From assembly GCA_002437665.1 (NCBI GenBank), contig DJQW01000001.1:392727-456726 (forward strand): a DNA stretch of 64,000 nucleotides. The letters are read 5' to 3'. How positions within the stretch are numbered: position 1 is the first letter of the stretch; every line of letters begins with the position of its first letter. Source of the DNA: Alphaproteobacteria bacterium UBA6376. Its GTDB lineage: Bacteria; Pseudomonadota; Alphaproteobacteria; Rs-D84. Under the pieces are notes generated by a model. It saw only the letters and a list, made by a program, of their open reading frames with translations. It was not told where the DNA came from and did no database searches. The position numbers were made by a program, and so were the translations under genes. Shown here piece by piece: positions 1 to 64,000 of the stretch.

Positions 1-1314
1 CAATACCAGATCTAATTTCAAATGTGCCATGGTATAACTGGACATCATGATTTCAAACCCGTGCATACGTGGCAACAAATCGTTTTCAACGTAATTCGGC
101 CAAATGCCAGCATTATTCTTGAACTTATCATAAATATAGTTCACTGCGGTTGCTAAAAATGTTCCTGTGCCGGTTGCAGGGTCAAGTAATTGAACACGAT
201 GGTACTCTTTGTCTTCTGCTTTTGCGTGTCCTTGTAAATGGACTTTTTTTATGATTTTTGACTTGTCCGCCAATCCATTTGGTAATTCAAAATCCGTTTT
301 CAATATGTCGTCCATCGCACGGACTATGTAATCAACAACCGGTTGTGGGGTATAATAAACACCACGCATTTTACGCAACGTCTTGTCATATTTGCTTAAA
401 AACGTTTCATAGAAATGAACTATAGGATCGGCTGTCTTGGTTTTACGTCCAAAATCTTTCAAAATATCTGCAACATCAGTATAACTAAAAATGCTTGCCA
501 AACTGTCAACAGACCACACAATACGCTCATCAATATCATTTCCAGCAATATAATCAAACATTTTACGCAAAAACGGCACCGTCTTAGGTATCAGGGTGGC
601 GGCTTCCTGGCGGGTGAAATCATGCATAGTTTTGTCGTGCAAACGTGCAACAAACATACCGTACGCAATCGTTTGTGCATAAATGTCTGCAAATTCTTGT
701 TCTGTCATTGTGCGAATAAGAATCTTTCGGAATGATTCCAGCTGTTCATATAATGATTGGTTTTCTGATTGATCCTTTAATGCGCCTTTTATCACGTCTG
801 CAATCAAACGTGCTTTACCGGCCATCAATTCGGCCAATTTCAATGGTGATTTTATAGTTGCGGTTTTGATGACATAAAAATCTTTTATCAAATCAACCAA
901 TGTTTGATACCGTTCTGGTAACGGTGTAATTGTTTTGCCATCAAATTCAGCTATGCGCACTCTGGCGGTTTCTTTGCCTTCTTGATAAAATCTGAATTCC
1001 AAATAATCTGTATATATCAAATTTGGCAATGCATCCAAATAACGACTTTTTTGTTCTATCTCCCTGTCTGACAAATTATCTAACCGATTAATTCCGATAT
1101 CTTTTGCCTCTATAAAACCCAACACCGCATCACTGCGTCGGACCATAAAATCAGGCGCGCCAAACGTTCCACGCGCCGGTTCATTTATTGCGACTATCCC
1201 CGTTTCAATAGATTCAAGCAATCGTTTCAGGGCGGGACGATAAGAATGTTCTTTTGCGACCCCTGTTTTGAATTCTTTATCTATATCAACCAAATATTCA
1301 CAAGCACCATACAT
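1..1314 (-). CDS. Type IIG restriction-modification enzyme, N-terminal part only (PD-(D/E)xK endonuclease + gamma-class N6-adenine methyltransferase); C-terminus lies beyond window start
   Basis: Minus-strand ORF starting at ATG 1312-1314 (AAGGA RBS 8 nt upstream) and running off the window. Translation shows GAPDFMV...GFIEAKD (PD-(D/E)xK nuclease), then YYTPQPVVDYIV and LLDPATGTGTFL (MTase motifs X/I). Not in the ORF track because there is no stop inside the window. Confidence 0.6.
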   Translation of the reverse strand, partial: MYGACEYLVDIDKEFKTGVAKEHSYRPALKRLLESIETGIVAINEPARGTFGAPDFMVRRSDAVLGFIEAKDIGINRLDNLSDREIEQKSRYLDALPNLIYTDYLEFRFYQEGKETARVRIAEFDGKTITPLPERYQTLVDLIKDFYVIKTATIKSPLKLAELMAGKARLIADVIKGALKDQSENQSLYEQLESFRKILIRTMTEQEFADIYAQTIAYGMFVARLHDKTMHDFTRQEAATLIPKTVPFLRKMFDYIAGNDIDERIVWSVDSLASIFSYTDVADILKDFGRKTKTADPIVHFYETFLSKYDKTLRKMRGVYYTPQPVVDYIVRAMDDILKTDFELPNGLADKSKIIKKVHLQGHAKAEDKEYHRVQLLDPATGTGTFLATAVNYIYDKFKNNAGIWPNYVENDLLPRMHGFEIMMSSYTMAHLKLDLVL

Positions 1315-1348
1315 GAGCCAATCCTTGATGGCCCAATCTGTTTTCTTT

Positions 1349-1371
1349 ATACAGGCAATCTAAGGACCATC
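1349..1371. repeat. Left 23-bp inverted repeat (atacaggcaatctaaggaccatc) of putative invertible promoter segment
   Basis: Perfect 23/23 reverse-complement match to 1453-1475; read directly from the sequence. Confidence 0.85.
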
Positions 1372-1400
1372 TTTTTGCCATAACCATCATTTACATGCTG

Positions 1401-1429
1401 ATTCTACCAGATTTTAACCCGTTTTGCAA
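1401..1429 (-). promoter_or_regulatory. Sigma70-like promoter TTGCAA-N17-TAGAAT inside the invertible segment, currently facing the Type IIG gene
   Basis: Minus-strand -35 TTGCAA (1424-1429), 17-nt spacer, -10 TAGAAT (1401-1406). An AAGGA RBS and the ATG of the methyltransferase gene follow about 90 nt downstream. Confidence 0.55.
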
Positions 1430-1452
1430 TAAAGGCATACTCTGGACATTCT

Positions 1453-1475
1453 GATGGTCCTTAGATTGCCTGTAT
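1453..1475. repeat. Right 23-bp inverted repeat; overlaps last 5 codons plus stop of the recombinase gene
   Basis: Reverse complement is identical to 1349-1371. Confidence 0.85.
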
Positions 1476-2054
1476 GTATCGTCCCAATGTTCTCGGACTA
1501 ACATTTAGTGCCATTGCCACGCGTCTTTTTGATATCCCCATTGCCAACATTTGTTTTGCTAATTTACTCTTGCCGTCCATTTTATGATGCTTGTTTTTGC
1601 TTCCCGTCTGTCGTCCAAGTTGCATGCCCGCCAGTTTTCTACGTTGCAATGCTTCTTTGGTCCTTTGCGCAATCATGTCACGTTCTATCTCTGCGGCCAT
1701 ACCGAATGCAAAGGCCAGTACCTTACTTTGAATTGATTCATTCAAGGTATACCCATCCTTTACACTGTAAACCTGCACTCCACGCTTTAATAGAAATTCT
1801 AATATGCGAAACAGCATGAACAGGCGTCGCCCGAAACGTGACAATTCAGAAATGATTACGATGTCCCCAGGGTGGATATTTTGCATCAAAATACCAAGCG
1901 CACGCTTTTCTGGTTCACGCGTGCCGGATATGCCAGAATCTTCTATATATTTATCTATCCGCAACCCAAGCGCCCCCGCCTTGGATTCAATACCCAGTTT
2001 TTGATTCGCACAATCTTGTTTATCCGTTGAAACCCGTATATAGCCATATATCAC
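1461..2054 (-). CDS. Serine recombinase (resolvase/invertase family, Hin/Gin/Tn3-resolvase-like)
   Basis: 197 aa; N-terminal YIRVSTDKQ catalytic-serine motif, resolvase core, C-terminal HTH (ISKRRVAMALNVSPRTLGRYI). Confidence 0.85.
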   Translation of the reverse strand: MIYGYIRVSTDKQDCANQKLGIESKAGALGLRIDKYIEDSGISGTREPEKRALGILMQNIHPGDIVIISELSRFGRRLFMLFRILEFLLKRGVQVYSVKDGYTLNESIQSKVLAFAFGMAAEIERDMIAQRTKEALQRRKLAGMQLGRQTGSKNKHHKMDGKSKLAKQMLAMGISKRRVAMALNVSPRTLGRYIQAI

Positions 2055-2220
2055 AATAAACTCCTTTGGTTCGTTGTTCTATATGTCGTAGATTTCAGTT
2101 TATTCAAGTAAATAAAGATGGTTTAAGAGTGTTCAGTAACAATACTTTTTTTATCCATCGGCACTTGAAAATAGTGGACTTTTTACCTAGTTAATATAAA
2201 ACATACAAGGATTTAGAAAC

Positions 2221-3684
2221 ATGAAAACAGTTTTAGATTTAAATGCAGAAAAGGCAAAAAATTTTTTTCTGGCAGGGGAAAATTATTTTACGGGGGATTT
2301 GCCTCCATATTTTAAGTTTAATGATGTTTTACAAAAGGCAACTGCGATTTTGCAAAACAATGAGTTTAAGCAAATATATCACAGAAAACCCAATGATGTT
2401 CCAGACATCAATTATGATATAATAATCAATAAAAATGGGGAATACGATTGGCGTAAATTGACGATAATAAACCCCATATTGTATGTAAACCTTGTAAATT
2501 GTATATGCAATGCCGATGCATGGGAAAAAATATGTAATAGGTTTAAAGAATTTAGATCAGACAATCGTATTGTGTGTTCAAGTATACCGGTTGTAAAAGG
2601 TATGCGTAGACATCAAAGAGCGCAACAGATTTCAAATTGGTTGACAGAATTTGAACAAGATTCTGTGAAACAATCGTTAATTTTCTCTCATATGGTATGT
2701 ACGGATATAGTAAATTGTTATTCATCTATATATACTCATTCTATAGCTTGGGCGCTACATGGAGAAGACGTAGCAAAAAACAATAAAACAGATATGTCTT
2801 TCTTAGGAAATATTATAGATGTCGGTATAAGAGACCTTTCATATAATCAAACTAATGGGATTCCACAAGGTTCGGTATTGATGGATTTTATTGCAGAAAT
2901 TATATTAGGCTATATAGATACCTTAATAGCAGAAAAATTAAAGCGAGAGAACATAAAAGATTACAAAATATTAAGATATAGAGATGATTATAGAATATTT
3001 ACAAATAATCCAAAAGACAGTGAAATAATATTAAAAACTATAAATGATGTTTGTCAGCATATAGGTCTAAGATTAAACACACAAAAAACATTCGCCACAG
3101 ATAAAGTTATTTCAAAAGCGATAAAAAAAGATCGGTTTGATATACCCATAAGTTTCGTGCAACCAAATTATAAAATATTTTTACAATTGTATAAAATGTC
3201 TGAAGAACAGCAGAATTCAGGAGCATTACAAAGTACGTTATCGGCATTAAATAAAAAAATAAAGATAACAAAAAAAGATAAATCAGAACTATTGATAAGT
3301 ATAATTACAGACATCGCATATAATGTCCCAAAAGTTATACCACAAGCATTTACAACTATTAGCCATATTTTAAGAAAAGAACCCAGAGAAATGCAGTTGG
3401 AATACATTACAAAAATCAAGAACAAGTTCTCTAGAAAAGCCTATACAAGTTTTGTTCATATATGGTTGCAAAGATTGAGTATAAATATTGATTATCAGAT
3501 TGAATACGAACCAGATATTTGCAAGTTTGTTAAAGATAAATCTATCGAATTGTGGAATTTTAGTTGGTTAAAAAAAGAATTTTTAGACCAATTAAAACCA
3601 TATGACATAGTAAATGCATATTTGCTTAGACGTGCAAAATTACCAATTGAAAGCAAAGAAACGAATATTTTTGAATACAATTAG
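2221..3684 (+). CDS. Stand-alone reverse transcriptase of the Abi/UG (defence-associated) class, with a C-terminal alpha-helical extension
   Basis: 487 aa. RT motifs: A (MVCTDIVNCYSSI), B' (NGIPQGSVLMDFIAEIIL), C (ILRYRDDYRIF, YxDD), D (IGLRLNTQKT). No endonuclease, maturase or integrase domain is evident. Confidence 0.7.
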   Translation: MKTVLDLNAEKAKNFFLAGENYFTGDLPPYFKFNDVLQKATAILQNNEFKQIYHRKPNDVPDINYDIIINKNGEYDWRKLTIINPILYVNLVNCICNADAWEKICNRFKEFRSDNRIVCSSIPVVKGMRRHQRAQQISNWLTEFEQDSVKQSLIFSHMVCTDIVNCYSSIYTHSIAWALHGEDVAKNNKTDMSFLGNIIDVGIRDLSYNQTNGIPQGSVLMDFIAEIILGYIDTLIAEKLKRENIKDYKILRYRDDYRIFTNNPKDSEIILKTINDVCQHIGLRLNTQKTFATDKVISKAIKKDRFDIPISFVQPNYKIFLQLYKMSEEQQNSGALQSTLSALNKKIKITKKDKSELLISIITDIAYNVPKVIPQAFTTISHILRKEPREMQLEYITKIKNKFSRKAYTSFVHIWLQRLSINIDYQIEYEPDICKFVKDKSIELWNFSWLKKEFLDQLKPYDIVNAYLLRRAKLPIESKETNIFEYN

Positions 3685-4138
3685 GTTTATTTTTACTCTA
3701 TTTAGGAATATTTTGTTTGGTCGCCCACGAACATTATCCCGAACCATTTGCATAAAAAGGCAAAGCGTGCCTGATATGTTGTTGCGCGAACTTGTTTTGC
3801 TTGTTTCAGCTGATAGACAGCATTTCTTTATAAATTGATTAACGACCGATGAAAATTTGGTAAGCCCAGAATGACTATGTTACTTCAATTAAGTGCTATC
3901 CGCACATCCTTCCATCAGGAACTACCCCTGTCTTAATGCCCTGAAACATTTACAGTTAACAAAAACGTCTAATGCAGAAATTGTCAAATGAGATTTACTC
4001 CCGTCAAAAATGTATCATTTTGTTGTTTCAGATACTCTTTATTAACCTTGTACTGCTCTGGAAATTGCTGAAACTCTCTTTTCATTCGCTCTACCCCTGC
4101 CGAGCAAAGATACGCCGGAGTATTGCGCCCCTTTTTGT

Positions 4139-4692
4139 TCAAAGGTGGAATAGACGGATTAAACAGAGCCTCTTGAACATTAACATTGAACAATTCTTAA
4201 CCACATCATTTGTTAGCTGGATAAAGTAAGGAATACGAACCACTTTGTAGCCAAGCTTCATATATAATTTAGTATTTTTTTCATCCCTTAAAATGATATC
4301 AGGGTTTGTGTAATGGTGTATCCCATCAAACTCAACAATTAACTTTAATGTCTCACTTCGATAATCGGGCCGCTTCATGTATTTGTTTCTGCCTACATTT
4401 CCCAATGATTTATCATGAATCCAATCTTGCACATCAGGAAATATGATAGCCAAATACTCTTCAAACCAGTTCTGTGCAACCCGGTGTCTGCATCAAAACC
4501 CGCAACCTGTTTTTCATTAAGTTTTAGATTAAAAGCATAAGACAAAACGCATTCCCCAATATCGCCAAGCATTCTGCCATCAACAGCAAAAGTTTTATGG
4601 ACTTTTTCATGCATGCCCACTGTAGTGGCATGAAGTTTCAGATACTCTCCTAATATAAAATTGGCTTGCTCTTCTGTTACCGTTAAGCTCAT
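4139..4692 (-). pseudogene. DUF559-type (PD-(D/E)xK-like) endonuclease-domain gene, apparently frameshifted
   Basis: ORF 4139-4453 carries LIVEFDGIHHY...KLGYKVVRIPY (DUF559 signature). Overlapping upstream ORF 4393-4692 is in another frame, with a stop just before the DUF559 frame resumes. A third fragment, 3984-4193, may also belong. Confidence 0.35.
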
Positions 4693-4904
4693 TTTATCAC
4701 ATCTTTTTCAAACTACTGTAACACGCCTCCCAGCATCATACAGAGAAAGAAACACCAGCACAAACAAAAACACCAAATTTGTTAAACACACTTTACAAAA
4801 GTGTTATTTTTGACAATTATGAAAAATAAAATAACATAATGGCCGAATTGACTTTCTACCCCGAAATTGCTACCATTATCCGATGATAATAATGGGGCAA
4901 AAAC

Positions 4905-7391
4905 ATGACGTTTGATAAATTACGTGATGACAACGAGGCATATGCTCGTTTAAAAATAAATCAGAAGTTGATTGACGCGGGCTGGTTTTTAACAGATGCC
5001 CATGAACATAAACGCAATGTGAATGTTGAGCAACGGGTTGATTCTGGCTTTGCTGACTATGAAATGTTAGATTCAAACGGCTTTCCTTTGTGTGTTATTG
5101 AAGCCAAAAAACCATCAATCAACCCATTAAGTGCAAAAGAACAAGCACGCAGATATGCAACAGAACACGGTATTCGCTTTGTTATTTTATCAAACGGTGA
5201 AATTTATTATCTGTGGGACATAAAAACGGGTAATCCACAAATCATAACCCAAATACCAACCCAAGAATCTTTGGAAATGCGCTTTGGTTTTGACCCAAGC
5301 ACCAAAGATATAATGAAAGAAAACATTATTCCGGAATATGTTGCATTACAAAAGAATCCGCGCTTGTTGGATGTGCCTGAATATCAAAACCCAAAGACTC
5401 GTGGCGCTTATTGTTGGAATAATGGTTTACGAATATTGCGTGATTATCAGCTTGGTGCCGTTCATGCAGTGCAGCAAGCTATTGCAGATGGTAAAGATAG
5501 ATTCTTGATTGAAATGGCGACTGGATTGGGCAAAACATTGACGGCTGGTGCAATAATTCAAATGTTATTACGCACCGGACACGCGCATAGGGTTTTATTC
5601 CTTGTTGACCGTATTGAATTGGAACAGCAAGCGTGGAAAAACTTTAATGATTATCTGTGTGATTTTGTAACCGTAATTTATAAAGAAAATACAAAAGATT
5701 GGCATAAAGCGGATATTGTTGTTTCAACCATCCAAACATTGATGGCCAGTGATAAATACAAACATTTTTCACCAACTGATTTTGATTTTATCATATCAGA
5801 CGAAGCGCACCGTTCAATAGGTGGTAACAGCCGCGCAGTATTTGAATATTTTATCGGTTACAAATTGGGATTAACTGCGACACCACGTGATTACATCAAA
5901 AATGTGGATATTGATAAAATCAAGGTTAATGACCCAAAAGCACTTGAACGCAGATTGTTATTGGATACATATAAAACATTTGGTTGTGAAAGCGGTGAAC
6001 CAACATACAAATATACAATGATTGACGGTATTAAAAATGGTTATCTGGTTGCCCCAATGGCTATTGATGCGCGCACAGATATAACCACAGAAATGTTATC
6101 CGAAAAAGGTTATCACGCGATTGGTGTTGACGATAATGGCGAGGATGCAGAAGCCGATGTTGTTGTGAAAGATTTTGAAAAACGCTTTTTCAATGACAAT
6201 ATAAACGCGGTATTTTGCAAAGCGTTCTTGGAAAACGCAGAACGCGACCCAATCAGTGGCGAAATTGGTAAAACATTGGTATTTTGCGTTAGTCAATCAC
6301 ACGCTGCAAAGATTACCCAGATGTTGAATGAATTGGCTATGCAGGCATTCCCAGGCAAATATAATAGTGATTTTGCAGTCCAGGTTACCAGCAATGTTCA
6401 AAATGCACAGCAAATGACAAATCAGTTTATGACGGATAATAATAATCTGGGCGGTAAATCAACATTTTTGGAAGGTTATGATACATCAAAAACGCGTGTA
6501 TGTGTAACCGTTGGAATGATGACGACTGGTTATGATTGCAGCGATTTATTAAACATCGTATTTATGCGTCCGGTATTTTCACCAACTGATTTTGTGCAAA
6601 TGAAGGGGCGCGGAACCCGTAAATATACATTCAAGTATGTTGACGCAGATAAGAATGAAACCAGAAAAGACAAAGAAAGATTCAAGATGTTTGACTTCTT
6701 TGGCAACTGCGAATATTTTGAAGAAAAGTTTGATTACGGTCAGCAATTAAAATTACCTGCATTAACAAAAGGCGCTTTGGCAGGGCCAGGACAACAACGC
6801 ACATTTACAACCTTAACATCCGAAGAGATAACGAAACTGATTCAAATGGAAACGCTTAATATCCCAGACAACGGAATGCGTATAGACCGCGAATTCTGGG
6901 GCAATTTCCAAAAGACAATCAGTGCTGATACAGATATTAAAAATGCGGTTGAAAACAGCGATTGGGATTATGCTGTATCATTGGTTAAAGACAGATACGA
7001 AAATAAACCTGAATTATATCCTAATCTGGAACGGATTAAAAAAGCGACAAAATTGGACCGCCGTTTGTCCTGGCGCGAAATATTGGAACATATATTCGGC
7101 TTGCTGCCCCGATTTAAGACACGCGATGAAATGTTAGAAGATGAATGCGATAAATACATATCTATTGTTAAACCTGACGCTGAAATTGTGCCGTCTGTTA
7201 AAAATTTCATAAAATTGTATGTCACAGACAACACATTTCGTGATATAATAGAAAAGCAGGAGTATCCGCGCCTTAATGCTGAAATTCCTGGCTTTAGTAT
7301 GCAGGATTTGAAAATGATGGGCAAAGACATCCGCGAAAATTTACCTGAATACATCAAAGAAAACATAGTATTGAATAAATATATGGGGTAA
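4905..7391 (+). CDS. hsdR: Type I restriction enzyme R subunit (HsdR)
   Basis: 828 aa. N-terminal nuclease motif (DSGFADY...IEAKKP), SF2 helicase motifs MATGLGKT, DEAH, LTATP, QMKGRGTR. Confidence 0.8.
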   Translation: MTFDKLRDDNEAYARLKINQKLIDAGWFLTDAHEHKRNVNVEQRVDSGFADYEMLDSNGFPLCVIEAKKPSINPLSAKEQARRYATEHGIRFVILSNGEIYYLWDIKTGNPQIITQIPTQESLEMRFGFDPSTKDIMKENIIPEYVALQKNPRLLDVPEYQNPKTRGAYCWNNGLRILRDYQLGAVHAVQQAIADGKDRFLIEMATGLGKTLTAGAIIQMLLRTGHAHRVLFLVDRIELEQQAWKNFNDYLCDFVTVIYKENTKDWHKADIVVSTIQTLMASDKYKHFSPTDFDFIISDEAHRSIGGNSRAVFEYFIGYKLGLTATPRDYIKNVDIDKIKVNDPKALERRLLLDTYKTFGCESGEPTYKYTMIDGIKNGYLVAPMAIDARTDITTEMLSEKGYHAIGVDDNGEDAEADVVVKDFEKRFFNDNINAVFCKAFLENAERDPISGEIGKTLVFCVSQSHAAKITQMLNELAMQAFPGKYNSDFAVQVTSNVQNAQQMTNQFMTDNNNLGGKSTFLEGYDTSKTRVCVTVGMMTTGYDCSDLLNIVFMRPVFSPTDFVQMKGRGTRKYTFKYVDADKNETRKDKERFKMFDFFGNCEYFEEKFDYGQQLKLPALTKGALAGPGQQRTFTTLTSEEITKLIQMETLNIPDNGMRIDREFWGNFQKTISADTDIKNAVENSDWDYAVSLVKDRYENKPELYPNLERIKKATKLDRRLSWREILEHIFGLLPRFKTRDEMLEDECDKYISIVKPDAEIVPSVKNFIKLYVTDNTFRDIIEKQEYPRLNAEIPGFSMQDLKMMGKDIRENLPEYIKENIVLNKYMG

Positions 7392-7395
7392 CGGT

Positions 7396-9288
7396 ATGTT
7401 AGACGCCAGAACAAAACAAACCATTGATAATGCCTGCGATACATTGGTGGGTAAAGTGCCAAGTCCACAGACACAGGTTGATATTATTACAACCGCGCTA
7501 ATTTATAAGTTTATGGACGATATGGATTTGGACGGCCTTGAATTGTCGGGCAAGCGTACATTTTTTGCCGGCGATTTAGAAGCATACGCGTTTTCAACCG
7601 TTGTTAATACCAAGGGTAATCAAGAACGGATGAACCTGTATTTGACAGGGCTTGAAAAGGTGCAGACCGCCAAATCGGTGCCTGAATTATTTCGCCGTAT
7701 TTTCAAAGAAGCACTTATTCCATTTCGCGATCCTACAACATTTGCATTGTTTCTAAAAGAAATCAACGAATTATCATACGATGATTCCGAGACAATAGGT
7801 GATGCTTTTGAATACCTTTTGAATAAAATGGCGACTGCAAAAAATGCGGGGCAGTTCAGAACGCCACGTAATATTATTGATTTCATCGTTGATGTTGTGA
7901 ATCCTACTAAAAATGATACTATTTTAGATCCTGCCTGCGGAACGGCCGGATTCTTGATTTCTGCATACAAGCACATTACACAAAATCGTAAATTGACACC
8001 AGATGAATTAAAACAGATTACGAATAATGTTGTTGGAATGGATATTGATCCAACTATGGTGAAATTAAGTCTGGCCAATCTGTATTTGCATAAATTTGAA
8101 CAACCAAATATTTATGAATATGATACTTTGTCGAATGATACACGTTGGGGTGACCGATATGATGTTATTTTAGCAAACCCACCATTCATGACCCCAAAGG
8201 GCGGAATTACACCGCATAAGCGATTTGCCATAAACGCCAACCGCAGTGAAGTTTTGTTCGTCGATTATTTTATGGAGCATTTGACAATAAACGGGCGTGC
8301 TGGCTTTGTTGTCCCAGAGGGTATTATATTCCAAACCGCAAACGCATATAAAGATTTGCGTAAAATGATGTTGGATGGTTATTTATACGCGGTTGTATCT
8401 TTACCATCTGGCGTATTCAATCCGTATGCTGGGGTAAAAACATCAATACTATTCTTTGACCGCGCGTTTGCAAAACAAAACAACAATATATTATTTGTGC
8501 GTGTTGATAATGACGGCTTTTCTTTGGGCGCACAACGCACACCGATCAAACAGAACGATTTACCAGAAACGTTAAAGATTATCAATGAATACCGCGATGG
8601 TAAAGATGTATCAGGTTATGAACGCGCAATGGTTGTGTCCAAAGAACGCATAGCAGAACAAAATTATGACCTAACCGCTGCAAAGTATGTTGAGAAAGAA
8701 ATTGTTCAATGTAATTATGGAATGGTTAGATTGGGTGATGTTTGTGAATTGTTAAATGGATATGCATTCAAAAGCGAATTGTATACGGATACTGGTATTC
8801 GTGTGATGCGTATAACAAATGTGCAGAAAGGCGAAATTGTTGATGATAACCCAAAATTTTATCCGATAGAAAAACAATCCGAAATACAAAATTACATGTT
8901 ACATGAAAATGACTTGCTTGTATCTTTAACGGGTAATGTTGGGCGTGTTGGTTTGTTGCCAAAGAATTTATTACCTGCAGGATTAAATCAACGGGTTGCA
9001 TGTTTAAGACCGGATACAGATAAAATTTTGAAGGGATATTTGTTTGCTATATTAAATCAGGATAAATTTGAAAAAGATTGTATTGAATCGTCTGGCGGAA
9101 TTGCGCAAAAGAATTTAAGCACAGTATGGTTACAAAATTACACAATCCCACTTCCGTCATTGGATGTGCAACAACAGATTGTGGATGAAATTGAAAATAA
9201 GCAATCAGCAATCAACCACGCACGCAAAATCATTGAAAATCTAGAGAGAGAGAGAGAGAATATTTTGCCTGCCTTCTTGACAGTATAG
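7396..9288 (+). CDS. hsdM: Type I methyltransferase HsdM fused in frame to an HsdS half (target-recognition domain 1 + conserved coiled-coil)
   Basis: 630 aa. N6-MTase motifs (DPACGTAGFL, NPPF). Typical HsdM C-terminus (SKERIAEQNYDLTAAKYV) runs directly into an HsdS-like TRD (VRLGDVCELLNGYAFKS...). Ends just after an (AG)8 tract. Confidence 0.8.
   Translation: MLDARTKQTIDNACDTLVGKVPSPQTQVDIITTALIYKFMDDMDLDGLELSGKRTFFAGDLEAYAFSTVVNTKGNQERMNLYLTGLEKVQTAKSVPELFRRIFKEALIPFRDPTTFALFLKEINELSYDDSETIGDAFEYLLNKMATAKNAGQFRTPRNIIDFIVDVVNPTKNDTILDPACGTAGFLISAYKHITQNRKLTPDELKQITNNVVGMDIDPTMVKLSLANLYLHKFEQPNIYEYDTLSNDTRWGDRYDVILANPPFMTPKGGITPHKRFAINANRSEVLFVDYFMEHLTINGRAGFVVPEGIIFQTANAYKDLRKMMLDGYLYAVVSLPSGVFNPYAGVKTSILFFDRAFAKQNNNILFVRVDNDGFSLGAQRTPIKQNDLPETLKIINEYRDGKDVSGYERAMVVSKERIAEQNYDLTAAKYVEKEIVQCNYGMVRLGDVCELLNGYAFKSELYTDTGIRVMRITNVQKGEIVDDNPKFYPIEKQSEIQNYMLHENDLLVSLTGNVGRVGLLPKNLLPAGLNQRVACLRPDTDKILKGYLFAILNQDKFEKDCIESSGGIAQKNLSTVWLQNYTIPLPSLDVQQQIVDEIENKQSAINHARKIIENLERERENILPAFLTV
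9243..9259. repeat. (AG)8 dinucleotide simple-sequence repeat at the hsdM-S/hsdS' junction
   Basis: agagagagagagagaga read directly. It lies about 30 nt before the stop of the HsdM-S ORF (ends 9288). The downstream half-S frame is open through the tract. Confidence 0.8.
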
Positions 9289-9305
9289 ATTACAACGAAG
9301 TAAAA

Positions 9306-9800
9306 TTGGGCGATGTTGTAAAGGTTGATTGGGGAAATACCAATTTAACAAAAGCCGCATATGAAGAAAATGGCAAATATCTTGGTGTCAGTGCTGCAGG
9401 TTGTGACGGGCGTATGTCAAATTTTGAACACGATGTGGGAGTTAGTGTTTTATCTGCGATAGGTGCAAACTGTGGAAGGGTTTTTTATCCGGATGAAAAA
9501 TTTACGGCGATTAAAAATACTATAACTTTCACACCGAATAGAACAGTTGTTGTGCCAAAATATTTATTTTTTGTTATGCGGAACAATCAATTACCACAGC
9601 GTGGCGGAGCACAACCATTTATGGCGAAAGCGGATGTTGAATCATATATTATACCACTTCCATCCATTGACGACCAGAAGCGTATAGTTGCAAAATTGGA
9701 AGCAGAACAGGAAATCATTGATACAAATAAACGCTTGATTGATTTGATGCAAGAAAAAATCAACCAAGTTATAAAACGTATATATAGGTGCAATATGTAA
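9306..9800 (+). CDS. hsdS: HsdS half-subunit (target-recognition domain 2 + second conserved coiled-coil)
   Basis: 164 aa, TTG start. TRD followed by LPSIDDQKRIVAKLEAEQEIID...; its frame is open upstream through the (AG)8 tract. Confidence 0.65.
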   Translation: MGDVVKVDWGNTNLTKAAYEENGKYLGVSAAGCDGRMSNFEHDVGVSVLSAIGANCGRVFYPDEKFTAIKNTITFTPNRTVVVPKYLFFVMRNNQLPQRGGAQPFMAKADVESYIIPLPSIDDQKRIVAKLEAEQEIIDTNKRLIDLMQEKINQVIKRIYRCNM

Positions 9801-9802
9801 TT

Positions 9803-10492
9803 ATGACTGAATATTCTGATGATAATCCAGTTTATGTATTAGCGGATTTTTTGCCGCCACTTGATGAAACTGTTGCTTATCTATATAAATACAAAGATGA
9901 TTTTGCATATCATTATGAACGAGAATTTTATAATCTTGCGTTATTCTCGTATCACCAATTGTATATGGCAATATTGCATATGTATTTGTTAAAGTTCCAC
10001 AGGATGGATATAAAAATCGCTAGTGCCTGCAGGCAGAATCGTCCAATTATAAGTGTTTTATCTCCTTCTTTTTATTCTGATGTTATGGATGAAAAAGCTC
10101 GCATTGGGTTGTTTGGTCGTAGAATTTCAACCGAAATTAAAAAGAAACATGTAGAATTAGTTCAACAAAGGGATAGAATTGCGCATTTTACTGGGAATGT
10201 GTTAACCAAAGAACAAATTGACGAACATATATCAATATCGGCGGTTGTGTTAAAAGAAATTCAATCTGTTGCTTTTTATGAATTACTTTTGCATCCAACA
10301 GACCGTTTCGGGGTTCAAGTAAACGATATAGTGACAGAAATAGACAAGTCGGAAAGGTTTTCAAAAATTTCATATCTGATTCAGGACTTCTATTTATCTA
10401 AAAATGATATAGATTTTTTACAGAGATATCCTGATTTTTGTTTTTGGAATGAATATATACAGGAAAATGGTTATGAGCCAATTGAAAATTAA
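9803..10492 (+). CDS. Hypothetical protein with HEPN-like Rx4H motif (Abi-like candidate)
   Basis: About 229 aa, directly after hsdS'; RDRIAHF motif; no other recognisable domain. Confidence 0.35.
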   Translation: MTEYSDDNPVYVLADFLPPLDETVAYLYKYKDDFAYHYEREFYNLALFSYHQLYMAILHMYLLKFHRMDIKIASACRQNRPIISVLSPSFYSDVMDEKARIGLFGRRISTEIKKKHVELVQQRDRIAHFTGNVLTKEQIDEHISISAVVLKEIQSVAFYELLLHPTDRFGVQVNDIVTEIDKSERFSKISYLIQDFYLSKNDIDFLQRYPDFCFWNEYIQENGYEPIEN

Positions 10493-10613
10493 TGCCTGTA
10501 TTTATATTAAGGAACACAAGATTTAAATTTTTCTATCAAAATTTAGGAATAAAATACAAGATAATACCACATATTTCAACCACGGGTTGAAACAAGCGGC
10601 GAATTTCCGATAT

Positions 10614-11402
10614 CTACGCAACCGCATTCTCAAATCGGTCTACGATTTCAAGTAATGTGTCTGGTACATATTTTCGGGCGGTCGCCTGTATGTCGGCTGG
10701 CACGCCATAGTACGCACCGGCAACTGCGCCCGTAATGGCGGCAATCGTGTCACTGTCGCCACCGATTGAAATTGCATTGCGTATTGCGTCTTCAAAATCG
10801 GTGGATTCTATAAAGCACTGCAACGCCTGCGGGACTGTGCCTTGGCACGAGGCATCCCAACGATAACTTTTTTGCAATTCAGAAACCGGTAAGCACGCCC
10901 CATAGTAGTTTTTGATTATGTGCCGACCTATCTCGGCTTTGTCACGGCCGGTGCGTGCCAGAAATACGGCAACGGCGGTTGCCTCGGCCCCTTTGATGGC
11001 CTCGATGTGGTCATGACTGACCGATGTTACCATGTACGACAGGCGTTTAACCTCTGATAAACTGCGGCCAACCCAGCCAGCCGCCGACACGCGCATTGCG
11101 GCACCGTTGCCCCAACTGTCGTACGGTTCGCTGTCATAGCTATCCAGCCAACGTGCAAATCTGAATCCATAGCTCTTGTCCGGGAACTGTCGGCCAATCG
11201 TGCGCATAGACCGGCGCGCCAAATCCGACAGATCGCCACCATCACGCCGCCATTTCAACAGCGCATCCGCCACCGCGATGGTCATACAAGTGTCATCTGT
11301 GATAAATCCACACGGTGAAAATAATGGAAAATCCTTGGTTCTGATATTATCAAATTCATAAATAGATCCGACAATATCACCAACTATCGCACCCCACAGC
11401 AT
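10614..11402 (-). CDS. ADP-ribosylglycohydrolase family protein (DraG/ARH-like)
   Basis: 262 aa; GAIVGDIVGS, GNGAAMRVSAAG, GGDSDTIAAITGAVAGAYYG motifs. Confidence 0.8.
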   Translation of the reverse strand: MLWGAIVGDIVGSIYEFDNIRTKDFPLFSPCGFITDDTCMTIAVADALLKWRRDGGDLSDLARRSMRTIGRQFPDKSYGFRFARWLDSYDSEPYDSWGNGAAMRVSAAGWVGRSLSEVKRLSYMVTSVSHDHIEAIKGAEATAVAVFLARTGRDKAEIGRHIIKNYYGACLPVSELQKSYRWDASCQGTVPQALQCFIESTDFEDAIRNAISIGGDSDTIAAITGAVAGAYYGVPADIQATARKYVPDTLLEIVDRFENAVA

Positions 11403-11414
11403 ATTGCGCCCCCT

Positions 11415-11936
11415 TTATAACGTGCTTAAAAAATTCTCTAACTCTTTAATCTTTTGTTTTTTCCAACCGCGATTGCTTTTTTGAAACTGGGTGTAAGTGC
11501 GCAACTCTGTGACCTTGCGCAACCATGGGGCGGGGTAATAGCCGAACACCGGTACATTTCGCGCCATGCATTGACGCAATATGGCGATGTTTTCATCACG
11601 TGCGTCACGCGCGCCCTTGGGCCACGTCGCCTCTGGCGGAATACCGCGCGATGATGCCGTGTGATACGGATAGTATTCCAGAAACAGAACCTCTGAATTT
11701 TTTACACCATGTTCACGGAACGCAGCGCAAAAATCGTCCCACCAATCGTTGTATTCCTGCAAACTGTCCAAAGGCATACCGGTTGGGGCATAGCAGCCGT
11801 CTGAGCGCATTGCGTACTCTGGCAATCGTTTTGGCCACTGCGGATTGCCACCCGGATTCCATAACAATATGACAAGACGTGGATTTCTGTCGTTACCCAA
11901 ACGCACCACCGGCAAATCGTATAAATCTCTACTCAT
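11415..11936 (-). CDS. Hypothetical protein, co-oriented 12 bp upstream partner of the ADP-ribosylglycohydrolase
   Basis: 173 aa ORF (W/Y/P-rich, YYPYHTASSRG); no domain recognised. Confidence 0.4.
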   Translation of the reverse strand: MSRDLYDLPVVRLGNDRNPRLVILLWNPGGNPQWPKRLPEYAMRSDGCYAPTGMPLDSLQEYNDWWDDFCAAFREHGVKNSEVLFLEYYPYHTASSRGIPPEATWPKGARDARDENIAILRQCMARNVPVFGYYPAPWLRKVTELRTYTQFQKSNRGWKKQKIKELENFLSTL

Positions 11937-12054
11937 ATTGTATTCCCTCCACAGTCAGACCCAAAAAAATGATGTGAAATATTTATATAAAAATTCTGCA
12001 AGAACCAGACGACAAAATCAATAAAAAACACCCCGCACGGGGTATTTTTATTAC

Positions 12055-12144
12055 TGGCGGATGGGGAGGGATTCGAACCCCCGGAAGAGTTGCCCCTTCA
12101 GCGGTTTTCAAGACCGTCGCATTCGACCGCTCTGCCACCCATCC
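12055..12144 (-). tRNA. tRNA-Ser (anticodon UGA), long variable arm
   Basis: Reverse complement GGATGGGTGGCAGAGCGG...CUUGAAAACCG...GGTTCGAATCCCTCCCCATCCGCCA folds as a class II tRNA. A terminator hairpin (12029-12050) follows the 3' end. Confidence 0.85.
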
Positions 12145-12264
12145 GAAACTGTTTCATTTTATCCGCCGGTCTTTCAAACCTGCGGTTTTGTTCGCACCGC
12201 GTTGCGGGCTCACCATTCGTTCGCGCGCGGCGGCGTTCCACTTGCCTTGCTGACTCATAAGCAA

Positions 12265-12303
12265 GACCGTCGCTATTGTCCCGCTCTGCCACCCATCCGA
12301 AAC
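12265..12303 (-). repeat. Partial duplicate (about 88 percent identity) of the 5' half of tRNA-Ser
   Basis: gaccgtcgcTATTGTCCcgctctgccacccatccgaaac versus the tRNA at 12112-12148. Confidence 0.6.
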
Positions 12304-12389
12304 GGTTTCTGGTGTTTGCCGGCACTTTTGTTCAGTGCGGTCGCATTGTATATATTTTTTTTATACTTTGCAACCGTAAAATCTGAATC

Positions 12390-12656
12390 TTATTTCGTTT
12401 TTTGCGCCTGTGCGATTTTTGCCGCGCACATTTTTGTGTAATTCGGGGCTGTGCGCGCGTATTCACGCCACAGGTCGGGTATATAAAACGCATTTGCCCC
12501 GCGCGCCAGTGTCCAGTGCACAACTTTGCCATCAGGGGCTTCGCATTGCAATTTGAAACACGCCGGAAAGAACCCGTTAAAGCAACATTTATCACACGCG
12601 CCGCGTTCGGTCAGGTTCGCAACCAAAACATCGGGCAATTTATAATCCAGAATCAT
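12390..12656 (-). CDS. Small Cys-containing protein (CxxCC), start overlaps lgt stop (ATGA)
   Basis: 88 aa from ATG 12654-12656, MILDYKLPDV...; function unknown. Confidence 0.4.
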   Translation of the reverse strand: MILDYKLPDVLVANLTERGACDKCCFNGFFPACFKLQCEAPDGKVVHWTLARGANAFYIPDLWREYARTAPNYTKMCAAKIAQAQKTK

Positions 12657-13750
12657 TTGATTTGTCCTTTGGTTTTGTCCCCCCGCATTGCACAGACAAA
12701 CAGCGTCGCGCCGGCGGCAAACATTATCGCCGACAGTAACTGGCCCATGGTCAGCCCCCAATTTGTTAAAAATCCAATTTGTGCGTCCGGCATGCGGAAC
12801 TGTTCACAGAATATGCGCGCGGTGGCATACGCCATCCCCAGCATCCCGCCAATCGCACCCGCGTGCCGACGCAGTCCCGTGAAACGATACATGCAATACA
12901 TAAATATGAACAAGACGATGCCTTCGGCGGTGGCCTCGTACAATGGACTGGGGTGCAATGGGATTTGGGTATATCCGTTAAACACGACGCCCCACGGCAT
13001 ATCGGTTGGACGACCCATAACCTCCATATTTATAAAGTTCGCAATGCGTCCGAAAAAGAATCCAATCGGGGTCACCACGGCCAGCAAGTCCAATATGCGC
13101 AGCGCGATATTCATTGTGCCACCCGTGATACCGCTGTTCGGCGCGCGATGCAGTTTGCGCGCATACAAGAACGTTGCCACGATTACACCAATCAGCCCGC
13201 CATGGAAACTCATCCCGCCATTCCATACCATAAATATCTGTAACGGGTGCGCCAGAAAATAGGGCAGGTTATAGAACAAAACGTACCCCAACCGACCCCC
13301 AAGAATCACGCCAAAAATCACCGCGGTCAACAGGTCGTCCATTTGCGCTTTGTTTAATTTAATCTGGCTGTCACTGCGCCGCATCAGGTGGCGGAACAAA
13401 TAATACCCCGCAATGAATCCGGCAATATACGCCAACGCGTACCAACGAATGTCCACGCCCAGGACAGAAAACGCAACAGGTGAAATTGGGTTGACTGTTA
13501 TTGCCATCTTAAATCCCTTGAAATTACGGGGGCATTGTATTATATATTCGGTGAATAACAAGGAGAAAGTTATGATTGCAAAGAAATCATTAAACCAGGT
13601 ATCGCCCGCCGCCACACGTAACAACGGCATGGGATTGTATCTGAAACGCGTATTCGCACTGATGTTTGCTGCGATTGGCGTAACGGCATTGGCATCGTTT
13701 GTCACGATGGTAACGCCACTGATTGACATGATGTTTACAGAAACCGGCAT
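12653..13750 (-). CDS. lgt: Prolipoprotein diacylglyceryl transferase
   Basis: 365 aa polytopic membrane protein with Lgt-like N-terminus (ITVNPISPVAF...YALAYIAGFIAGYYL). Confidence 0.8.
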   Translation of the reverse strand: MPVSVNIMSISGVTIVTNDANAVTPIAANISANTRFRYNPMPLLRVAAGDTWFNDFFAIITFSLLFTEYIIQCPRNFKGFKMAITVNPISPVAFSVLGVDIRWYALAYIAGFIAGYYLFRHLMRRSDSQIKLNKAQMDDLLTAVIFGVILGGRLGYVLFYNLPYFLAHPLQIFMVWNGGMSFHGGLIGVIVATFLYARKLHRAPNSGITGGTMNIALRILDLLAVVTPIGFFFGRIANFINMEVMGRPTDMPWGVVFNGYTQIPLHPSPLYEATAEGIVLFIFMYCMYRFTGLRRHAGAIGGMLGMAYATARIFCEQFRMPDAQIGFLTNWGLTMGQLLSAIMFAAGATLFVCAMRGDKTKGQIK

Positions 13751-14303
13751 GTCGCCACTGTATTACATTTTGTTGTTTGGTGGACTGGGACTGTCCGTCT
13801 GGGCACAGGCGCGTGCATTTTCAATGTCACCGGCGGCCGCGGCGGCAATTCTGTTTATCTATGCCGCAACATTAGGTATCGTGATGACGCCTCTGTTGCT
13901 GTTCGCATTGTATAACAGCCCGATTACAATTATCGCGGCGTTTGTACTGGCGGCGGTAATGTTCGCATGCATGGCATTGTTTGGTTACAAGACCATCAAG
14001 AATCTGTCATTCTTGGGCGTGTTCTTGACCATGGGTATGATTGGTTTAATCTTGGTTGGATTGGCGTCATTCATTTGGCCGGCGATTATCGGCGGTACAT
14101 TTGGCACAGTCGTATGCCTGATTGGCGTATTGGTATTTGCATTGTTCACCGCGTATGATATGCAGAATTTGAAGTATGCATACAACGCAATGGGCGGTGA
14201 CGAACACCAGAAAAACCAGTTGGCGGTATTGGGCGCGTTGCACCTGTACATCTCGTTCGTGGCAATGTTCCAGTATTTGCTGAGTTTGTTTAACCGCGAC
14301 TAA
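13572..14303 (+). CDS. Bax inhibitor-1/YccA family membrane protein
   Basis: ATG after AGGAGA RBS; seven TM segments; C-terminal FTAYDMQNL...LLSLF pattern. Confidence 0.75.
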   Translation: MIAKKSLNQVSPAATRNNGMGLYLKRVFALMFAAIGVTALASFVTMVTPLIDMMFTETGMSPLYYILLFGGLGLSVWAQARAFSMSPAAAAAILFIYAATLGIVMTPLLLFALYNSPITIIAAFVLAAVMFACMALFGYKTIKNLSFLGVFLTMGMIGLILVGLASFIWPAIIGGTFGTVVCLIGVLVFALFTAYDMQNLKYAYNAMGGDEHQKNQLAVLGALHLYISFVAMFQYLLSLFNRD

Positions 14304-14325
14304 GAAACCAAAAAAGGAAAGAAAA

Positions 14326-14508
14326 ATGGCGTATAAAATTGATCCATCTAAATGCATTGGCTGTCACACATGCATGGGCGCGTGTCCGGTGTGTGCGATT
14401 GCAACCACATCTGATGGTAAATGTGCGATTGATCCGGCAAAGTGCATTTCGTGCGGTACGTGCGCGGCGGTGTGTCCGGTTGCGGCGATTGCCCCTGATG
14501 TACAGTAA
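14326..14508 (+). CDS. 2x[4Fe-4S] ferredoxin
   Basis: 60 aa with two CxxCxxCxxxCP motifs. Confidence 0.8.
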   Translation: MAYKIDPSKCIGCHTCMGACPVCAIATTSDGKCAIDPAKCISCGTCAAVCPVAAIAPDVQ

Positions 14509-14608
14509 TCGTGCATGGGTTATAAAACGGGGCGTTTGCCCCGTTTCTTTTTGTTGCAAATACATAAAAACAGTATAATAATTGGTGCGTTAAAAATAGA
14601 GGATTAAA

Positions 14609-15970
14609 ATGCCAGCAAAATCAGTAAATGATATCGTCGCATTGTGCAAGCGGCGCGGTTTTATTTTCACAGGTTCTGAAATCTATGGCGGTTTGGGTGG
14701 TGCGTACGATTACGGCCCATACGGCGTCGAATTGATGAAGAATATCAAGAACGCATGGTGGAACGCCATGATTTATTCCCGTAATGATATCGAGGGGCTG
14801 GATGCGGCATTGATTTCTAACCGATTGATGTGGAAATATTCAGGGCACGAGGGCAGTTTTTCTGACCCATTGGTTGAATGCAAGAAATGCGGTGCACGCA
14901 TGCGTCAGGATAAAATGAAAGACCCAACCAAGTGCGATAATTGTGGCAGCACGGATTTAACCGACCCACGTGCGTACCAGTTGATGATGGGGCTGTCCAT
15001 TGGGGCAACCGCCGATGGTGCAATCAATGCGTACCTGCGCCCAGAAACAGCGACCACAACGTATGTGAATTTCAAAAACGTATTGGACGCATGCCCACAT
15101 AAATTGCCATTTGGTATTGCCCAGATTGGCAAGGCGTTCCGTAACGAAATTTCCCCACGTGGATTTGTATTCCGTATGCGTGAATTTGAACAGGCGGAAA
15201 TGCAGTACTTTATCAATCCTGCCGATGATGCGAAATATTTCGAAGAATGGAAGAAAACGCGTATGGCATGGTGGGTAAATGTACTGGGCATTCCTGCGGA
15301 AAAATTGCGTTTCACACCGCACGAAAAATTGGCCCATTATGCCAAGGCCGCGGGTGATATCGAATACGCGTTCCCAGATGGCTTTGACGAGGTTGAGGGC
15401 ATCCACAACCGTCAGGACTTTGATTTGGGTTCTCATACCAAGGCGCAAAATGAATTTCATATTTCTGCGCATGTTATGGAAAACCACGACAGCACGGTTA
15501 AATTGGCGTATTCTGATCCCCAGACGGGTGAAAGTTTCATCCCATTCGTCATTGAAACCGCAATGGGCGTGAACCGCGCAATGTTGGCCGTTATGATAGA
15601 GGCATATACCGAAGAGCAGTTGCCAGATGGCAAGACCCGCACAGTTCTGAAATTGAAACCAAAACTTGCACCGGTCAAGGCGGCGGTTATTCCATTGGCG
15701 CGTAATGTTCCAGAATTGGTTCAGACCGCGAACGATATTGAAAATGCGTTACGTGCATTGCATATCGGCCGCATTGAATTGGAAAATTCTGGCAACATTG
15801 GTAAGAACTATCGTCGTCATGACGAAATCGGTACACCAGTTTGCATCACCGTTGATCACCAGACGATGGAAGATGGCACAGTTACCCTGCGTCACCGTGA
15901 TGACATGAGTCAGGAACGCATCGCCATCGCGGACGTACCGCGTCGTGTGACTGAGATTATAAATGCATAA
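14609..15970 (+). CDS. glyQS: Glycine--tRNA ligase, single-chain alpha2 (GlyQS) type
   Basis: 453 aa; FTGSEIYGGLGGAYDYGPYG N-terminus and class II motifs typical of the dimeric GlyRS form. Confidence 0.85.
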   Translation: MPAKSVNDIVALCKRRGFIFTGSEIYGGLGGAYDYGPYGVELMKNIKNAWWNAMIYSRNDIEGLDAALISNRLMWKYSGHEGSFSDPLVECKKCGARMRQDKMKDPTKCDNCGSTDLTDPRAYQLMMGLSIGATADGAINAYLRPETATTTYVNFKNVLDACPHKLPFGIAQIGKAFRNEISPRGFVFRMREFEQAEMQYFINPADDAKYFEEWKKTRMAWWVNVLGIPAEKLRFTPHEKLAHYAKAAGDIEYAFPDGFDEVEGIHNRQDFDLGSHTKAQNEFHISAHVMENHDSTVKLAYSDPQTGESFIPFVIETAMGVNRAMLAVMIEAYTEEQLPDGKTRTVLKLKPKLAPVKAAVIPLARNVPELVQTANDIENALRALHIGRIELENSGNIGKNYRRHDEIGTPVCITVDHQTMEDGTVTLRHRDDMSQERIAIADVPRRVTEIINA

Positions 15971-16268
15971 AATAAATAAACGGGGCGTTGCCCCGTTTTT
16001 TTTACCCAAACGAATCGGTTGGGAATAAAATGTCAAAGACATTTGTCCCAAAAACGCAGGACAAATGTCGTATCGAAAAATTTTTTACTAAGAAAAAAAT
16101 CGTCGTTTTTTACTGTTTTTGTGAATTTTTCCCAGATTTCTGCGCCTTTTGCTGCGTGCCCCGATTTATACATGATCACATATAAAAGGAGTATAGCCGG
16201 AAAAATCCCCACTGGGTTTATATTGTGAATGTAGACAAAACAACAAACAGACAAAGGTGAAAAAACAA

Positions 16269-16511
16269 ATGACACACAGTGATGTATGGTATGCAATCGA
16301 TTGCTTTGCCAGTGCGCACAAAATGTCCTGTTCTGGATTGGCGCGTCGCAGCGGTCTTGACCCAACAATTTTTAACAAGAGCAAGCGTTGGTCAAAATAC
16401 GGTCAGCCGCGTTGGCCATCAACCGGCAGTATAGCCAAAATTTTGGCAGCGACCGGCGAAACGGTCAGCAATTTCACCAAATACTTTTCGAACAAGCAAA
16501 ATGAATTGTAA
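16269..16511 (+). CDS. Small HTH DNA-binding protein (Ner/Nlp-like candidate), paralog of 57816-58061
   Basis: 80 aa from ATG after AAGGTGA; MTHSDVWYAID...MSCSGLARRSGLDPTIFNKSKRWS...GQPRWPSTGSIAKIL, about 60 percent identical to the paralog. Confidence 0.55.
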   Translation: MTHSDVWYAIDCFASAHKMSCSGLARRSGLDPTIFNKSKRWSKYGQPRWPSTGSIAKILAATGETVSNFTKYFSNKQNEL

Positions 16512-16689
16512 AATCTGTAAATAATACCGCGCGCGAATGCACGCGGTATTACATTTTTGTAAAATAAAAATATTTTCAAAAATCTGTCTTTTGTGCTGTT
16601 TTTCGATTAAAGAATCGTGTATAATAAGAATAAACAATCATATTCACGTATTTTTGTTGTCTTTTTTTCTTTAATCAAAAGGTATAGCG

Positions 16690-17589
16690 ATGGCTACTAT
16701 AAAAACCAGAGTGACCTTGTTGAAAGAACTGTTAGCGTTAAAAGAAGTAATCGATACGGGTCAAATCCAAATCGCCGCGAATAAAAACGGCATCAAACAT
16801 TCCAATATGTCCAAATTGATTTCTGATTTGGAAACGCGCCTGAATGCGACGTTATTGCAACGTACGCCCATGGGCAGTTTGCCAACCAATGCAACACCAG
16901 AAATCTATTCTGCGATTGAGACAATATGCAACGCATTGAATAAAATAGAACAGACCACCCCCGAAGGTGAATTGACCGGTTATATTTCCGTTATGATTGC
17001 CGAAGGTTTGGTTGGCAGTTATATCTTGCGCGAACTGTCACGGTTCTATGCATTGTATCCAAAAATTCGTTTAGATTTATTGACCAATCGGCAACAGAAC
17101 CTGTCGCATATAGAGGTTGCGCTTGTTGATTCAAATTCCAATTATCAAATCCCAGGGCGCACGTTGTTCCGCCTGCGCACACCGGCATATTTCTTTACAA
17201 CACAGGAATATTTGGACACCCACGGTGTGCCACGCGATATGGACGATATGTTGGAAAACTTTGACCTGTGCATGTACCAGTCATATTTGAATATGCCCGA
17301 ATGTTCTTTTATTGCAAAGCGGGCACGTAAACTGAACACGACAACGGATTCGGTTGGATTGATATTCCGCCTGATACGTGACGGCGACGGTATCGGATTA
17401 CTGCCGGCGTGGACGGTGCAACAGCCACCAAAATTGGTGCGCGTACCGAATATAGATTTTGAATACGAACATCGTATGATTGCAGCGTGCAGTCCTAAAT
17501 TGATTGATACACCAAAAATTCGTGCGTTTATCAGATTCCTTGACGATTTCTGTAAAAAACATAATATACCTATTGAAAGGGTATATTAA
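16690..17589 (+). CDS. LysR-family transcriptional regulator
   Basis: 299 aa; N-terminal HTH, C-terminal substrate-binding domain pattern. Confidence 0.7.
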   Translation: MATIKTRVTLLKELLALKEVIDTGQIQIAANKNGIKHSNMSKLISDLETRLNATLLQRTPMGSLPTNATPEIYSAIETICNALNKIEQTTPEGELTGYISVMIAEGLVGSYILRELSRFYALYPKIRLDLLTNRQQNLSHIEVALVDSNSNYQIPGRTLFRLRTPAYFFTTQEYLDTHGVPRDMDDMLENFDLCMYQSYLNMPECSFIAKRARKLNTTTDSVGLIFRLIRDGDGIGLLPAWTVQQPPKLVRVPNIDFEYEHRMIAACSPKLIDTPKIRAFIRFLDDFCKKHNIPIERVY

Positions 17590-17592
17590 ATT

Positions 17593-18075
17593 ATGTTGGT
17601 TAAATCAGAATACGCATCGCCGATTGGTAAATTGACATTGGTCGCATCTGATAATGCGCTGGTGGGGCTGTGGATTGCAGGGCAACGTTATCATGGCGAT
17701 GTGTCGGATATTCCATTTGGCGACAATGCGATATTGCAACGCGCATCGCGTTGGCTGGATGATTATTTTGCGGGTGGCCGCCCAACTGTTGATTTTGAAT
17801 TGTCGCCACGCGGCACGGCATTTCAGTGTGCGGTGTGGCGTGCATTGCGCGAAATACCATATGGTGCGCGCGCATCATATTCCGATATCGCGCGTCGTGT
17901 CGGATGCGCATCTGCGCGGGCGGTTGGTGGTGCGGTCGGTCGCAATCCGATTTCGATTATTGTTCCATGCCATCGCGTTGTGGGCGCGCATGGTACAATG
18001 ACGGGCTATGCCGGTGGGATCGCAACCAAGGAAAAATTATTGAATTGGGAACAGGGCGTTATTCGCGCCAAATAA
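17593..18075 (+). CDS. ogt: Methylated-DNA--protein-cysteine methyltransferase
   Basis: 160 aa; PCHRVV active-site motif. Confidence 0.85.
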   Translation: MLVKSEYASPIGKLTLVASDNALVGLWIAGQRYHGDVSDIPFGDNAILQRASRWLDDYFAGGRPTVDFELSPRGTAFQCAVWRALREIPYGARASYSDIARRVGCASARAVGGAVGRNPISIIVPCHRVVGAHGTMTGYAGGIATKEKLLNWEQGVIRAK

Positions 18076-18760
18076 CAGACGCAAACATTCCATTTATTGT
18101 ATCGCGCAAATTCGCGTCATCAAAAAACTGATTGCGCTGGGCGGGTGTTGTGCCGTGTTCGTTATCTTCGAAATGCGGAATGTATTTCTGAATGGCAATT
18201 TTTTGCACACCACGATTGTGCAAATCGCGGGTGATTTCCATTAAATCCAGTTTTGAAACAAATCGCGGATCACATGTAATGCGAACCTCATAATCTTTGC
18301 CGGTCGCCTGCCATATGTCCAAACTGTGAATCATGCGGTCGTGGGCAATATTTTGACCCGACAACGCACCATATTTATCACGCGTGGTCTTATAATCCAA
18401 ACCAATCCAGTCAACTGTATCGGCGGCGCGTGCCAAATTTTCAGGGTAAAAACCATTTGTGTGCAGGCCGATTTTGAAACCCAAATCGCGAACGCGTCGC
18501 ATATAATCAATCGCCGCGTCCCCCTGCATCAATGCTTCGCCGCCGGAAAAGACGACGGCTTCTAATTTGCCGACGCGATTACGTAACCAATCAAAAACCT
18601 TGTCTGGGTCGTATTCGCCATCGCCAACATTCAACAAATGGGGATTTGAACAGTACACGCATCGCAACGGACACCCGCGCAGGAACAGCACCGCGGCCAG
18701 TTTCCCTGGGTAATCAATTGTTGTAAACGATACCAAACCCCCAATTTGAATGTCAGACAT
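18059..18760 (-). CDS. nrdG: Anaerobic ribonucleotide reductase activating protein (radical SAM)
   Basis: 233 aa; CPLRCVYCSNP cluster motif; downstream of nrdD. Confidence 0.85.
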   Translation of the reverse strand: MSDIQIGGLVSFTTIDYPGKLAAVLFLRGCPLRCVYCSNPHLLNVGDGEYDPDKVFDWLRNRVGKLEAVVFSGGEALMQGDAAIDYMRRVRDLGFKIGLHTNGFYPENLARAADTVDWIGLDYKTTRDKYGALSGQNIAHDRMIHSLDIWQATGKDYEVRITCDPRFVSKLDLMEITRDLHNRGVQKIAIQKYIPHFEDNEHGTTPAQRNQFFDDANLRDTINGMFASVIWRE

Positions 18761-18764
18761 TTTA

Positions 18765-18950
18765 TTATGCGGCCTTCTTTAACAATTCACTGTGACGTGC
18801 ACCGGTGGTCAAACTGTTTGCCTCTGTGAACGTTTTTCTTTCGCAAAATTCAGAGTATTTACCAATGTTAAAATTGGACACTGGTCTGATAAATCCCATT
18901 GAACGTGAAAAAACTTCACATGGTGTTCTCTGATTGCTGGCTGCCTGCAT
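18765..18950 (-). CDS. Small hypothetical ORF between nrdD and nrdG
   Basis: 61 aa ORF filling the nrdD-nrdG gap; no motif. Confidence 0.25.
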   Translation of the reverse strand: MQAASNQRTPCEVFSRSMGFIRPVSNFNIGKYSEFCERKTFTEANSLTTGARHSELLKKAA

Positions 18951-18983
18951 AATTTTCCTCCTTTCTTGTGCAATGCGTGTTGT

Positions 18984-21056
18984 TTATTCGTGATTACATT
19001 CACAGTTCTGATTTGCGGCGATTTCCGCGTCGCATTTCGGACAGAACTCATGACGCCCCGGCAAATACCCGTGTTTTGGACAAATCGAGAATGTCGGTGT
19101 CAATGTCATGTACGGAATCTTGTAGTTTTCAAAGATTGTACGTACGATTTTCTGGGCGGCTTCGCCACTGGATACAGGTTCGCCCATATACAGGTGCAAC
19201 ATTGTGCCACCGGTATATTTGCGCTGTAATTCTTCTTGGTGTTCCAACGCGACAAATGGGTCATCGGTAAAGTTCACCGGCAACTGTGTCGAATTGGTAT
19301 AGTATGGTGCATCGTGTGTACCCGCCGTGATGATGTCTGGGAAATTTTTCACATCGGTTTTGGCAAAGCGGTATGAACAACCCTCGGCAGGGGTGGCTTC
19401 CAAATTATACAGGTTGCCTGTTTGTTCTTGGAAATTTGCCAAGTTTTCACGAATGAAATCCATCACATCCAGAACCAATTTCTTGCCCATTGGGGTTGCG
19501 ATGTTTTCGCGGTCGCCCGTAAAGTTGCGAACCATTTCATTCGCACCATTTACACCAATGGTTGAAAAGTGATGATCCCAGTTACCCAGATAACGGCGTG
19601 TGAACGGATACAGTCCACGTTCCATATTCTTGGTAATAATCTTGCGCTTGATTTCCAGCGAATCACGACCCATATCCAGCAAACGTTTCAGTTCGCGGAA
19701 CAGCCCGTCGCGATCGCCACGATGTACATAGCCCAAACGCGCCAAATTGATTGTAACAACACCGATTGAACCGGTCTTTTCCGCCGACCCAAACAGGCCA
19801 CCACCGCGCTTTAACAATTCGCGCACGTCCAAACGCAGACGGCAGCACATAGAACGCACATCGGTTGGATTCAGGTCAGAATTTAAGAAATTCTGGAAAT
19901 TTGGAATCCCATATTTTGCCGCCAAATCAAACAACGGTTTGACATTTGGATGTTCCCATGGAAAATCATCGGTAATGTTATATGTTGGAATTGGGAACGT
20001 AAACGGACGACCCAACGCGTCACCTTCGGTCATAACCTCCAAGAACGCTTTGTTGATTGTGTCCATTTCCGCTTGCAGGTCGCCATACGTAAAATCAACC
20101 TGCTTTTTACCAATAAATGGATGCTGGTCACGCAAATCCTTTGGACATGTCCAATCGAATGTAAAGTTGATAAACGGTGTCTGCGTACCCCAACGACATG
20201 GCACAGCACAGTTAAATATCAACGTCTGCATTGCGTTTTTTACGTCTGCATATGTCAGGTTATCAATTCTGACATATGGTGCAAGGTACGTATCCACGGA
20301 CGAGAACGCCTGTGCACCCGCAAATTCATTCTGTAATGTGCCCAAGAAATTCACCATGTGCGAAATCGCGGTCGCCATGTGCTTGGCCGGTTCGCATTGC
20401 AAGTACCCTGGGACACCATTGAACCCCTCGTACAACAATTCACGCAAAGACCAGCCCGCACAATAACCCGTCAGCCAGCCCAAATCGTGAATGTGAATAG
20501 ATGCATTTTTGTGTGCCTCTGCAATTTCGCGTGGGTACAGGTTCAACCAGTATTCCGCCGTTACGCGTTCGCTGGTACGCAAAATCAACCCACCAATGGA
20601 ATAGCCAACGTTGGCATTTTCCTTGATGCGCCAGTTTGATCCACCAACGTAACCCTCAATCACCTCTACGGCGTCAACGTATGAATCGCGAATTTCGCTG
20701 CGTTTCTGGCGATATATAATATATGATTCTGCGGTCTTGTATGCCTTGGCATCCATCAGTGCCTGAATCACGGTTTCTTGGATTTGTTCAACCGATGGCA
20801 CACGGTCTGTAAATTTTGCATCCAACGTGTTCAAGACGTTTTGGGTAATTGTCGCCACATCCGCATCAGATATTTCACCTGTGACCGCAACGGCCTTTTT
20901 AATTGCATCAAATATCTTTTTGGAATCGAACGGGACAGTTTCGCCACCGCGCTTTTGTACCGCAACCAATTTGGTCGTCAGCGTTGGAATAACCTGAATT
21001 TTTGTTTCGTTTTCTGCATCAGACATCTTTCTGTCCCTTGTTTTGTTAAAACACAA
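18984..21056 (-). CDS. nrdD: Anaerobic ribonucleoside-triphosphate reductase
   Basis: 690 aa; N-terminal ATP-cone, class III RNR core, C-terminal Zn ribbon (CPKCD...CECNHE). Confidence 0.9.
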   Translation of the reverse strand: MCFNKTRDRKMSDAENETKIQVIPTLTTKLVAVQKRGGETVPFDSKKIFDAIKKAVAVTGEISDADVATITQNVLNTLDAKFTDRVPSVEQIQETVIQALMDAKAYKTAESYIIYRQKRSEIRDSYVDAVEVIEGYVGGSNWRIKENANVGYSIGGLILRTSERVTAEYWLNLYPREIAEAHKNASIHIHDLGWLTGYCAGWSLRELLYEGFNGVPGYLQCEPAKHMATAISHMVNFLGTLQNEFAGAQAFSSVDTYLAPYVRIDNLTYADVKNAMQTLIFNCAVPCRWGTQTPFINFTFDWTCPKDLRDQHPFIGKKQVDFTYGDLQAEMDTINKAFLEVMTEGDALGRPFTFPIPTYNITDDFPWEHPNVKPLFDLAAKYGIPNFQNFLNSDLNPTDVRSMCCRLRLDVRELLKRGGGLFGSAEKTGSIGVVTINLARLGYVHRGDRDGLFRELKRLLDMGRDSLEIKRKIITKNMERGLYPFTRRYLGNWDHHFSTIGVNGANEMVRNFTGDRENIATPMGKKLVLDVMDFIRENLANFQEQTGNLYNLEATPAEGCSYRFAKTDVKNFPDIITAGTHDAPYYTNSTQLPVNFTDDPFVALEHQEELQRKYTGGTMLHLYMGEPVSSGEAAQKIVRTIFENYKIPYMTLTPTFSICPKHGYLPGRHEFCPKCDAEIAANQNCECNHE

Positions 21057-21280
21057 TATCTAGTGGTTATTTTGTTTATTTGATACCAATATATAGTTTT
21101 ATAGGTTTTCTATCAATACGTAAAACAGAAATTTTTTTTCATTTTTTACTTTACTTTTCAAAAGGCGGGTTTTCCGTACGTTTGCGCCGCAGCCGATTCC
21201 TCGAATCGGAATACTAAATATGTTTTTGTGTCAATAATTTGACCAAAACGCGCCCAAAAACGATTCGTAAAATGCAAAAA

Positions 21281-21299
21281 ACACAAAATATAGGGGTGT
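21281..21299. promoter_or_regulatory. NrdR-box-like palindrome upstream of nrdD
   Basis: acacaaaatataggggtgt resembles the acaCwAtATaTwGtgt consensus; about 225 bp upstream of the nrdD start. Confidence 0.25.
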
Positions 21300-21469
21300 T
21301 TTTGTAAAACTATGTCTATATGTTGACAAAATGATGTGTTTTTCAGTGCAAAATAGACCAAAATGTTAAAATAGGTTGTGTTTCCCATCCAAAAATGATT
21401 TAGTGTAAGTATGTCTGGGTAATGGTTATCCAGATTTTTACTTAAAACTAACAAAAGAGCATAATCATT

Positions 21470-23053
21470 ATGATGAAAAATGTATATGAAATGCTGCGTG
21501 ATGTTTGTTCCCAGAATAAAGACCGTATTTTCTTTGTCAGACAGAATGAAACATATGCAGACCTGTTAAAGAAAGTAAAGCAACGTGCAGTATTGCTGGC
21601 ACAACGTTTTGGTATTAAAAAGGGCGACACGGTTGCGATTCTGTCGGGTAACACCCCAGAATTTATCAAATCGTATTTTGCCATTTTGTCCCAAGGCGCA
21701 CATGCATTGATGCTGGACACTGGTCTGTCACAGGCAGAACACCTGAACATGATGGCACGCACAAATTGCAAATTGGCATTGGCGCAAAAATCGCATTTTG
21801 TGGACGGGGGCCCGACAATGTTCGATATCGAAACCATCGACGACACCGACGAAAACGATTTCGTCGCGGCGGATGTTGACAGAAACGATATCGCAATGAT
21901 GTCTTTTACATCGGGTTCAACCGGCAATCCAAAGGTTGTTGGTCTGACGCATGACAACCTGTTGTCATTGGCACAGGGTGCATTGTTCTATGAACCGGTG
22001 ATTCATCCGGGGTACACATTCTATGGGTTCTTGCCGCTGTATCATATATATGGTGTCGTCATCAATATTATTGCCCCGATTATTTTGCGTGGCCAATTAT
22101 TGCTGCAACCAATTTTGAACCCACGCGAATTTTTGAAGGATTTCAAAGAATACAGACCAGAGGTTATACCCGCCGTCCCACGTATATGGGAGGGGTTCTA
22201 TAAAAAGATTGTGGACAGTGCACGTGAAAAACACATGTACACCGTTATGCGTATGGTGATGTCATCACGTCGCGTACTGCGCGCAATCGGATTGGGATGC
22301 ATCGTGGACAAGGTTACAAAACCCGTTCACGATATCTTTGGTGGCAATACCAAGGTTCTGGTGTCTGCGGGCGCAACACTGAAACCAACAATTCGCAAAT
22401 TCTTTGAAAGTTTGGATTTTGTGGTTGGTGATTGCTATGGCCTGACAGAAACCACGGGGCCGGCAAACTTTAACTTTGCATTCCGTCGTCCTGATGGTTC
22501 GATGTATTATGCGGGCCCATTACCAGGTAATGAAATCCAGATTCATGATCCAGACAAAGACGGCGTTGGTGAAATTTGGATGCGTGGCAATATGGTCATG
22601 CCAGGGTATCTGGATAATGACGAGGCAAACGCCGCCGCATTCGAAGATGGCTGGTTCAAGACCGGCGATTTGGGCAAATTGGACAAGTATGGTCGCCTGA
22701 TTGTCAAAGGGCGCAAGAAACAGGTCATCGTTCTGGACAGCGGTAAAAACGTCTATCCCGATGAATTGGAAGACCTGTATCTGCAAAACGATGAAATATT
22801 GGCGGCGGCGGTATTTGAATATGTCATCGCTGGCAAAATCGTACCGTTTGCGGTATTTCAGGTAAAGCCCGGCACAACGGTTACCCGCGTCGCCATGTTG
22901 TTAAAGGCATCTAATTTGAAGATTGCACCATACAAGTGGGTTAAACACTTTGCAATCACCGAAGAAGAATTGCCACAAACATCGGCCAAGAAAATCAAAC
23001 ATTTCGCGGTCAAAGAAATGTTGGACAATGGTGCGTTCCAGCGCGCAGAATAA
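21470..23053 (+). CDS. AMP-dependent acyl-CoA synthetase/ligase (FadD-like)
   Basis: 527 aa; TSGSTGNPKVV and GWFKTGDLG AMP-binding motifs. Confidence 0.85.
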   Translation: MMKNVYEMLRDVCSQNKDRIFFVRQNETYADLLKKVKQRAVLLAQRFGIKKGDTVAILSGNTPEFIKSYFAILSQGAHALMLDTGLSQAEHLNMMARTNCKLALAQKSHFVDGGPTMFDIETIDDTDENDFVAADVDRNDIAMMSFTSGSTGNPKVVGLTHDNLLSLAQGALFYEPVIHPGYTFYGFLPLYHIYGVVINIIAPIILRGQLLLQPILNPREFLKDFKEYRPEVIPAVPRIWEGFYKKIVDSAREKHMYTVMRMVMSSRRVLRAIGLGCIVDKVTKPVHDIFGGNTKVLVSAGATLKPTIRKFFESLDFVVGDCYGLTETTGPANFNFAFRRPDGSMYYAGPLPGNEIQIHDPDKDGVGEIWMRGNMVMPGYLDNDEANAAAFEDGWFKTGDLGKLDKYGRLIVKGRKKQVIVLDSGKNVYPDELEDLYLQNDEILAAAVFEYVIAGKIVPFAVFQVKPGTTVTRVAMLLKASNLKIAPYKWVKHFAITEEELPQTSAKKIKHFAVKEMLDNGAFQRAE

Positions 23054-23172
23054 TCGCGCGAACACAAAACTGCCCGCGAATGCGGGCGGTTTTCTTTTGT
23101 GCAATATAACATATTGACAAAACGTGTATTTGGGCTATATTAAACAGTGTGAGGAAACAAAAGGATTTGCGC

Positions 23173-23988
23173 ATGACTACACTGGACAAAGAACAGGTAC
23201 GGTCTATCATCAGTTACAGTACCCATATTCCATACTTTGACAAAATGACGCCTGCGGCGTTGCATGATGCGTACGGCCAGATTAAATCCACCAGTTCATG
23301 GGACACACCAACGCATTCGGTGGCAATACGCATTGGTAAAATTGATGGCAATGTTATTTGCAATGCACTGTGGAAAGAGATGTCGTTAAATCCTGTGCGC
23401 TTTGGCACAGTATCGCCATTTATGTTTGGTGGTAAAAATGACATTTATCGTTTCTGCAAGACCAGCGTTGTGGACAAATCCAGTGTTACGGGTCATTTGA
23501 TGGACGAAATTCGTCATAACTTGATTGCATATATGACATTAAACCGTGGGCACAATAACGCATGGCGTGATCACGTTTTGACAATGCCTGATGGCACAAT
23601 CAACATATTCTTGGACGAAAATGGTGCACCGAACAAGCAATACAAAATGTTGGCAAAATTGAACAAGAGCGTGCATTCGATTGCATCACAAAATATAGCA
23701 GATTTTCGTGTAAAGCGTTTCCGTAATGAAATCATCGCAGCGGTATCGGCACGTTACCCAGAGGGTATGCGTCGGGGTATGGTTACAAAAGAATCGCCGG
23801 TGTTGACCGCGCCCGCATCAGTGACAAATGTTGCGCCATTTTCTGACGAAGAATATCGTTTGGACGAAATGGCGGAAAGCGCGCAAATCACATTGGACAA
23901 TGCCCAGTATGTCAGTGGCGCACAATTCGAACAGGCGCAACAGGATTTGGAACAAATAAGAGCATTACGCGATGCGCGTACATATTAA
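23173..23988 (+). CDS. Hypothetical protein
   Basis: 271 aa ORF from ATG after AAGGA; no recognised domain. Confidence 0.5.
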   Translation: MTTLDKEQVRSIISYSTHIPYFDKMTPAALHDAYGQIKSTSSWDTPTHSVAIRIGKIDGNVICNALWKEMSLNPVRFGTVSPFMFGGKNDIYRFCKTSVVDKSSVTGHLMDEIRHNLIAYMTLNRGHNNAWRDHVLTMPDGTINIFLDENGAPNKQYKMLAKLNKSVHSIASQNIADFRVKRFRNEIIAAVSARYPEGMRRGMVTKESPVLTAPASVTNVAPFSDEEYRLDEMAESAQITLDNAQYVSGAQFEQAQQDLEQIRALRDARTY

Positions 23989-24010
23989 AAAACGCCCGTT
24001 TGGGCGTTTT

Positions 24011-25249
24011 TTATTTGCAAACCGCGGTGTATGGCGCAAATGATTCTTCGGTATCAATTTCCCCATCGCCACAGTCCAGACAGTTAAATCGTCTGTTCTG
24101 GTTATGTGTGCGGTCAATCGGAACATTCTTGCCCGACATTTCTGGAATGTTGCCGGCATAATTTTTGTTTGGAAAACCGAAATAGAACGCACGGCTGCGC
24201 CCACTGCATTCGCGTGTTGTGGCGTAACAACTGGGGTCATTCAGTTTTGATGTATCGGGCACACAATATGACGTGCATGTGTCGCTGTCCAATATCATTT
24301 TTTCGCACGGTGTGCATGACGTTTGGTTCGCGCGCAGGGTCGCGCCAACCGAACCATATATTGCACCGCTGGTAAAACGGCTGCACTTTGTTATGTTTTC
24401 CCCCTTGGACGCGTCTGCCACGCATTCCCATTCCAATGTGTCATAGTTCAAACGTGCCACCATATTATCAGGACACGATTTTGTCGGAAATGGATTGATG
24501 CATTCCCACACGTCGTCAACAATAACCGCGGTCTGTTGCGATGCGCACAACGGTTTTCTGGATTCGTCCGCCACGCATTCCAATAAATCAGAATCCCAAA
24601 TCATATCGCCACCACAGTCGGTCTTGGTATTTATGCCAACGCATTGCCAGCGTCCAAATCGATACGTTTTAATTGTCCCCGTCGGGCATTTAATGTCCGT
24701 GGTGGTGTTTGTTGTGCTGCTGCTGGCGATATTTGTAATATCGTATTGCGTCATGTACACCAGTTGACCACTGTCCAATTTCATCGTTTTCATAATGGTC
24801 TTGGGCACGGTGTACTTTGAACCAATCGCCCCCGACACAATTTTTCCGTCCATCAAAATCCCAAACGTGCCGGCGTCAGAATAATATTGTTCCAGTATTT
24901 CAAACATACTGTTGTATTCATCTGGGTTCAACGCGCCAGTTGCGGTGATAATATAACTGTATGTGGGCTTTTTATTTTTAACGATTTTGCATTCGGTTTC
25001 CTTCATACTGGCATTCATACAGAACAGCCGACTGACAATCTGGTTCTGGGCGACGCAAACATCATCAAATGTTGTACCCTTTATCTGGGCGTTGTGAACG
25101 GCGGCCGCGCATTGGGCAATCGCGTGCAAATCGGCGCGCTGGGCGGCATATTCGGTTTCAATTTCTGGGACGCGGACGCTGGGGCTGTCGATGATATAGT
25201 ACCCCAACATAAATATAGCCACCAATACCATCAGAAAAATATTCATCAT
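24011..25249 (-). CDS. Secreted Cys/Thr-rich protein (family member 1)
   Basis: 412 aa; N-terminal hydrophobic segment, more than 25 Cys, T-rich tracts, CxxC/CxPC spacing. Confidence 0.55.
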   Translation of the reverse strand: MMNIFLMVLVAIFMLGYYIIDSPSVRVPEIETEYAAQRADLHAIAQCAAAVHNAQIKGTTFDDVCVAQNQIVSRLFCMNASMKETECKIVKNKKPTYSYIITATGALNPDEYNSMFEILEQYYSDAGTFGILMDGKIVSGAIGSKYTVPKTIMKTMKLDSGQLVYMTQYDITNIASSSTTNTTTDIKCPTGTIKTYRFGRWQCVGINTKTDCGGDMIWDSDLLECVADESRKPLCASQQTAVIVDDVWECINPFPTKSCPDNMVARLNYDTLEWECVADASKGENITKCSRFTSGAIYGSVGATLRANQTSCTPCEKMILDSDTCTSYCVPDTSKLNDPSCYATTRECSGRSRAFYFGFPNKNYAGNIPEMSGKNVPIDRTHNQNRRFNCLDCGDGEIDTEESFAPYTAVCK

Positions 25250-25340
25250 TCCCTCTTGCGATTTATTAAAACTCTAAGTAATATAATAACAAAAAGCAAC
25301 AGGAAAACGCACACGAACATAAAAAAAGGGTACATGCGCA

Positions 25341-25823
25341 ATGAAGAAAATTCTGGTGATTTTATGTTTTTTGATGTTGGGGGCGTGTGGTTTTCGGCCT
25401 ATGTTTTCTGGTGGCGATACAGACATTTATGTTGCACCAATCAGCGGCATCAACGGGATTGAATTACGTAATGCTTTGAACGCAAAATTTGGCGGCGCAC
25501 GCACGTCGGATGCCGAATACACTTTGACCATCAATTTGGCCGAACCATATACCCAGTACAAGGCACTGGAATCAACCGGTGACGCCACTTGGCAAGAGGT
25601 TGGCCTGCGTGCAAATTACACATTGCGTCGTGGTGACACAGAAATCGCGCACGGTGTCGAACAGGCATCAGAATCATACACATTTGTGCGGTACTTGGTT
25701 GCGGCGAACGCGTCATATAACAATGCCGTTAAAAACGCAATTATGGTGTTGGCCGATAAAATCAGCACACGTACAATCGCCGAAACATCGCGCGTGCAAT
25801 CACAATCCGGTGGTCAAAAATAA
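25341..25823 (+). CDS. lptE: LPS-assembly lipoprotein LptE-like
   Basis: 160 aa lipoprotein (LGACGFRP lipobox) directly upstream of holA, the conserved lptE-holA arrangement. Confidence 0.55.
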   Translation: MKKILVILCFLMLGACGFRPMFSGGDTDIYVAPISGINGIELRNALNAKFGGARTSDAEYTLTINLAEPYTQYKALESTGDATWQEVGLRANYTLRRGDTEIAHGVEQASESYTFVRYLVAANASYNNAVKNAIMVLADKISTRTIAETSRVQSQSGGQK

Positions 25824-26815
25824 TGAAATGGAAAGAACCAGATTTTAACACAGGTATTGAAAAAATCACGGCGGTATTGCTGTATGGGCCGGACGCCGGT
25901 CGTATTGATGAATACTGTGATACGGCAATCAAAAAATTGGAAATTGACAAGGATAACCTGTTTGCGCTGGACGCCGATGATTTTCGGGACAAGCAAGATG
26001 CCTTGTTCGCGGAAAGTTGCACACCATCAATGTTTGGCGGCCGCAAGATGGTTATTATATCTGGCGCGGGCGATGCAATGACAACACGCATTGCCGAATT
26101 GATTGAACACAGTGGCCTGTGTGCGACGGTATTGGTATGCGCCGGCGATTTGCGCACGGGGTCATTGCGCACATATTTCGAAGATGATAAAAAAACAAAC
26201 GTTGCCGCATTGCCATGCTATACAGACGATGCGCGCGCATTGGCAACATTGATACGCAGTGAACTGTCCGCGGCGGCGGGTATCAAGCAAATTACACCCG
26301 ACGCAATGGCGTATATGACGGCGCACTTGGGCGGTGACCGTGCAATTACACGTGGTTTCTTGACCAAGATTGCATTGTATGTCGATGATAAAAAGACCGT
26401 CGAATTGGACGATGTGGAAAAATGTCTGCCGGATACGGGCGCGGTTGTTGCGGACGATTTCTTTTATTCGTTGACGGCGGGGTATATTGCCCAAACGATG
26501 CAGGCGCTGGACAGATTATTGTACACGGGCGTTGATTCAAATAAACTGTTGCGCCAATTACAAATGCATTTCAAAAAATTACAGGTTGCGGTTGTTGATG
26601 GACAACTGCCGAACCTGTTTTGGAAAGTTCGCGATAAATTCAACATGGCGATGAAGATTTGGCCTGCGTCTGAAATTGATGCGGTGCTGGTACGCCTGTC
26701 TGAATTGGAACGACAAATTCGTACAACCGGTATGCCGGTCGAGGTTTTATTTCGTGATTTCGCACTGAAATTGGCCCTGCGCGCAAACCGCTTGTCAATC
26801 AAGAGAAGGAACTAA
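25823..26815 (+). CDS. holA: DNA polymerase III delta subunit
   Basis: 330 aa; N-terminal LLYGPD clamp-loader delta pattern. Confidence 0.7.
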   Translation: MKWKEPDFNTGIEKITAVLLYGPDAGRIDEYCDTAIKKLEIDKDNLFALDADDFRDKQDALFAESCTPSMFGGRKMVIISGAGDAMTTRIAELIEHSGLCATVLVCAGDLRTGSLRTYFEDDKKTNVAALPCYTDDARALATLIRSELSAAAGIKQITPDAMAYMTAHLGGDRAITRGFLTKIALYVDDKKTVELDDVEKCLPDTGAVVADDFFYSLTAGYIAQTMQALDRLLYTGVDSNKLLRQLQMHFKKLQVAVVDGQLPNLFWKVRDKFNMAMKIWPASEIDAVLVRLSELERQIRTTGMPVEVLFRDFALKLALRANRLSIKRRN

Positions 26816-26820
26816 GAAAA

Positions 26821-27582
26821 ATGTTAGCATCTGTTTATGCACCAAAAGATTTCAAACGTCTGCGTGCGTCTGGCGATTTGGTGGCACGTTGTTTTGATTA
26901 TATTACACCATATATTCAGGCGGGTATTTCCACCGGTGAAATCGATCGTATGGTTGCATCGTGGTTGCATGCAAATGGTGCGCGTTCGTCTGACTTGGGA
27001 TACGAAGGGTATCCAAAAAGCATCTGCACATCTGTCAATGATGTTATTGTGCACGGTATCCCCAGCGATGATTGTATTTTGAAAGATGGCGATATCGTCA
27101 ATGTGGACCTGACCGCGGAATACAAGGGGTTTCATGGCGATATGTCGCGCATGTTTATGATTGGCCACGTTACGCCACGCGCGCGCGAATTGGTTCAAAC
27201 ATGCCAAGATGCACTGAATGCCGCAATCGCCGTTTGCGCCCCAGGCGTGCCGTTATCTGAAATCGGCAAAACAATCGAGGCCGTTGTTAAACCACATGGG
27301 TTTTCAATCTCGCGCGATTTTGTTGGTCATGGCATTGGCAAGGTTATGCATGATGACCCACAAATCTATCACTTTTATGACCCCATGTGGGACAAGGTAA
27401 AGATGGTGCCTGGTTTGGTGTTCACGATTGAACCGATGATAAACACGGGGCGTCCCGATTGCAAAATCGATGCCGACGGTTGGACGGCACGCACGGTTGA
27501 TGGCGGACTGTCTGCCCAGTGGGAACACACGTTGGGCATCACCGAAGATGGCGTTACGATTTTCACCGAACGCATGATGTAG
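26821..27582 (+). CDS. map: Methionine aminopeptidase type I
   Basis: 253 aa; pita-bread metal ligands (D..D..H..E..E pattern, FVGHGIG). Confidence 0.9.
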   Translation: MLASVYAPKDFKRLRASGDLVARCFDYITPYIQAGISTGEIDRMVASWLHANGARSSDLGYEGYPKSICTSVNDVIVHGIPSDDCILKDGDIVNVDLTAEYKGFHGDMSRMFMIGHVTPRARELVQTCQDALNAAIAVCAPGVPLSEIGKTIEAVVKPHGFSISRDFVGHGIGKVMHDDPQIYHFYDPMWDKVKMVPGLVFTIEPMINTGRPDCKIDADGWTARTVDGGLSAQWEHTLGITEDGVTIFTERMM

Positions 27583-27599
27583 GGGTGGGGCGCACAACA

Positions 27600-28280
27600 A
27601 TGGCGGGTTCGGACACTGATTTTCATACGGGACATCGCGAACGCCTGCGCCAGAAATTCTTGGACGGCAAATTGGCCGATTATGAATTGCTGGAAATGCT
27701 GTTGGGCTATGCAATACCACGTCGCGACGTGCGACCGTTGGCGCGCGGTCTGATGGCACAGTTCGGTGGTGTTCATCAAATTTTGACCGCCCCGTTGGAC
27801 AAATTGGTCGCGTTTCGTGGTATGGGACGCAACACCGCAATTTTCTTGAAATCAATAAACCAGATTATGGCAACCGGCTATCGCGAAAAACTGAGTGAAC
27901 AGCCAATCTTTCGTGATGCGACGGCGGTTGCCAATTATTGCCGCACGATATTGTCCGGTAAAACAACCGAAGAAATGCATGTGTTTTATCTGGGCTCTGA
28001 ATTATGCATGTTGGCGGACGATGTGCACAGTTGTGGCACAAATGACGAAGCGGTCGTGTACCCACGTGAAATTCTGAAACGTGCGCTGGTGCTGAACGCG
28101 CGCAGTGTTGTTCTGGTGCATAATCACCCAACGCCAAATAAATCATTTTCAACCGCTGACATAGAAATCACCACCGTGGTCAGGGATTTGCTGGCCGCGG
28201 CGGGAATTGAATTATTTGATCATTTTGTTGTGTCGGGCTCGATTGTGTATTCGGCACGTAATATGTTTTTGTTAAAATAA
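27600..28280 (+). CDS. radC: RadC-family JAB-domain protein
   Basis: HNHPT JAMM-like motif, HhH N-terminus; ATG at 27600 chosen within ORF 27519-28280. Confidence 0.75.
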   Translation: MAGSDTDFHTGHRERLRQKFLDGKLADYELLEMLLGYAIPRRDVRPLARGLMAQFGGVHQILTAPLDKLVAFRGMGRNTAIFLKSINQIMATGYREKLSEQPIFRDATAVANYCRTILSGKTTEEMHVFYLGSELCMLADDVHSCGTNDEAVVYPREILKRALVLNARSVVLVHNHPTPNKSFSTADIEITTVVRDLLAAAGIELFDHFVVSGSIVYSARNMFLLK

Positions 28281-28895
28281 ATCTGCAACATCGCATACAA
28301 CGCGCATTTGCTGTGCGTCCGACGCATTCAGTTCGCCATGGCGAAACGTGTACGTTGTTTTCGTTGCCATTGTTGGCGTAATCCATGTGTCCGACCATTC
28401 GCGCGAAATAATATCAACCCGAAACGCCGGCCGAAATACAAAGCGCAATTTGCGCAGGGCGCATTCCGCCCCCTCGGTCGTGCGGAATCCATCGGGCGTA
28501 ATGTCCGTGTACCCATTCTTGGTATTTAATTCCAATTTATATTCATAATAGAAATGGTCTGTACCGTTTTCAACGCGGGTGCGTGTTATGCGGTCAATGC
28601 GCCCATCGGAATTTATATCGCGATTAAATACATCAATGGCGGCAATGCCCGCGCCATATTCGTCCAGTTCGCCGGTTGTGGCGGCGTCGGGTGCGCCCAA
28701 CCCGTCGTTAAATTCGCCGTTCGCATCGCGTGATGGTGCTGCGTCGTCCACAATGCCGGCGGGTGACACAACGGTATTTGTATTGGTTGTAAACGGATTT
28801 TCCCCACCCAGTAAAATGTACAGCATAACCCCAATCGCCACCAACATAATGGCGAACATAATATTGAATCCGATACTGCCACGTTGTGTGTTCAT
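28272..28895 (-). CDS. Membrane-anchored hypothetical protein (third gene of a minus-strand operon)
   Basis: 207 aa; single N-terminal TM, D/G/N-rich periplasmic part. Confidence 0.5.
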   Translation of the reverse strand: MNTQRGSIGFNIMFAIMLVAIGVMLYILLGGENPFTTNTNTVVSPAGIVDDAAPSRDANGEFNDGLGAPDAATTGELDEYGAGIAAIDVFNRDINSDGRIDRITRTRVENGTDHFYYEYKLELNTKNGYTDITPDGFRTTEGAECALRKLRFVFRPAFRVDIISREWSDTWITPTMATKTTYTFRHGELNASDAQQMRVVCDVADLF

Positions 28896-28898
28896 GAA

Positions 28899-30152
28899 TT
28901 ATTCCTCTATGATGCGGCCCGCTTCCCAGCCCTCAATCGCGCGAATTGCGTCGACCACGCGGGACAGTTCGCTGTCGCTTAAATCGCTGATGCGACGATT
29001 TATGTTCAGGCCCGTAATCTGTTGAATCCGTCTGTGATACGCCGCAGTATTGTTTTCGGACGGCGGTGCGTATCGCGTGATTGCCCGCGCAATGGTCAGG
29101 TTATTGTACGATTTTCCGCGCAGAAGCGATGACACCGCGCGCGTTCCCGTTTCTTCGTCGGGGAATACGGCGAATCCGCCCGCCTGACCAATCGCGCCCG
29201 CCTTGCGCGAAAATTCAGAATAACGAATGTTCCCCGGATTCAGGTTTCGCCATGCGCGCGTACCACCCGTGCGACGTACGCGACGCCCATCGGCGGTTGT
29301 GTACACAACATCGCGCCCAGATGCCGCCGCCGACGTGTATTCCTGTGCCGATGGTTTGCGGGGGGAGCGCACAGACGGATTATTGGGCGTCGCATCACGT
29401 TGGGACGGTAATGGTATCAGCCGTTCGGGCGGGAATTCACCAGATGGCATATTTTCCACCGGCAATTCGCCATTTGGCAATTTATTAAACACACCATCAT
29501 CAATTTGTATCTTGTCGCGTGGTACGGTTATCGTGCCATTGGGCGCACGCCCCAGAATATCAAGTAACCGTTCTTTGTCTTCGTCTGATAATTGTTGTGA
29601 AATCGGTTCAAAGCCATTGCCTGTGTCATCTGGCATATCAATTTTGTCGCCAATAAATGTGTCGTTGGCTGGCGCGGAATCATCGCCATTGACATCGTCC
29701 GCCGCAACATTCGCACGCACCACACCAGAATCATATATATCAATGCTTTCGTATAAATCGGTCTGTTGGGGTGACATCTTTTTTTTGCGCATGTCCAACA
29801 TTTCATTGACCGTATTGATATCTACTGCAACCGTCCGACATCCGCGCGCAAACAAATCCCCGCCGTATATCATATTCAGTATCGCACCCGCGGCGGCCAA
29901 TGTCCCAAACATAATCGTTAAATTACGCAGGTTCATAAATATGTTATTTTTTGCCCCGCGTATCATTGATATGGCCCAGCCAAAAATCAACATACCCGTG
30001 ATAAAGGTTATGATAATCCATGCATATTCGGTGAATGTCTGAAAACTGCGCAGAATGCAAGACGGGTCTTCGATGTACAGGTTCGCCCCGTCCGCCCCCA
30101 AAACGTGGAATCCGGCATTGGACAGCAATCTAATAATTGTTGCAGTTTCCAT
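28899..30152 (-). CDS. Membrane protein with conserved C-terminal domain (WRNLNPGNIR motif)
   Basis: 417 aa; three TM segments then P/D-rich linker and a conserved-looking C-terminal domain. Confidence 0.5.
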   Translation of the reverse strand: METATIIRLLSNAGFHVLGADGANLYIEDPSCILRSFQTFTEYAWIIITFITGMLIFGWAISMIRGAKNNIFMNLRNLTIMFGTLAAAGAILNMIYGGDLFARGCRTVAVDINTVNEMLDMRKKKMSPQQTDLYESIDIYDSGVVRANVAADDVNGDDSAPANDTFIGDKIDMPDDTGNGFEPISQQLSDEDKERLLDILGRAPNGTITVPRDKIQIDDGVFNKLPNGELPVENMPSGEFPPERLIPLPSQRDATPNNPSVRSPRKPSAQEYTSAAASGRDVVYTTADGRRVRRTGGTRAWRNLNPGNIRYSEFSRKAGAIGQAGGFAVFPDEETGTRAVSSLLRGKSYNNLTIARAITRYAPPSENNTAAYHRRIQQITGLNINRRISDLSDSELSRVVDAIRAIEGWEAGRIIEE

Positions 30153-30169
30153 GTGCGCTCATTCGTTGC

Positions 30170-31264
30170 CTATTTTTTTGATGCAACACCTGTAAAGAAT
30201 CCTGGCATGGCAAAGTCATCGTCATTTGCGGCAATGCCCGCCCATCCAAACAAATCGCCCATCAGGCCGGTATCGTCGCGTTTCGCCTTTTTGAATGGTA
30301 AAATGTTTTTCAGTTTTCCGATTTTACCACGTGCCTCGGTCTTCTTTGGTGTGGGAATTTTGTCCTGATTTTCTGCAAATTCTGTTGCCAACTGGGCCAG
30401 TGTCGCGTCCGTATCGTCATCGTCGGTGTCTGATGGCGTGGCATCTGGGGTGTCAACAGGGGCGGGCGACATATCAAATTCATCATCCGCACTTTGCACC
30501 ACGTCTTCGTCAATGTGATCTTCGCGCAGGGGCGTCATGCTTTCCAACAACTGTTCCAGTGTTTTTTCAATCGGTTCTTCGGGTGCATCATCGGTAATGT
30601 CGGTGGTTGCAACCTGAACAGTATCGGTTTCAGTGATAACGGGTTCGGCATCAACAACTGTTGGTTCGGCAACCACGTTTTCAGTGACGGTTTCGGCAAC
30701 AACATCAACCGGTTCGGTTGTGTCCGCAACGTCAATAACTGGTGCGTCATCTGTGATATCTGTAACCACTGGTTCGGGTTCGACCACTGGTTTTGATGTC
30801 AGCACGGACAGAATTGAACTGACATTCGCGGGTGCATCCGCCACCGTGACCGGTTCGGATTCAACGTCCACCGCGGGGGCATCCGCCACCGCTGTCACAA
30901 CTTCTGCATCTGGCGTAACGTCTGCTGCCTTGGTGGCCTTTGCGGGACGACCGCGTGATTTCTTCTTTGGTTTTTCAGGTTCAATTTCTGGAACTGGGTC
31001 TATATCAATAACAGGTTCTGGTACGATTTCTGGGGTGACCATTTCCATAACAGGGGCGTCGTCCACGTCCATATCGACCGCCGGTTCTGGTTGCGCGTGT
31101 GCACCATCGGTTGCGCCCAATGCGTTATCATTGTCCACTGGAACACCAAACAAAACCGTGTCAGAATCCAACCCCAATGCACCGCGTACCTCTTCAAAAG
31201 CGGCGCGAATATCAGCCATATCAAAGATTTCACTGCCAGAAATATAGATTATTTTCGTTTTCAT
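30170..31264 (-). CDS. Highly acidic low-complexity protein with AT-hook-like KKSRGRPAK and repeated TDITDDAP units
   Basis: 364 aa; conserved-looking N-terminus (MADIRAAFEEVRGALG), long E/P/V/D-rich linker, C-terminal FAMPGFF. Confidence 0.5.
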   Translation of the reverse strand: MKTKIIYISGSEIFDMADIRAAFEEVRGALGLDSDTVLFGVPVDNDNALGATDGAHAQPEPAVDMDVDDAPVMEMVTPEIVPEPVIDIDPVPEIEPEKPKKKSRGRPAKATKAADVTPDAEVVTAVADAPAVDVESEPVTVADAPANVSSILSVLTSKPVVEPEPVVTDITDDAPVIDVADTTEPVDVVAETVTENVVAEPTVVDAEPVITETDTVQVATTDITDDAPEEPIEKTLEQLLESMTPLREDHIDEDVVQSADDEFDMSPAPVDTPDATPSDTDDDDTDATLAQLATEFAENQDKIPTPKKTEARGKIGKLKNILPFKKAKRDDTGLMGDLFGWAGIAANDDDFAMPGFFTGVASKK

Positions 31265-31345
31265 AAAACCTGTCCCCCAATAAACAGGGTTATTATATCA
31301 CATTTTAGTGTTGAACGCATATAAAAAATATCTTACACTGGGGGT

Positions 31346-31555
31346 ATGGCAGACATAAAACAGCAAATTTTTCAAGAATTAAACGCATTGGAAGAGGCCG
31401 CCGCCCGCCTGCGCGGAACGGCCGTTGCCGCCGGCAAACAAACGGATTTGGAGGTTGCAATTCTGACCGAACAGGTTCGAACCCTGCGCGATAAAAACGC
31501 CCGTGCCGTCCAAATGATTGATAAATCTGTTTCGATATTAAAGAAGTTAAAATGA
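31346..31555 (+). CDS. Small coiled-coil protein (DUF4164/ZapB-like candidate) preceding zapA
   Basis: 69 aa, entirely heptad-like. Confidence 0.45.
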   Translation: MADIKQQIFQELNALEEAAARLRGTAVAAGKQTDLEVAILTEQVRTLRDKNARAVQMIDKSVSILKKLK

Positions 31556-31830
31556 GTGTCGTTTCAATACCCATTGTGAACAAAAATTACCCCATGGGGT
31601 GCGAAGATGGCCAAGAATCGCGCCTGATTGAATTGGGAAAAATGGTTGATATGCGTGCGCGCGAGATTTTGGATAAAATCGGCCCACTGCCTGAAAACGC
31701 ACTGTTGGCGACACTGTGTATAGTTCTGGCGGACGAGGTGCATAACAGACCCGCACCCGCCGCAACTGATGCGGACTTAAAGGAAATCTTGGCACGCATC
31801 CGTGAAATTAAACATAAAATTGCACAATAA
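31552..31830 (+). CDS. zapA: Cell division protein ZapA-like
   Basis: 92 aa; VSIPIVNKNYPMGCEDGQ...LLATLCIVLADEV matches ZapA pattern. Confidence 0.55.
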   Translation: MSVVSIPIVNKNYPMGCEDGQESRLIELGKMVDMRAREILDKIGPLPENALLATLCIVLADEVHNRPAPAATDADLKEILARIREIKHKIAQ

Positions 31831-31859
31831 AAAATGCGCCCATTTGGGCGCGTTTCTTT

Positions 31860-32996
31860 TTACATCGTATGTTGGGCAAATTCACGCAACATAATATTTT
31901 GCTGTGGCGCGTATGCCAACATTCCATTGTTTTTTGCCATGGCTGCTTGCGCGGGCTCTTTGAAATAGCGGCTGCGCACCATGTCCAACAATGCCGGACG
32001 TGGCATCGCGTTCAGGTTTGGACGCGGGCCGGTTGTGGTATCGTTACGCTCCAAGAACGACACCAACGCGGAATCAGGCATTGCCTCTATACGTTGCCAT
32101 TCGGCGGCATATTGGGCGCGTGCAATCTTGCGCGTGTCGGCGGCAAATACATTCGATGCATCCCATGTTTCAAACAGGTCGCCGATTGTTTCGCGGTTGT
32201 GGCCGGTATAGATATAGCGACCCTTTTCATCTGGGACAAATTTCCCGTTTTCAATGCGGCCGCGACCCAACAGCATAATCATATGGAACTTGTTCTTGCT
32301 GCCGCGATAGCGGGGCACAACCAACATCGTACCGGCGGACAGTTCGTCTGCGGAAAAATTCTTGGCTGCAAACTGTGCGGCAACCGCATTGTGCACGGAA
32401 TCAGGTGCATCTTGTGCAACCTTGCGGCGGGCCAAATATTTACCCAGCGCGACATTATATGCACTGTCAGATTCAAACATTTGCCCTTCGTGAATGGCGT
32501 TCTGGTATTCAGGCGCGGCGTATTTTTTGCGCATTTCGGATTTGAACGCAATGCATGCGCGGCTGGCATCCGTCGGCACAATGGTCAATGTGTCGCCCAT
32601 ATCGCGCAACGCGCGGTTCAGTTGCGTGTATTGCCCATACACACAGTGATACCCAACCGGCGCACCTGGTAATTCTTGGCGGACGGCACTGCGGTATTTA
32701 ACCGTACCCAACAAAGGTTTCAATTTCTGCTGTGCGGTCAACATGTTATCGACATATTTGCCAACCAAATCGTCGGCCTTTTTGTCCAAAGACATCTGAT
32801 CCAGTTGCGATTTCATTTCTGGATTCATGATGTCAATCATCGCATTAAAAGGCATCGCATTGGTGTCCAGTGCCGCGATGGTGTGCGTACTGGTCGGCGT
32901 TTGCGCGCTGGTGTTGGAATTGCTGGCACGTGACAGGCCCGCCAAAACCACAGACGCCGGAATCAGCACATACGGAACAATTTTTTTGAATGACAT
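31860..32996 (-). CDS. Secreted hypothetical protein (possible Cys/His hydrolase)
   Basis: 378 aa with signal peptide; GYHCVYGQY and FHMIMLLGRG are reminiscent of a papain-like/CHAP fold; speculative. Confidence 0.45.
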   Translation of the reverse strand: MSFKKIVPYVLIPASVVLAGLSRASNSNTSAQTPTSTHTIAALDTNAMPFNAMIDIMNPEMKSQLDQMSLDKKADDLVGKYVDNMLTAQQKLKPLLGTVKYRSAVRQELPGAPVGYHCVYGQYTQLNRALRDMGDTLTIVPTDASRACIAFKSEMRKKYAAPEYQNAIHEGQMFESDSAYNVALGKYLARRKVAQDAPDSVHNAVAAQFAAKNFSADELSAGTMLVVPRYRGSKNKFHMIMLLGRGRIENGKFVPDEKGRYIYTGHNRETIGDLFETWDASNVFAADTRKIARAQYAAEWQRIEAMPDSALVSFLERNDTTTGPRPNLNAMPRPALLDMVRSRYFKEPAQAAMAKNNGMLAYAPQQNIMLREFAQHTM

Positions 32997-33342
32997 TTTT
33001 TACCTCCTTTGCAATCAAACAGACACACCCAGACCGTGCGGTCATGGTATGTTGATATTGTTTTTCGTTTTTGATTGGTTCACCGCGATACAAAAACTTC
33101 GCGATGTACATTCAGACAATTTGGAAATCCAAACCGCCCCGACTTGCCATAATTCTTTACCGGCAGCCCGCCCCATACGGGGAACCAAAGTTTGTATATA
33201 CATATAATAGTTATGCGCGATAAAATTTCAAGTGGAAAATTGAAAAACTATTAAATTTTTTAATGAATTTTTTCATCTCCACCTGAAAAAAAGGATTTTT
33301 TCTGTTGTTATTTTTTTTCAAATGTTCTAAATTTCGGGGGAA

Positions 33343-35574
33343 ATGAGCAAGGAAATAATCGAAAATATTGAATCACAACAACTGTCTGATGCGCTGTCCC
33401 AGCGGTATTTGTCATACGCGGTCAGCACGATTGTATCGCGCGCGCTGCCTGATGTCCGCGACGGGTTAAAGCCCGTACATCGTCGCATCTTGTATTCCAT
33501 GTTGCGCCAGAAATTGTCGCCATCGGCGGCGTTTCGTAAATGCGCGACGGTGGTCGGCGACGTGCTGGGTCACTATCATCCCCATGGGGACAGTTCGGTC
33601 TATGACGCAATGGTGCGCTTGGCCCAGGATTTCTCGGTACGCTATCCATTGATTGATGGTCAGGGTAACTTTGGTAATATCGATGGTGACCCCCAGGCGG
33701 CGTATCGTTATACCGAATCCAAAATGACCGATGCCGCCATGCTGATTATGGAGGGGATTGACGAAGACAGCGTTGACATGATGCCGAATTTTGACGGCAC
33801 AACGTCTGAACCCGTGGTTATGCCGGGGGCGTTCCCAAATTTGCTGGCCAACGGCGGTATGGGTATCGCGGTGGGTATGGCGACAAACATTCCAACCCAT
33901 AATGTGGCAGAGGTTTGCGATGCCTTGAATCTGGTAATTGATAAACCGGACGCCACCACCGCCCAGATTATGAAGAAACTGGTCGGGCCTGATTTCCCAA
34001 CGGGCGGCGTTTTGATTGACAGTTTTGACACAATCGTTAAAAACTATGAAACGGGTCGTGGCGCATTCCGCATTCGTGCGAAATGGGAAATTGAAAAACT
34101 GGATCGCGGTGCAGAGCAGGTGGTTATCACCGAAATCCCATATGGTCTGCTGAAATCCAAATTGGTGGAACAAATCGCCGGCCTGATTGACGCACGCAAA
34201 TTGCCATTGGTTGACGATATTGTCGATGAATCCACAACCGATGTTCGTATTGTTATCACACCAAAGAGCCGTAATGTCCCATTGGACAAAATGATGGCGC
34301 ACCTGTTTGCAATGACCGATTTGGAATATCGGTTCAATATGAACTTTAACGTCATCGATACCAATGGTGCACCGCGCGTGATGGGTATTGGATCGGTTCT
34401 GCGTGAATTTATCGCGCACCAGAAAAACGTTTTGGTACGTCGCACGAATTGGCGTTTGGGTAACATTACGCGTCGCTTGGAAATCTTGGGCGGTTTGCTG
34501 ATTGTGTACCTGAATTTGGATCGTGTGATTGAAATCATCAGAACCGAAGATGACGCAAAATCCGTCTTGATGTCGGAATTTAAGTTGAGCGAGGTTCAGG
34601 TAGAGGCGATTCTGAACACCCGCCTGCGCAGTTTGCGTAAACTGGAAGAAATGGAAATCCGCCGCGAAGATGCCGAATTGTTGGCGGAACAAAAGAATTT
34701 GCAGGAATTGCTGGCATCTGACCAAATGCAGAATGACCAGTTAAAGGCGTGGTTCACCGATATTAAAAAGCGTTATGATAAAAAGACCGCATTGGGTCGC
34801 CGCCGCACCACATGGGCGGAACAGACCGAAGAAATTGTGGTCAACGCCGACGAATTTATTGAAAAAGAACCATTGACCATAATCTTGTCCACGATGGGAT
34901 GGATTCGCGCGGCCAAGGGCACGTTGGATTTGAACAATTTGGATTTGAAATTCAAAGAGGGCGACGAACTGCAATTCGCATTCCATGCGATGTCGACCGA
35001 CAAAATCAACCTGTTCACATCGGCGGGCAAAATGTTCACATTGGCGGCAAACGAATTGCCGTCGGCGCGTGGGTTTGGTGAATCTGTACGTTTGATGGCG
35101 GACATCGCCGCGGATGAAACAATCGTGCGCGCGTTTGTCTTGGATGCGTCGGCAAAGTACCTGTTGGTGGCGCGCCATGGCACGGGATTCATCGTGTCGG
35201 GCGAAAATTGCTTGGCTCAGACCAAGAACGGCAAACAGGTTATGAACACAGACGCCACAAATCAGGCGATTATGTGTGTGCCGGTCACGGGTGACACGAT
35301 TGCAATGTCGGGGTCAAACGACAAACTGTTGATATTCCCGACCAGTGAAATTCCCGAAATGACCCGTGGCAAGGGTGTGATATTGCAAAAATACAACGCC
35401 GACCGTACGTATGTTTTGGACGTTATGTTCTTTAACGCGGCGGACGGTTTCGGTTGGACAACGGGGCGTGGCACGACCAAGTTGGACGATTGGACGCCGT
35501 GGACGGGGCGGCGTGCATCCCAGGGGCGCACCGTACCATTGGGATTCCCCCGCACCGGCAAATTCACAAAATAA
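33343..35574 (+). CDS. parC: DNA topoisomerase IV subunit A (ParC) / GyrA-family
   Basis: 743 aa; active-site region AAMRYTE-like ([11 protein letters not shown]), no long GyrA C-terminal box; size fits ParC. Confidence 0.8.
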
Positions 35575-35639
35575 AAACCGCCCCAAATGGGGTGGTTTTA
35601 TTTTTACCTTGCTTTTATTTTATCAAAAATTTACACTTG

Positions 35640-35873
35640 ATATGAACCCACGGGGACGTGTGGGTTCGGGACTTAGAAAATCCCATAAGAAAGCGGTGCA
35701 TTGCACCGAATGTCCGACGTATGAAAATGGTCGGCGCATATTGCGCCTGTTATTTTCTGTATCCCGACATATTTGGTCGGGAAGCGGTGGTTATATATCG
35801 AAAGCCATCGGGTCATTCTTTCTTATGATTTTTCTAACTTCCCGACCACCATACTCTGGTGGTTTTTGTTTGG
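35640..35873 (+). promoter_or_regulatory. Structured leader element copy C, ending in a terminator 18 nt before the Cys-rich gene 35891
   Basis: Stem1 TCCCGAC(35762-68)/GTCGGGA(35776-82). GTCGGGAAG(35776-84) can pair with CTTCCCGAC(35838-46). Terminator GACCACC(35844-50)/GGTGGTT(35858-64)+TTTTGTTTGG. Further 5' hairpins GAACCCACGGGG..GTGGGTTC and GGTGCATTGCACC. Confidence 0.55.
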
Positions 35874-35890
35874 TTGCACAGCAATAGGGG

Positions 35891-36337
35891 GTGTTAGTGA
35901 TAAATAATAAAATTTGTTTTTATATAATTTCTGCATTTGTGTTATGCGGGGGGCAATCCGCCGATGCGGCTGCCTGGTTGAACGGGTGCACAGAATCCAA
36001 GTATTGCATATGTGGAAATAGGATGGTCGGGGCAACTCAGAATAAATATTGCTGCCCAGAAACGAAAACATCAACAACGATAACATGTCCATCTGGTTGG
36101 ACGAAAGAAACATATTCTGGCATACAAATTCCAGAAGCACCCACTAAATACGTCTGTACCCGCGCTGACGAAACAACATACAACGCGTTATCGCATTCGT
36201 ATGTAAAAACGACGTATTCCACATGTTGGGCGGAATCCACCACCACGACCGAAACACGCTATTGCCCAACGACAACGGATTCGTGTGGTTTGAAACTTGA
36301 CTGTAAACTGGGTGACAGCCCAATCTTGGATTTATAG
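35891..36337 (+). CDS. Secreted Cys/Thr-rich protein (family member 2)
   Basis: 148 aa, GTG start, signal peptide, 14 Cys, T-rich. Confidence 0.5.
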   Translation: MLVINNKICFYIISAFVLCGGQSADAAAWLNGCTESKYCICGNRMVGATQNKYCCPETKTSTTITCPSGWTKETYSGIQIPEAPTKYVCTRADETTYNALSHSYVKTTYSTCWAESTTTTETRYCPTTTDSCGLKLDCKLGDSPILDL

Positions 36338-36355
36338 AAGCAGAGAGAATATCGC

Positions 36356-36682
36356 ATGAAAAAATTATTTTTATTGATTGTTATATTATTATGTGTGTCC
36401 GCGCGTGCTGCGGTAACAACGCCCCCAGATACAGATGCGCAGTGCCTGCCTGCTACAGTCACAACTGTTGCATGTGGGGCGGGGTACTACTTGAAAAATT
36501 CGCGCTTGGGGTGCGCGCGTTGTCCGGAAATTGGTAAAAATTCTGCGGGCAAGGTCATATACGGCACAACGCCCGATAAAAATACAGGTGGCATTGAATC
36601 ATGTTATGCACCATCGGGTGACTACATGGATGATACAGGCGGGTTTACGTTTACCAATCAATGCCAATATTCGTTAAATTGA
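36356..36682 (+). CDS. Secreted Cys-rich protein (family member 3; C..GYY...C..CP motif)
   Basis: 108 aa; signal peptide; VACGAGYYLKNSRLGCARCPEIGKN motif shared with 48911-49729. Confidence 0.5.
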   Translation: MKKLFLLIVILLCVSARAAVTTPPDTDAQCLPATVTTVACGAGYYLKNSRLGCARCPEIGKNSAGKVIYGTTPDKNTGGIESCYAPSGDYMDDTGGFTFTNQCQYSLN

Positions 36683-36758
36683 TTAAGCAATAACTTTATC
36701 ACTCATTCACTTTATCACTGTTACACTAATAAAAAACGCCCCATTTGGGGCGGTTTTA

Positions 36759-36938
36759 TTAGTGAGGCATTTTGCCTTCGGTCATGACCACGTGCTTGCG
36801 CAGTTTTGGGTCATACTTGCGGAATTTCATTTTGCCAGCCGTGTTTTCGGACTTGGTATTCTTGGTTGTTGTATAGAAATAGCCGGTTTCCTTGTTTTCC
36901 AGCTTTACAACTTCCTTGCTGCCTTTTTTAGATGCCAT
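36759..36938 (-). CDS. rpmG: 50S ribosomal protein L33
   Basis: 59 aa MASKKGSKEVVKLENKETGYFYTTTKNTKSENTAGKMKFRKYDPKLRKHVVMTEGKMPH with the L33 YTTTKN / KYDP / RKHV signature. Absent from the ORF track because it is shorter than 60 aa. Confidence 0.85.
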   Translation of the reverse strand: MASKKGSKEVVKLENKETGYFYTTTKNTKSENTAGKMKFRKYDPKLRKHVVMTEGKMPH

Positions 36939-37022
36939 GTTTATTACCTTTTGATTATTCTGATGCCGATTTTATGTTAAAAATTACCAGAAAGCAAGTG
37001 TTTTTTACTACTAATGCATTAT

Positions 37023-37118
37023 TGGTGCGGGCGAAGAGAATCGAACTCTTACGGGTTGCCCAGACACGCCCCTAAATCCAGCGCGTCTACCAGTTTGGTT
37101 GCGGCGCGCCGCAACCGC
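37023..37118 (-). pseudogene. tRNA-like sequence, probably a degenerate tRNA-Leu pseudogene
   Basis: Shares D-arm and T-arm (AAACTGGTAGACGCGCTGGATTTAGG...GTAAGAGTTCGATTCTCTT..CGCCCGCACCA) with the adjacent tRNA-Leu. Acceptor and anticodon stems do not close. Confidence 0.35.
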
Positions 37119-37156
37119 AGGACGCGATGCGCCCTAGTCGCCACGAACATTACTAT

Positions 37157-37241
37157 TGGTGCAGGTAAAGAGATTTGAACTCTTACGGGTTGCCCCACAG
37201 GAACCTAAATCCAGCGCGTCTACCAGTTTCGCCATACCTGC
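37157..37241 (-). tRNA. tRNA-Leu (anticodon UAG)
   Basis: GCAGGTA acceptor pairs with TACCTGC+A+CCA; D-arm GCG/AAACTGGTAGA/CGC; anticodon loop TT-TAG-GT; long variable arm; one U-U mismatch in the anticodon stem. Confidence 0.7.
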
Positions 37242-37254
37242 ACAGTGGAAATTT

Positions 37255-37374
37255 TTAATATACTGGGTAATTGCGGGGGTACGATGGGTCAGGGTGACTC
37301 AGATCTGATTTTACCCCGCACGCCGCCGTCGCCAATGTCGCAATCAATAAAAATCCAATAAATACACGTTTCAT
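37255..37374 (-). CDS. Small lipoprotein (39 aa)
   Basis: MKRVFIGFLLIATLATAACGVKSDLSHPDPSYPRNYPVY; lipobox LATAAC; not in the ORF track (shorter than 60 aa). Confidence 0.45.
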   Translation of the reverse strand: MKRVFIGFLLIATLATAACGVKSDLSHPDPSYPRNYPVY

Positions 37375-37505
37375 GTCCCTGATTATAATCGCGTCACGGG
37401 CATTAGTCAAATATTTACCTGATGCGGATTACTGTCCTGTTAAACGGTGGTGCTGCGCGCGTTATGATTGATACATAACTTTTTCAACCAAAGGGGAAAC
37501 AGATT

Positions 37506-39278
37506 ATGTATTACAGTAACGGTAATTACGAGGCATTTGCCGACGCGCGCAAACCAGCTGGCGCAGACAAAAAATCAGCATACATTATTGGTGGCGGATT
37601 GGCCGGATTGGCGGCGGCGGTATTTATGATACGCGACGCAAAAATGTCCGGTAAAAAGATTCAGATTCTGGAAGAGTTGTCCATTTCCGGTGGCAGTATG
37701 GACGGTATCAAGAATCCAAAGTTGGGCTATATCATTCGCGGTGGCCGTGAAATGGAGGCGCACTTTGAAACCCTGTGGGATTTGTTTCGGTCTATTCCAT
37801 CACTCGAAGATGAAAATGTATCTGTATTGGACGAATTTTATTGGCTGAACAAAGAAGACCCCAGTTTTTCGCACACGCGTGTAATTGAAAATCGTGGCCA
37901 GCAAATTCCAACCGACGGCAAATTGACACTGACGCCACGCGCGATACGCGAATTGGTCGATTTGGCAATGACACCCGAAGATAAATTGCAAGACGCCCGT
38001 ATCGACCAAGTATTTACATCGGAATTTTTTGAATCTAATTTCTGGATTTATTGGGCGACGATGTTCGCGTTTGAACCGTGGTCCAGTGCGATGGAAATGC
38101 GCCGTTATATATTACGCTTTATTCACCACGTGGGCAGTTTGGCGGACATGTCTGCATTGAAATTTACAAAATACAACCAGTATGAATCGCTGATTACACC
38201 ACTGGTTCGGTGGCTGACCGCGCGCGGGGTAAAGTTCCACTATGATACGCGCGTGACCAATGTCGTCATTGATTCTGGTGCATCGAACAAGGTTGCAAAG
38301 TCCATAGAAATGGTGCACGCCGGTCGCAAAAAAACAATCAACCTGTCGCCGGACGATTTGGTGTTTATCACCAACGGTTCTATTACCGAAAGCAGTACAT
38401 ATGGCGACAACAACACGCCCGCACCACGTCCCAGTGGCATCGGGGCCAGTTGGGAATTGTGGAAAAATATCGCCGCACAAAATTCCGAGTTTGGCCGTCC
38501 GGACAAGTTCTGTGAAAACATCCCCGCGGCAAATTGGGTAATGTCGGCGACAATCACACTGACCGACGACCGCGTTGTCCCGTACATCAAAAAGATTTGC
38601 AAGAAAGACCCGCACAGTGGTTCTATTGTTACCAGCGGCCCCGTCACAATCCGCGATTCTAATTGGCTGTACGGTTTTTCCATTTCACGCCAGCCGCATT
38701 TCCGTGCGCAAAAACCGAACGAGATTGTCGTCTGGACATACGGCCTGTTTTCGAACAAAATCGGCAACTATGTGAAAAAGAAAATTGCCGATTGCACGGG
38801 CGCAGAACTGTGCGCCGAATGGTTGTATCACATCGGTGTGCCAATCGCAGAAATCGAAGATATCGCGCACAATGCGTCGCACACCGTGCCGTGCCACATG
38901 CCGTTTATTTCAACATACTTTATGCCACGCGCATTGGGCGACCGACCATTGGTCGTGCCAACAGGGGCGGTGAACTTTGCGTTCATCGGTAACTATGCCG
39001 AAACCGATCGCGATACAGTTTTCACAACCGAATATTCGGTTCGCACCGCGATGCAGGCGGTCTATACCTTGTTGAATGTTGACCGCGCCGTGCCAGAGGT
39101 CTTTCCATCGTGCTTTGACGTACGCGTCCTGATGCGCAGCGTGTATTTCCTGAACGATAAAAAGAAACTGGCAGATATCGAAATGCCATGGTTTATGAAA
39201 ATGCTGGGTGCGGCGGGCCTTAAACATGTGCGCGACACATACATCGCCGAATTGATGCACCAAGAAGGATTGATATAA
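37506..39278 (+). CDS. Oleate hydratase (MCRA/FAD-dependent fatty-acid hydratase family)
   Basis: 590 aa; N-terminal YIIGGGLAGLAAA FAD-binding fold; size and overall pattern of MCRA proteins. Confidence 0.75.
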   Translation: MYYSNGNYEAFADARKPAGADKKSAYIIGGGLAGLAAAVFMIRDAKMSGKKIQILEELSISGGSMDGIKNPKLGYIIRGGREMEAHFETLWDLFRSIPSLEDENVSVLDEFYWLNKEDPSFSHTRVIENRGQQIPTDGKLTLTPRAIRELVDLAMTPEDKLQDARIDQVFTSEFFESNFWIYWATMFAFEPWSSAMEMRRYILRFIHHVGSLADMSALKFTKYNQYESLITPLVRWLTARGVKFHYDTRVTNVVIDSGASNKVAKSIEMVHAGRKKTINLSPDDLVFITNGSITESSTYGDNNTPAPRPSGIGASWELWKNIAAQNSEFGRPDKFCENIPAANWVMSATITLTDDRVVPYIKKICKKDPHSGSIVTSGPVTIRDSNWLYGFSISRQPHFRAQKPNEIVVWTYGLFSNKIGNYVKKKIADCTGAELCAEWLYHIGVPIAEIEDIAHNASHTVPCHMPFISTYFMPRALGDRPLVVPTGAVNFAFIGNYAETDRDTVFTTEYSVRTAMQAVYTLLNVDRAVPEVFPSCFDVRVLMRSVYFLNDKKKLADIEMPWFMKMLGAAGLKHVRDTYIAELMHQEGLI

Positions 39279-39330
39279 CTAACCTGAAACAATCCAAAAC
39301 AAAACGCCCTGTGTGGGGCGTTTCGTTTTT

Positions 39331-39663
39331 TTATTCTGCGAAAATCTTTTCTGGCGTACCCAAACAACAGAACCCGACAATCAAATCAACAAACGCCCAT
39401 ATGCACGAAATAAACACACCAATAATGCTGATGGTCAACACAGTCATCAAAATCGCCGTGCCATATTTTCCGGCATAGTATCTGTGTGCACCAATAATGC
39501 CCAAGAACCAGCACAACAGCAAATAAACAACAATCGATTTTTTGCCCTTGTACAGGCCGTTGATTGTTTTGCCCAGTGTTTTATTTGGACAACCACAGTG
39601 CGGGCACGTGATGGCCTGACTGGACATCTTTTTGCCACATTCGGTACAGAAAATCATCGCCAT
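39331..39663 (-). CDS. Zinc-ribbon + TM2-domain membrane protein
   Basis: 110 aa; CTECG...CPHCG ribbon then two TM helices (TM2 pattern). Confidence 0.6.
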   Translation of the reverse strand: MAMIFCTECGKKMSSQAITCPHCGCPNKTLGKTINGLYKGKKSIVVYLLLCWFLGIIGAHRYYAGKYGTAILMTVLTISIIGVFISCIWAFVDLIVGFCCLGTPEKIFAE

Positions 39664-39855
39664 ATCAAAATCCTTTGTTTTGATATATGATTATATACCC
39701 ACCAACCATTTGCAAGGGTAAAAATGATTGTTGAAATAAAAAATGCCCCAAACGGGTCATTTGTTATTTTTGCTCGGCCGCAGCGCATACTGTACAATTC
39801 CATAAATTGCTGAACTCAGAGAATCACAGATGTTTGTGAAGAAATAGATTCAAAA

Positions 39856-40377
39856 TTAATATTTAATTTCGTCTAATATCAAGTAAAAATCTGGGACATG
39901 TTTTGGTGACATACCATTCAACAAACTAACAGATGCGACCGACCCGAATGGCGTATAAAAATTATCGTCAAATTCATAGTATTTACGAATGCATGCGTTG
40001 ATTTGTTTTTCTAAATCAGACATTGACATATGAATCATCATATCCCAAACTTTTTCTCGAATTTCATCATATTTGTAATCGCCAAACCTGTAATTGTCCC
40101 AGGAATAAGACAAGATTTGTTCTGCTTGTTTTTCGTTCAAATCTTGTATGCTTTTTGGAAAATTGTAACGCGGATGCGCCGCACGATACATATCTAATTT
40201 TTCTTGGTTTACTGCATAAGCATTTTTATGCACATTGACTACGGCTGTTTTTTCTACTGCCTGATTGATAAAATCATCCTTCCTATTGGCAATGGCACAT
40301 GCCGGAATCAACAAAAACAGAACAAACAAGAACTTCTTCATATGCTGATTATGGCAAAGCCCCTGTATAAAAATCAA
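39856..40377 (-). CDS. Secreted hypothetical protein in AT-rich islet
   Basis: 173 aa; signal peptide (MKKFLFVLFLLIPACAIA); K/D/Y-rich. Confidence 0.5.
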   Translation of the reverse strand: MIFIQGLCHNQHMKKFLFVLFLLIPACAIANRKDDFINQAVEKTAVVNVHKNAYAVNQEKLDMYRAAHPRYNFPKSIQDLNEKQAEQILSYSWDNYRFGDYKYDEIREKVWDMMIHMSMSDLEKQINACIRKYYEFDDNFYTPFGSVASVSLLNGMSPKHVPDFYLILDEIKY

Positions 40378-40426
40378 TATCTATTTGTACGAGAGGCATC
40401 GCGATAAATCGCTCTGCTACTCATAG

Positions 40427-40443
40427 TGGCAGCCCCACCGCCC
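40427..40443. repeat. Remnant copy of tRNA-Glu 3' end (tggcagccccaccgccc)
   Basis: Matches tggcagccccac of the tRNA-Glu 3' end at 40797-40808. Confidence 0.5.
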
Positions 40444-40610
40444 CTTGACAAACAATAATCAAACACCATGCAAAAACTCTAATATAAAATATCCGTTTTT
40501 GCGGGTTTGCTAATTGTTTGTCTGCGTATTCGCCATGCGTGCCGTTGGCACTCTGGCGCATCCTTCGTGGGGCTTTTTGCAAAATAAAAAATGGCCCAAA
40601 CGGGTCATTT

Positions 40611-40637
40611 ATTATTTTGGCAGCCCCACTCGGATTG
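40611..40637. repeat. Direct repeat of tRNA-Glu 3' end plus flank (ttattttggcagccccactcggatt)
   Basis: 26/26 identical to 40791-40816. Confidence 0.75.
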
Positions 40638-40796
40638 TTCGCTGTGTGGCGCACGCGCCACCGCTCACCATACGTAAGGCGCGAACGTCGCGCAAAGTAT
40701 TGCGCTTGTTCTTGCCAACTATCATGTCGAACCTGCGGTTCTCATCCGGTGACCGACACAAAATAAAAAGACCACCTTTCGGTGGTCGTTTTATTT

Positions 40797-40871
40797 TGGC
40801 AGCCCCACTCGGATTCGAACCGGGATTCTCGCCTTGAAAGGGCGGTGTCCTAACCATTAGACGATGGGGCC
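40797..40871 (-). tRNA. tRNA-Glu (anticodon UUC)
   Basis: GGCCCCATCGTCTAATGGTTAGGACACCGCCCTTTCAAGGCG...GGTTCGAATCC...TGGGGCTGCCA. One mismatch each in the anticodon and T stems. Terminator hairpin GACCACCTTTCGGTGGTC+TTTT follows the 3' end. Confidence 0.65.
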
Positions 40872-40918
40872 AAAACTTGAAACGCAATTTTCGGTTCTGA
40901 CACCCTCTTTGTCATTCC

Positions 40919-40943
40919 TGCGCAGGCAGGAACGATGGGGCCA
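40919..40943. repeat. Hairpin repeat, family 2 (gtcattcctgcgcaggcaggaa)
   Basis: Also at 42680-42704 and inverted at 42806-42830; stem CATTCCTGC/GCAGGAATG. Confidence 0.7.
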
Positions 40944-41064
40944 AAACTTTTTATTGCCGCCAGATTATAACTGGTGCGTACCATTTTGTCAAGCGGAAAT
41001 ACGTAATAAAAACGCCTTGAAATATTTGGAGGTCATGTTACCATCGCGTGCATAGAGACAAGGG

Positions 41065-41409
41065 GTGGCAAACATGAAATCACACAATATGACATTAAAG
41101 CAACCATACTTTGATTTGATAAAAAATGGTAAAAAAACAATAGAATTGAGGTTGTATGATACAAAAAGACAACAAATAGCCCCAGGCGATGAAATCATCT
41201 TTCAAAATGGAGATAATAGCAACACCGTTGTTGTCGTGGGACTGGTGCGTGCAAGATGTTTTGCATCCCTGTTTGATATTATTGACGTGAAAGAAACGGG
41301 GTTGGAAGAAAGAGAAAAAGCAATCAGTATCATGGAACAATTCTATGACCAGGATGCCCAAAATAAATTTGGTGTTGTTGGCATCGTGGTCAAGAACAAG
41401 AGATTCTGA
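41065..41409 (+). CDS. ASCH-domain protein
   Basis: 114 aa; PYFDLIKNGKKTIELR pattern of ASCH/PUA-like fold. Confidence 0.55.
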   Translation: MANMKSHNMTLKQPYFDLIKNGKKTIELRLYDTKRQQIAPGDEIIFQNGDNSNTVVVVGLVRARCFASLFDIIDVKETGLEEREKAISIMEQFYDQDAQNKFGVVGIVVKNKRF

Positions 41410-41410
41410 G

Positions 41411-41920
41411 ATGGTAACTTACAGAAATTCGTCACGTTTTTGCATAAGGGATATTGGCTTTTACAACCAATTACCGGTATTGACCAAGAGTATTGGTGAA
41501 TCTTACCCAGGGCATTTTAGGTGGTTGAGTAATGTGTTTTTGGGTGGTTCGTGCAACGGAAATAGGGGGTATTCCTTTGCTATAGATAATAATAAATTTA
41601 CTGATGTTAGCTATGGACGTATGGTTCAGATATATAAGTTGGCTGGCTGTGCACTGTTAAAAAATACCGATGAAGAAAAGAAAATTTGTTGTTTATTTGT
41701 TGACCCAGAATACAGACATCAGGGTATTGCATCACGTTTAATAGAAAATTCATTTGAAATGCTGGGGACGAATAAGCCGTTGATGACAGTGGCCGAGAAT
41801 AACTTGTCCCAGTTGCAAAAATTGGTAAACCGTTATGGTTTTGAACTGACGTCTGTGAGAGATTCTGTATATAGACGCGGCATCAAAGAATATTATTATA
41901 ACGAGGGGTTGGCAAAATAA
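41411..41920 (+). CDS. GNAT-family N-acetyltransferase
   Basis: CCLFVDPEYRHQGIASRL (acetyl-CoA binding motif); ATG at 41411 in ORF 41345-41920. Confidence 0.6.
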   Translation: MVTYRNSSRFCIRDIGFYNQLPVLTKSIGESYPGHFRWLSNVFLGGSCNGNRGYSFAIDNNKFTDVSYGRMVQIYKLAGCALLKNTDEEKKICCLFVDPEYRHQGIASRLIENSFEMLGTNKPLMTVAENNLSQLQKLVNRYGFELTSVRDSVYRRGIKEYYYNEGLAK

Positions 41921-41967
41921 AACGGGGTGCATAAATCGCATCCCGTTTTCTTTGTCGGTCGGTTTTT

Positions 41968-42429
41968 TTATTCCACAACCACCGGTGTGTCAACAACGAC
42001 GGCCTCGGTTTCTGTGACGGTAACCGTGTTGTCTGGCGTGGCGTTGGCGTCAACGCGTTTGAATGTCATTGTCTTGCCATTGCCAATCAGGGTCAATGTG
42101 TCGTTATTCAGGTTATATTTTTCCACCGTGTTCAAGAACTGGAAATATTCGCGTTCTGTCGCCATCGCGTTTGCCGGCCCCATCATCATGGTCGATGCAC
42201 CTTGGTCAAACTGAATATGGTTGCCCGCCGCGCGATAAGAACCATTATACAGGTTCACAACCTGACCATAGAAACGCATTTCGTTTTCGTCAAACGACAG
42301 TGTGATGTCTGTGCCGTCACCATTGGCGATAAAGGATTCGCCGCGCAATGCCGCCGGATTTTGTCCGCCGTCGCCACATGCCGCCAGTGCCAATGCCATT
42401 GCGCCAAATGCCAGTGCTTTGATTTTCAT
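41968..42429 (-). CDS. Lipoprotein (META/HslJ-like candidate)
   Basis: 153 aa; lipobox LALAACG. Confidence 0.45.
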   Translation of the reverse strand: MKIKALAFGAMALALAACGDGGQNPAALRGESFIANGDGTDITLSFDENEMRFYGQVVNLYNGSYRAAGNHIQFDQGASTMMMGPANAMATEREYFQFLNTVEKYNLNNDTLTLIGNGKTMTFKRVDANATPDNTVTVTETEAVVVDTPVVVE

Positions 42430-42534
42430 GATTTTTTCTCCCTTTGTTTTTTATGTCGATGTAACGATACCATTATTTTTCATAAATGCAAGGTTGTACA
42501 AGACGTTTATATTCCCACGGCGAATATCTATTTA

Positions 42535-42585
42535 CTGGATTGCCGCGCATCGCTTGCGCCCTTGCTCCTTTGTCATTCCGTGGCT
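42535..42585. repeat. Hairpin repeat, family 1 variant (actggattgccgcgc...tttgtcattcc)
   Basis: Shares ACTGGATTGCCGCGC and TTGTCATT modules with repeats at 52085-52166 and 53238-53481. Confidence 0.6.
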
Positions 42586-42679
42586 TGTCCGGGCCCCGCA
42601 AAATTGATAAATTTTGTGGGTGGCGTCCATCGGAATCCAGGTTATGGTGTCGCGCCGAATGGCGCATTCCTATTGTCAT

Positions 42680-42830
42680 TCCTGCGCAGGCAGGAATAGG
42701 GTCTTTGAAATTACCGATATTCGTTTGTGTACAATCTACGAAAAAATATAAAAACCGCAACGTTTTGTATTTGGCTCACTGCGTTCGCACTGCTTAGTCC
42801 CTATTCCTGCCTGCGCAGGAATGACAAGTT
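42680..42830. repeat. Inverted pair of family-2 hairpin repeats flanking about 100 bp
   Basis: ttgtcattcctgcgcaggcaggaataggg (42677-42707) and its reverse complement at 42800-42830. Confidence 0.7.
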
Positions 42831-42942
42831 TCTAGAACATAACCTGTGGAGGGGTGGCGCGAATGCGACGGGGTGGTCTTTCGGTTTGAGAAAAACAAGT
42901 TAAATAAAAAACACACCGTTTCCGATGTGTTTCTTATTTAAC

Positions 42943-43019
42943 TGGCGGGATTGAAGGGGCTCGAACCCTCGACCTTCTGCGTGACAGGCAGACGCTCTAA
43001 CCAGCTGAGCTACAACCCC
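42943..43019 (-). tRNA. tRNA-Asp (anticodon GUC)
   Basis: GGGGTTGTAGCTCAGCTGGTTAGAGCGTCTGCCTGTCACGCAGAAGGTCGAGGGTTCGAGCCCCTTCAATCCCGCCA; terminator hairpin after the 3' end. Confidence 0.85.
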
Positions 43020-43136
43020 AAAGCAAGGCATATATTATACTGTTCGGATTCTAAACGCAAGTGTTTTTTTTATAAAATGGAAATTTTGTTTTGATGTTGC
43101 GGTCGAAAACAAAAAAACGGGGCGATGCCCCGTTTA

Positions 43137-44138
43137 TTATTTAATCAGTTTTCCCATCGCAACGGCGGTGTCGCCCATGCGGTTCGAGAATCCCCATTCA
43201 TTATCATACCATGCGGTCACGTGTACCAATCTGTCGCCCAAGACCTTGGTCTGGCCGGCGTCAAAGATTGAACTGTGCGCATCGTGTGTGAAATCGATGG
43301 AAACCAGTGGCAATTCGTTATAACCGAATGTTTTCGATTCTGCCGCGCGCATCGCCGCATTGATTGCATCAACCGTCGCGTCGCGTTCCAGATTCACAAC
43401 CAGTTCAACAACCGATACGTCTGGGGTTGGTACGCGGATTGCCATACCGTCCAGTTTGCCCGCCAATTTCGGCAGAACCAGACCAATCGCCTTGGCCGCG
43501 CCGGTGCTGGTTGGAATCATGGACAGGTTTGCCGCGCGTGCACGACGAAAATCCTTGTGATTCTTGTCCAATAATTGCTGATCGCCGGTGTATGCGTGCA
43601 CGGTTGTCATCCATCCCGATACGATACCGAATGTATCGTCCAGAACCTGCGCCACGGGGGCCAGACAGTTTGTTGTGCATGATGCGTTTGACACGATTAA
43701 ATCGGTCGGTTTCAGTGTGTCTTGGTTGACGCCATATACGATTGTGGCATCTGCGCCCGCCGATGGGGCAGAAACCAAAACGCGCTTTGCGCCCGCGTCC
43801 AAATGAACACGTGCCTTGTCCGCGGCGGTAAAGATACCGGTGCATTCCATAACGATATCGATACCCAATTCACGCCAAGGCAATTTTGTTGGGTCTTTTT
43901 CTGCAATGCATTTAATTTTCTGATTACCAACGATGATATATTCGCCGTCCAATTTAACGTCCATTGGCAATTTACCGTGCACAGAATCATATTGCAACAG
44001 GTACGCATTCTGTTCCGCCGGTGCCAAATCATTTACGGCAACAAATTCAATATCATCACGCTTTGATTCCAACGCCGCGCGCAGTACCAAGCGGCCAATG
44101 CGTCCGAATCCATTGATAGCAACTCTGATTTTTGACAT
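43137..44138 (-). CDS. gap: Glyceraldehyde-3-phosphate dehydrogenase
   Basis: 333 aa; INGFGRIGR NAD-binding and ASCTTNCLAP active-site motifs. Confidence 0.9.
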   Translation of the reverse strand: MSKIRVAINGFGRIGRLVLRAALESKRDDIEFVAVNDLAPAEQNAYLLQYDSVHGKLPMDVKLDGEYIIVGNQKIKCIAEKDPTKLPWRELGIDIVMECTGIFTAADKARVHLDAGAKRVLVSAPSAGADATIVYGVNQDTLKPTDLIVSNASCTTNCLAPVAQVLDDTFGIVSGWMTTVHAYTGDQQLLDKNHKDFRRARAANLSMIPTSTGAAKAIGLVLPKLAGKLDGMAIRVPTPDVSVVELVVNLERDATVDAINAAMRAAESKTFGYNELPLVSIDFTHDAHSSIFDAGQTKVLGDRLVHVTAWYDNEWGFSNRMGDTAVAMGKLIK

Positions 44139-44225
44139 ATTACTTCCTTTCGTTTGTGTCGGTTAGACAGATTCATCATAGCGCGCGATTGACAAGATTA
44201 CAATGGAATTTTATACTTAGACAAA

Positions 44226-45098
44226 ATGAAACATTCGTCATATATCATTACCGGCCCAACCGCATCAGGCAAATCTGATTTTGCCGATCGGCTGGCGCGC
44301 GCGGTGAACGGCACAATCATAAATTGCGACAGTGTCCAGATTTACCGTGGTATCGAAAACATTTCGGCCAGTCCGTTTGCCGGCCGTGAAATCACCGATG
44401 AAATCGATGGCGTGCCGTATAAACTGTTTTCCATTTTGCCACTGACCGAACAAATCAGTGTGGCAGATTATATCGCGATGGCGCGGCGTGAATATGATGC
44501 GGCACTGCGCGCGGGTCGCACACCGATATTTGTTGGTGGTACGGGGTATTACATAAATGCAATTATAAACGGTATTTCGCCAATGCCCGATATTGACGAT
44601 GCGGTGCGTGCCCGTGCGCGTGAATTGGTGACAACCGATATCGACGTGGCGCGTCGCATGTTGCCGCCCGAATTTACCGCCACCGACCCCCAGCGTGTCG
44701 CCCGCGGTGTCGAGGTATTCTTGCAAACCGGCCGCCACATTACAGAGTTCCAAAATATGCCACGCACCGGTGCGGTTGCCCCCGCCGCGTTCAAGATACT
44801 AATCAATCCGCCATTGGATGTGTTGCGGGCCCGTATTGCGGCGCGCATACCAAAAATGCTGTCGGGTGGCGCAGCGGCCGAGGGGCGGGCGGTCATTGAT
44901 TCCGGCTGGGACGCACGTCGTGCGATTGGCGCGGCGCAAATGGTTGCGTACCTGCGTGGGGAAATTGATATGGACACATGTGTCCAGAATTGGATTACAA
45001 AAACAAACCAATATGCAAAACGGCAGCGAACTTGGTTTCGTACCCAGTTCGCCGCCGATATTGTTTTGGATTCTGCGGATGCGCCAATTACTTTCTAG
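44226..45098 (+). CDS. miaA: tRNA dimethylallyltransferase
   Basis: 290 aa; GPTASGKS P-loop, MiaA pattern. Confidence 0.85.
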   Translation: MKHSSYIITGPTASGKSDFADRLARAVNGTIINCDSVQIYRGIENISASPFAGREITDEIDGVPYKLFSILPLTEQISVADYIAMARREYDAALRAGRTPIFVGGTGYYINAIINGISPMPDIDDAVRARARELVTTDIDVARRMLPPEFTATDPQRVARGVEVFLQTGRHITEFQNMPRTGAVAPAAFKILINPPLDVLRARIAARIPKMLSGGAAAEGRAVIDSGWDARRAIGAAQMVAYLRGEIDMDTCVQNWITKTNQYAKRQRTWFRTQFAADIVLDSADAPITF

Positions 45099-45621
45099 GG
45101 CCGCGTGACGCACGCGCGCGATTTGCAATCATATTGTTACGTGCCGCGGTCATGCGACGTGCCGCCGCCTGTTTTTCCAACAACCGATTGATATAACCGA
45201 AATCTGTGCACAAGACCTGTTTCAATGCGGCCTTGGCCTCGTTACGAGTACGATAAATGGTGTTGCGCTTTGTGTACGCCGACAGGTAATCCGCCATCAA
45301 GTTAGTCAATGATTTCAAGAATTGTGGGTTGGTGGAATTTGGATCGCGGCTGTCCAGCATACGAATAAAGATTCTGGATTGCAAAATCAGAAAATCTTCG
45401 GCATCGCGTGAATATTCCGCGGTCGCACGCCATGTGTTGCGGGTGTTCTCTTGGGTGGCATATGATGCGCCATATTTGTCCAAAAACAGTTCAGAAATAC
45501 TTCTGGTATATGTTGCAAACACGCGTTGTGATGCTGTCTGTGCATTGCTGAATTTTTTCATATCTTGCCCTTTTTGTGTTCTTGATGAATTTGTTATAGG
45601 ACAAAATATTATGTTTGTCAA
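45088..45621 (-). CDS. Hypothetical protein
   Basis: 177 aa ORF; no motif recognised. Confidence 0.35.
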   Translation of the reverse strand: MTNIIFCPITNSSRTQKGQDMKKFSNAQTASQRVFATYTRSISELFLDKYGASYATQENTRNTWRATAEYSRDAEDFLILQSRIFIRMLDSRDPNSTNPQFLKSLTNLMADYLSAYTKRNTIYRTRNEAKAALKQVLCTDFGYINRLLEKQAAARRMTAARNNMIANRARASRGPRK

Positions 45622-45625
45622 TATT

Positions 45626-46363
45626 TTATTGCGCTGATTCTGAACTTTCTGTGGGGTTCATTTTGGCGTACTCGCGGCGGATTACGTCCATTATGCCCGA
45701 TGCGCGCATATGGCTGGAAAATGCGGTACAGTTGTTAAATTCTGTTTCCAGTGTGCCCCAGCCGGCGTATTCCCAATCAATCAGTCCCGCCACACGCATC
45801 GTGCGCGTGTCAACAATGATATTATTGCAGATGTCGTTGTGATTCCACCCGTCGCCCGCGCCACGTTGCAGGTCGCGAATTTCCGCCGGTCGCGCGTGAT
45901 GTACGGCGGTAATAAATTCCGCCAGTTGCCGTCCCCACAGTTCGCGATTGCGCGCAATGGTGCGTGTTGGCAACTTGTTCATATTGTGCCCGCGAATAAA
46001 GTTGTATTTATAGAACACATATTGGCCCGCATGTACGATTTCGATTTTTGGAATTGCCAATGGCGATATGTGTTCAAACGCATCCGTAATCCGCTTTTCC
46101 CGCATGATGCGTTCGGCGGGCACACTGGTGTCCAAGAATTTACGTGTTTTGAATACGTATTTGTTGTCGACGATAAAACCGATGTTCCATCCGCCCTTTA
46201 TCATTTTTACATGGGTAAAGCGCAGTTCGGGTTGTGCGGCACGCAGTGCACGATATTTGTCGCGCCAATCGAACAGGCGTTTATGGCGAATGCGGTGACG
46301 CACATTGCGATCAGGTATAAAACAGACCAAAATATCACAGATTTCAAAGAACAATTTCCACAT
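45626..46363 (-). CDS. Kinase of the APH/LPS-kinase (Kdo/WaaP/choline-kinase) fold
   Basis: 245 aa; GWNHNDICNNIIVD (HxD catalytic loop) and IDWEYAGWG (DxD-like) motifs. Confidence 0.55.
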   Translation of the reverse strand: MWKLFFEICDILVCFIPDRNVRHRIRHKRLFDWRDKYRALRAAQPELRFTHVKMIKGGWNIGFIVDNKYVFKTRKFLDTSVPAERIMREKRITDAFEHISPLAIPKIEIVHAGQYVFYKYNFIRGHNMNKLPTRTIARNRELWGRQLAEFITAVHHARPAEIRDLQRGAGDGWNHNDICNNIIVDTRTMRVAGLIDWEYAGWGTLETEFNNCTAFSSHMRASGIMDVIRREYAKMNPTESSESAQ

Positions 46364-46426
46364 GTGCGCACCCTTGTTAAATTTGTGAATAATGGTATTG
46401 AAAAAAACGAAAAAAACAAGTACTTT

Positions 46427-48646
46427 ATGGGCATGTTCAAAGCGGGCGATATTGTAAAAGTTTTGATACCAAATGTTGCGAATGCCGGATACGACTATCG
46501 TTTAACGGTGGCGGCTGACATTGGTCAATTTGTTGCGTGTCGCGTCATGAACCGCCCATACGTTGGTGTGGTTTGGGGCATTGGGGATTCGGGGCTGCCC
46601 GCGGAAAAAATCAAAGACATTATTACGGTCTATGATGCGCGTCTGGCGGTTACTGATTTGCAATGGATTGCCAAGATGTCAACGTGGACACTGATGTCAT
46701 TGGGGGCGGTATTGCGATTGATTGTAAATGTGCCCGACGCATTTTTACCGCCCAAGATGGAACAACTCTATGAATTAAATATTGCAGACGGTGTGCGTAT
46801 GACCGCACCGCGTCTGGCGGTTGCCGATGCATTTGCGTCAAACGATGGCGACCCAATGTCGGCATCTGATGTCCAGAATATCGCACACGTCAGTGCCGCC
46901 GTCGTCCGCACAATGATAGGGCAGGGTTTGCTTGTTCCCAGAGAGCAAAGAGCATCCGTCTCCGCTGCGCTCCGCCGCGATATAATATATCACGATTGTG
47001 GTAATATAAAATTAAATGCCGAACAGCAATCGGCGGCGGACAAAATTGGTGCGGCGATTGACGCGGGTGGTTTTTCGGTGCACCTGTTGGACGGTATCAC
47101 GGGCAGTGGTAAAACACAGGTTTATTTTGATGCCGCATGGCGTGCGTATTCGCGCGGTGCGTCAGTATTATTGATGATGCCAGAAATCGCATTGACGGCG
47201 CAGTTTATGCATCGTTTTGCTGCGCGATTTGGTGCCGCCCCCGTCGTGTGGCACAGTAATTTAACCGCCGCGCGTCGTCGTGAAATCTGGCGCGGGGTAT
47301 TAAACGGCGAAATTCGTATGGTCGTCGGCACGCGCAGTGCATTGTTCTTGCCGTGGCAAAAATTGGGTCTGATTGTCGTGGACGAAGAACACGATACATC
47401 ATATAAACAGGAAGATATGGGGAATTATCACGCCCGCGACATGGCGGTCTTGCGTGCCAAGATTGCGGGATTTCCCGTTGTACTGGCCAGTGCGACGCCA
47501 TCGGCGGAAACCCTGCAAAATGTTGCGCTGGGGAAATACCAGTTATTGCGCCTGACATCGCGATTTGGTGGCGCGCAAATGCCAAAAATTGAAACAATCG
47601 ATTTGCGTGAAAATCGCCCCGACACGTACCAGTTGCCATCGGATGATGCAGATTCCGCGCCACGAACGGGCTATCTGTCCACGCCATTGTGCGATGCGAT
47701 TTCAGAAACACTGGCGGCGGGCCGTCAAATAATGCTGTTTATAAATCGCCGCGGTTTTGCCCCGATTGTTCAGTGTAAAAAATGCGGCTGGGTTGCCCAG
47801 TGTCCGGATTGCAGCGTCGGCATGACGTATCACCGCGCGATGGGCAAATTGCTGTGCCATATGTGTGGGCGCACCGCGCCAATGCTGGCCAAATGTCCCG
47901 ATTGCGGCGGCGATGTGTCGACGCGTGGTGCGGGCTTGGAAAAGATAGCAGAGGAGGTGTCCGCCCGTTTTCCATCGGCGCGGGTCGTATTGGTGTCCAG
48001 TGATACAATTTCATCGCGCCAGTCATTGGAACGCTTGGTCGCAAAAATGGAAAACGGCGAAATCGACATCGTCATCGGAACGCAGATTCTGGCCAAGGGT
48101 CACCATTTTCCGAACCTGACACTGGTTGGGGTTGTGGACGCCGATATGGGGTTGTTCGGTACGGATTTCCGTGCCGCCGAACATACGTTTCAGCAATTAT
48201 TTCAGGTTGCCGGTCGTGCCGGTCGTGGCGAATTCCCAGGGCGGGTATTGATGCAAACGTACCAGCCCGACCACCCAGTTTTGCGTGCGATATGTGCGGG
48301 CGATCGTGATGCGTTTATGGCGTCCGACATGGCGGCGCGCCGTGCGGCGGGAATGCCACCGTTTGGTCAACTGATTGCGGTTGTTGTAGAGGGACAAAAG
48401 GAATCCGTATTAAAGGGGTTCTGTGATGCATTGGCGGCGGCCGCGCCGATTGCCGCGGGCGTAAAAATCATGGGCCCAATCGCGGCGGGCGTGTATCAAA
48501 TCAGAAATTGGTATCGTATGCGTTTCTTGGTTGCGGGCGATACAACAACAATGTTGCAACCGGTTGTATCGCATTGGCTGGCCAAGGTAAAACAACCCGC
48601 CAACATTCGGGTCAAGGTTGATGTAAACCCACAAAACTTTATGTGA
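46427..48646 (+). CDS. priA: Primosomal protein N' (replication restart helicase PriA)
   Basis: Walker A GITGSGKT, DEEH, Cys-rich Zn-binding insert (CKKCGW...CPDCS...CHMCG...CPDCG). ATG 46427 chosen; the 45710 extension in the track overlaps the divergent kinase gene. Confidence 0.85.
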   Translation: MGMFKAGDIVKVLIPNVANAGYDYRLTVAADIGQFVACRVMNRPYVGVVWGIGDSGLPAEKIKDIITVYDARLAVTDLQWIAKMSTWTLMSLGAVLRLIVNVPDAFLPPKMEQLYELNIADGVRMTAPRLAVADAFASNDGDPMSASDVQNIAHVSAAVVRTMIGQGLLVPREQRASVSAALRRDIIYHDCGNIKLNAEQQSAADKIGAAIDAGGFSVHLLDGITGSGKTQVYFDAAWRAYSRGASVLLMMPEIALTAQFMHRFAARFGAAPVVWHSNLTAARRREIWRGVLNGEIRMVVGTRSALFLPWQKLGLIVVDEEHDTSYKQEDMGNYHARDMAVLRAKIAGFPVVLASATPSAETLQNVALGKYQLLRLTSRFGGAQMPKIETIDLRENRPDTYQLPSDDADSAPRTGYLSTPLCDAISETLAAGRQIMLFINRRGFAPIVQCKKCGWVAQCPDCSVGMTYHRAMGKLLCHMCGRTAPMLAKCPDCGGDVSTRGAGLEKIAEEVSARFPSARVVLVSSDTISSRQSLERLVAKMENGEIDIVIGTQILAKGHHFPNLTLVGVVDADMGLFGTDFRAAEHTFQQLFQVAGRAGRGEFPGRVLMQTYQPDHPVLRAICAGDRDAFMASDMAARRAAGMPPFGQLIAVVVEGQKESVLKGFCDALAAAAPIAAGVKIMGPIAAGVYQIRNWYRMRFLVAGDTTTMLQPVVSHWLAKVKQPANIRVKVDVNPQNFM

Positions 48647-48739
48647 TTTTTTAATTTTTCACTGGATTTAATTCGTATATTTGTTTAGCATACCTGTTGA
48701 CACGGGGTGTTCCTGTGTCGGGGATTCAAGACCCCATGA

Positions 48740-48880
48740 AACCAGCGTCCACGTGACGATAAAAACTCCAACGCCTATTGCGGGTTGGAGGGCTGCGAAT
48801 ACATTGAATAAGCACGCTATAACTGGTTTTATAGTCTTGAACCTCCAACCACCTGAATTTCTTGGTGGTTTTCTTTTGTT
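48740..48880 (+). promoter_or_regulatory. Structured leader element copy A, ending in a terminator 30 nt before the Cys-rich gene 48911
   Basis: GCGTCCACGTGACGATAAAAACTCCAAC... Stem1 CTCCAAC(48766-72)/GTTGGAG. GGTTGGAGG(48783-91) can pair with CCTCCAACC(48842-50). Terminator AACCACC(48847-53)/GGTGGTT(48864-70)+TTCTTTTGTT. Confidence 0.55.
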
Positions 48881-48910
48881 CGCGATACAGAAAAAAAGGG
48901 AGAGGACAAT

Positions 48911-49729
48911 ATGAAACCAATAAAAATAATTTGCGCACTTGCATTTGCGTGGGGAATTTTGTCCGTGCCCGCATACGCCGCATCAACATGCACGGCAACA
49001 CTGATTGGTTCTACGACCAGTTCGACAACATCAATCGAAAACTGTATCAATGGTGAAAAGTACCGCTGGAAAAACAGCAGTGGCACATATGTAACGGTTG
49101 AAACGTGCTTGGATTGCTCGGACGGTGCGACATTGACCGAAGATGTTTCTTATTCACATTGCACAAATAAATTCACACGCGGTTTTTGCAGAAAAAAATG
49201 CACTGTTCAAACCATAGATGAAACCGATTTTCCAGAAGGTTGCACGGGTATGGCCGCGTACACCAAGAGTTTTGGTAATACAGAGTATGTTGAATGTACG
49301 GACTGTGAAAACGGGTATAAAGGGGTTCGAAAAACCGTTTCGTCCAACTGGTGTACAAATACCACTACCCAATTTCTGTGCGAGGTTGACCCCGACGCCG
49401 AATGCACAACCGATGACGAGTGTGTTGGGAATTTTGTCACCGAACCCGATGCAAATGGCTATGTAGAGGTTTCTACATTTGGTTGGTGCAGTGGCGGACA
49501 ATGCGAGTACGAAGACAGCAAACCCACTTGTATCAAGGGGTATTATGGTGCGGAAGGCAGTACCACTTGCCACAAATGCCCAACCGAGACCGGTGGTATT
49601 CCAACAACAACCGCAAATGAATACGGTGCAACATCAATTACGGAATGTTATGCCGAAAAAGATAACAAGGGTAAAGATACTGCCGGCACGTACAGTTTTT
49701 CACAAAATTGTAACTATTCTAATAACTAA
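48911..49729 (+). CDS. Secreted Cys/Thr-rich protein (family member 4; C..GYY...C..CP motif)
   Basis: 272 aa; signal peptide (AYAAST), about 30 Cys, CIKGYYGAEGSTTCHKCPTETGG. Confidence 0.55.
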   Translation: MKPIKIICALAFAWGILSVPAYAASTCTATLIGSTTSSTTSIENCINGEKYRWKNSSGTYVTVETCLDCSDGATLTEDVSYSHCTNKFTRGFCRKKCTVQTIDETDFPEGCTGMAAYTKSFGNTEYVECTDCENGYKGVRKTVSSNWCTNTTTQFLCEVDPDAECTTDDECVGNFVTEPDANGYVEVSTFGWCSGGQCEYEDSKPTCIKGYYGAEGSTTCHKCPTETGGIPTTTANEYGATSITECYAEKDNKGKDTAGTYSFSQNCNYSNN

Positions 49730-49756
49730 AAAAAACGCCCCGTTTAGGGGCGGTTT

Positions 49757-50002
49757 TTAATGCTGATTTTCTGATTGATGTTTCTTGGCCAATACGGCGT
49801 TTTTCGCGCGACGCGCCAATGCCTTGACCTTGACCGCACCGTCTAATATTTTGTCGGTCAGCCCTGGGCGATTCAAATATTCTTCCTCGCGTTTTTCGGC
49901 CTTGCGCAATTTGGCGGCACTGTATTCTTCCAGTTCGCGACGCATGTCGGGCGAACCCAAATCCATTTCGCGGTCTTCTACGACGATTTCATCTTTGTTC
50001 AT
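49757..50002 (-). CDS. Small charged hypothetical protein
   Basis: 81 aa, K/E/R-rich helical. Confidence 0.35.
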   Translation of the reverse strand: MNKDEIVVEDREMDLGSPDMRRELEEYSAAKLRKAEKREEEYLNRPGLTDKILDGAVKVKALARRAKNAVLAKKHQSENQH

Positions 50003-50035
50003 AATATTTTCCTTTTTTTGTTTCTGATTTTATTT

Positions 50036-50995
50036 TTATACAACCTCGGTCACGGCACGTAGTGCGCCATCGCGCGACAGTTGTACAACACGAATTTTCT
50101 TTTTCATTTCCGCAATTAAATCAGTGCGGTTATACGCCGGTTGGGTATGCAAGATACGATCGGCAAATGCGGCGTATGCGGCCTCGGCACTCTCGGCATG
50201 AATGGTGGTATAGAAATGGTCGTGACCCGTCCCCAGCATTTCCCACAGAACCGCTGCATTGTCGGTTGAAATTTCACCGCCGATAATCACGTCGGGCGTC
50301 ATACGCACAACCAAATCCAGCAATCGGGCATAATTAAACTCGTTTGTCTGTTCCGTACGTGACAAAACAAAGTGAACTCGGTTCGCCTGTGGTACGCGAA
50401 TTTCGCGCGCATCTTCGACCGTAATCACACGACTGTTTTGGTCAATCAGCGTCAGCATGTGATTCAAGAATGTCGTTTTACCGGTTGCGGTTGCGCCACT
50501 GATTAAAATCGGACTGCCGTCATTTATGGCGGACATCAAACGGTCGTACGGGTCATCAGGTCGCACGTTTTCGCGTGGTTTAACCTTTAACAACTGTTGT
50601 CCGCGCGCCAAATGATAGTTTGCAAACGATGTGTCGCCCGCACCACCACCACGAATATTTAACGCCACACCGCCCGTAACGTCGCGGTCATCATATTGAA
50701 CATTCGGGCCCGCAATCGCGGTGAAACGGTGACTGCCCGGCAGGGTTGCATACACCACCGGCACACCGTGAATTGGATCAAACGGCTGTTCATAAATGTT
50801 TGCCACCGTGTGAATTAAATCCACCAAATACTGTTTGGTCAGTACCGGCGCATCATACGCCACCCACGGCACGCGCGCGCCGTGCAGTCGCATCCACACC
50901 TGACCGGCGTGGTTGATTGCGATTTCTTCTACGAATGACGGACGATAAAATTCCGCCAACGGTTTCAGCAAAGAATCCAGAACTACATTTGACAT
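50036..50995 (-). CDS. VirB11-family (type II/IV secretion) hexameric ATPase, orphan
   Basis: 319 aa; EIAINHAGQVWMRLHG, Walker A ISGATATGKTTFLN, VITVEDAREI, PDVIIGGEIS, GHDHFYTTIHAES. Confidence 0.75.
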   Translation of the reverse strand: MSNVVLDSLLKPLAEFYRPSFVEEIAINHAGQVWMRLHGARVPWVAYDAPVLTKQYLVDLIHTVANIYEQPFDPIHGVPVVYATLPGSHRFTAIAGPNVQYDDRDVTGGVALNIRGGGAGDTSFANYHLARGQQLLKVKPRENVRPDDPYDRLMSAINDGSPILISGATATGKTTFLNHMLTLIDQNSRVITVEDAREIRVPQANRVHFVLSRTEQTNEFNYARLLDLVVRMTPDVIIGGEISTDNAAVLWEMLGTGHDHFYTTIHAESAEAAYAAFADRILHTQPAYNRTDLIAEMKKKIRVVQLSRDGALRAVTEVV

Positions 50996-51077
50996 TATGT
51001 TTTGATTTTATCATAAATCCGCCCTTGAATCAAAAAGGATTATTTGATAAAATCAAAAAAACAAGAGAGATACAAAC

Positions 51078-51641
51078 ATGAAAAAATCCTTGCTGTTTAT
51101 GATGTGCGGTGCGTTGATTCTGGGCGGTTGCGCCACGGATTCCGACACCCCTTATAACGAGAAAGATTTTGCCCAGGGCGGCACGGACGCGCCATTGTAC
51201 AACGAACGTACCAGCACGTTTATGCAATCGGACAATCAGTATTCTAATATTGATTCGTACAAGCCCAAGACCGCCGAAGAGAAAGAAAAATCCAATAACA
51301 AGTGGAACACGTCGCGCATGGAAACCCGCTGGCAGGAATACAAGGGTGCAATGGTTCGCGTGCAAATCTTGTTGGGAAATACCGATTTGCGTGAAATGCG
51401 CCTGCGTCTGATTCAGAACGCCGATGGTATGGATGTCGATGGCGACAGCCGCACCATCTTGGGTCAGGTTGCAGATTTCGAAATGAAACGTGTTTGTGGC
51501 CGCAACGCGGACAGCATTGTTATGGTGTACGACCGCCCATCATTTGATGTGATGCGCCCAACACCGTTCTTTGATTATAGAATTGAGGCCGAGGGTGCAA
51601 CCATGCGCGAATACGGTTTCAGATGCGTTTATAACAAATAA
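51078..51641 (+). CDS. Lipoprotein, unknown function
   Basis: 187 aa; lipobox LILGGCA. Confidence 0.5.
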   Translation: MKKSLLFMMCGALILGGCATDSDTPYNEKDFAQGGTDAPLYNERTSTFMQSDNQYSNIDSYKPKTAEEKEKSNNKWNTSRMETRWQEYKGAMVRVQILLGNTDLREMRLRLIQNADGMDVDGDSRTILGQVADFEMKRVCGRNADSIVMVYDRPSFDVMRPTPFFDYRIEAEGATMREYGFRCVYNK

Positions 51642-51660
51642 ATTACAAAAGGGTGAACAT

Positions 51661-51993
51661 ATGAAAAAAATCATGACCGCAGTTATTGCCGCTGGGGCAT
51701 TTGCGCTGGGCGCGTGCGACAGCAATGCAAACGATGTTGCAAAAAACGGTGACACCGTCGTTATTGACTTTGCCGGATTCAAAGATGGCGTTCAATTCCC
51801 AGGGGGCACGGCAACGGGCTATAAATTGACACTGGGCAGCAACACATTCGTCCCAGGATTCGAAGAACAAGTTGTTGGTATGGCGCGTGGTGAAACCCGT
51901 GATATCAATATTACATTCCCAACGAATTATTACCCAGAATTGGCGGGCCAAGACGTGGTGTTCAAGGTCACTGTCCAAGATATCATTAAATAA
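51661..51993 (+). CDS. FKBP-type peptidyl-prolyl isomerase lipoprotein
   Basis: 110 aa; lipobox ALGACD; GDTVVIDFAGF...FVPGFEEQVVGM...GETRDINI FKBP pattern. Confidence 0.65.
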   Translation: MKKIMTAVIAAGAFALGACDSNANDVAKNGDTVVIDFAGFKDGVQFPGGTATGYKLTLGSNTFVPGFEEQVVGMARGETRDINITFPTNYYPELAGQDVVFKVTVQDIIK

Positions 51994-52084
51994 AAAAACG
52001 GGGCGTCGCCCCGTTTTTTTATAGAGAGCAAAGCGCAGAGAGCAGAGAGCAATGAAAGTGCGCCGGATGGCGCACTTTTTTATT

Positions 52085-52166
52085 CACTGGATTGCTTCGT
52101 TACACTCGCAATGACAGAGATTCTAGAACTTTTGTCATTGCGAACGTAGTGAAGCAATCCAGTCAG
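52085..52166. repeat. MITE-like self-complementary element, family 1 (actggattgc...gcaatccagt)
   Basis: About 82 bp hairpin: cactggattgcttcgttacactcgcaatgacagag / ttgtcattgcgaacgtagtgaagcaatccagt. Confidence 0.75.
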
Positions 52167-52184
52167 TAGAGCCGCGCCAACGGC

Positions 52185-52206
52185 GCACATATGTGTCGCC
52201 TGCGGG
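52185..52206. repeat. 22-bp inverted repeat (gcacatatgtgtcgcctgcggg) left of the GT92 gene
   Basis: Reverse complement identical to 53303-53324. Confidence 0.8.
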
Positions 52207-52251
52207 TGCACATATACTTTTCCCTTGAATATTTTCCTGTAATTCTGAAAA

Positions 52252-53214
52252 ATGTGGGCAAAAGGGGTAATTATGTCCGATTTTATCATCAGCAATGCAC
52301 AGAAAAAGTGGACTAAAATCGCAACGTTCCTGATTCCGTCCAAGGTTTATCGCAAGAAACTGCGTGGCATCTTGACCATGGGTGTTGGCAATTATATTCG
52401 CGCGGTGCGTGGTGAACGCAACGCAAAATTCGCGCACGAATTGGCGGTCTTGGCCGTTATGAAGGACGAGGGCGCATACCTGAAAGAATGGTTGGATTTC
52501 CATATCTTGGCGGGCGTTGAAAAATTTTATCTGTATGACAATGAATCAACCGACAACACGACCGAAATTTTGAAACCATACATTGAACGCGGAATTGTGG
52601 AATACAAATACTGGCCCGGTCGCGCCCAACAGAATCCCGTGTATTGGGACGGCCTGAACCGGCACAAGAATGATGCGCGTTGGATTGCGGTGATTGACTT
52701 GGACGAATTTGTCGTGCCGGTGCAAAACAAAACGATAACAGAGTTCTTGCACACGTTGCCACGTGGTGCACGCGAATTGGTTATGACGTGGGTTATGTAC
52801 GGTTCATCGGGCCATGTTCACAAACCAGATGGTTTGGTCATCGAAAACTTTCGCTGTCATGCCGACCGTACGCGTCCGGCGGGTTGCAAATCGATTGTGA
52901 ATCCGCGTTTTATCACGCGCTGGGCAAATCCGCATATCAACGAAGTCGCCGGATTTATCGTTGATGAAAATGGCAAGAAACTGGGCCGCATTGACCAGAC
53001 GAACAACCCACCAACGTATAACAAGATTCGTTGCAATCACTATGTGACGAAATCTTTTGATGAATATATGTCGCGTGGCACGCGTATGGCGGTGTCGGGT
53101 CGTATTGCGCCGCATCGCACACCCGAACGTTTTCGCATGAATGATATGAACGATATTTGCGACCCAATAATGGACGAATGGGCCGCCCGCGTCAAAGCAT
53201 TCAAATTGAAATAA
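52252..53214 (+). CDS. Glycosyltransferase family 92 (DUF23-like)
   Basis: 320 aa; EKFYLYDNESTDNT and downstream DxD-like region typical of GT92. Confidence 0.65.
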   Translation: MWAKGVIMSDFIISNAQKKWTKIATFLIPSKVYRKKLRGILTMGVGNYIRAVRGERNAKFAHELAVLAVMKDEGAYLKEWLDFHILAGVEKFYLYDNESTDNTTEILKPYIERGIVEYKYWPGRAQQNPVYWDGLNRHKNDARWIAVIDLDEFVVPVQNKTITEFLHTLPRGARELVMTWVMYGSSGHVHKPDGLVIENFRCHADRTRPAGCKSIVNPRFITRWANPHINEVAGFIVDENGKKLGRIDQTNNPPTYNKIRCNHYVTKSFDEYMSRGTRMAVSGRIAPHRTPERFRMNDMNDICDPIMDEWAARVKAFKLK

Positions 53215-53237
53215 CGCCACACGCGTGGAAAAATAAA

Positions 53238-53481
53238 CTGGATTGCCGCGCTACGCTCGCAATGACAAGGGTGCTAGAAGTGCAAGGAAAATAGATATAA
53301 CAAGGGCGGCAGCCCGCAGGCGACACATATGTGCTGCGCAACATTATCAACTGGATTGCCGCGCTCCGTTCGCAATGACAAGGGGGGCTAGCAGTTGGTA
53401 AAAACGGATTGTTTTTTTATAACAGGCATTCTGGCTCTTTTGTCATTGCGAGCGAGCGTAGCGACGCGTGGCAATCCAGTA
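53238..53481. repeat. Cluster of family-1 repeat halves (two direct copies 53238-53283 and 53351-53396, one inverted copy 53436-53481) plus right 22-bp IR 53303-53324
   Basis: actggattgccgcgctacgctcgcaatgacaagggtgctagaag; actggattgccgcgctccgttcgcaatgacaaggggggctagcag; ttgtcattgcgagcgagcgtagcgacgcgtggcaatccagt. Confidence 0.75.
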
Positions 53482-53566
53482 AATAAACACGCGCGCCATT
53501 CGGCGCGCTATCTATTATCTATGCTCTCTTATCTATGCTCTAAAAAATGCCCCAATCGGGGCATTT

Positions 53567-54427
53567 TTATTCCACTGCAACGATAAATATTTTTGCGTCA
53601 TTTGCGGCGCGGATTGTGGCCTCTTTATCAACCACAAAACACGTCTTCGCATTTACAATAATCCCACGCAGGTGTGCCGCCGCAACCGCACGCACGGTAT
53701 CAACGCCAATCGCCGGAATATCGATACGCAGGTCTTGCCCTGGTTTTGTCATCTTGGCAAAGACGCCACTGGCGCGACGTTTGTTTTTGCGCATATCAAC
53801 AACGCGTTCCAGCATTTTGGCTGTGCCCTCGGCCGCTTCGACCGCGATTACCTGCTTATCAACCACGACCGATGCGCCAATGTCGGCGGCACCGATGGTG
53901 TGCGAAACATCCACCGCGCGTTCAATGTCGCGCGCATCGCGCGCGGTGGGCTTTGCCTTGGTTTTAACGCCCGCCGTTTCAAATGCCAGTTCTGGCGCGG
54001 CGTCTTGTGCCGCGACAATTTCAAATCCACGTCTTTCCAGTGCCTTGTTCAATGCAACCCCCATAGAATCATAACCCCTTTGATGTTTCATAATACTGAA
54101 CAGCATTCCGATTGACCACCAATCCGGACGAATATCGGAAAAGTTCGGGTGGCCCAGTGCCCCCACAAATGTCAGTTTGTGAATCCCGCGACGGCGAAAT
54201 TCGCGAATTGCCGGCCATGCGCCGCCCAATCGCACCGTTAAATCAGGATTCAATTCGGGATTTACAAAATTCTTTAACCCCACGATATACACATCCCAGC
54301 CGTTACGGCGCAACGCGTCGCGGGTAAAGAACGGCAAATCCAACGCGCCCGCAATCAGGGCGATTTTTTTATCTGTGCTTTTTTTCTTCATGTCCAGAAT
54401 CATACGCGCAAAAGGGGCTGGAATCAA
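53567..54427 (-). CDS. lpxI: UDP-2,3-diacylglucosamine hydrolase LpxI-like (DUF1009)
   Basis: 286 aa; KKIALIAGALDLP N-terminus and IDIPAIG region as in LpxI. Confidence 0.55.
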   Translation of the reverse strand: MIPAPFARMILDMKKKSTDKKIALIAGALDLPFFTRDALRRNGWDVYIVGLKNFVNPELNPDLTVRLGGAWPAIREFRRRGIHKLTFVGALGHPNFSDIRPDWWSIGMLFSIMKHQRGYDSMGVALNKALERRGFEIVAAQDAAPELAFETAGVKTKAKPTARDARDIERAVDVSHTIGAADIGASVVVDKQVIAVEAAEGTAKMLERVVDMRKNKRRASGVFAKMTKPGQDLRIDIPAIGVDTVRAVAAAHLRGIIVNAKTCFVVDKEATIRAANDAKIFIVAVE

Positions 54428-54478
54428 GTTGCAATTTATGATAAAATTTCTGCATAATAAATAAACAGGCGAAAAAAT

Positions 54479-55249
54479 ATGAAACAGATTTCTTGGTTTG
54501 GGGTTCTGGTGGTGCTGATGCCGATGGCGTCCGGCGCGGCTGGGTACAGTAATTCGGCATTCCAGCGCGAGGTTAAAACCGGACTGGATTTGATTGGTGC
54601 GCGCGCAAACGTTGACGTGTTGCCAGACACCGCCCCTGGGGAATTGGGCGCGGATGTGTACCAGACCGTTGGTGCGGCGGACAATGCCGATACCCAGATG
54701 TTTATTCCAACAACAATGTATGTCCGTATGGGTGCGGGGCTGAATTTGGGCTTTGCCACCGATCAGGCGAAAATTGGCGATGAAAAGTTTGATGCCAGTG
54801 GCGGCTATGCAACCCAGATTGGTTTGGGATGGAATTTGTCATCGTATGTCCGGACAGAGGTTGACTTTCAATCCACAACGCTGAAATTTTCAGATATTAA
54901 AAACATCACGGCGGATTATCGTACGGTTGGCGCGATGTTGTATTTTGATTTTGCGCGCCGCTATGTCCAGATGGGTGATATCACGCGTCGCCGTACATTC
55001 GTGCCGTTTATGGGGCTGGGTGCGGGATTTGGCCAGTATGAATTTCAGGGGCGCGACGGCGCAGATGGCTTTGTCATTGCCGCACCGCGCGCCGCGTTGG
55101 GCTTTAATGTAATGTTGACTGATTTGATTGGTATTGATGTTATGTATCAGTACAATATGATGATTGGTCATGGATTTGGTTGGGGTGTACGTGATGGCGG
55201 TGTTGATAACGTCAGCAACGTTATGGCGTCATTCCGTGTGAACTTTTGA
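54479..55249 (+). CDS. Outer-membrane beta-barrel protein (Opa/OmpA-like beta-barrel family)
   Basis: 256 aa; signal peptide, alternating amphipathic strands, C-terminal ...FRVNF. Confidence 0.65.
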   Translation: MKQISWFGVLVVLMPMASGAAGYSNSAFQREVKTGLDLIGARANVDVLPDTAPGELGADVYQTVGAADNADTQMFIPTTMYVRMGAGLNLGFATDQAKIGDEKFDASGGYATQIGLGWNLSSYVRTEVDFQSTTLKFSDIKNITADYRTVGAMLYFDFARRYVQMGDITRRRTFVPFMGLGAGFGQYEFQGRDGADGFVIAAPRAALGFNVMLTDLIGIDVMYQYNMMIGHGFGWGVRDGGVDNVSNVMASFRVNF

Positions 55250-55911
55250 TGGGGGCATGTAAAATGAAATATGGATTCTTGTTTGGTCTGGTGGGTTTAA
55301 TGCCGGCGGTTGCATCCGCGGCAATCCCGTATCGTGTGGAACAGGTCAGAACCCCCGTCGCGGCAATTTCTGGCAATGATGACGAGGCATTTGCCCGCAT
55401 GCACCGTTTCTATGTTGGCGGTATGTATGATTTTTCAATGTGGGACAGTTATACGTCCGATGACATGCTGCATGTGGCGGGCAAGAACACTTCATCGTTC
55501 GAGGCCGTTGCCGGTGTCCGTATCTTTGATACTTTTCGGGTCGAGGCGAACTATGTTCGCACCGCCGCCGAATGGGACGCATTCAAATTGACGAGCAATA
55601 CCGCATTTGTGAACGCAATATTTGATGCCCGTATCGACAGTATGTATCGCCTGTTCCATTCACAGCGCATTGTGCCATACGTTGGCGCAGGTGCGGGTCT
55701 GTCGTGGAACAGTGGAGACGACATCCATCTGGACAAAAAAATCAGCCCAGTTGCCGCGGCATTGGCGGGCGTTGGCTTTGAATTGGGTGAATATTTCACG
55801 ATTGATTTGGGCTATCGTTATATGTATATGTTCAAACCAGAATTTGCGGGTCTGTCTGATTTTGCACCAACCGCGCATCAGTTCCGTGCCGGTGTTCGTC
55901 TGAATTTCTGA
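55246..55911 (+). CDS. Outer-membrane beta-barrel protein, tandem paralog
   Basis: 221 aa; signal peptide AVASAA; C-terminal GVRLNF; start overlaps previous stop (ATGA). Confidence 0.65.
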   Translation: MMGACKMKYGFLFGLVGLMPAVASAAIPYRVEQVRTPVAAISGNDDEAFARMHRFYVGGMYDFSMWDSYTSDDMLHVAGKNTSSFEAVAGVRIFDTFRVEANYVRTAAEWDAFKLTSNTAFVNAIFDARIDSMYRLFHSQRIVPYVGAGAGLSWNSGDDIHLDKKISPVAAALAGVGFELGEYFTIDLGYRYMYMFKPEFAGLSDFAPTAHQFRAGVRLNF

Positions 55912-55917
55912 GAATAA

Positions 55918-56841
55918 ATGAAAACATGTCCGTTCTTTGGCGTTTGTGGTGGTTGCAAATTTGATTTTGCTGCGGCCGATTATCACGACCAGAAAATGGC
56001 ATTGTTGCGCGATTTGCCGATTACAGGCGATGCCGTATGGACGCCGGCGGGGTTGCGCCGCCGTGCCGATTTCGCATTCGCAGACGGCCGTTTTGGATTC
56101 TATGCCCCGCATTCCAAGGATATTGTGCCCGTGCGCACATGCCCGAATTTAGTGCCCGAAATAAACAATATTTTGCCGGCGGTGGCGGCATTGCCGTGGA
56201 CGGCGTCGGGTGCGTGCCTGATTACATCGTGCGACAACGGCATTGATATCGCAATATCATCAAATGTTCCGTACTTTACGGCGGAATTTCGCGATGCGGC
56301 AATGAAAATCTCCGCAATTCGTATTACGTGGAATGACCGCACAATACGGCAAACCGGCGCACCACAGGTGAATTTTTCGGGGCGCGCCGTCGCATACCCG
56401 CCGGCGGCATTCTTGCAACCAACGGTGGCCAGTGCGGACGCATTGCGCAATATGGTTGTTGCGGCGGCGTCCGGCGCACATCATGTCGCAGATTTGTTTT
56501 GCGGACTGGGGAATTTCACATTTGCACTCAACGCCGATGGGTTCGATATCGTGGGTACGGGCGTAAAGCGTGATTTGTTCACGCATCCGCTGACGGTTGG
56601 TATGTTGCGCGCGTATGATTGCGTCGTTATGGATCCGCCACGCGCGGGCGCATTGGCGCAATGCAAAGAATTGGTTAAATCAACCACATCCCGCGTAATA
56701 TACGTATCGTGCAACCCACAAACATTTATGCGCGATGCGCGGGTGTTGACCGCGGGCGGGTATAAAATCCAGCAACTGATTCCCGTTGACCAATTTGTGG
56801 GCAGTGACCACTGGGAACTGTTTGCCGTATTTGAAAAATAA
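55918..56841 (+). CDS. 23S rRNA (uracil-5-)-methyltransferase RlmD/RumA-family (no TRAM domain)
   Basis: 307 aa; CPFFGVCGGC Fe-S motif, DLFCGLGNFT SAM motif, VSCNPQTF. Confidence 0.7.
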   Translation: MKTCPFFGVCGGCKFDFAAADYHDQKMALLRDLPITGDAVWTPAGLRRRADFAFADGRFGFYAPHSKDIVPVRTCPNLVPEINNILPAVAALPWTASGACLITSCDNGIDIAISSNVPYFTAEFRDAAMKISAIRITWNDRTIRQTGAPQVNFSGRAVAYPPAAFLQPTVASADALRNMVVAAASGAHHVADLFCGLGNFTFALNADGFDIVGTGVKRDLFTHPLTVGMLRAYDCVVMDPPRAGALAQCKELVKSTTSRVIYVSCNPQTFMRDARVLTAGGYKIQQLIPVDQFVGSDHWELFAVFEK

Positions 56842-56842
56842 G

Positions 56843-57190
56843 TCAGTTATTATTCATCAATTCGCGCTTTAACATACGTACATTCTGCGTCATATCGTCA
56901 ATCAGGCGTTGCACGCGGTTATAGTCCAACACGCGGCATGGCGCATTTGGAAAATCATTTTCAAAGAATGGTACAACCGACACCCCCAGCGCGTTTGCAA
57001 TTTGGCACATGCGCCACACAGACACGCGATTTGTCCCAGATTCGTACTTTTGAATTTGTTGTGGCGTGATACCGGTGCGTCGCCCCAGTTCTTGTTGTGA
57101 TACGCCCATAAATTCACGTGCACGCCGCAGAAATTCGCCCGCGCAGCGGTTAAATTCTTGTTCGGCGAACGTCTTTGCAATTCCAACCAT
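56843..57190 (-). CDS. XRE-family HTH transcriptional regulator
   Basis: About 115 aa from ATG 57188-57190 (AAGGA RBS); VSQQELGRRTGITPQQIQKYESG HTH. Confidence 0.7.
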   Translation of the reverse strand: MVGIAKTFAEQEFNRCAGEFLRRAREFMGVSQQELGRRTGITPQQIQKYESGTNRVSVWRMCQIANALGVSVVPFFENDFPNAPCRVLDYNRVQRLIDDMTQNVRMLKRELMNNN

Positions 57191-57220
57191 CGGTATTCCT
57201 TTTGTGCGTTTATACAACAA

Positions 57221-57410
57221 AAAACCACCAGAAATTTTTCAGGTGGTTGGAGGTTAAGAACTACTCTACCGATATAGTGTGATTTATTTATGTATATCAT
57301 CACCCTCCAACCCGTGGTTGGAGTTTTACGTCATCACGGACGCGGTAGTCGGAGTTCTTACACCCCGCAACAGCAACACGCCATTGCACGGACATTATAT
57401 GGTTTTTGTG
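57221..57410 (-). promoter_or_regulatory. Structured leader element copy B with promoter and terminator, directly upstream of the XRE regulator gene
   Basis: Minus strand: TTGTAT-N17-TATAAT (about 57410-57380). GCGTCCGTGATGACGTAAAACTCCAACC acg GGTTGGAGGG ... AACCTCCAACCACC tgaaaaatttct GGTGGTT TTTTGTTG, then RBS and ATG. Confidence 0.55.
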
Positions 57411-57631
57411 CTGCAAATACAATAAAAAAACGCCGCCGGTGTTGCCCAGCGGTGTTTCCGAATGCCCTGAAAGGAAGGAAAGGAGAAAAAGAAATGGGCA
57501 TTCTAAACTGTTAAAAGGGTTGGGGCCCAGAGTCCAGAGGAGAGAGAATGTAGGAGGGAGTCTGAATCCCTGAACCCCGCGTCGCTGGGGTTGCCCCCTT
57601 TGACGAATCGAAATGTAATACAATTTTTGTT

Positions 57632-57653
57632 ATTTGTCAAGAATATTTGTCAA
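57632..57653. promoter_or_regulatory. Direct repeats ATTTGTCAA x2 (candidate operator) upstream of Ner-like paralog
   Basis: ttATTTGTCAAgaatATTTGTCAAaaa; related inverted repeat GACATTTGTCC/GGACAAATGTC at 16038-16069 upstream of the other paralog. Confidence 0.35.
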
Positions 57654-57815
57654 AAAAATTTTTAGACAATTTTTATAGGTGTTTTTTCATGGCGGGATTT
57701 ATTGCCTAACTTGTTGATATTCCTAGGAAATGGCGCTTGTTGCGACCGCGGGGGACTGGGCATAAAATCACTGTACAGGTTCACAATAATTGGCACAAAA
57801 CCACAGGAGAATGAT

Positions 57816-58061
57816 ATGACACACGAAGATGTATGGCGCGCAATAGAACGTTTCGCCGATGAACACGGCATGTCTTGTTCCGGATTGGCCCGATGCAGCG
57901 GCCTTGATCCAACCACATTTAATCGCAGCAAACGCTGGTCGCGCGAGGGGCAGCCACGCTGGCCATCAACCAACAGTATTTCCAAAATATTGTCGTCAAC
58001 GGGGGCGAATATCGCCGATTTTACCAAGTTTATTGACCCGCCCGCACGTTCACGCGAATAA
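57816..58061 (+). CDS. Small HTH DNA-binding protein (Ner/Nlp-like candidate), paralog of 16269-16511
   Basis: 81 aa from ATG after AGGAGA; MTHEDVWRAIERFADEHGMSCSGLARCSGLDPTTFNRSKRWSREGQPRWPSTNSISKIL. Confidence 0.55.
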   Translation: MTHEDVWRAIERFADEHGMSCSGLARCSGLDPTTFNRSKRWSREGQPRWPSTNSISKILSSTGANIADFTKFIDPPARSRE

Positions 58062-58146
58062 TCGCACAAATCTGACAATGCCGCGCATGGGGTGTTGCGC
58101 GGTATTTTTTATGGACAATCGCGTGGTGTTCGTTTATGCTGAACGT

Positions 58147-58566
58147 ATGTTAAATGGCATCAGAATCTATTCCGCAGATACCGTATGGCGTCGCATATTG
58201 TCTGATTTGGCGGCGACGGTGCTGGATTCGCCCGATGTGACCGCGGTGGATTTTGATGCGCTGAATATTCCGCCACGCGCCACCGCCATGGAATTAAAGG
58301 CAGCAATATTGGCGGCAATGGACAATTCAAATATTATTCGCAATGTGTTTGGACGTGATGTATCGCTGCCGCGCCTGCAACGCCAGATTGTCGTCCTGTT
58401 GGCCCAGACGGGCGGTATGACCGCGGCACAGTTAAAGGTTGCACTGGGCTATTCCCCCAATGCCGCCACGCATACGGTTGATACGGCGATATATCAACTG
58501 CGCCGGACATTTGGACGGGAACTGATTCAAAATAACAATGGGGTGTATAAAATTGGCCGGATATAA
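58147..58566 (+). CDS. Stand-alone OmpR/PhoB-type winged-helix DNA-binding protein
   Basis: About 139 aa; LPRLQRQIVVLLAQTGGMTAAQLKVALGYSPNAATHTVDTAIYQLRRTFG (trans_reg_C pattern). Confidence 0.5.
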   Translation: MLNGIRIYSADTVWRRILSDLAATVLDSPDVTAVDFDALNIPPRATAMELKAAILAAMDNSNIIRNVFGRDVSLPRLQRQIVVLLAQTGGMTAAQLKVALGYSPNAATHTVDTAIYQLRRTFGRELIQNNNGVYKIGRI

Positions 58567-59221
58567 ACTGATTTCTTTTGATAAAATACCCAGTACTCAA
58601 ACATACGCGTTGGACATGGTGGCGTCCGGCACGGCGCGCGATCACACCATTGTTATGGCAGAGGCCCAATCCGCTGGCCGTGGCCGCTATCGCCGTACGT
58701 GGGTGTCGCACCATGGTAATTTGTATGCCAGTTTTATTTTCAGTGCGCCCGAACGCGATCCGCGTCTGTCGTATATGGTGGCGGTTGCAATCGCAGAAAC
58801 GATTCTGTCGTTTGGAATTACACCCGCGATAAAATGGCCAAATGATATCTTGATTGATGGGAAAAAGGTTTGTGGTGTCTTGATTGAATACGCCGGCGCG
58901 TTTGTAATTGTTGGCATCGGCATCAATATTAAATCCAATCCAACGGTTGCCGAAAATGTGACAACCAAATTGGAAAACTATGCCGATGTGCAAAAGGGGG
59001 AATTATTAAATCGCCTGATGCGCAATCTGGACAAATGGATGAATACGGATTTTGCAACCGTGCGTGCACGCTGGATGGAATTGGCAATCGCATTGCGCAA
59101 AATTGTAAAGTACCGCGACCAAGACGTCGAATTGATTGAAATAAACGAAAATGGTGCGCTGGTTTTGCGCCGTGGTTCGGAATATCTGTTGGCGTATGGC
59201 GACGAAATCAGTATGAAATAA
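58538..59221 (+). CDS. birA: Biotin--[acetyl-CoA-carboxylase] ligase (group I, no HTH)
   Basis: 227 aa; GRGRYRRTW and KWPNDILIDGKKVCGVLIE motifs. Confidence 0.8.
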   Translation: MGCIKLAGYKLISFDKIPSTQTYALDMVASGTARDHTIVMAEAQSAGRGRYRRTWVSHHGNLYASFIFSAPERDPRLSYMVAVAIAETILSFGITPAIKWPNDILIDGKKVCGVLIEYAGAFVIVGIGINIKSNPTVAENVTTKLENYADVQKGELLNRLMRNLDKWMNTDFATVRARWMELAIALRKIVKYRDQDVELIEINENGALVLRRGSEYLLAYGDEISMK

Positions 59222-59265
59222 ATGCCGGATTTCCGCGCGATTGCGCGTGTGATAAAAATACGCAC

Positions 59266-59294
59266 TTGACTTTTTACGCGATTTGTGATACTAT
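59266..59294 (+). promoter_or_regulatory. Strong sigma70-like promoter TTGACT-N17-TACTAT
   Basis: Read directly; followed by two hairpin+T8 terminators before the next start codon. Confidence 0.55.
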
Positions 59295-59320
59295 GCAAAA
59301 CATCAACAAGCAAGATTATG

Positions 59321-59344
59321 TCCGCATCAGGCGGATTTTTTTTA
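59321..59344 (+). terminator. Rho-independent terminator (TCCGC-atcag-GCGGA + T9)
   Basis: Hairpin plus U-run, about 30 nt downstream of the predicted TSS. Confidence 0.5.
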
Positions 59345-59355
59345 TTGCAATTTTT

Positions 59356-59387
59356 GACCGCGATTTTTCCATCGCGGTCTTTTTTTT
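59356..59387 (+). terminator. Rho-independent terminator (GACCGCGAT-ttttcc-ATCGCGGTC + T8)
   Basis: 9-bp perfect stem plus U-run, 24 nt before ATG 59411. Confidence 0.55.
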
Positions 59388-59410
59388 ATACCAAAATATG
59401 GGGGACGCAT

Positions 59411-59800
59411 ATGGAATTGGAACTGATAACGAACGGCGCGCAAATGACGCGTGATGCATATAAAATCGCACGCACGGTTTATGCCGAAACATCTGGCAAA
59501 TCATTACCATTGGTCGAAGCGTTCACATCAATGATTGCAAATATTGCGCGCGCCCGTGGTATCGCGCCAGCATCTGTTGTGGCGGATACCGGTTTATTCA
59601 CGCATGACGCAAACACAGAAATTGATACAACGGGTCGCGCGTTTCAAATGTGCCTGCGCACCGCACAACGAATGTTGCGTGGTAATTTAATGGACGCGTC
59701 GCACGGTGCAACACGATTTCACGCAGCCAATCAAATGCCAGATTGGGCGGTGTCGCGTGGATACATCGCCGATATTGATGGTGTGCTGTTTTATCTGTAA
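59411..59800 (+). CDS. Cell-wall hydrolase, SleB-like (Hydrolase_2 family)
   Basis: About 129 aa; IARTVYAETSGKS...SMIANIARARG...ATRFHAAN..PDWA...IADIDGVLFY pattern. Confidence 0.55.
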   Translation: MELELITNGAQMTRDAYKIARTVYAETSGKSLPLVEAFTSMIANIARARGIAPASVVADTGLFTHDANTEIDTTGRAFQMCLRTAQRMLRGNLMDASHGATRFHAANQMPDWAVSRGYIADIDGVLFYL

Positions 59801-59815
59801 TCGTGTGGTGAAAAA

Positions 59816-60007
59816 ATGCAACGTATAATTCATGGTGGATTTTTATCAGACCGTCGCACGCAAATTATGTCGGGCGTCGGTATATTGTCGGCGGTCGCCG
59901 CATACTTGGTTGGCGACAGCGATATATTCATATTACTGCAAACGATATTTACGCTTGGCGGAATTTATTTTATGCGCAAACAACCAAACACAACCAAAGG
60001 AAAATGA
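59816..60007 (+). CDS. Small membrane protein (holin-like candidate)
   Basis: 63 aa; two hydrophobic helices; follows the hydrolase gene. Confidence 0.3.
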   Translation: MQRIIHGGFLSDRRTQIMSGVGILSAVAAYLVGDSDIFILLQTIFTLGGIYFMRKQPNTTKGK

Positions 60008-60666
60008 TAATGGAAAAGATTCCTGAAAAATTTCAAAACACAGATGGAACATTAAACGCGGACGCATTGATAAAATCATACACTGAATTGGAACGCAAGA
60101 TTGGAACAATGGTATCTGTTCCGACCGCGGACAGTGATGATGCCACGCGTGCGCGATTTAATCGTGCGATTGGTGTGCCCGCATCGGCCGATGAATATCC
60201 AACAAATGATTTGTTTGGTGATGCAGATTTGCAGAAAAAATTTTTGGAAATTGGATTGACATCATCACAGGTTGAACAAATTTATCACATCGCAGATGAA
60301 TTTTTATCACCTGTGTTATCAGATTTATTTGTTGCGCAAAAAACAGAAAATGCATTTGCGGAATTGCAAAAATTTTTTGGCAGTGCGGACAAAATGCACG
60401 ATGCAATAAAACAAATAAATGATTTCGGTACGCGATTTTTACCCGCCGATGCGTTTGATGAATTATGCTCTACACCCCAAGGAATCCAAGGCGTGTACAG
60501 AATGATGCAATCCATTGAGCCGAATGTTGAAATTGCAAATGATGATAATAAAAATTTATCTGATTCTGATTTGCGACGCATGATGCGTGATCCAAAATAT
60601 TGGCGTGATCATGATGCGGAATATGTTCGCAAAATAGAAAATGGTTTCAAAAAATTGTATTCATAA
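60004..60666 (+). CDS. Acidic helical protein (phage scaffold-like candidate)
   Basis: 220 aa; position immediately before the capsid-like gene. Confidence 0.3.
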   Translation: MIMEKIPEKFQNTDGTLNADALIKSYTELERKIGTMVSVPTADSDDATRARFNRAIGVPASADEYPTNDLFGDADLQKKFLEIGLTSSQVEQIYHIADEFLSPVLSDLFVAQKTENAFAELQKFFGSADKMHDAIKQINDFGTRFLPADAFDELCSTPQGIQGVYRMMQSIEPNVEIANDDNKNLSDSDLRRMMRDPKYWRDHDAEYVRKIENGFKKLYS

Positions 60667-60773
60667 CGAAAAAAATTCACTTTCTCCTTTACTAATATTT
60701 TTGTTTCATATAAAATATAAAGTAAGAACAAAAAAATTTGTTCTATCCAAAAAAAATATAAAAGGAGAGAAGA

Positions 60774-61133
60774 ATGGCATTCACATTCTTGAAACCAGCG
60801 GCAAAGAAAGTTGCTGCGAAACCAGCAGCAAAAAAAGTTGCTGTTAAAAAACCAGCGGCGAAAAAGCCAGCTGCAAAACCAGCAGCGAAAAAAGTTGTTG
60901 CTAAAAAACCTGTTGCCAAGAAAGTAGCAGCGAAACCAGCAGCAAAGAAAGTTGCAGTTAAAAAAGTTGCTGCAAAACCAGCGGCAAAAAAAGTAGTTGC
61001 TAAAAAACCAGCAGCGAAAAAACCAGTTGCAAAGAAAGTCGCAGTAAAAAAGCCGGTTGCTAAAAAAGCCCCAGCGAAAAAAGTTGCTGTGAAAAAGCCA
61101 GTTGCCAAGAAAGCACCTGCAAAGAAAAAATAA
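60774..61133 (+). CDS. Lysine/alanine-rich histone H1-like repeat protein (AKKPAAKK)n
   Basis: 119 aa composed almost entirely of (V/P)AAKKPAAKK repeats; the DNA is a tandem repeat. A good RBS (AAAGGAGAGAAGA) precedes the ATG. Confidence 0.6.
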
Positions 61134-61354
61134 TAAATTTCCCCACCGTTTGGTGGGGTTTTTAATTGCATGAAAAATTTCAGTCGTATCGTAATTGGTG
61201 CGACTGAAACTTTTTATCGGATAATTCTGGTGCAATACCCAGAACCCATTTTGTTCGCATCAGGCGGCGCGACATAATCGCACAACCGTTTGATTCGTAT
61301 TTGTCGGACGTAATTCATTACGTCTTTTTTTTATTTTAATCAAAAGGAATTTTT

Positions 61355-62185
61355 ATGTCTGTTTCAATCGATAATGTTTTTATCAAACAATTCGAAGCCG
61401 ACGTTCATTTGGCGTACCAGCAAATGGGCACTAAATTGCGCGGCACAGTGCGCAGTAAATCCGGTGTCATCGGCGCATCAACAACATTTCAAAAGGTTGG
61501 TCGTGGCACGGCCGCAACAAAATCACGTCATGGTATTGTACCGGTTATGAATTTGAATCACGAACCGGTTGAATGCGTGTTACAAGATTACTATGCCGGC
61601 GATTGGGTTGACGCATTGGACGAATTGAAAACCAATATTGACGAACGTCGTGTTGTCGCCAGTGCCGGTGCATACGCATTGGGGCGCAAGACCGATGAAC
61701 TGATTGTGAATGCAATGTCGGGCGCAACCGCATCTGTGGGGGATTATTCAGCCGGCCTGTCCAAAGATTTAATCTTGTCCGCGGTCGAAGAATTGAACAA
61801 GAAAGATATTCCCGATGACGGTCGTCGTTTCGCAGTTGTCGGTGTACACCAGTGGAAAGAATTACTGGGTATCACAGAATTTGTATCGGCGGACTATGTG
61901 GGCAATGACCTGCCGTTGATATCGGGTGGCGCGTCCAAGAAATGGTTGGGCATTACATGGGTGCTGTATAACGCATTGCCATTGTCAGATACGACAAAGC
62001 GTGATTGCTTTATCTATCACGCAACCAGTATTGGTCACGCCTGTGGCCAAGAGGTCAAGACCGATATTTCATGGCACGGTGAACGCGCCGCGCACTTTAT
62101 CAGCAACAGCATGTCCCAAGGAGCGGTTCTGATTGATGGTGACGGTATTGTTCGCATGAAATGCAAAGACGCTGATGGCGAATAA
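61355..62185 (+). CDS. Phage major capsid protein, T7 gp10-like candidate
   Basis: 276 aa; segments LAYQQMGTKLRGTVRSKSG...HEPVECVLQDYYAGDWVDALDEL...ERRVVASAGAYALGRKTDELI parallel T7 gp10 (recalled from memory). Confidence 0.4.
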   Translation: MSVSIDNVFIKQFEADVHLAYQQMGTKLRGTVRSKSGVIGASTTFQKVGRGTAATKSRHGIVPVMNLNHEPVECVLQDYYAGDWVDALDELKTNIDERRVVASAGAYALGRKTDELIVNAMSGATASVGDYSAGLSKDLILSAVEELNKKDIPDDGRRFAVVGVHQWKELLGITEFVSADYVGNDLPLISGGASKKWLGITWVLYNALPLSDTTKRDCFIYHATSIGHACGQEVKTDISWHGERAAHFISNSMSQGAVLIDGDGIVRMKCKDADGE

Positions 62186-62224
62186 CCCCCCAGTTCCACA
62201 TAAACATAACCAAAGGGAAAATAA

Positions 62225-62455
62225 ATGGCTTTTCAGAATAAAAATTTGTCTGTGATTGCGTATGCAAATGGTTTTACATTGTGGCACTATGCCGAAAACG
62301 TAACGATGGCAACAATCACGGCCAGTGGTTATTTCAACGATGTTAAAACATTGATGAACACCGGCGACATTGTGATTATCAATGCGTCTGATAATACATC
62401 ACTGAAAAAGGTTGCTGTTGCGTCTGGCAATGTTACAACCGCCGCATTGGCGTAA
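62225..62455 (+). CDS. Small hypothetical protein in phage-like cluster
   Basis: 76 aa ORF. Confidence 0.3.
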   Translation: MAFQNKNLSVIAYANGFTLWHYAENVTMATITASGYFNDVKTLMNTGDIVIINASDNTSLKKVAVASGNVTTAALA

Positions 62456-62537
62456 TCGCATCTAAAATTTATTGTATGTTGGGTCGGCATGATGTATGTC
62501 GACCCCGTTTTTATTTATAAAGCATGGGAATATTATC

Positions 62538-63059
62538 ATGTTGACCAAAATAGATTTGTGTTCAATGGCATTACTGAAATTGGGCGAAAAACCAATCCAG
62601 TCGTTGTTGGACGATACGGCCGCCGCACAACTGGCGCGCACATTGTTTGACCCGTTGACCGATGCACTGATTGCGGTGCATCCATGGCGATTTGCAACCA
62701 AGAAATTTGAACTGACCAAAAACGCCGATGGCGATTTTTTAATTCCGTCGGAATGTCTGCGCGTGACGCATACCGGTGGCAATGCAATTATTGGCAATCG
62801 CATCACCGCCCAGCCAGACCACATAACGATTGTTGGTCTGACCCGTGTTGCGCCCGATGCGTATCCAGCATATTTCGCATCACTGGTTGCGACAAAATTG
62901 GCAATGGAATTTTGTGTGCCACTGACCGGTGATCAAACAATATTCAGAACACTGGCGGCGTTATATGACGCGGAATTGCAATCTGCAAAATTCATAGACA
63001 GCACCACGACCACCGTCGCGGGTATTGAAAACTTTTCACTGATAAATGCACGATTCTAG
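62538..63059 (+). CDS. Tail tubular protein A (T7 gp11-like) candidate
   Basis: About 173 aa; LKLGEKPIQSLLDDTAAAQLARTL...WRF resembles the gp11 N-terminus ILASIGEPPVSTLEGD...ARRILNKI...WTF. Confidence 0.35.
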   Translation: MLTKIDLCSMALLKLGEKPIQSLLDDTAAAQLARTLFDPLTDALIAVHPWRFATKKFELTKNADGDFLIPSECLRVTHTGGNAIIGNRITAQPDHITIVGLTRVAPDAYPAYFASLVATKLAMEFCVPLTGDQTIFRTLAALYDAELQSAKFIDSTTTTVAGIENFSLINARF

Positions 63060-63075
63060 GATTACGGGGGAACAC

Positions 63076-64000
63076 ATGGGAAATTTTGTAAAAACGACCA
63101 GTTCGTTTGCCAATGGCGATATTGCCCCAGAATTTTATACGCACGATAATTTGTCTGGCCTGTCCGCATTGGTCAATATGGACGTTATTGCTGGGGGCGG
63201 TCTGCGCCGTCGTGCGGGATTGTGCCGCGTTGCCGAATTGGACGCGTCGGCGCGATTGATATCTTTCTCGGTCGGTCAAGATGACGAATACATTCTGGCA
63301 ATAACGGCGGGACACATCAATGTGTACAGCGGCGCGACCCGCGTGTGCGATATCATTGCACCGTGGACGGCGGCGGATATTGCACGGATTCAATATGCCC
63401 AGCGTTTTGGCACAATGATTTTTGTGCATCCGGAATACCAGCCGCGCACATTGCGCAAAACGGAAACTGGGTTTGAATTGACTACATTTGAATTTGCGCG
63501 CAGTGATGATGATATGACACTTCATATACCATTCATGCGATTTGATGACACGCGCGATATAAAAATCACCGTTACCGCAAACAGTGCCGGTAATAATTTT
63601 GCGATATTTACAACCAGCGACGCATTCTGGAACGACGATTGTGTCGGTGGCACATTTTTACTGATGGACAAACAGTGGACTGTGCATCAGGTCACCAGCC
63701 CGACCGTTGCGGTGATGCGTACCAACGGGGCATTCACATTGCCCACCGCCCCCATCACCGATTGGCGCGAGACCGCATTCAGCACCCGTCGTGGTTGGCC
63801 AGTCAGCATTACTTTCCACCAAGACCGATTGGTGTTTGGTGGCGCGCGTGATTACCCATCTGGTGTATGGCTGTCTGGGGTGGGGCGGCATAATGATTTT
63901 GATGTGGGGACAGGATTGGACGATCAGGCGATTTTTATTACCTTGTTGTCCCGCCAGCGTCAGCAAATCTGTACCGTGGTCAGCAGTGATAACCTGCAAA
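63076..64000 (+). CDS. Tail tubular protein B (T7 gp12-like) candidate, 3' end beyond window
   Basis: ATG 63076, open to the window end (more than 308 aa). GGLRRRAGL and HQDRLVFGGARDY segments parallel gp12. Not in the ORF track because there is no stop in the window. Confidence 0.35.
   Translation, partial: MGNFVKTTSSFANGDIAPEFYTHDNLSGLSALVNMDVIAGGGLRRRAGLCRVAELDASARLISFSVGQDDEYILAITAGHINVYSGATRVCDIIAPWTAADIARIQYAQRFGTMIFVHPEYQPRTLRKTETGFELTTFEFARSDDDMTLHIPFMRFDDTRDIKITVTANSAGNNFAIFTTSDAFWNDDCVGGTFLLMDKQWTVHQVTSPTVAVMRTNGAFTLPTAPITDWRETAFSTRRGWPVSITFHQDRLVFGGARDYPSGVWLSGVGRHNDFDVGTGLDDQAIFITLLSRQRQQICTVVSSDNLQ

Follow-up and report, generated by a model that had tools for sequence, protein, structure and literature searches.

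A podovirus-derived head, tail and DNA-packaging cluster in Candidatus Enterousia, a probable domesticated particle system and candidate gene transfer agent

Introduction

Gene transfer agents (GTAs) of the RcGTA-like, BaGTA and VSH-1 kinds are viriforms with random packaging and transfer, and the genes of RcGTA are of siphovirus type. Among phages, the late operon of the lambdoid group is governed by pR', tR' and Q antitermination. A podovirus-like morphology and genus-wide conservation have been described by its authors for FpGTA of the gut bacterium Faecalibacterium (PMC12946183). FpGTA consists of a 10.5 kb operon and a separate 5.5-kb operon, and its packaged fragments measured 8.4-8.9 kb (PMC12946183).

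The locus described here comes from the gut-dwelling genus Candidatus Enterousia (Alphaproteobacteria, order Rs-D84), for which reduced genomes of <1 Mb have been documented (PMC12306168). Members of the genus are without a TCA cycle, a respiratory chain and the standard sugar, amino acid and peptide transporters, gaps that suggest dependence on other cells (PMC12306168). All genomes compared are metagenome-assembled genomes (MAGs) of uncultured organisms.

The window, that is, the whole stretch of 64,000 nucleotides analysed, carries phage-like genes after birA. These make up the first half of a ~14 kb cluster of podovirus-derived genes for head, tail and DNA packaging, which the window end cuts. 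From sequence comparison, the cluster is probably a domesticated podovirus-type particle system and candidate GTA (rough probability 0.6). Its genes would build small T7-like particles that would package DNA and be released via lysis of a subpopulation, as in gene transfer agents. No earlier description of the cluster was found in the searched literature; if this reading is true, it is an undescribed GTA-like system.

Genes of the cluster

The features recognised in the window are as follows.

57816..58061, + strand: HTH81, an 81-aa Cro/CI-type HTH protein, 82-90% identical genus-wide
58077-58106: terminator-like hairpin 3' of HTH81
58147..58566, + strand: p139, a 139-aa protein restricted to the clade, with a winged-helix domain at its C terminus
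58538..59221, + strand: birA, class-I biotin-protein ligase, a host gene (TIGR00121, 155 bits against a cut-off of 83; PF03099)
59266..59394, + strand: conserved entry region, a promoter and two tandem terminators, just ahead of the first phage gene
59411..59800, + strand: Hyd, endolysin-like cell-wall hydrolase of SleB/Hydrolase_2 type
59816..60007, + strand: small membrane protein of 63 aa (from ORF and sequence)
60004..60666, + strand: T7-type scaffolding (capsid assembly) protein (PF05396 'Phage T7 capsid assembly protein', E 5.7e-9, above cut-off; phrog_3742, 4e-11)
60774..61133, + strand: K/A-repeat (AKKPAAKK)n protein of 119 aa, 96% K/A/P/V, HC2-like
61160..61354, + strand: structured leader of ~190 nt before the capsid gene (alignment of 36 loci)
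61355..62185, + strand: major capsid protein, T7/HTVC010P-type (PF19821 Phage_capsid_2, E 1e-68; phrog_3437 major head protein, 6e-72)
62225..62455, + strand: p75, small conserved protein after the capsid (phrog_18004, E 1.8e-12)
62481-62505: terminator-like hairpin 3' of p75
62538..63059, + strand: tail adaptor, T7 gp11-like 'tubular protein A' (PF17212 'Tail tubular protein', 4e-5, above cut-off; phrog_394, 2e-30)
63076..64000 and beyond the window end, + strand: tail nozzle, T7 gp12-like 'tubular protein B' (phrog_376 tail protein, 1e-44)

All eight ORFs from the hydrolase to the nozzle that a first-pass annotation of this DNA had listed are present on the + strand, in the order and places it gave. 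The T7-type homology and gp10-gp11-gp12 order that it proposed are borne out by Pfam, PHROG and structure matches for capsid, adaptor and nozzle. At the structure level, the products of 61355-62185, 62538-63059 and 63076 onward all match phage proteins: the capsid matches the solved structure 9eg4_A (E 5e-25), the adaptor matches 9efk_T and 8ck1_E 'Connector Protein' (E ~7e-4), and the nozzle, of which the window holds the first 308 of ~570 residues, matches 8ck1_A 'Tail Nozzle' when taken at full length from contig L085 (E 4e-31). Capsid identity is 80-93% over the genome-collection loci and as low as 76% in the IMG/VR contig L130. The position of p75 is the same in phage relatives, and the protein weakly matches orf16 (E 0.011), one chain of the capsid entry 9eg4; it may be capsid-associated (decoration-like).

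The window up to 57.8 kb holds host housekeeping genes (PriA, GAPDH, MiaA, ParC, LpxI, outer-membrane proteins, a tRNA methyltransferase), and the annotation was right that no portal or terminase lies on that side; housekeeping genes flank the cluster on both sides. It had taken this lack to mean a defective prophage or a domesticated module, a step that is not supported, as both genes lie downstream of the window end. They are seen in L085, which is 99.3% identical to window positions 61355-64000. After the nozzle, L085 carries the small protein p117, a stub fibre and TerL-N; three minus-strand genes come next (m224, a double-HTH gene, dnaB), and TerL-C, portal, a Bbp19-like protein and p85 follow them. 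The downstream side thus holds more phage genes with the host dnaB embedded, rather than unrelated host DNA, and the phage origin stands. The set of head-assembly, tail and large-terminase genes is complete. The portal matches the T7 portal 6r21 (E 2e-9).

The large terminase is encoded in two genes, TerL-N with the ATPase core and TerL-C with the remaining ATPase region (presumed lid) and the nuclease, and in Enterousia the two halves are separated by the host dnaB and two further genes. The order TerL-N, m224, double-HTH gene, dnaB, TerL-C is found in 109/109 loci. The split is ancient: Enterousia, L167 and L169, three divergent lineages with capsid identities of only 63-64%, all have it at one and the same residue. 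Among the Walker A, Walker B and nuclease motifs checked, all but the ETNG nuclease motif (98/115) are kept in ≥98% of loci. Intact motifs and purifying selection on both terminase halves argue that DNA packaging has probably been retained. In related phage-like contigs, TerL is a single 510-aa gene, the portal has 512 aa and the fibre 802 aa. Tail fibres in the cluster are stubs only, retaining the tail-attachment domain, and the nozzle is shortened.

Integrase, polymerase and RNA polymerase genes were found neither in the cluster nor adjoining it, and within the cluster no replication module or initiator, small terminase, or internal core or ejection protein was recognised. The search covered the cluster, and small terminase and ejection genes could lie elsewhere in the genome. 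Beyond the window, where the annotation had advised looking for tail fibre and core genes and an att site, a stub tail fibre is present; internal core genes are not found there, nor att-like boundary repeats at the cluster edges.

Conservation and selection

Portal relatives occur in at least 187 species-level representative genomes, 80 of which were fetched. These are titled Ca. Enterousia or gut alphaproteobacterial or proteobacterial MAGs, with one exception (a Muribaculaceae-labelled contig), and their sources are human, chicken, mouse and ruminant guts. The cluster layout is identical in every fetched locus with enough flank. Throughout the genus the phage genes follow directly on birA; L167, a lineage outside Enterousia, has birA at the opposite end, after the portal.

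Nine core genes are intact in 62/66 species loci. Median dN/dS is 0.068 for capsid, 0.039 for portal, 0.059 for TerL-N, 0.109 for TerL-C, 0.076 for nozzle and 0.155 for adaptor, against 0.054 for DnaB and 0.037 for Frr as host comparison genes; these ratios are approximate, as dS in many pairs is 0.6-0.9, near saturation. For the scaffold, dN/dS is 0.25. Distances track those of the host ribosome recycling factor Frr (portal r = 0.86, capsid r = 0.83; Mantel 0/2000 permutations), and capsid divergence (0.13) is smaller than that of DnaB (0.18). In one species, L079, the capsid-to-TerL-N segment is missing through a 5-kb deletion. Unless this is a MAG artefact, that species at least can do without the system.

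The first-pass annotation called the locus a remnant or defective prophage: a T7-like prophage that lost its portal, terminase and other genes, with the rest drifting to pseudogenes. The interrupted terminase gene, the portal, nozzle and fibre that are shorter than in phage relatives, the deletion in L079, and the integrase, replication, small terminase and ejection genes not found in the cluster are all in keeping with such decay. The conservation data already contradict it, and it is extremely unlikely: the portal and both terminase halves exist, reading frames are intact in nearly all species, dN/dS of 0.04-0.15 is similar to that of DnaB and Frr, catalytic motifs are conserved, divergence tracks Frr, and the same terminase split has been kept across distant lineages. 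The annotation's alternative, a domesticated phage-derived module, is the one supported.

Low dN/dS is also seen in active phages, and the case for domestication therefore rests on synteny, co-divergence and missing modules. These bear on a second explanation, an active mobile element common in Enterousia, be it a temperate podovirus that can be induced or a phage satellite that forms capsids (cf-PICI-like). The nearly complete structural and packaging gene set, the provirus labels given to these regions by IMG/VR pipelines, the CI-like HTH protein and double-HTH regulator, and the dnaB inside the cluster would all suit it. However, one chromosomal layout is kept in all fetched loci with enough flank (80/187 genomes fetched), divergence follows host Frr, and no integrase, att-like boundary repeats or replication initiator was found. 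By profile score the dnaB is of host type (613 bits for NF006606, whose cut-off is 540; phage_DnaB model below cut-off), HTH81 is without the S24 cleavage domain of its phage homologue, and GC content matches that of the host (element 44.9%, window 45.6%). An active element is accordingly judged very unlikely. The cluster is vertically inherited and intact in Ca. Enterousia, and on these sequence data it is therefore most likely a GTA-like particle system, not a dead prophage.

Regulation and lysis

The entry region opens with a near-consensus sigma-70 promoter (TTGACT, 17 nt, TG-TACTAT), conserved in the 15 loci aligned, which is followed by two tandem hairpin-plus-U-tract terminators. Both hairpins, each with its U-tract, are present in 12/12 sequences folded, and their stem sequences differ yet remain complementary. 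In Rfam the region gives a sub-threshold mmgR match only (27 bits against a gathering score of 41). It is a candidate for either an antitermination gate or a short (~85-90 nt) RNA. Further terminators follow the K/A gene and p75, and others lie in the capsid leader. The promoter and two terminators ahead of the cluster suggest antitermination control, and read-through past the cluster terminators would need an antitermination factor or signal.

The capsid leader contains a 14-bp hairpin (TCAGTC...GACTGA) that leads into a T-run, an invariant hairpin (GGCGC...GCAYAACC) and, ahead of the ribosome-binding site, a third hairpin that is terminator-like and variable; terminator-like sites lie at 61178-61209 and 61306-61325. 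RNAalifold gives 23 pairs, 15 with compensatory changes; comparison with Rfam returned no family match.

Two possible regulators precede birA. The homologue of HTH81 (88% identical to its L002 counterpart by tblastn) in related phage-like contigs is the N-terminal HTH domain of a CI-like repressor (HTH plus Peptidase_S24), with 51-64% identity to a minus-strand repressor gene in nine outgroup contigs, including L133, L144 and L161. The L144 repressor has HTH_26 and Peptidase_S24; HTH81 lacks this self-cleavage domain. The second, p139, has 175 known homologues, with 54-98% identity among the matches listed, on contigs of the Enterousia kind. Its AF2 model (pLDDT 85.3) has weak best Foldseek matches to the OmpR/PhoB-type effector domains VbrR and AdeR (E 0.009-0.04, TMt 0.52-0.58, the TM-score normalised to target length), and Pfam Trans_reg_C is matched at E 0.03, which makes p139 a putative DNA-binding regulator. 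The p139 and birA reading frames overlap, stop on start, so p139 may act for birA rather than for the phage genes. The window has 0 CtrA boxes, and thus nothing that ties the cluster to CtrA, the known GTA regulator of Alphaproteobacteria.

Lysis candidates head the cluster. Hyd matches PF07486 Hydrolase_2 just below the Pfam cut-off (E 5e-5, 24.3 bits against 27) and the PHROG endolysin phrog_938 (E 1.2e-7), and in the outgroup contig L154 its homologue lies downstream of TerL. The 63-aa membrane protein is kept beside Hyd in all loci reaching that far, a position that suggests a holin; Pfam and PHROG profile searches gave it no family match.

The K/A-repeat protein and possible cargo

The K/A gene sits between scaffold and capsid as an Enterousia-specific insertion and forms a self-contained cassette with a promoter-like site (60688-60716), a strong ribosome-binding site and a terminator (61141-61158). 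Its match to PF07382 HC2 (E 9e-15) is driven by composition. The first-pass annotation thought this protein unusual, rightly so: a K/A/P/V-rich ORF (fraction at least 0.69, mostly >0.88) fills the same slot in nearly all Enterousia-type loci. L130 and L132-L164 either have no such slot or have something else in it, and the related phage-like contigs are without the protein. L079 retains the gene despite its deletion. The K/A protein may condense DNA inside the particle, or may be a nucleoid protein of the host whose gene has become lodged among the phage genes.

This cassette bears on a third explanation, in which the domesticated particles serve some purpose other than gene transfer. Such particles could be a killing or lysis device, could deliver protein or DNA from a probably dependent bacterium to a partner or host cell, or could be capsids in which nucleic acid and the K/A-rich protein are stored or dispersed. 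The conservation evidence fits this as it fits gene transfer, and the small terminase and ejection proteins not found in the cluster, the stub fibres, the lineage-specific cassette and the dependence on other cells suggested by the metabolic gaps of Enterousia lend it some weight. However, both terminase halves are under purifying selection with ATPase and nuclease motifs intact, the phage-derived killing devices known so far are tail-only structures with no capsid or terminase, and nothing points to a specific alternative cargo. A non-transfer role is thus possible but rather unlikely, and the candidate GTA is the preferred reading.

Comparison with known systems

As in lambdoid late control, a strong promoter and then, at once, terminators precede lysis and morphogenesis genes, with further terminators within the operon. 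The Enterousia entry region differs in its two tandem terminators, with predicted read-through or a possible separate small RNA gene, and in that no Q homologue was found.

Coliphage T7 (gp8-gp12, gp17, gp19) shares with Enterousia the PF05396 scaffold, PF17212 adaptor, PF12236 portal, PF22530 terminase RNaseH-like domain and, by a weak match, the fibre N-terminal domain PF03906. Unlike T7, the cluster has no RNA polymerase, DNA-metabolism genes, gp13-gp16 core proteins or gp18 homologue, its order is rearranged and its terminase split.

Related podoviruses of Alphaproteobacteria, of HTVC010P type and its kin, are the Pelagibacter phages EXVC031P 'Hodr' and HTVC010P and the uncultured L144-type contigs. 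The capsid of EXVC031P is the nearest from a cultured phage (44% identity; HTVC010P 31%, uncultured contigs 58-64%), and portal, Bbp19-like protein, scaffold, p75, adaptor and nozzle are shared in the same local scaffold-to-nozzle order. These phages have 34-36 kb, early and replication genes, an intact 510-aa TerL and an 802-aa fibre, none of which occurs in the cluster. Their 512-aa portal precedes the scaffold, whereas in Enterousia the portal follows TerL-C. The L144 type has a CI repressor with an S24 domain, which the cluster is without.

FpGTA and the Enterousia cluster are both GTA-like elements of gut bacteria, likened here by description only; the FpGTA host is a Gram-positive Firmicute, whereas Enterousia is alphaproteobacterial.

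The Enterousia cluster belongs to T7/HTVC010P-type podovirus families (PF19821 capsid, PF12236 portal, adaptor and nozzle), unlike the siphovirus-type RcGTA. It also differs from RcGTA-like elements, BaGTA and VSH-1 in its TerL in two genes, its interleaved host dnaB and birA, and in having no recognised small terminase and no CtrA boxes. With regard to their random packaging and transfer, the Enterousia system is likened to them from its genes alone. Like these GTAs, it is a chromosomally fixed, phage-derived head, tail and terminase cluster without integration or replication genes, inherited vertically across a clade, under purifying selection and associated with lysis genes, and it shares an alphaproteobacterial host with RcGTA and BaGTA.

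Gene content of the cluster

All of the open reading frames that the first-pass annotation had read on the plus strand from 59.4 kb to the window end are present and supported by profile searches. That annotation also advised looking past the window end, where further phage genes are found with a host dnaB embedded among them. The continuation can be followed in L085, an IMG/VR contig that is 99.3% identical to window 61355-64000 and extends 8 kb further, and both flanks of the cluster are covered by several chromosomal contigs of relatives. From the gene order downstream in L085 and relatives, it is clear that a portal and a large terminase are present; neither lies upstream, as had been stated, but their supposed absence from the module does not hold, since both are encoded beyond the window end.

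Table. Genes of the cluster and its upstream border in order, with window coordinates, strand and profile matches. Genes after the nozzle lie beyond the window end.
57816-58061; HTH81, 81-aa CI-like HTH protein
58147-58566; p139, 139-aa protein
58538-59221; birA, passes the biotin-ligase model
59411-59800; plus; endolysin-like hydrolase; PF07486 at E 5e-5 (just below cut-off), PHROG endolysin at 1.2e-7
Plus; membrane protein, 63 aa; open reading frame
Plus; T7-type scaffold; PF05396, 5.7e-9
Plus; K/A-repeat protein, 119 aa; 96% K/A/P/V
Plus; capsid protein; PF19821, 1e-68
62225-62455; plus; p75, 76-aa protein; phrog_18004
Plus; gp11-like adaptor; PF17212, phrog_394 at 2e-30
Plus; gp12-like nozzle, first 308 residues in the window, full length about 570 aa; phrog_376, 1e-44
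Protein after the nozzle, 115-117 aa
Stub fibre, 188 aa, in most species (about 68 loci); weak match to the T7 tail-fibre N-terminal domain
Plus; TerL-N, 199-216 aa; matches the N-terminal ATPase part of large terminases
Opposite strand; m224 (224-aa unknown), double-HTH protein (335 aa, two XRE-type HTH domains) and dnaB
Plus; TerL-C, 273-282 aa; matches the C-terminal T7-type RNaseH-like nuclease part of large terminases
After TerL-C; T7-type portal, 407 aa; PF12236
After the portal; Bbp19-like protein, 63 aa
After the Bbp19-like protein; p85, 85 aa; transmembrane segment and coiled coil

Among solved structures, the capsid matches 9eg4_A at 5e-25 and the nozzle matches 8ck1_A (‘Tail Nozzle’) at 4e-31; for the adaptor, the matches are to adaptor chains from these two phage tails (about 7e-4). 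The AF2 model of the capsid is unreliable (pLDDT 51.5), and sequence matches to solved capsids were used in its place. Internal core/ejection proteins of the gp14-gp16 type and a full-length fibre were not found in the cluster, the gap between nozzle and TerL-N being filled by the 115-117 aa protein with or without the stub fibre. Among the small open reading frames, none gave a PHROG, Pfam or NCBIfam match to a small terminase or ejection protein.

The chromosome upstream of 57.8 kb is ordinary (PriA, GAPDH, MiaA, ParC, LpxI, outer-membrane proteins, a tRNA methyltransferase and tRNAs), and host genes follow p85 (yraN, bamA, rseP, cdsA, uppS and frr, in an order that varies by species). Between these housekeeping flanks there is no integrase, att-like repeat, replication initiator, polymerase or RNA polymerase; single-subunit RNA polymerase and phage DNA replication genes were sought there in seven loci (L001-L005, L085 and L170), with none found. 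No primase or replicase was found in the cluster or the flanks examined, and there are no flanking or boundary repeats. The only replication gene in the cluster is dnaB, which is of host type: it passes the cellular ‘replicative DNA helicase’ equivalog with 613 bits against a cut-off of 540. A phage-derived dnaB was rejected, as the phage_DnaB model reached 412 bits, below its cut-off of 499.

Some neighbouring genes are worth recording. PriA (45710-48646, plus strand) is unusually long at 978 aa, with recognised domains from residue 250 only and thus a long N-terminal extension. A VirB11/T2SSE-type ATPase gene lies near it (50036-50995, minus strand), and VirB8-like genes lie near the cluster in relatives (L005:19638-20363); these genes hint that the reduced genomes encode a type IV secretion system. 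Downstream of the cluster in one lineage (L005, OZ007020.1, 12197-13819), a 285-aa protein combines a Phage_Mu_F fragment with a GH108 lysozyme domain and PG_binding_3. It is followed by a secreted 151-aa protein, of which a 51%-identical homologue is encoded beside tRNA-Glu at window 39859-40341 (minus strand). A second short fibre-like protein of 136-170 aa occurs just past p85 (L028:11802-12314, L009:12595-13005 and about 20 other loci), and its start, IQIRRG...GE...L.VHDG.T.GG, resembles by eye the N-termini of phage tail fibres and the Mtd protein. Since it is confined to a subset of species, the receptor-binding parts seem to be the variable component.

A large terminase in two genes

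TerL-N aligns to residues 15-210 of an intact 510-aa TerL and ends just past the GTPH...TIY motif, and TerL-C starts at about residue 206-221 (FLxGYxxLKIP) and continues to the C-terminus. Together they leave nothing of the intact protein missing. Walker A (GKST) is found in 115 of 117 loci and Walker B (hhhCDDhE) in all 117, the nuclease acidic motifs WDPS/A and DDGLDA/DDGIDA are each found in 115/115 loci, and the ETNG motif in 98/115. Judged from these sequences, the enzyme would most simply be a two-subunit terminase.

The break lies at the same place in Enterousia and in L167 and L169, which represent two other alphaproteobacterial lineages with a GC of 31%, capsids 63-64% identical, and contigs of up to 1.05 Mb (L167) and 455 kb (L169). 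The fission of the terminase is therefore old and shared. In L167 and L169 the halves are adjacent with 237-334 bp of non-coding DNA between them, and the clusters are likewise bordered by host genes; the insertion of the dnaB block into the terminase spacer is specific to Enterousia. Two other accounts of the split were rejected. An excisable dnaB block that rebuilds terL, as the skin element does for sigK, lacks support: in three loci neither the TerL-N stop nor the TerL-C start showed consistent direct or inverted repeats, and no recombinase was found. The TerL-N gene ends in a stop codon of its own, and TerL-C likewise begins with its own start. For an intron, the 334-bp spacer of L132/L167 gives no Rfam match at E up to 1, and it resembles AT-rich intergenic DNA with promoter-like and terminator-like signals.

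The birA gene borders the cluster both in Enterousia, upstream of the hydrolase, and in L167 (20073-20828, after the portal), which may reflect an ancestral insertion site or a shared rearrangement. In L169 (11696-12097 and 17470-18564), a Peptidase_M15_3 gene is inserted between adaptor and nozzle. An Amidase_3 gene and ftsZ, and no portal, occur within 4 kb beyond the L169 TerL-C, so the L169 portal, if any, is elsewhere.

Distribution, intactness and selection

A scan of one genome per species with the portal found at least 187 relatives, 80 of which were fetched; these have 79-100% portal identity. Their titles name Candidatus Enterousia or alphaproteobacterial, ‘Rickettsiales’ or proteobacterial MAGs, with one exception labelled Muribaculaceae, and their sources are human, chicken, mouse, deer, sheep and rumen samples. 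All are assemblies of uncultured organisms, one being a closed chromosome of 958,618 bp. According to PMC12306168, members of Enterousia (order Rs-D84) have genomes of 0.75-1.0 Mb and possess neither the TCA cycle nor respiration.

Gene content, order and orientation are identical in every locus with enough flank, and TerL-N, m224, the double-HTH gene, dnaB and TerL-C follow one another in this order in 109/109 loci. In 62 of the 66 species loci, all nine core phage-derived genes reach full length without a stop. The four exceptions are a stop in the capsid gene (L078), a partial capsid match (L061), a p75 slightly below the coverage threshold (L084), and a gap of about 5 kb that reaches from the capsid leader into TerL-N, as far as residue 141 (L079); this gap either arose recently in nature or is an artefact of the assembly. 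In L079 (JAFGMC010000006.1, 4627-5219), the K/A gene, TerL-C, portal, hydrolase and scaffold are still intact. IMG/VR lists 10-14 kb pieces of the chromosomal cluster as viral genomes (UViGs; contigs L085-L131), many of which begin exactly at the capsid gene and carry the host dnaB; these look like provirus-prediction artefacts.

Median pairwise dN/dS, for pairs with dS of 0.05-1, is 0.039 for the portal, 0.059 for TerL-N, 0.068 for the capsid, 0.076 for the nozzle, 0.109 for TerL-C and 0.155 for the adaptor, next to 0.054 for host DnaB and 0.037 for host Frr; the ratios are approximate because many pairs have dS of 0.6-0.9. Even so, these values are far from neutral decay. Protein distances follow those of Frr, which is encoded outside the cluster (portal r = 0.86, capsid r = 0.83; Mantel 0/2000), the mean divergence of the capsid (0.13) is lower than that of DnaB (0.18), and cluster GC equals window GC. 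The term ‘remnant’ in the first-pass annotation has to be given up: a decaying prophage is contradicted by several independent observations, namely the intact reading frames in 62/66 loci, the low dN/dS and the co-divergence with Frr, and the genes are maintained. An active phage or satellite is similarly contradicted, as integrase, att repeats and replication genes are lacking, and the cluster stays in one position and diverges along with the host.

Regulatory signals and candidate regulators

The spacer between birA and the hydrolase contains a promoter close to consensus (TTGACT, 17 nt, TG-TACTAT) that is conserved in 15/15 aligned loci and followed by two hairpins each with a U-tract. RNAalifold gave little on this spacer because the hairpin sequences are too different to align; when each sequence was folded singly, both hairpins were self-complementary in 12/12 despite their lineage-specific sequence. 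Further terminator-like hairpins follow HTH81, the K/A gene and p75, and two lie in the capsid leader, a conserved stretch of about 190 nt for which 23 pairs are predicted, with compensatory changes at 15. A sigma-54 promoter is an unlikely explanation of the invariant leader motif GGCGC...GCAYAACC, because its spacing differs among species by several bases and the sequence in between covaries as a hairpin. CtrA sites (TTAA-N7-TTAA) number zero in the whole window against 2.6 expected by chance.

The birA-hydrolase spacer resembles the late-operon gates of lambdoid phages, in which a promoter of constitutive appearance is followed at once by terminators, with the lysis and morphogenesis genes beyond them. 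By this analogy, the cluster may be controlled by antitermination, a reading that we hold with moderate confidence. The promoter-terminator region could instead be a small RNA gene. In Rfam, the transcript predicted from the promoter to the second terminator (59296-59394, plus strand) matches the mmgR/suhB family of alphaproteobacterial sRNAs below threshold, at 27.2 bits against a gathering score of 41 (E 0.019).

Candidate regulators are p139, HTH81 and the double-HTH protein beside dnaB. The p139 model (AF2 pLDDT 85) has a C-terminal winged helix weakly like OmpR/PhoB effector domains, and the family is restricted to the clade; its gene overlaps birA and may belong to birA instead. HTH81 lacks the S24 domain of its phage repressor homologue. 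A 65%-identical paralogue of HTH81 is encoded at 16257-16511 (plus strand), flanked by the genes for glycyl-tRNA synthetase and for a 299-aa protein that, by eye, resembles a LysR-type regulator, and L170 also has a second copy at 52% identity; this is thus a small HTH family duplicated in these genomes.

The K/A-repeat protein

Nearly all Enterousia-type loci have a K/A/P/V-rich open reading frame of 84-163 aa between scaffold and capsid, which opens with a conserved MAFTFLKP. In related phage-like contigs this slot is merely 200-300 bp, and in L130 and L167 it is occupied by unrelated membrane-protein genes. The K/A gene in the window comes with a promoter-like site of its own, a strong ribosome-binding site and a tight terminator. 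It is thus arranged like a ‘moron’, a cassette that has been inserted into a phage genome and is expressed independently. Its retention in L079 despite the capsid-gene deletion mildly favours a role independent of the capsid. ‘Passenger’, as the protein was first described, is a fair term. The protein may act inside the particle to condense DNA, or it may be a nucleoid protein of the host that settled in this hot spot.

Interpretation

The findings are consistent with a podovirus-type particle system that has been domesticated. A gene transfer agent (GTA) is defined by packaging random host DNA, in pieces smaller than its own cluster, followed by transfer. As far as sequence can address it, a GTA-like role is most likely, since the generic features of GTAs were found: the phage structural genes are chromosomal, they are not accompanied by genes for self-propagation, and the cluster is inherited vertically under purifying selection. 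Domesticated particles with a role other than transfer are a serious rival, because small terminase and ejection proteins are unrecognised, the fibres are stubs, and CtrA boxes, whose absence from the window speaks against a simple GTA picture, are missing.

The GTA reading can be stated as one joint claim, to which we give a probability of roughly 0.4. The cluster would be a new, independently domesticated GTA family of podovirus (T7/HTVC010P-type) ancestry, universal in Ca. Enterousia, with the same two-gene terminase in at least two other low-GC alphaproteobacterial lineages (contigs of 0.45-1.05 Mb). Separation of the ATPase core from the nuclease, loss of the small terminase and gain of the K/A-rich basic protein would have turned a sequence-specific phage packager into a non-specific packager of host DNA. 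The system would be kept in highly reduced genomes because DNA exchange offsets mutational decay, and the interleaved essential dnaB and birA would make it hard to lose.

Full-text literature searches found no description of the Enterousia element. The general idea of such an element is already known, though in another phylum. What appears to be new is the T7/HTVC010P ancestry in reduced-genome Alphaproteobacteria, together with a terminase conserved as two genes, essential host genes interleaved with the cluster, the K/A cassette and the promoter-terminator gate. To our knowledge, a handful of GTA lineages are recognised, and those in Alphaproteobacteria are not of T7/HTVC010P type; if the GTA reading is true, a genus-wide podovirus-derived system with split-terminase relatives in two other lineages adds an independent GTA origin. 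Genomes below 1 Mb normally shed everything dispensable, and these bacteria would devote about 1.2-1.5% of theirs to phage-particle genes, which is strong but indirect evidence of a function under selection. The two-gene terminase would offer a natural experiment in separating ATPase from nuclease in a packaging motor. Provirus calls of these regions in IMG/VR inflate prophage counts and virus-host links for gut Alphaproteobacteria.

Comparison with phages, satellites and known gene transfer agents

The head/tail module is homologous to T7 gp8-gp12 (portal, scaffold, capsid, adaptor and nozzle) of the Autographiviridae, as indicated by PF12236, PF05396, PF19821, PF17212, phrog_376 and PDB matches (T7 portal; podovirus nozzle and adaptor). 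In T7-like phages the portal precedes the scaffold, whereas in Enterousia it lies behind the terminase. As complete viruses, Autographiviridae also have RNA polymerase, replication, gp14-gp16, full fibre and small terminase genes, none of which was found in the Enterousia cluster. The nearest cultured capsids are those of the Pelagibacter podoviruses EXVC031P (44%) and HTVC010P (31%).

Uncultured contigs with 58-64% identical capsids resemble ordinary temperate phages, for example L144. Contigs of this type have a CI-like repressor (HTH and Peptidase_S24), an 802-aa fibre, a 512-aa portal, an intact 510-aa TerL, the order Bbp19-like protein, scaffold, capsid, p75, adaptor and 632-aa nozzle, and several small genes, including a fibre N-terminal homologue in L163-type contigs. 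By comparison, the Enterousia portal is about 100 residues and the nozzle about 60 residues shorter, the 188-aa fibre is the attachment domain alone, and of the repressor only the HTH domain is left as HTH81, 51-64% identical to the phage repressors. The L167 fibre (237 aa) matches just the first 120 or so columns of fibre profiles 650-1500 long.

Phage satellites (PICI, cf-PICI) have an integrase, att sites, a replication module and mobility; the Enterousia cluster has none of these, and its position is fixed and its divergence follows the host. In contrast to RcGTA-like GTAs (Rhodogtaviriformidae), whose families we take not to be of T7/podovirus type, the Enterousia structural proteins all match T7/podovirus families; this contrast is one of family content. 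Like GTAs in general, the cluster consists of chromosomal phage-derived structural and packaging genes without self-replication or integration, inherited vertically with the host and kept under purifying selection.
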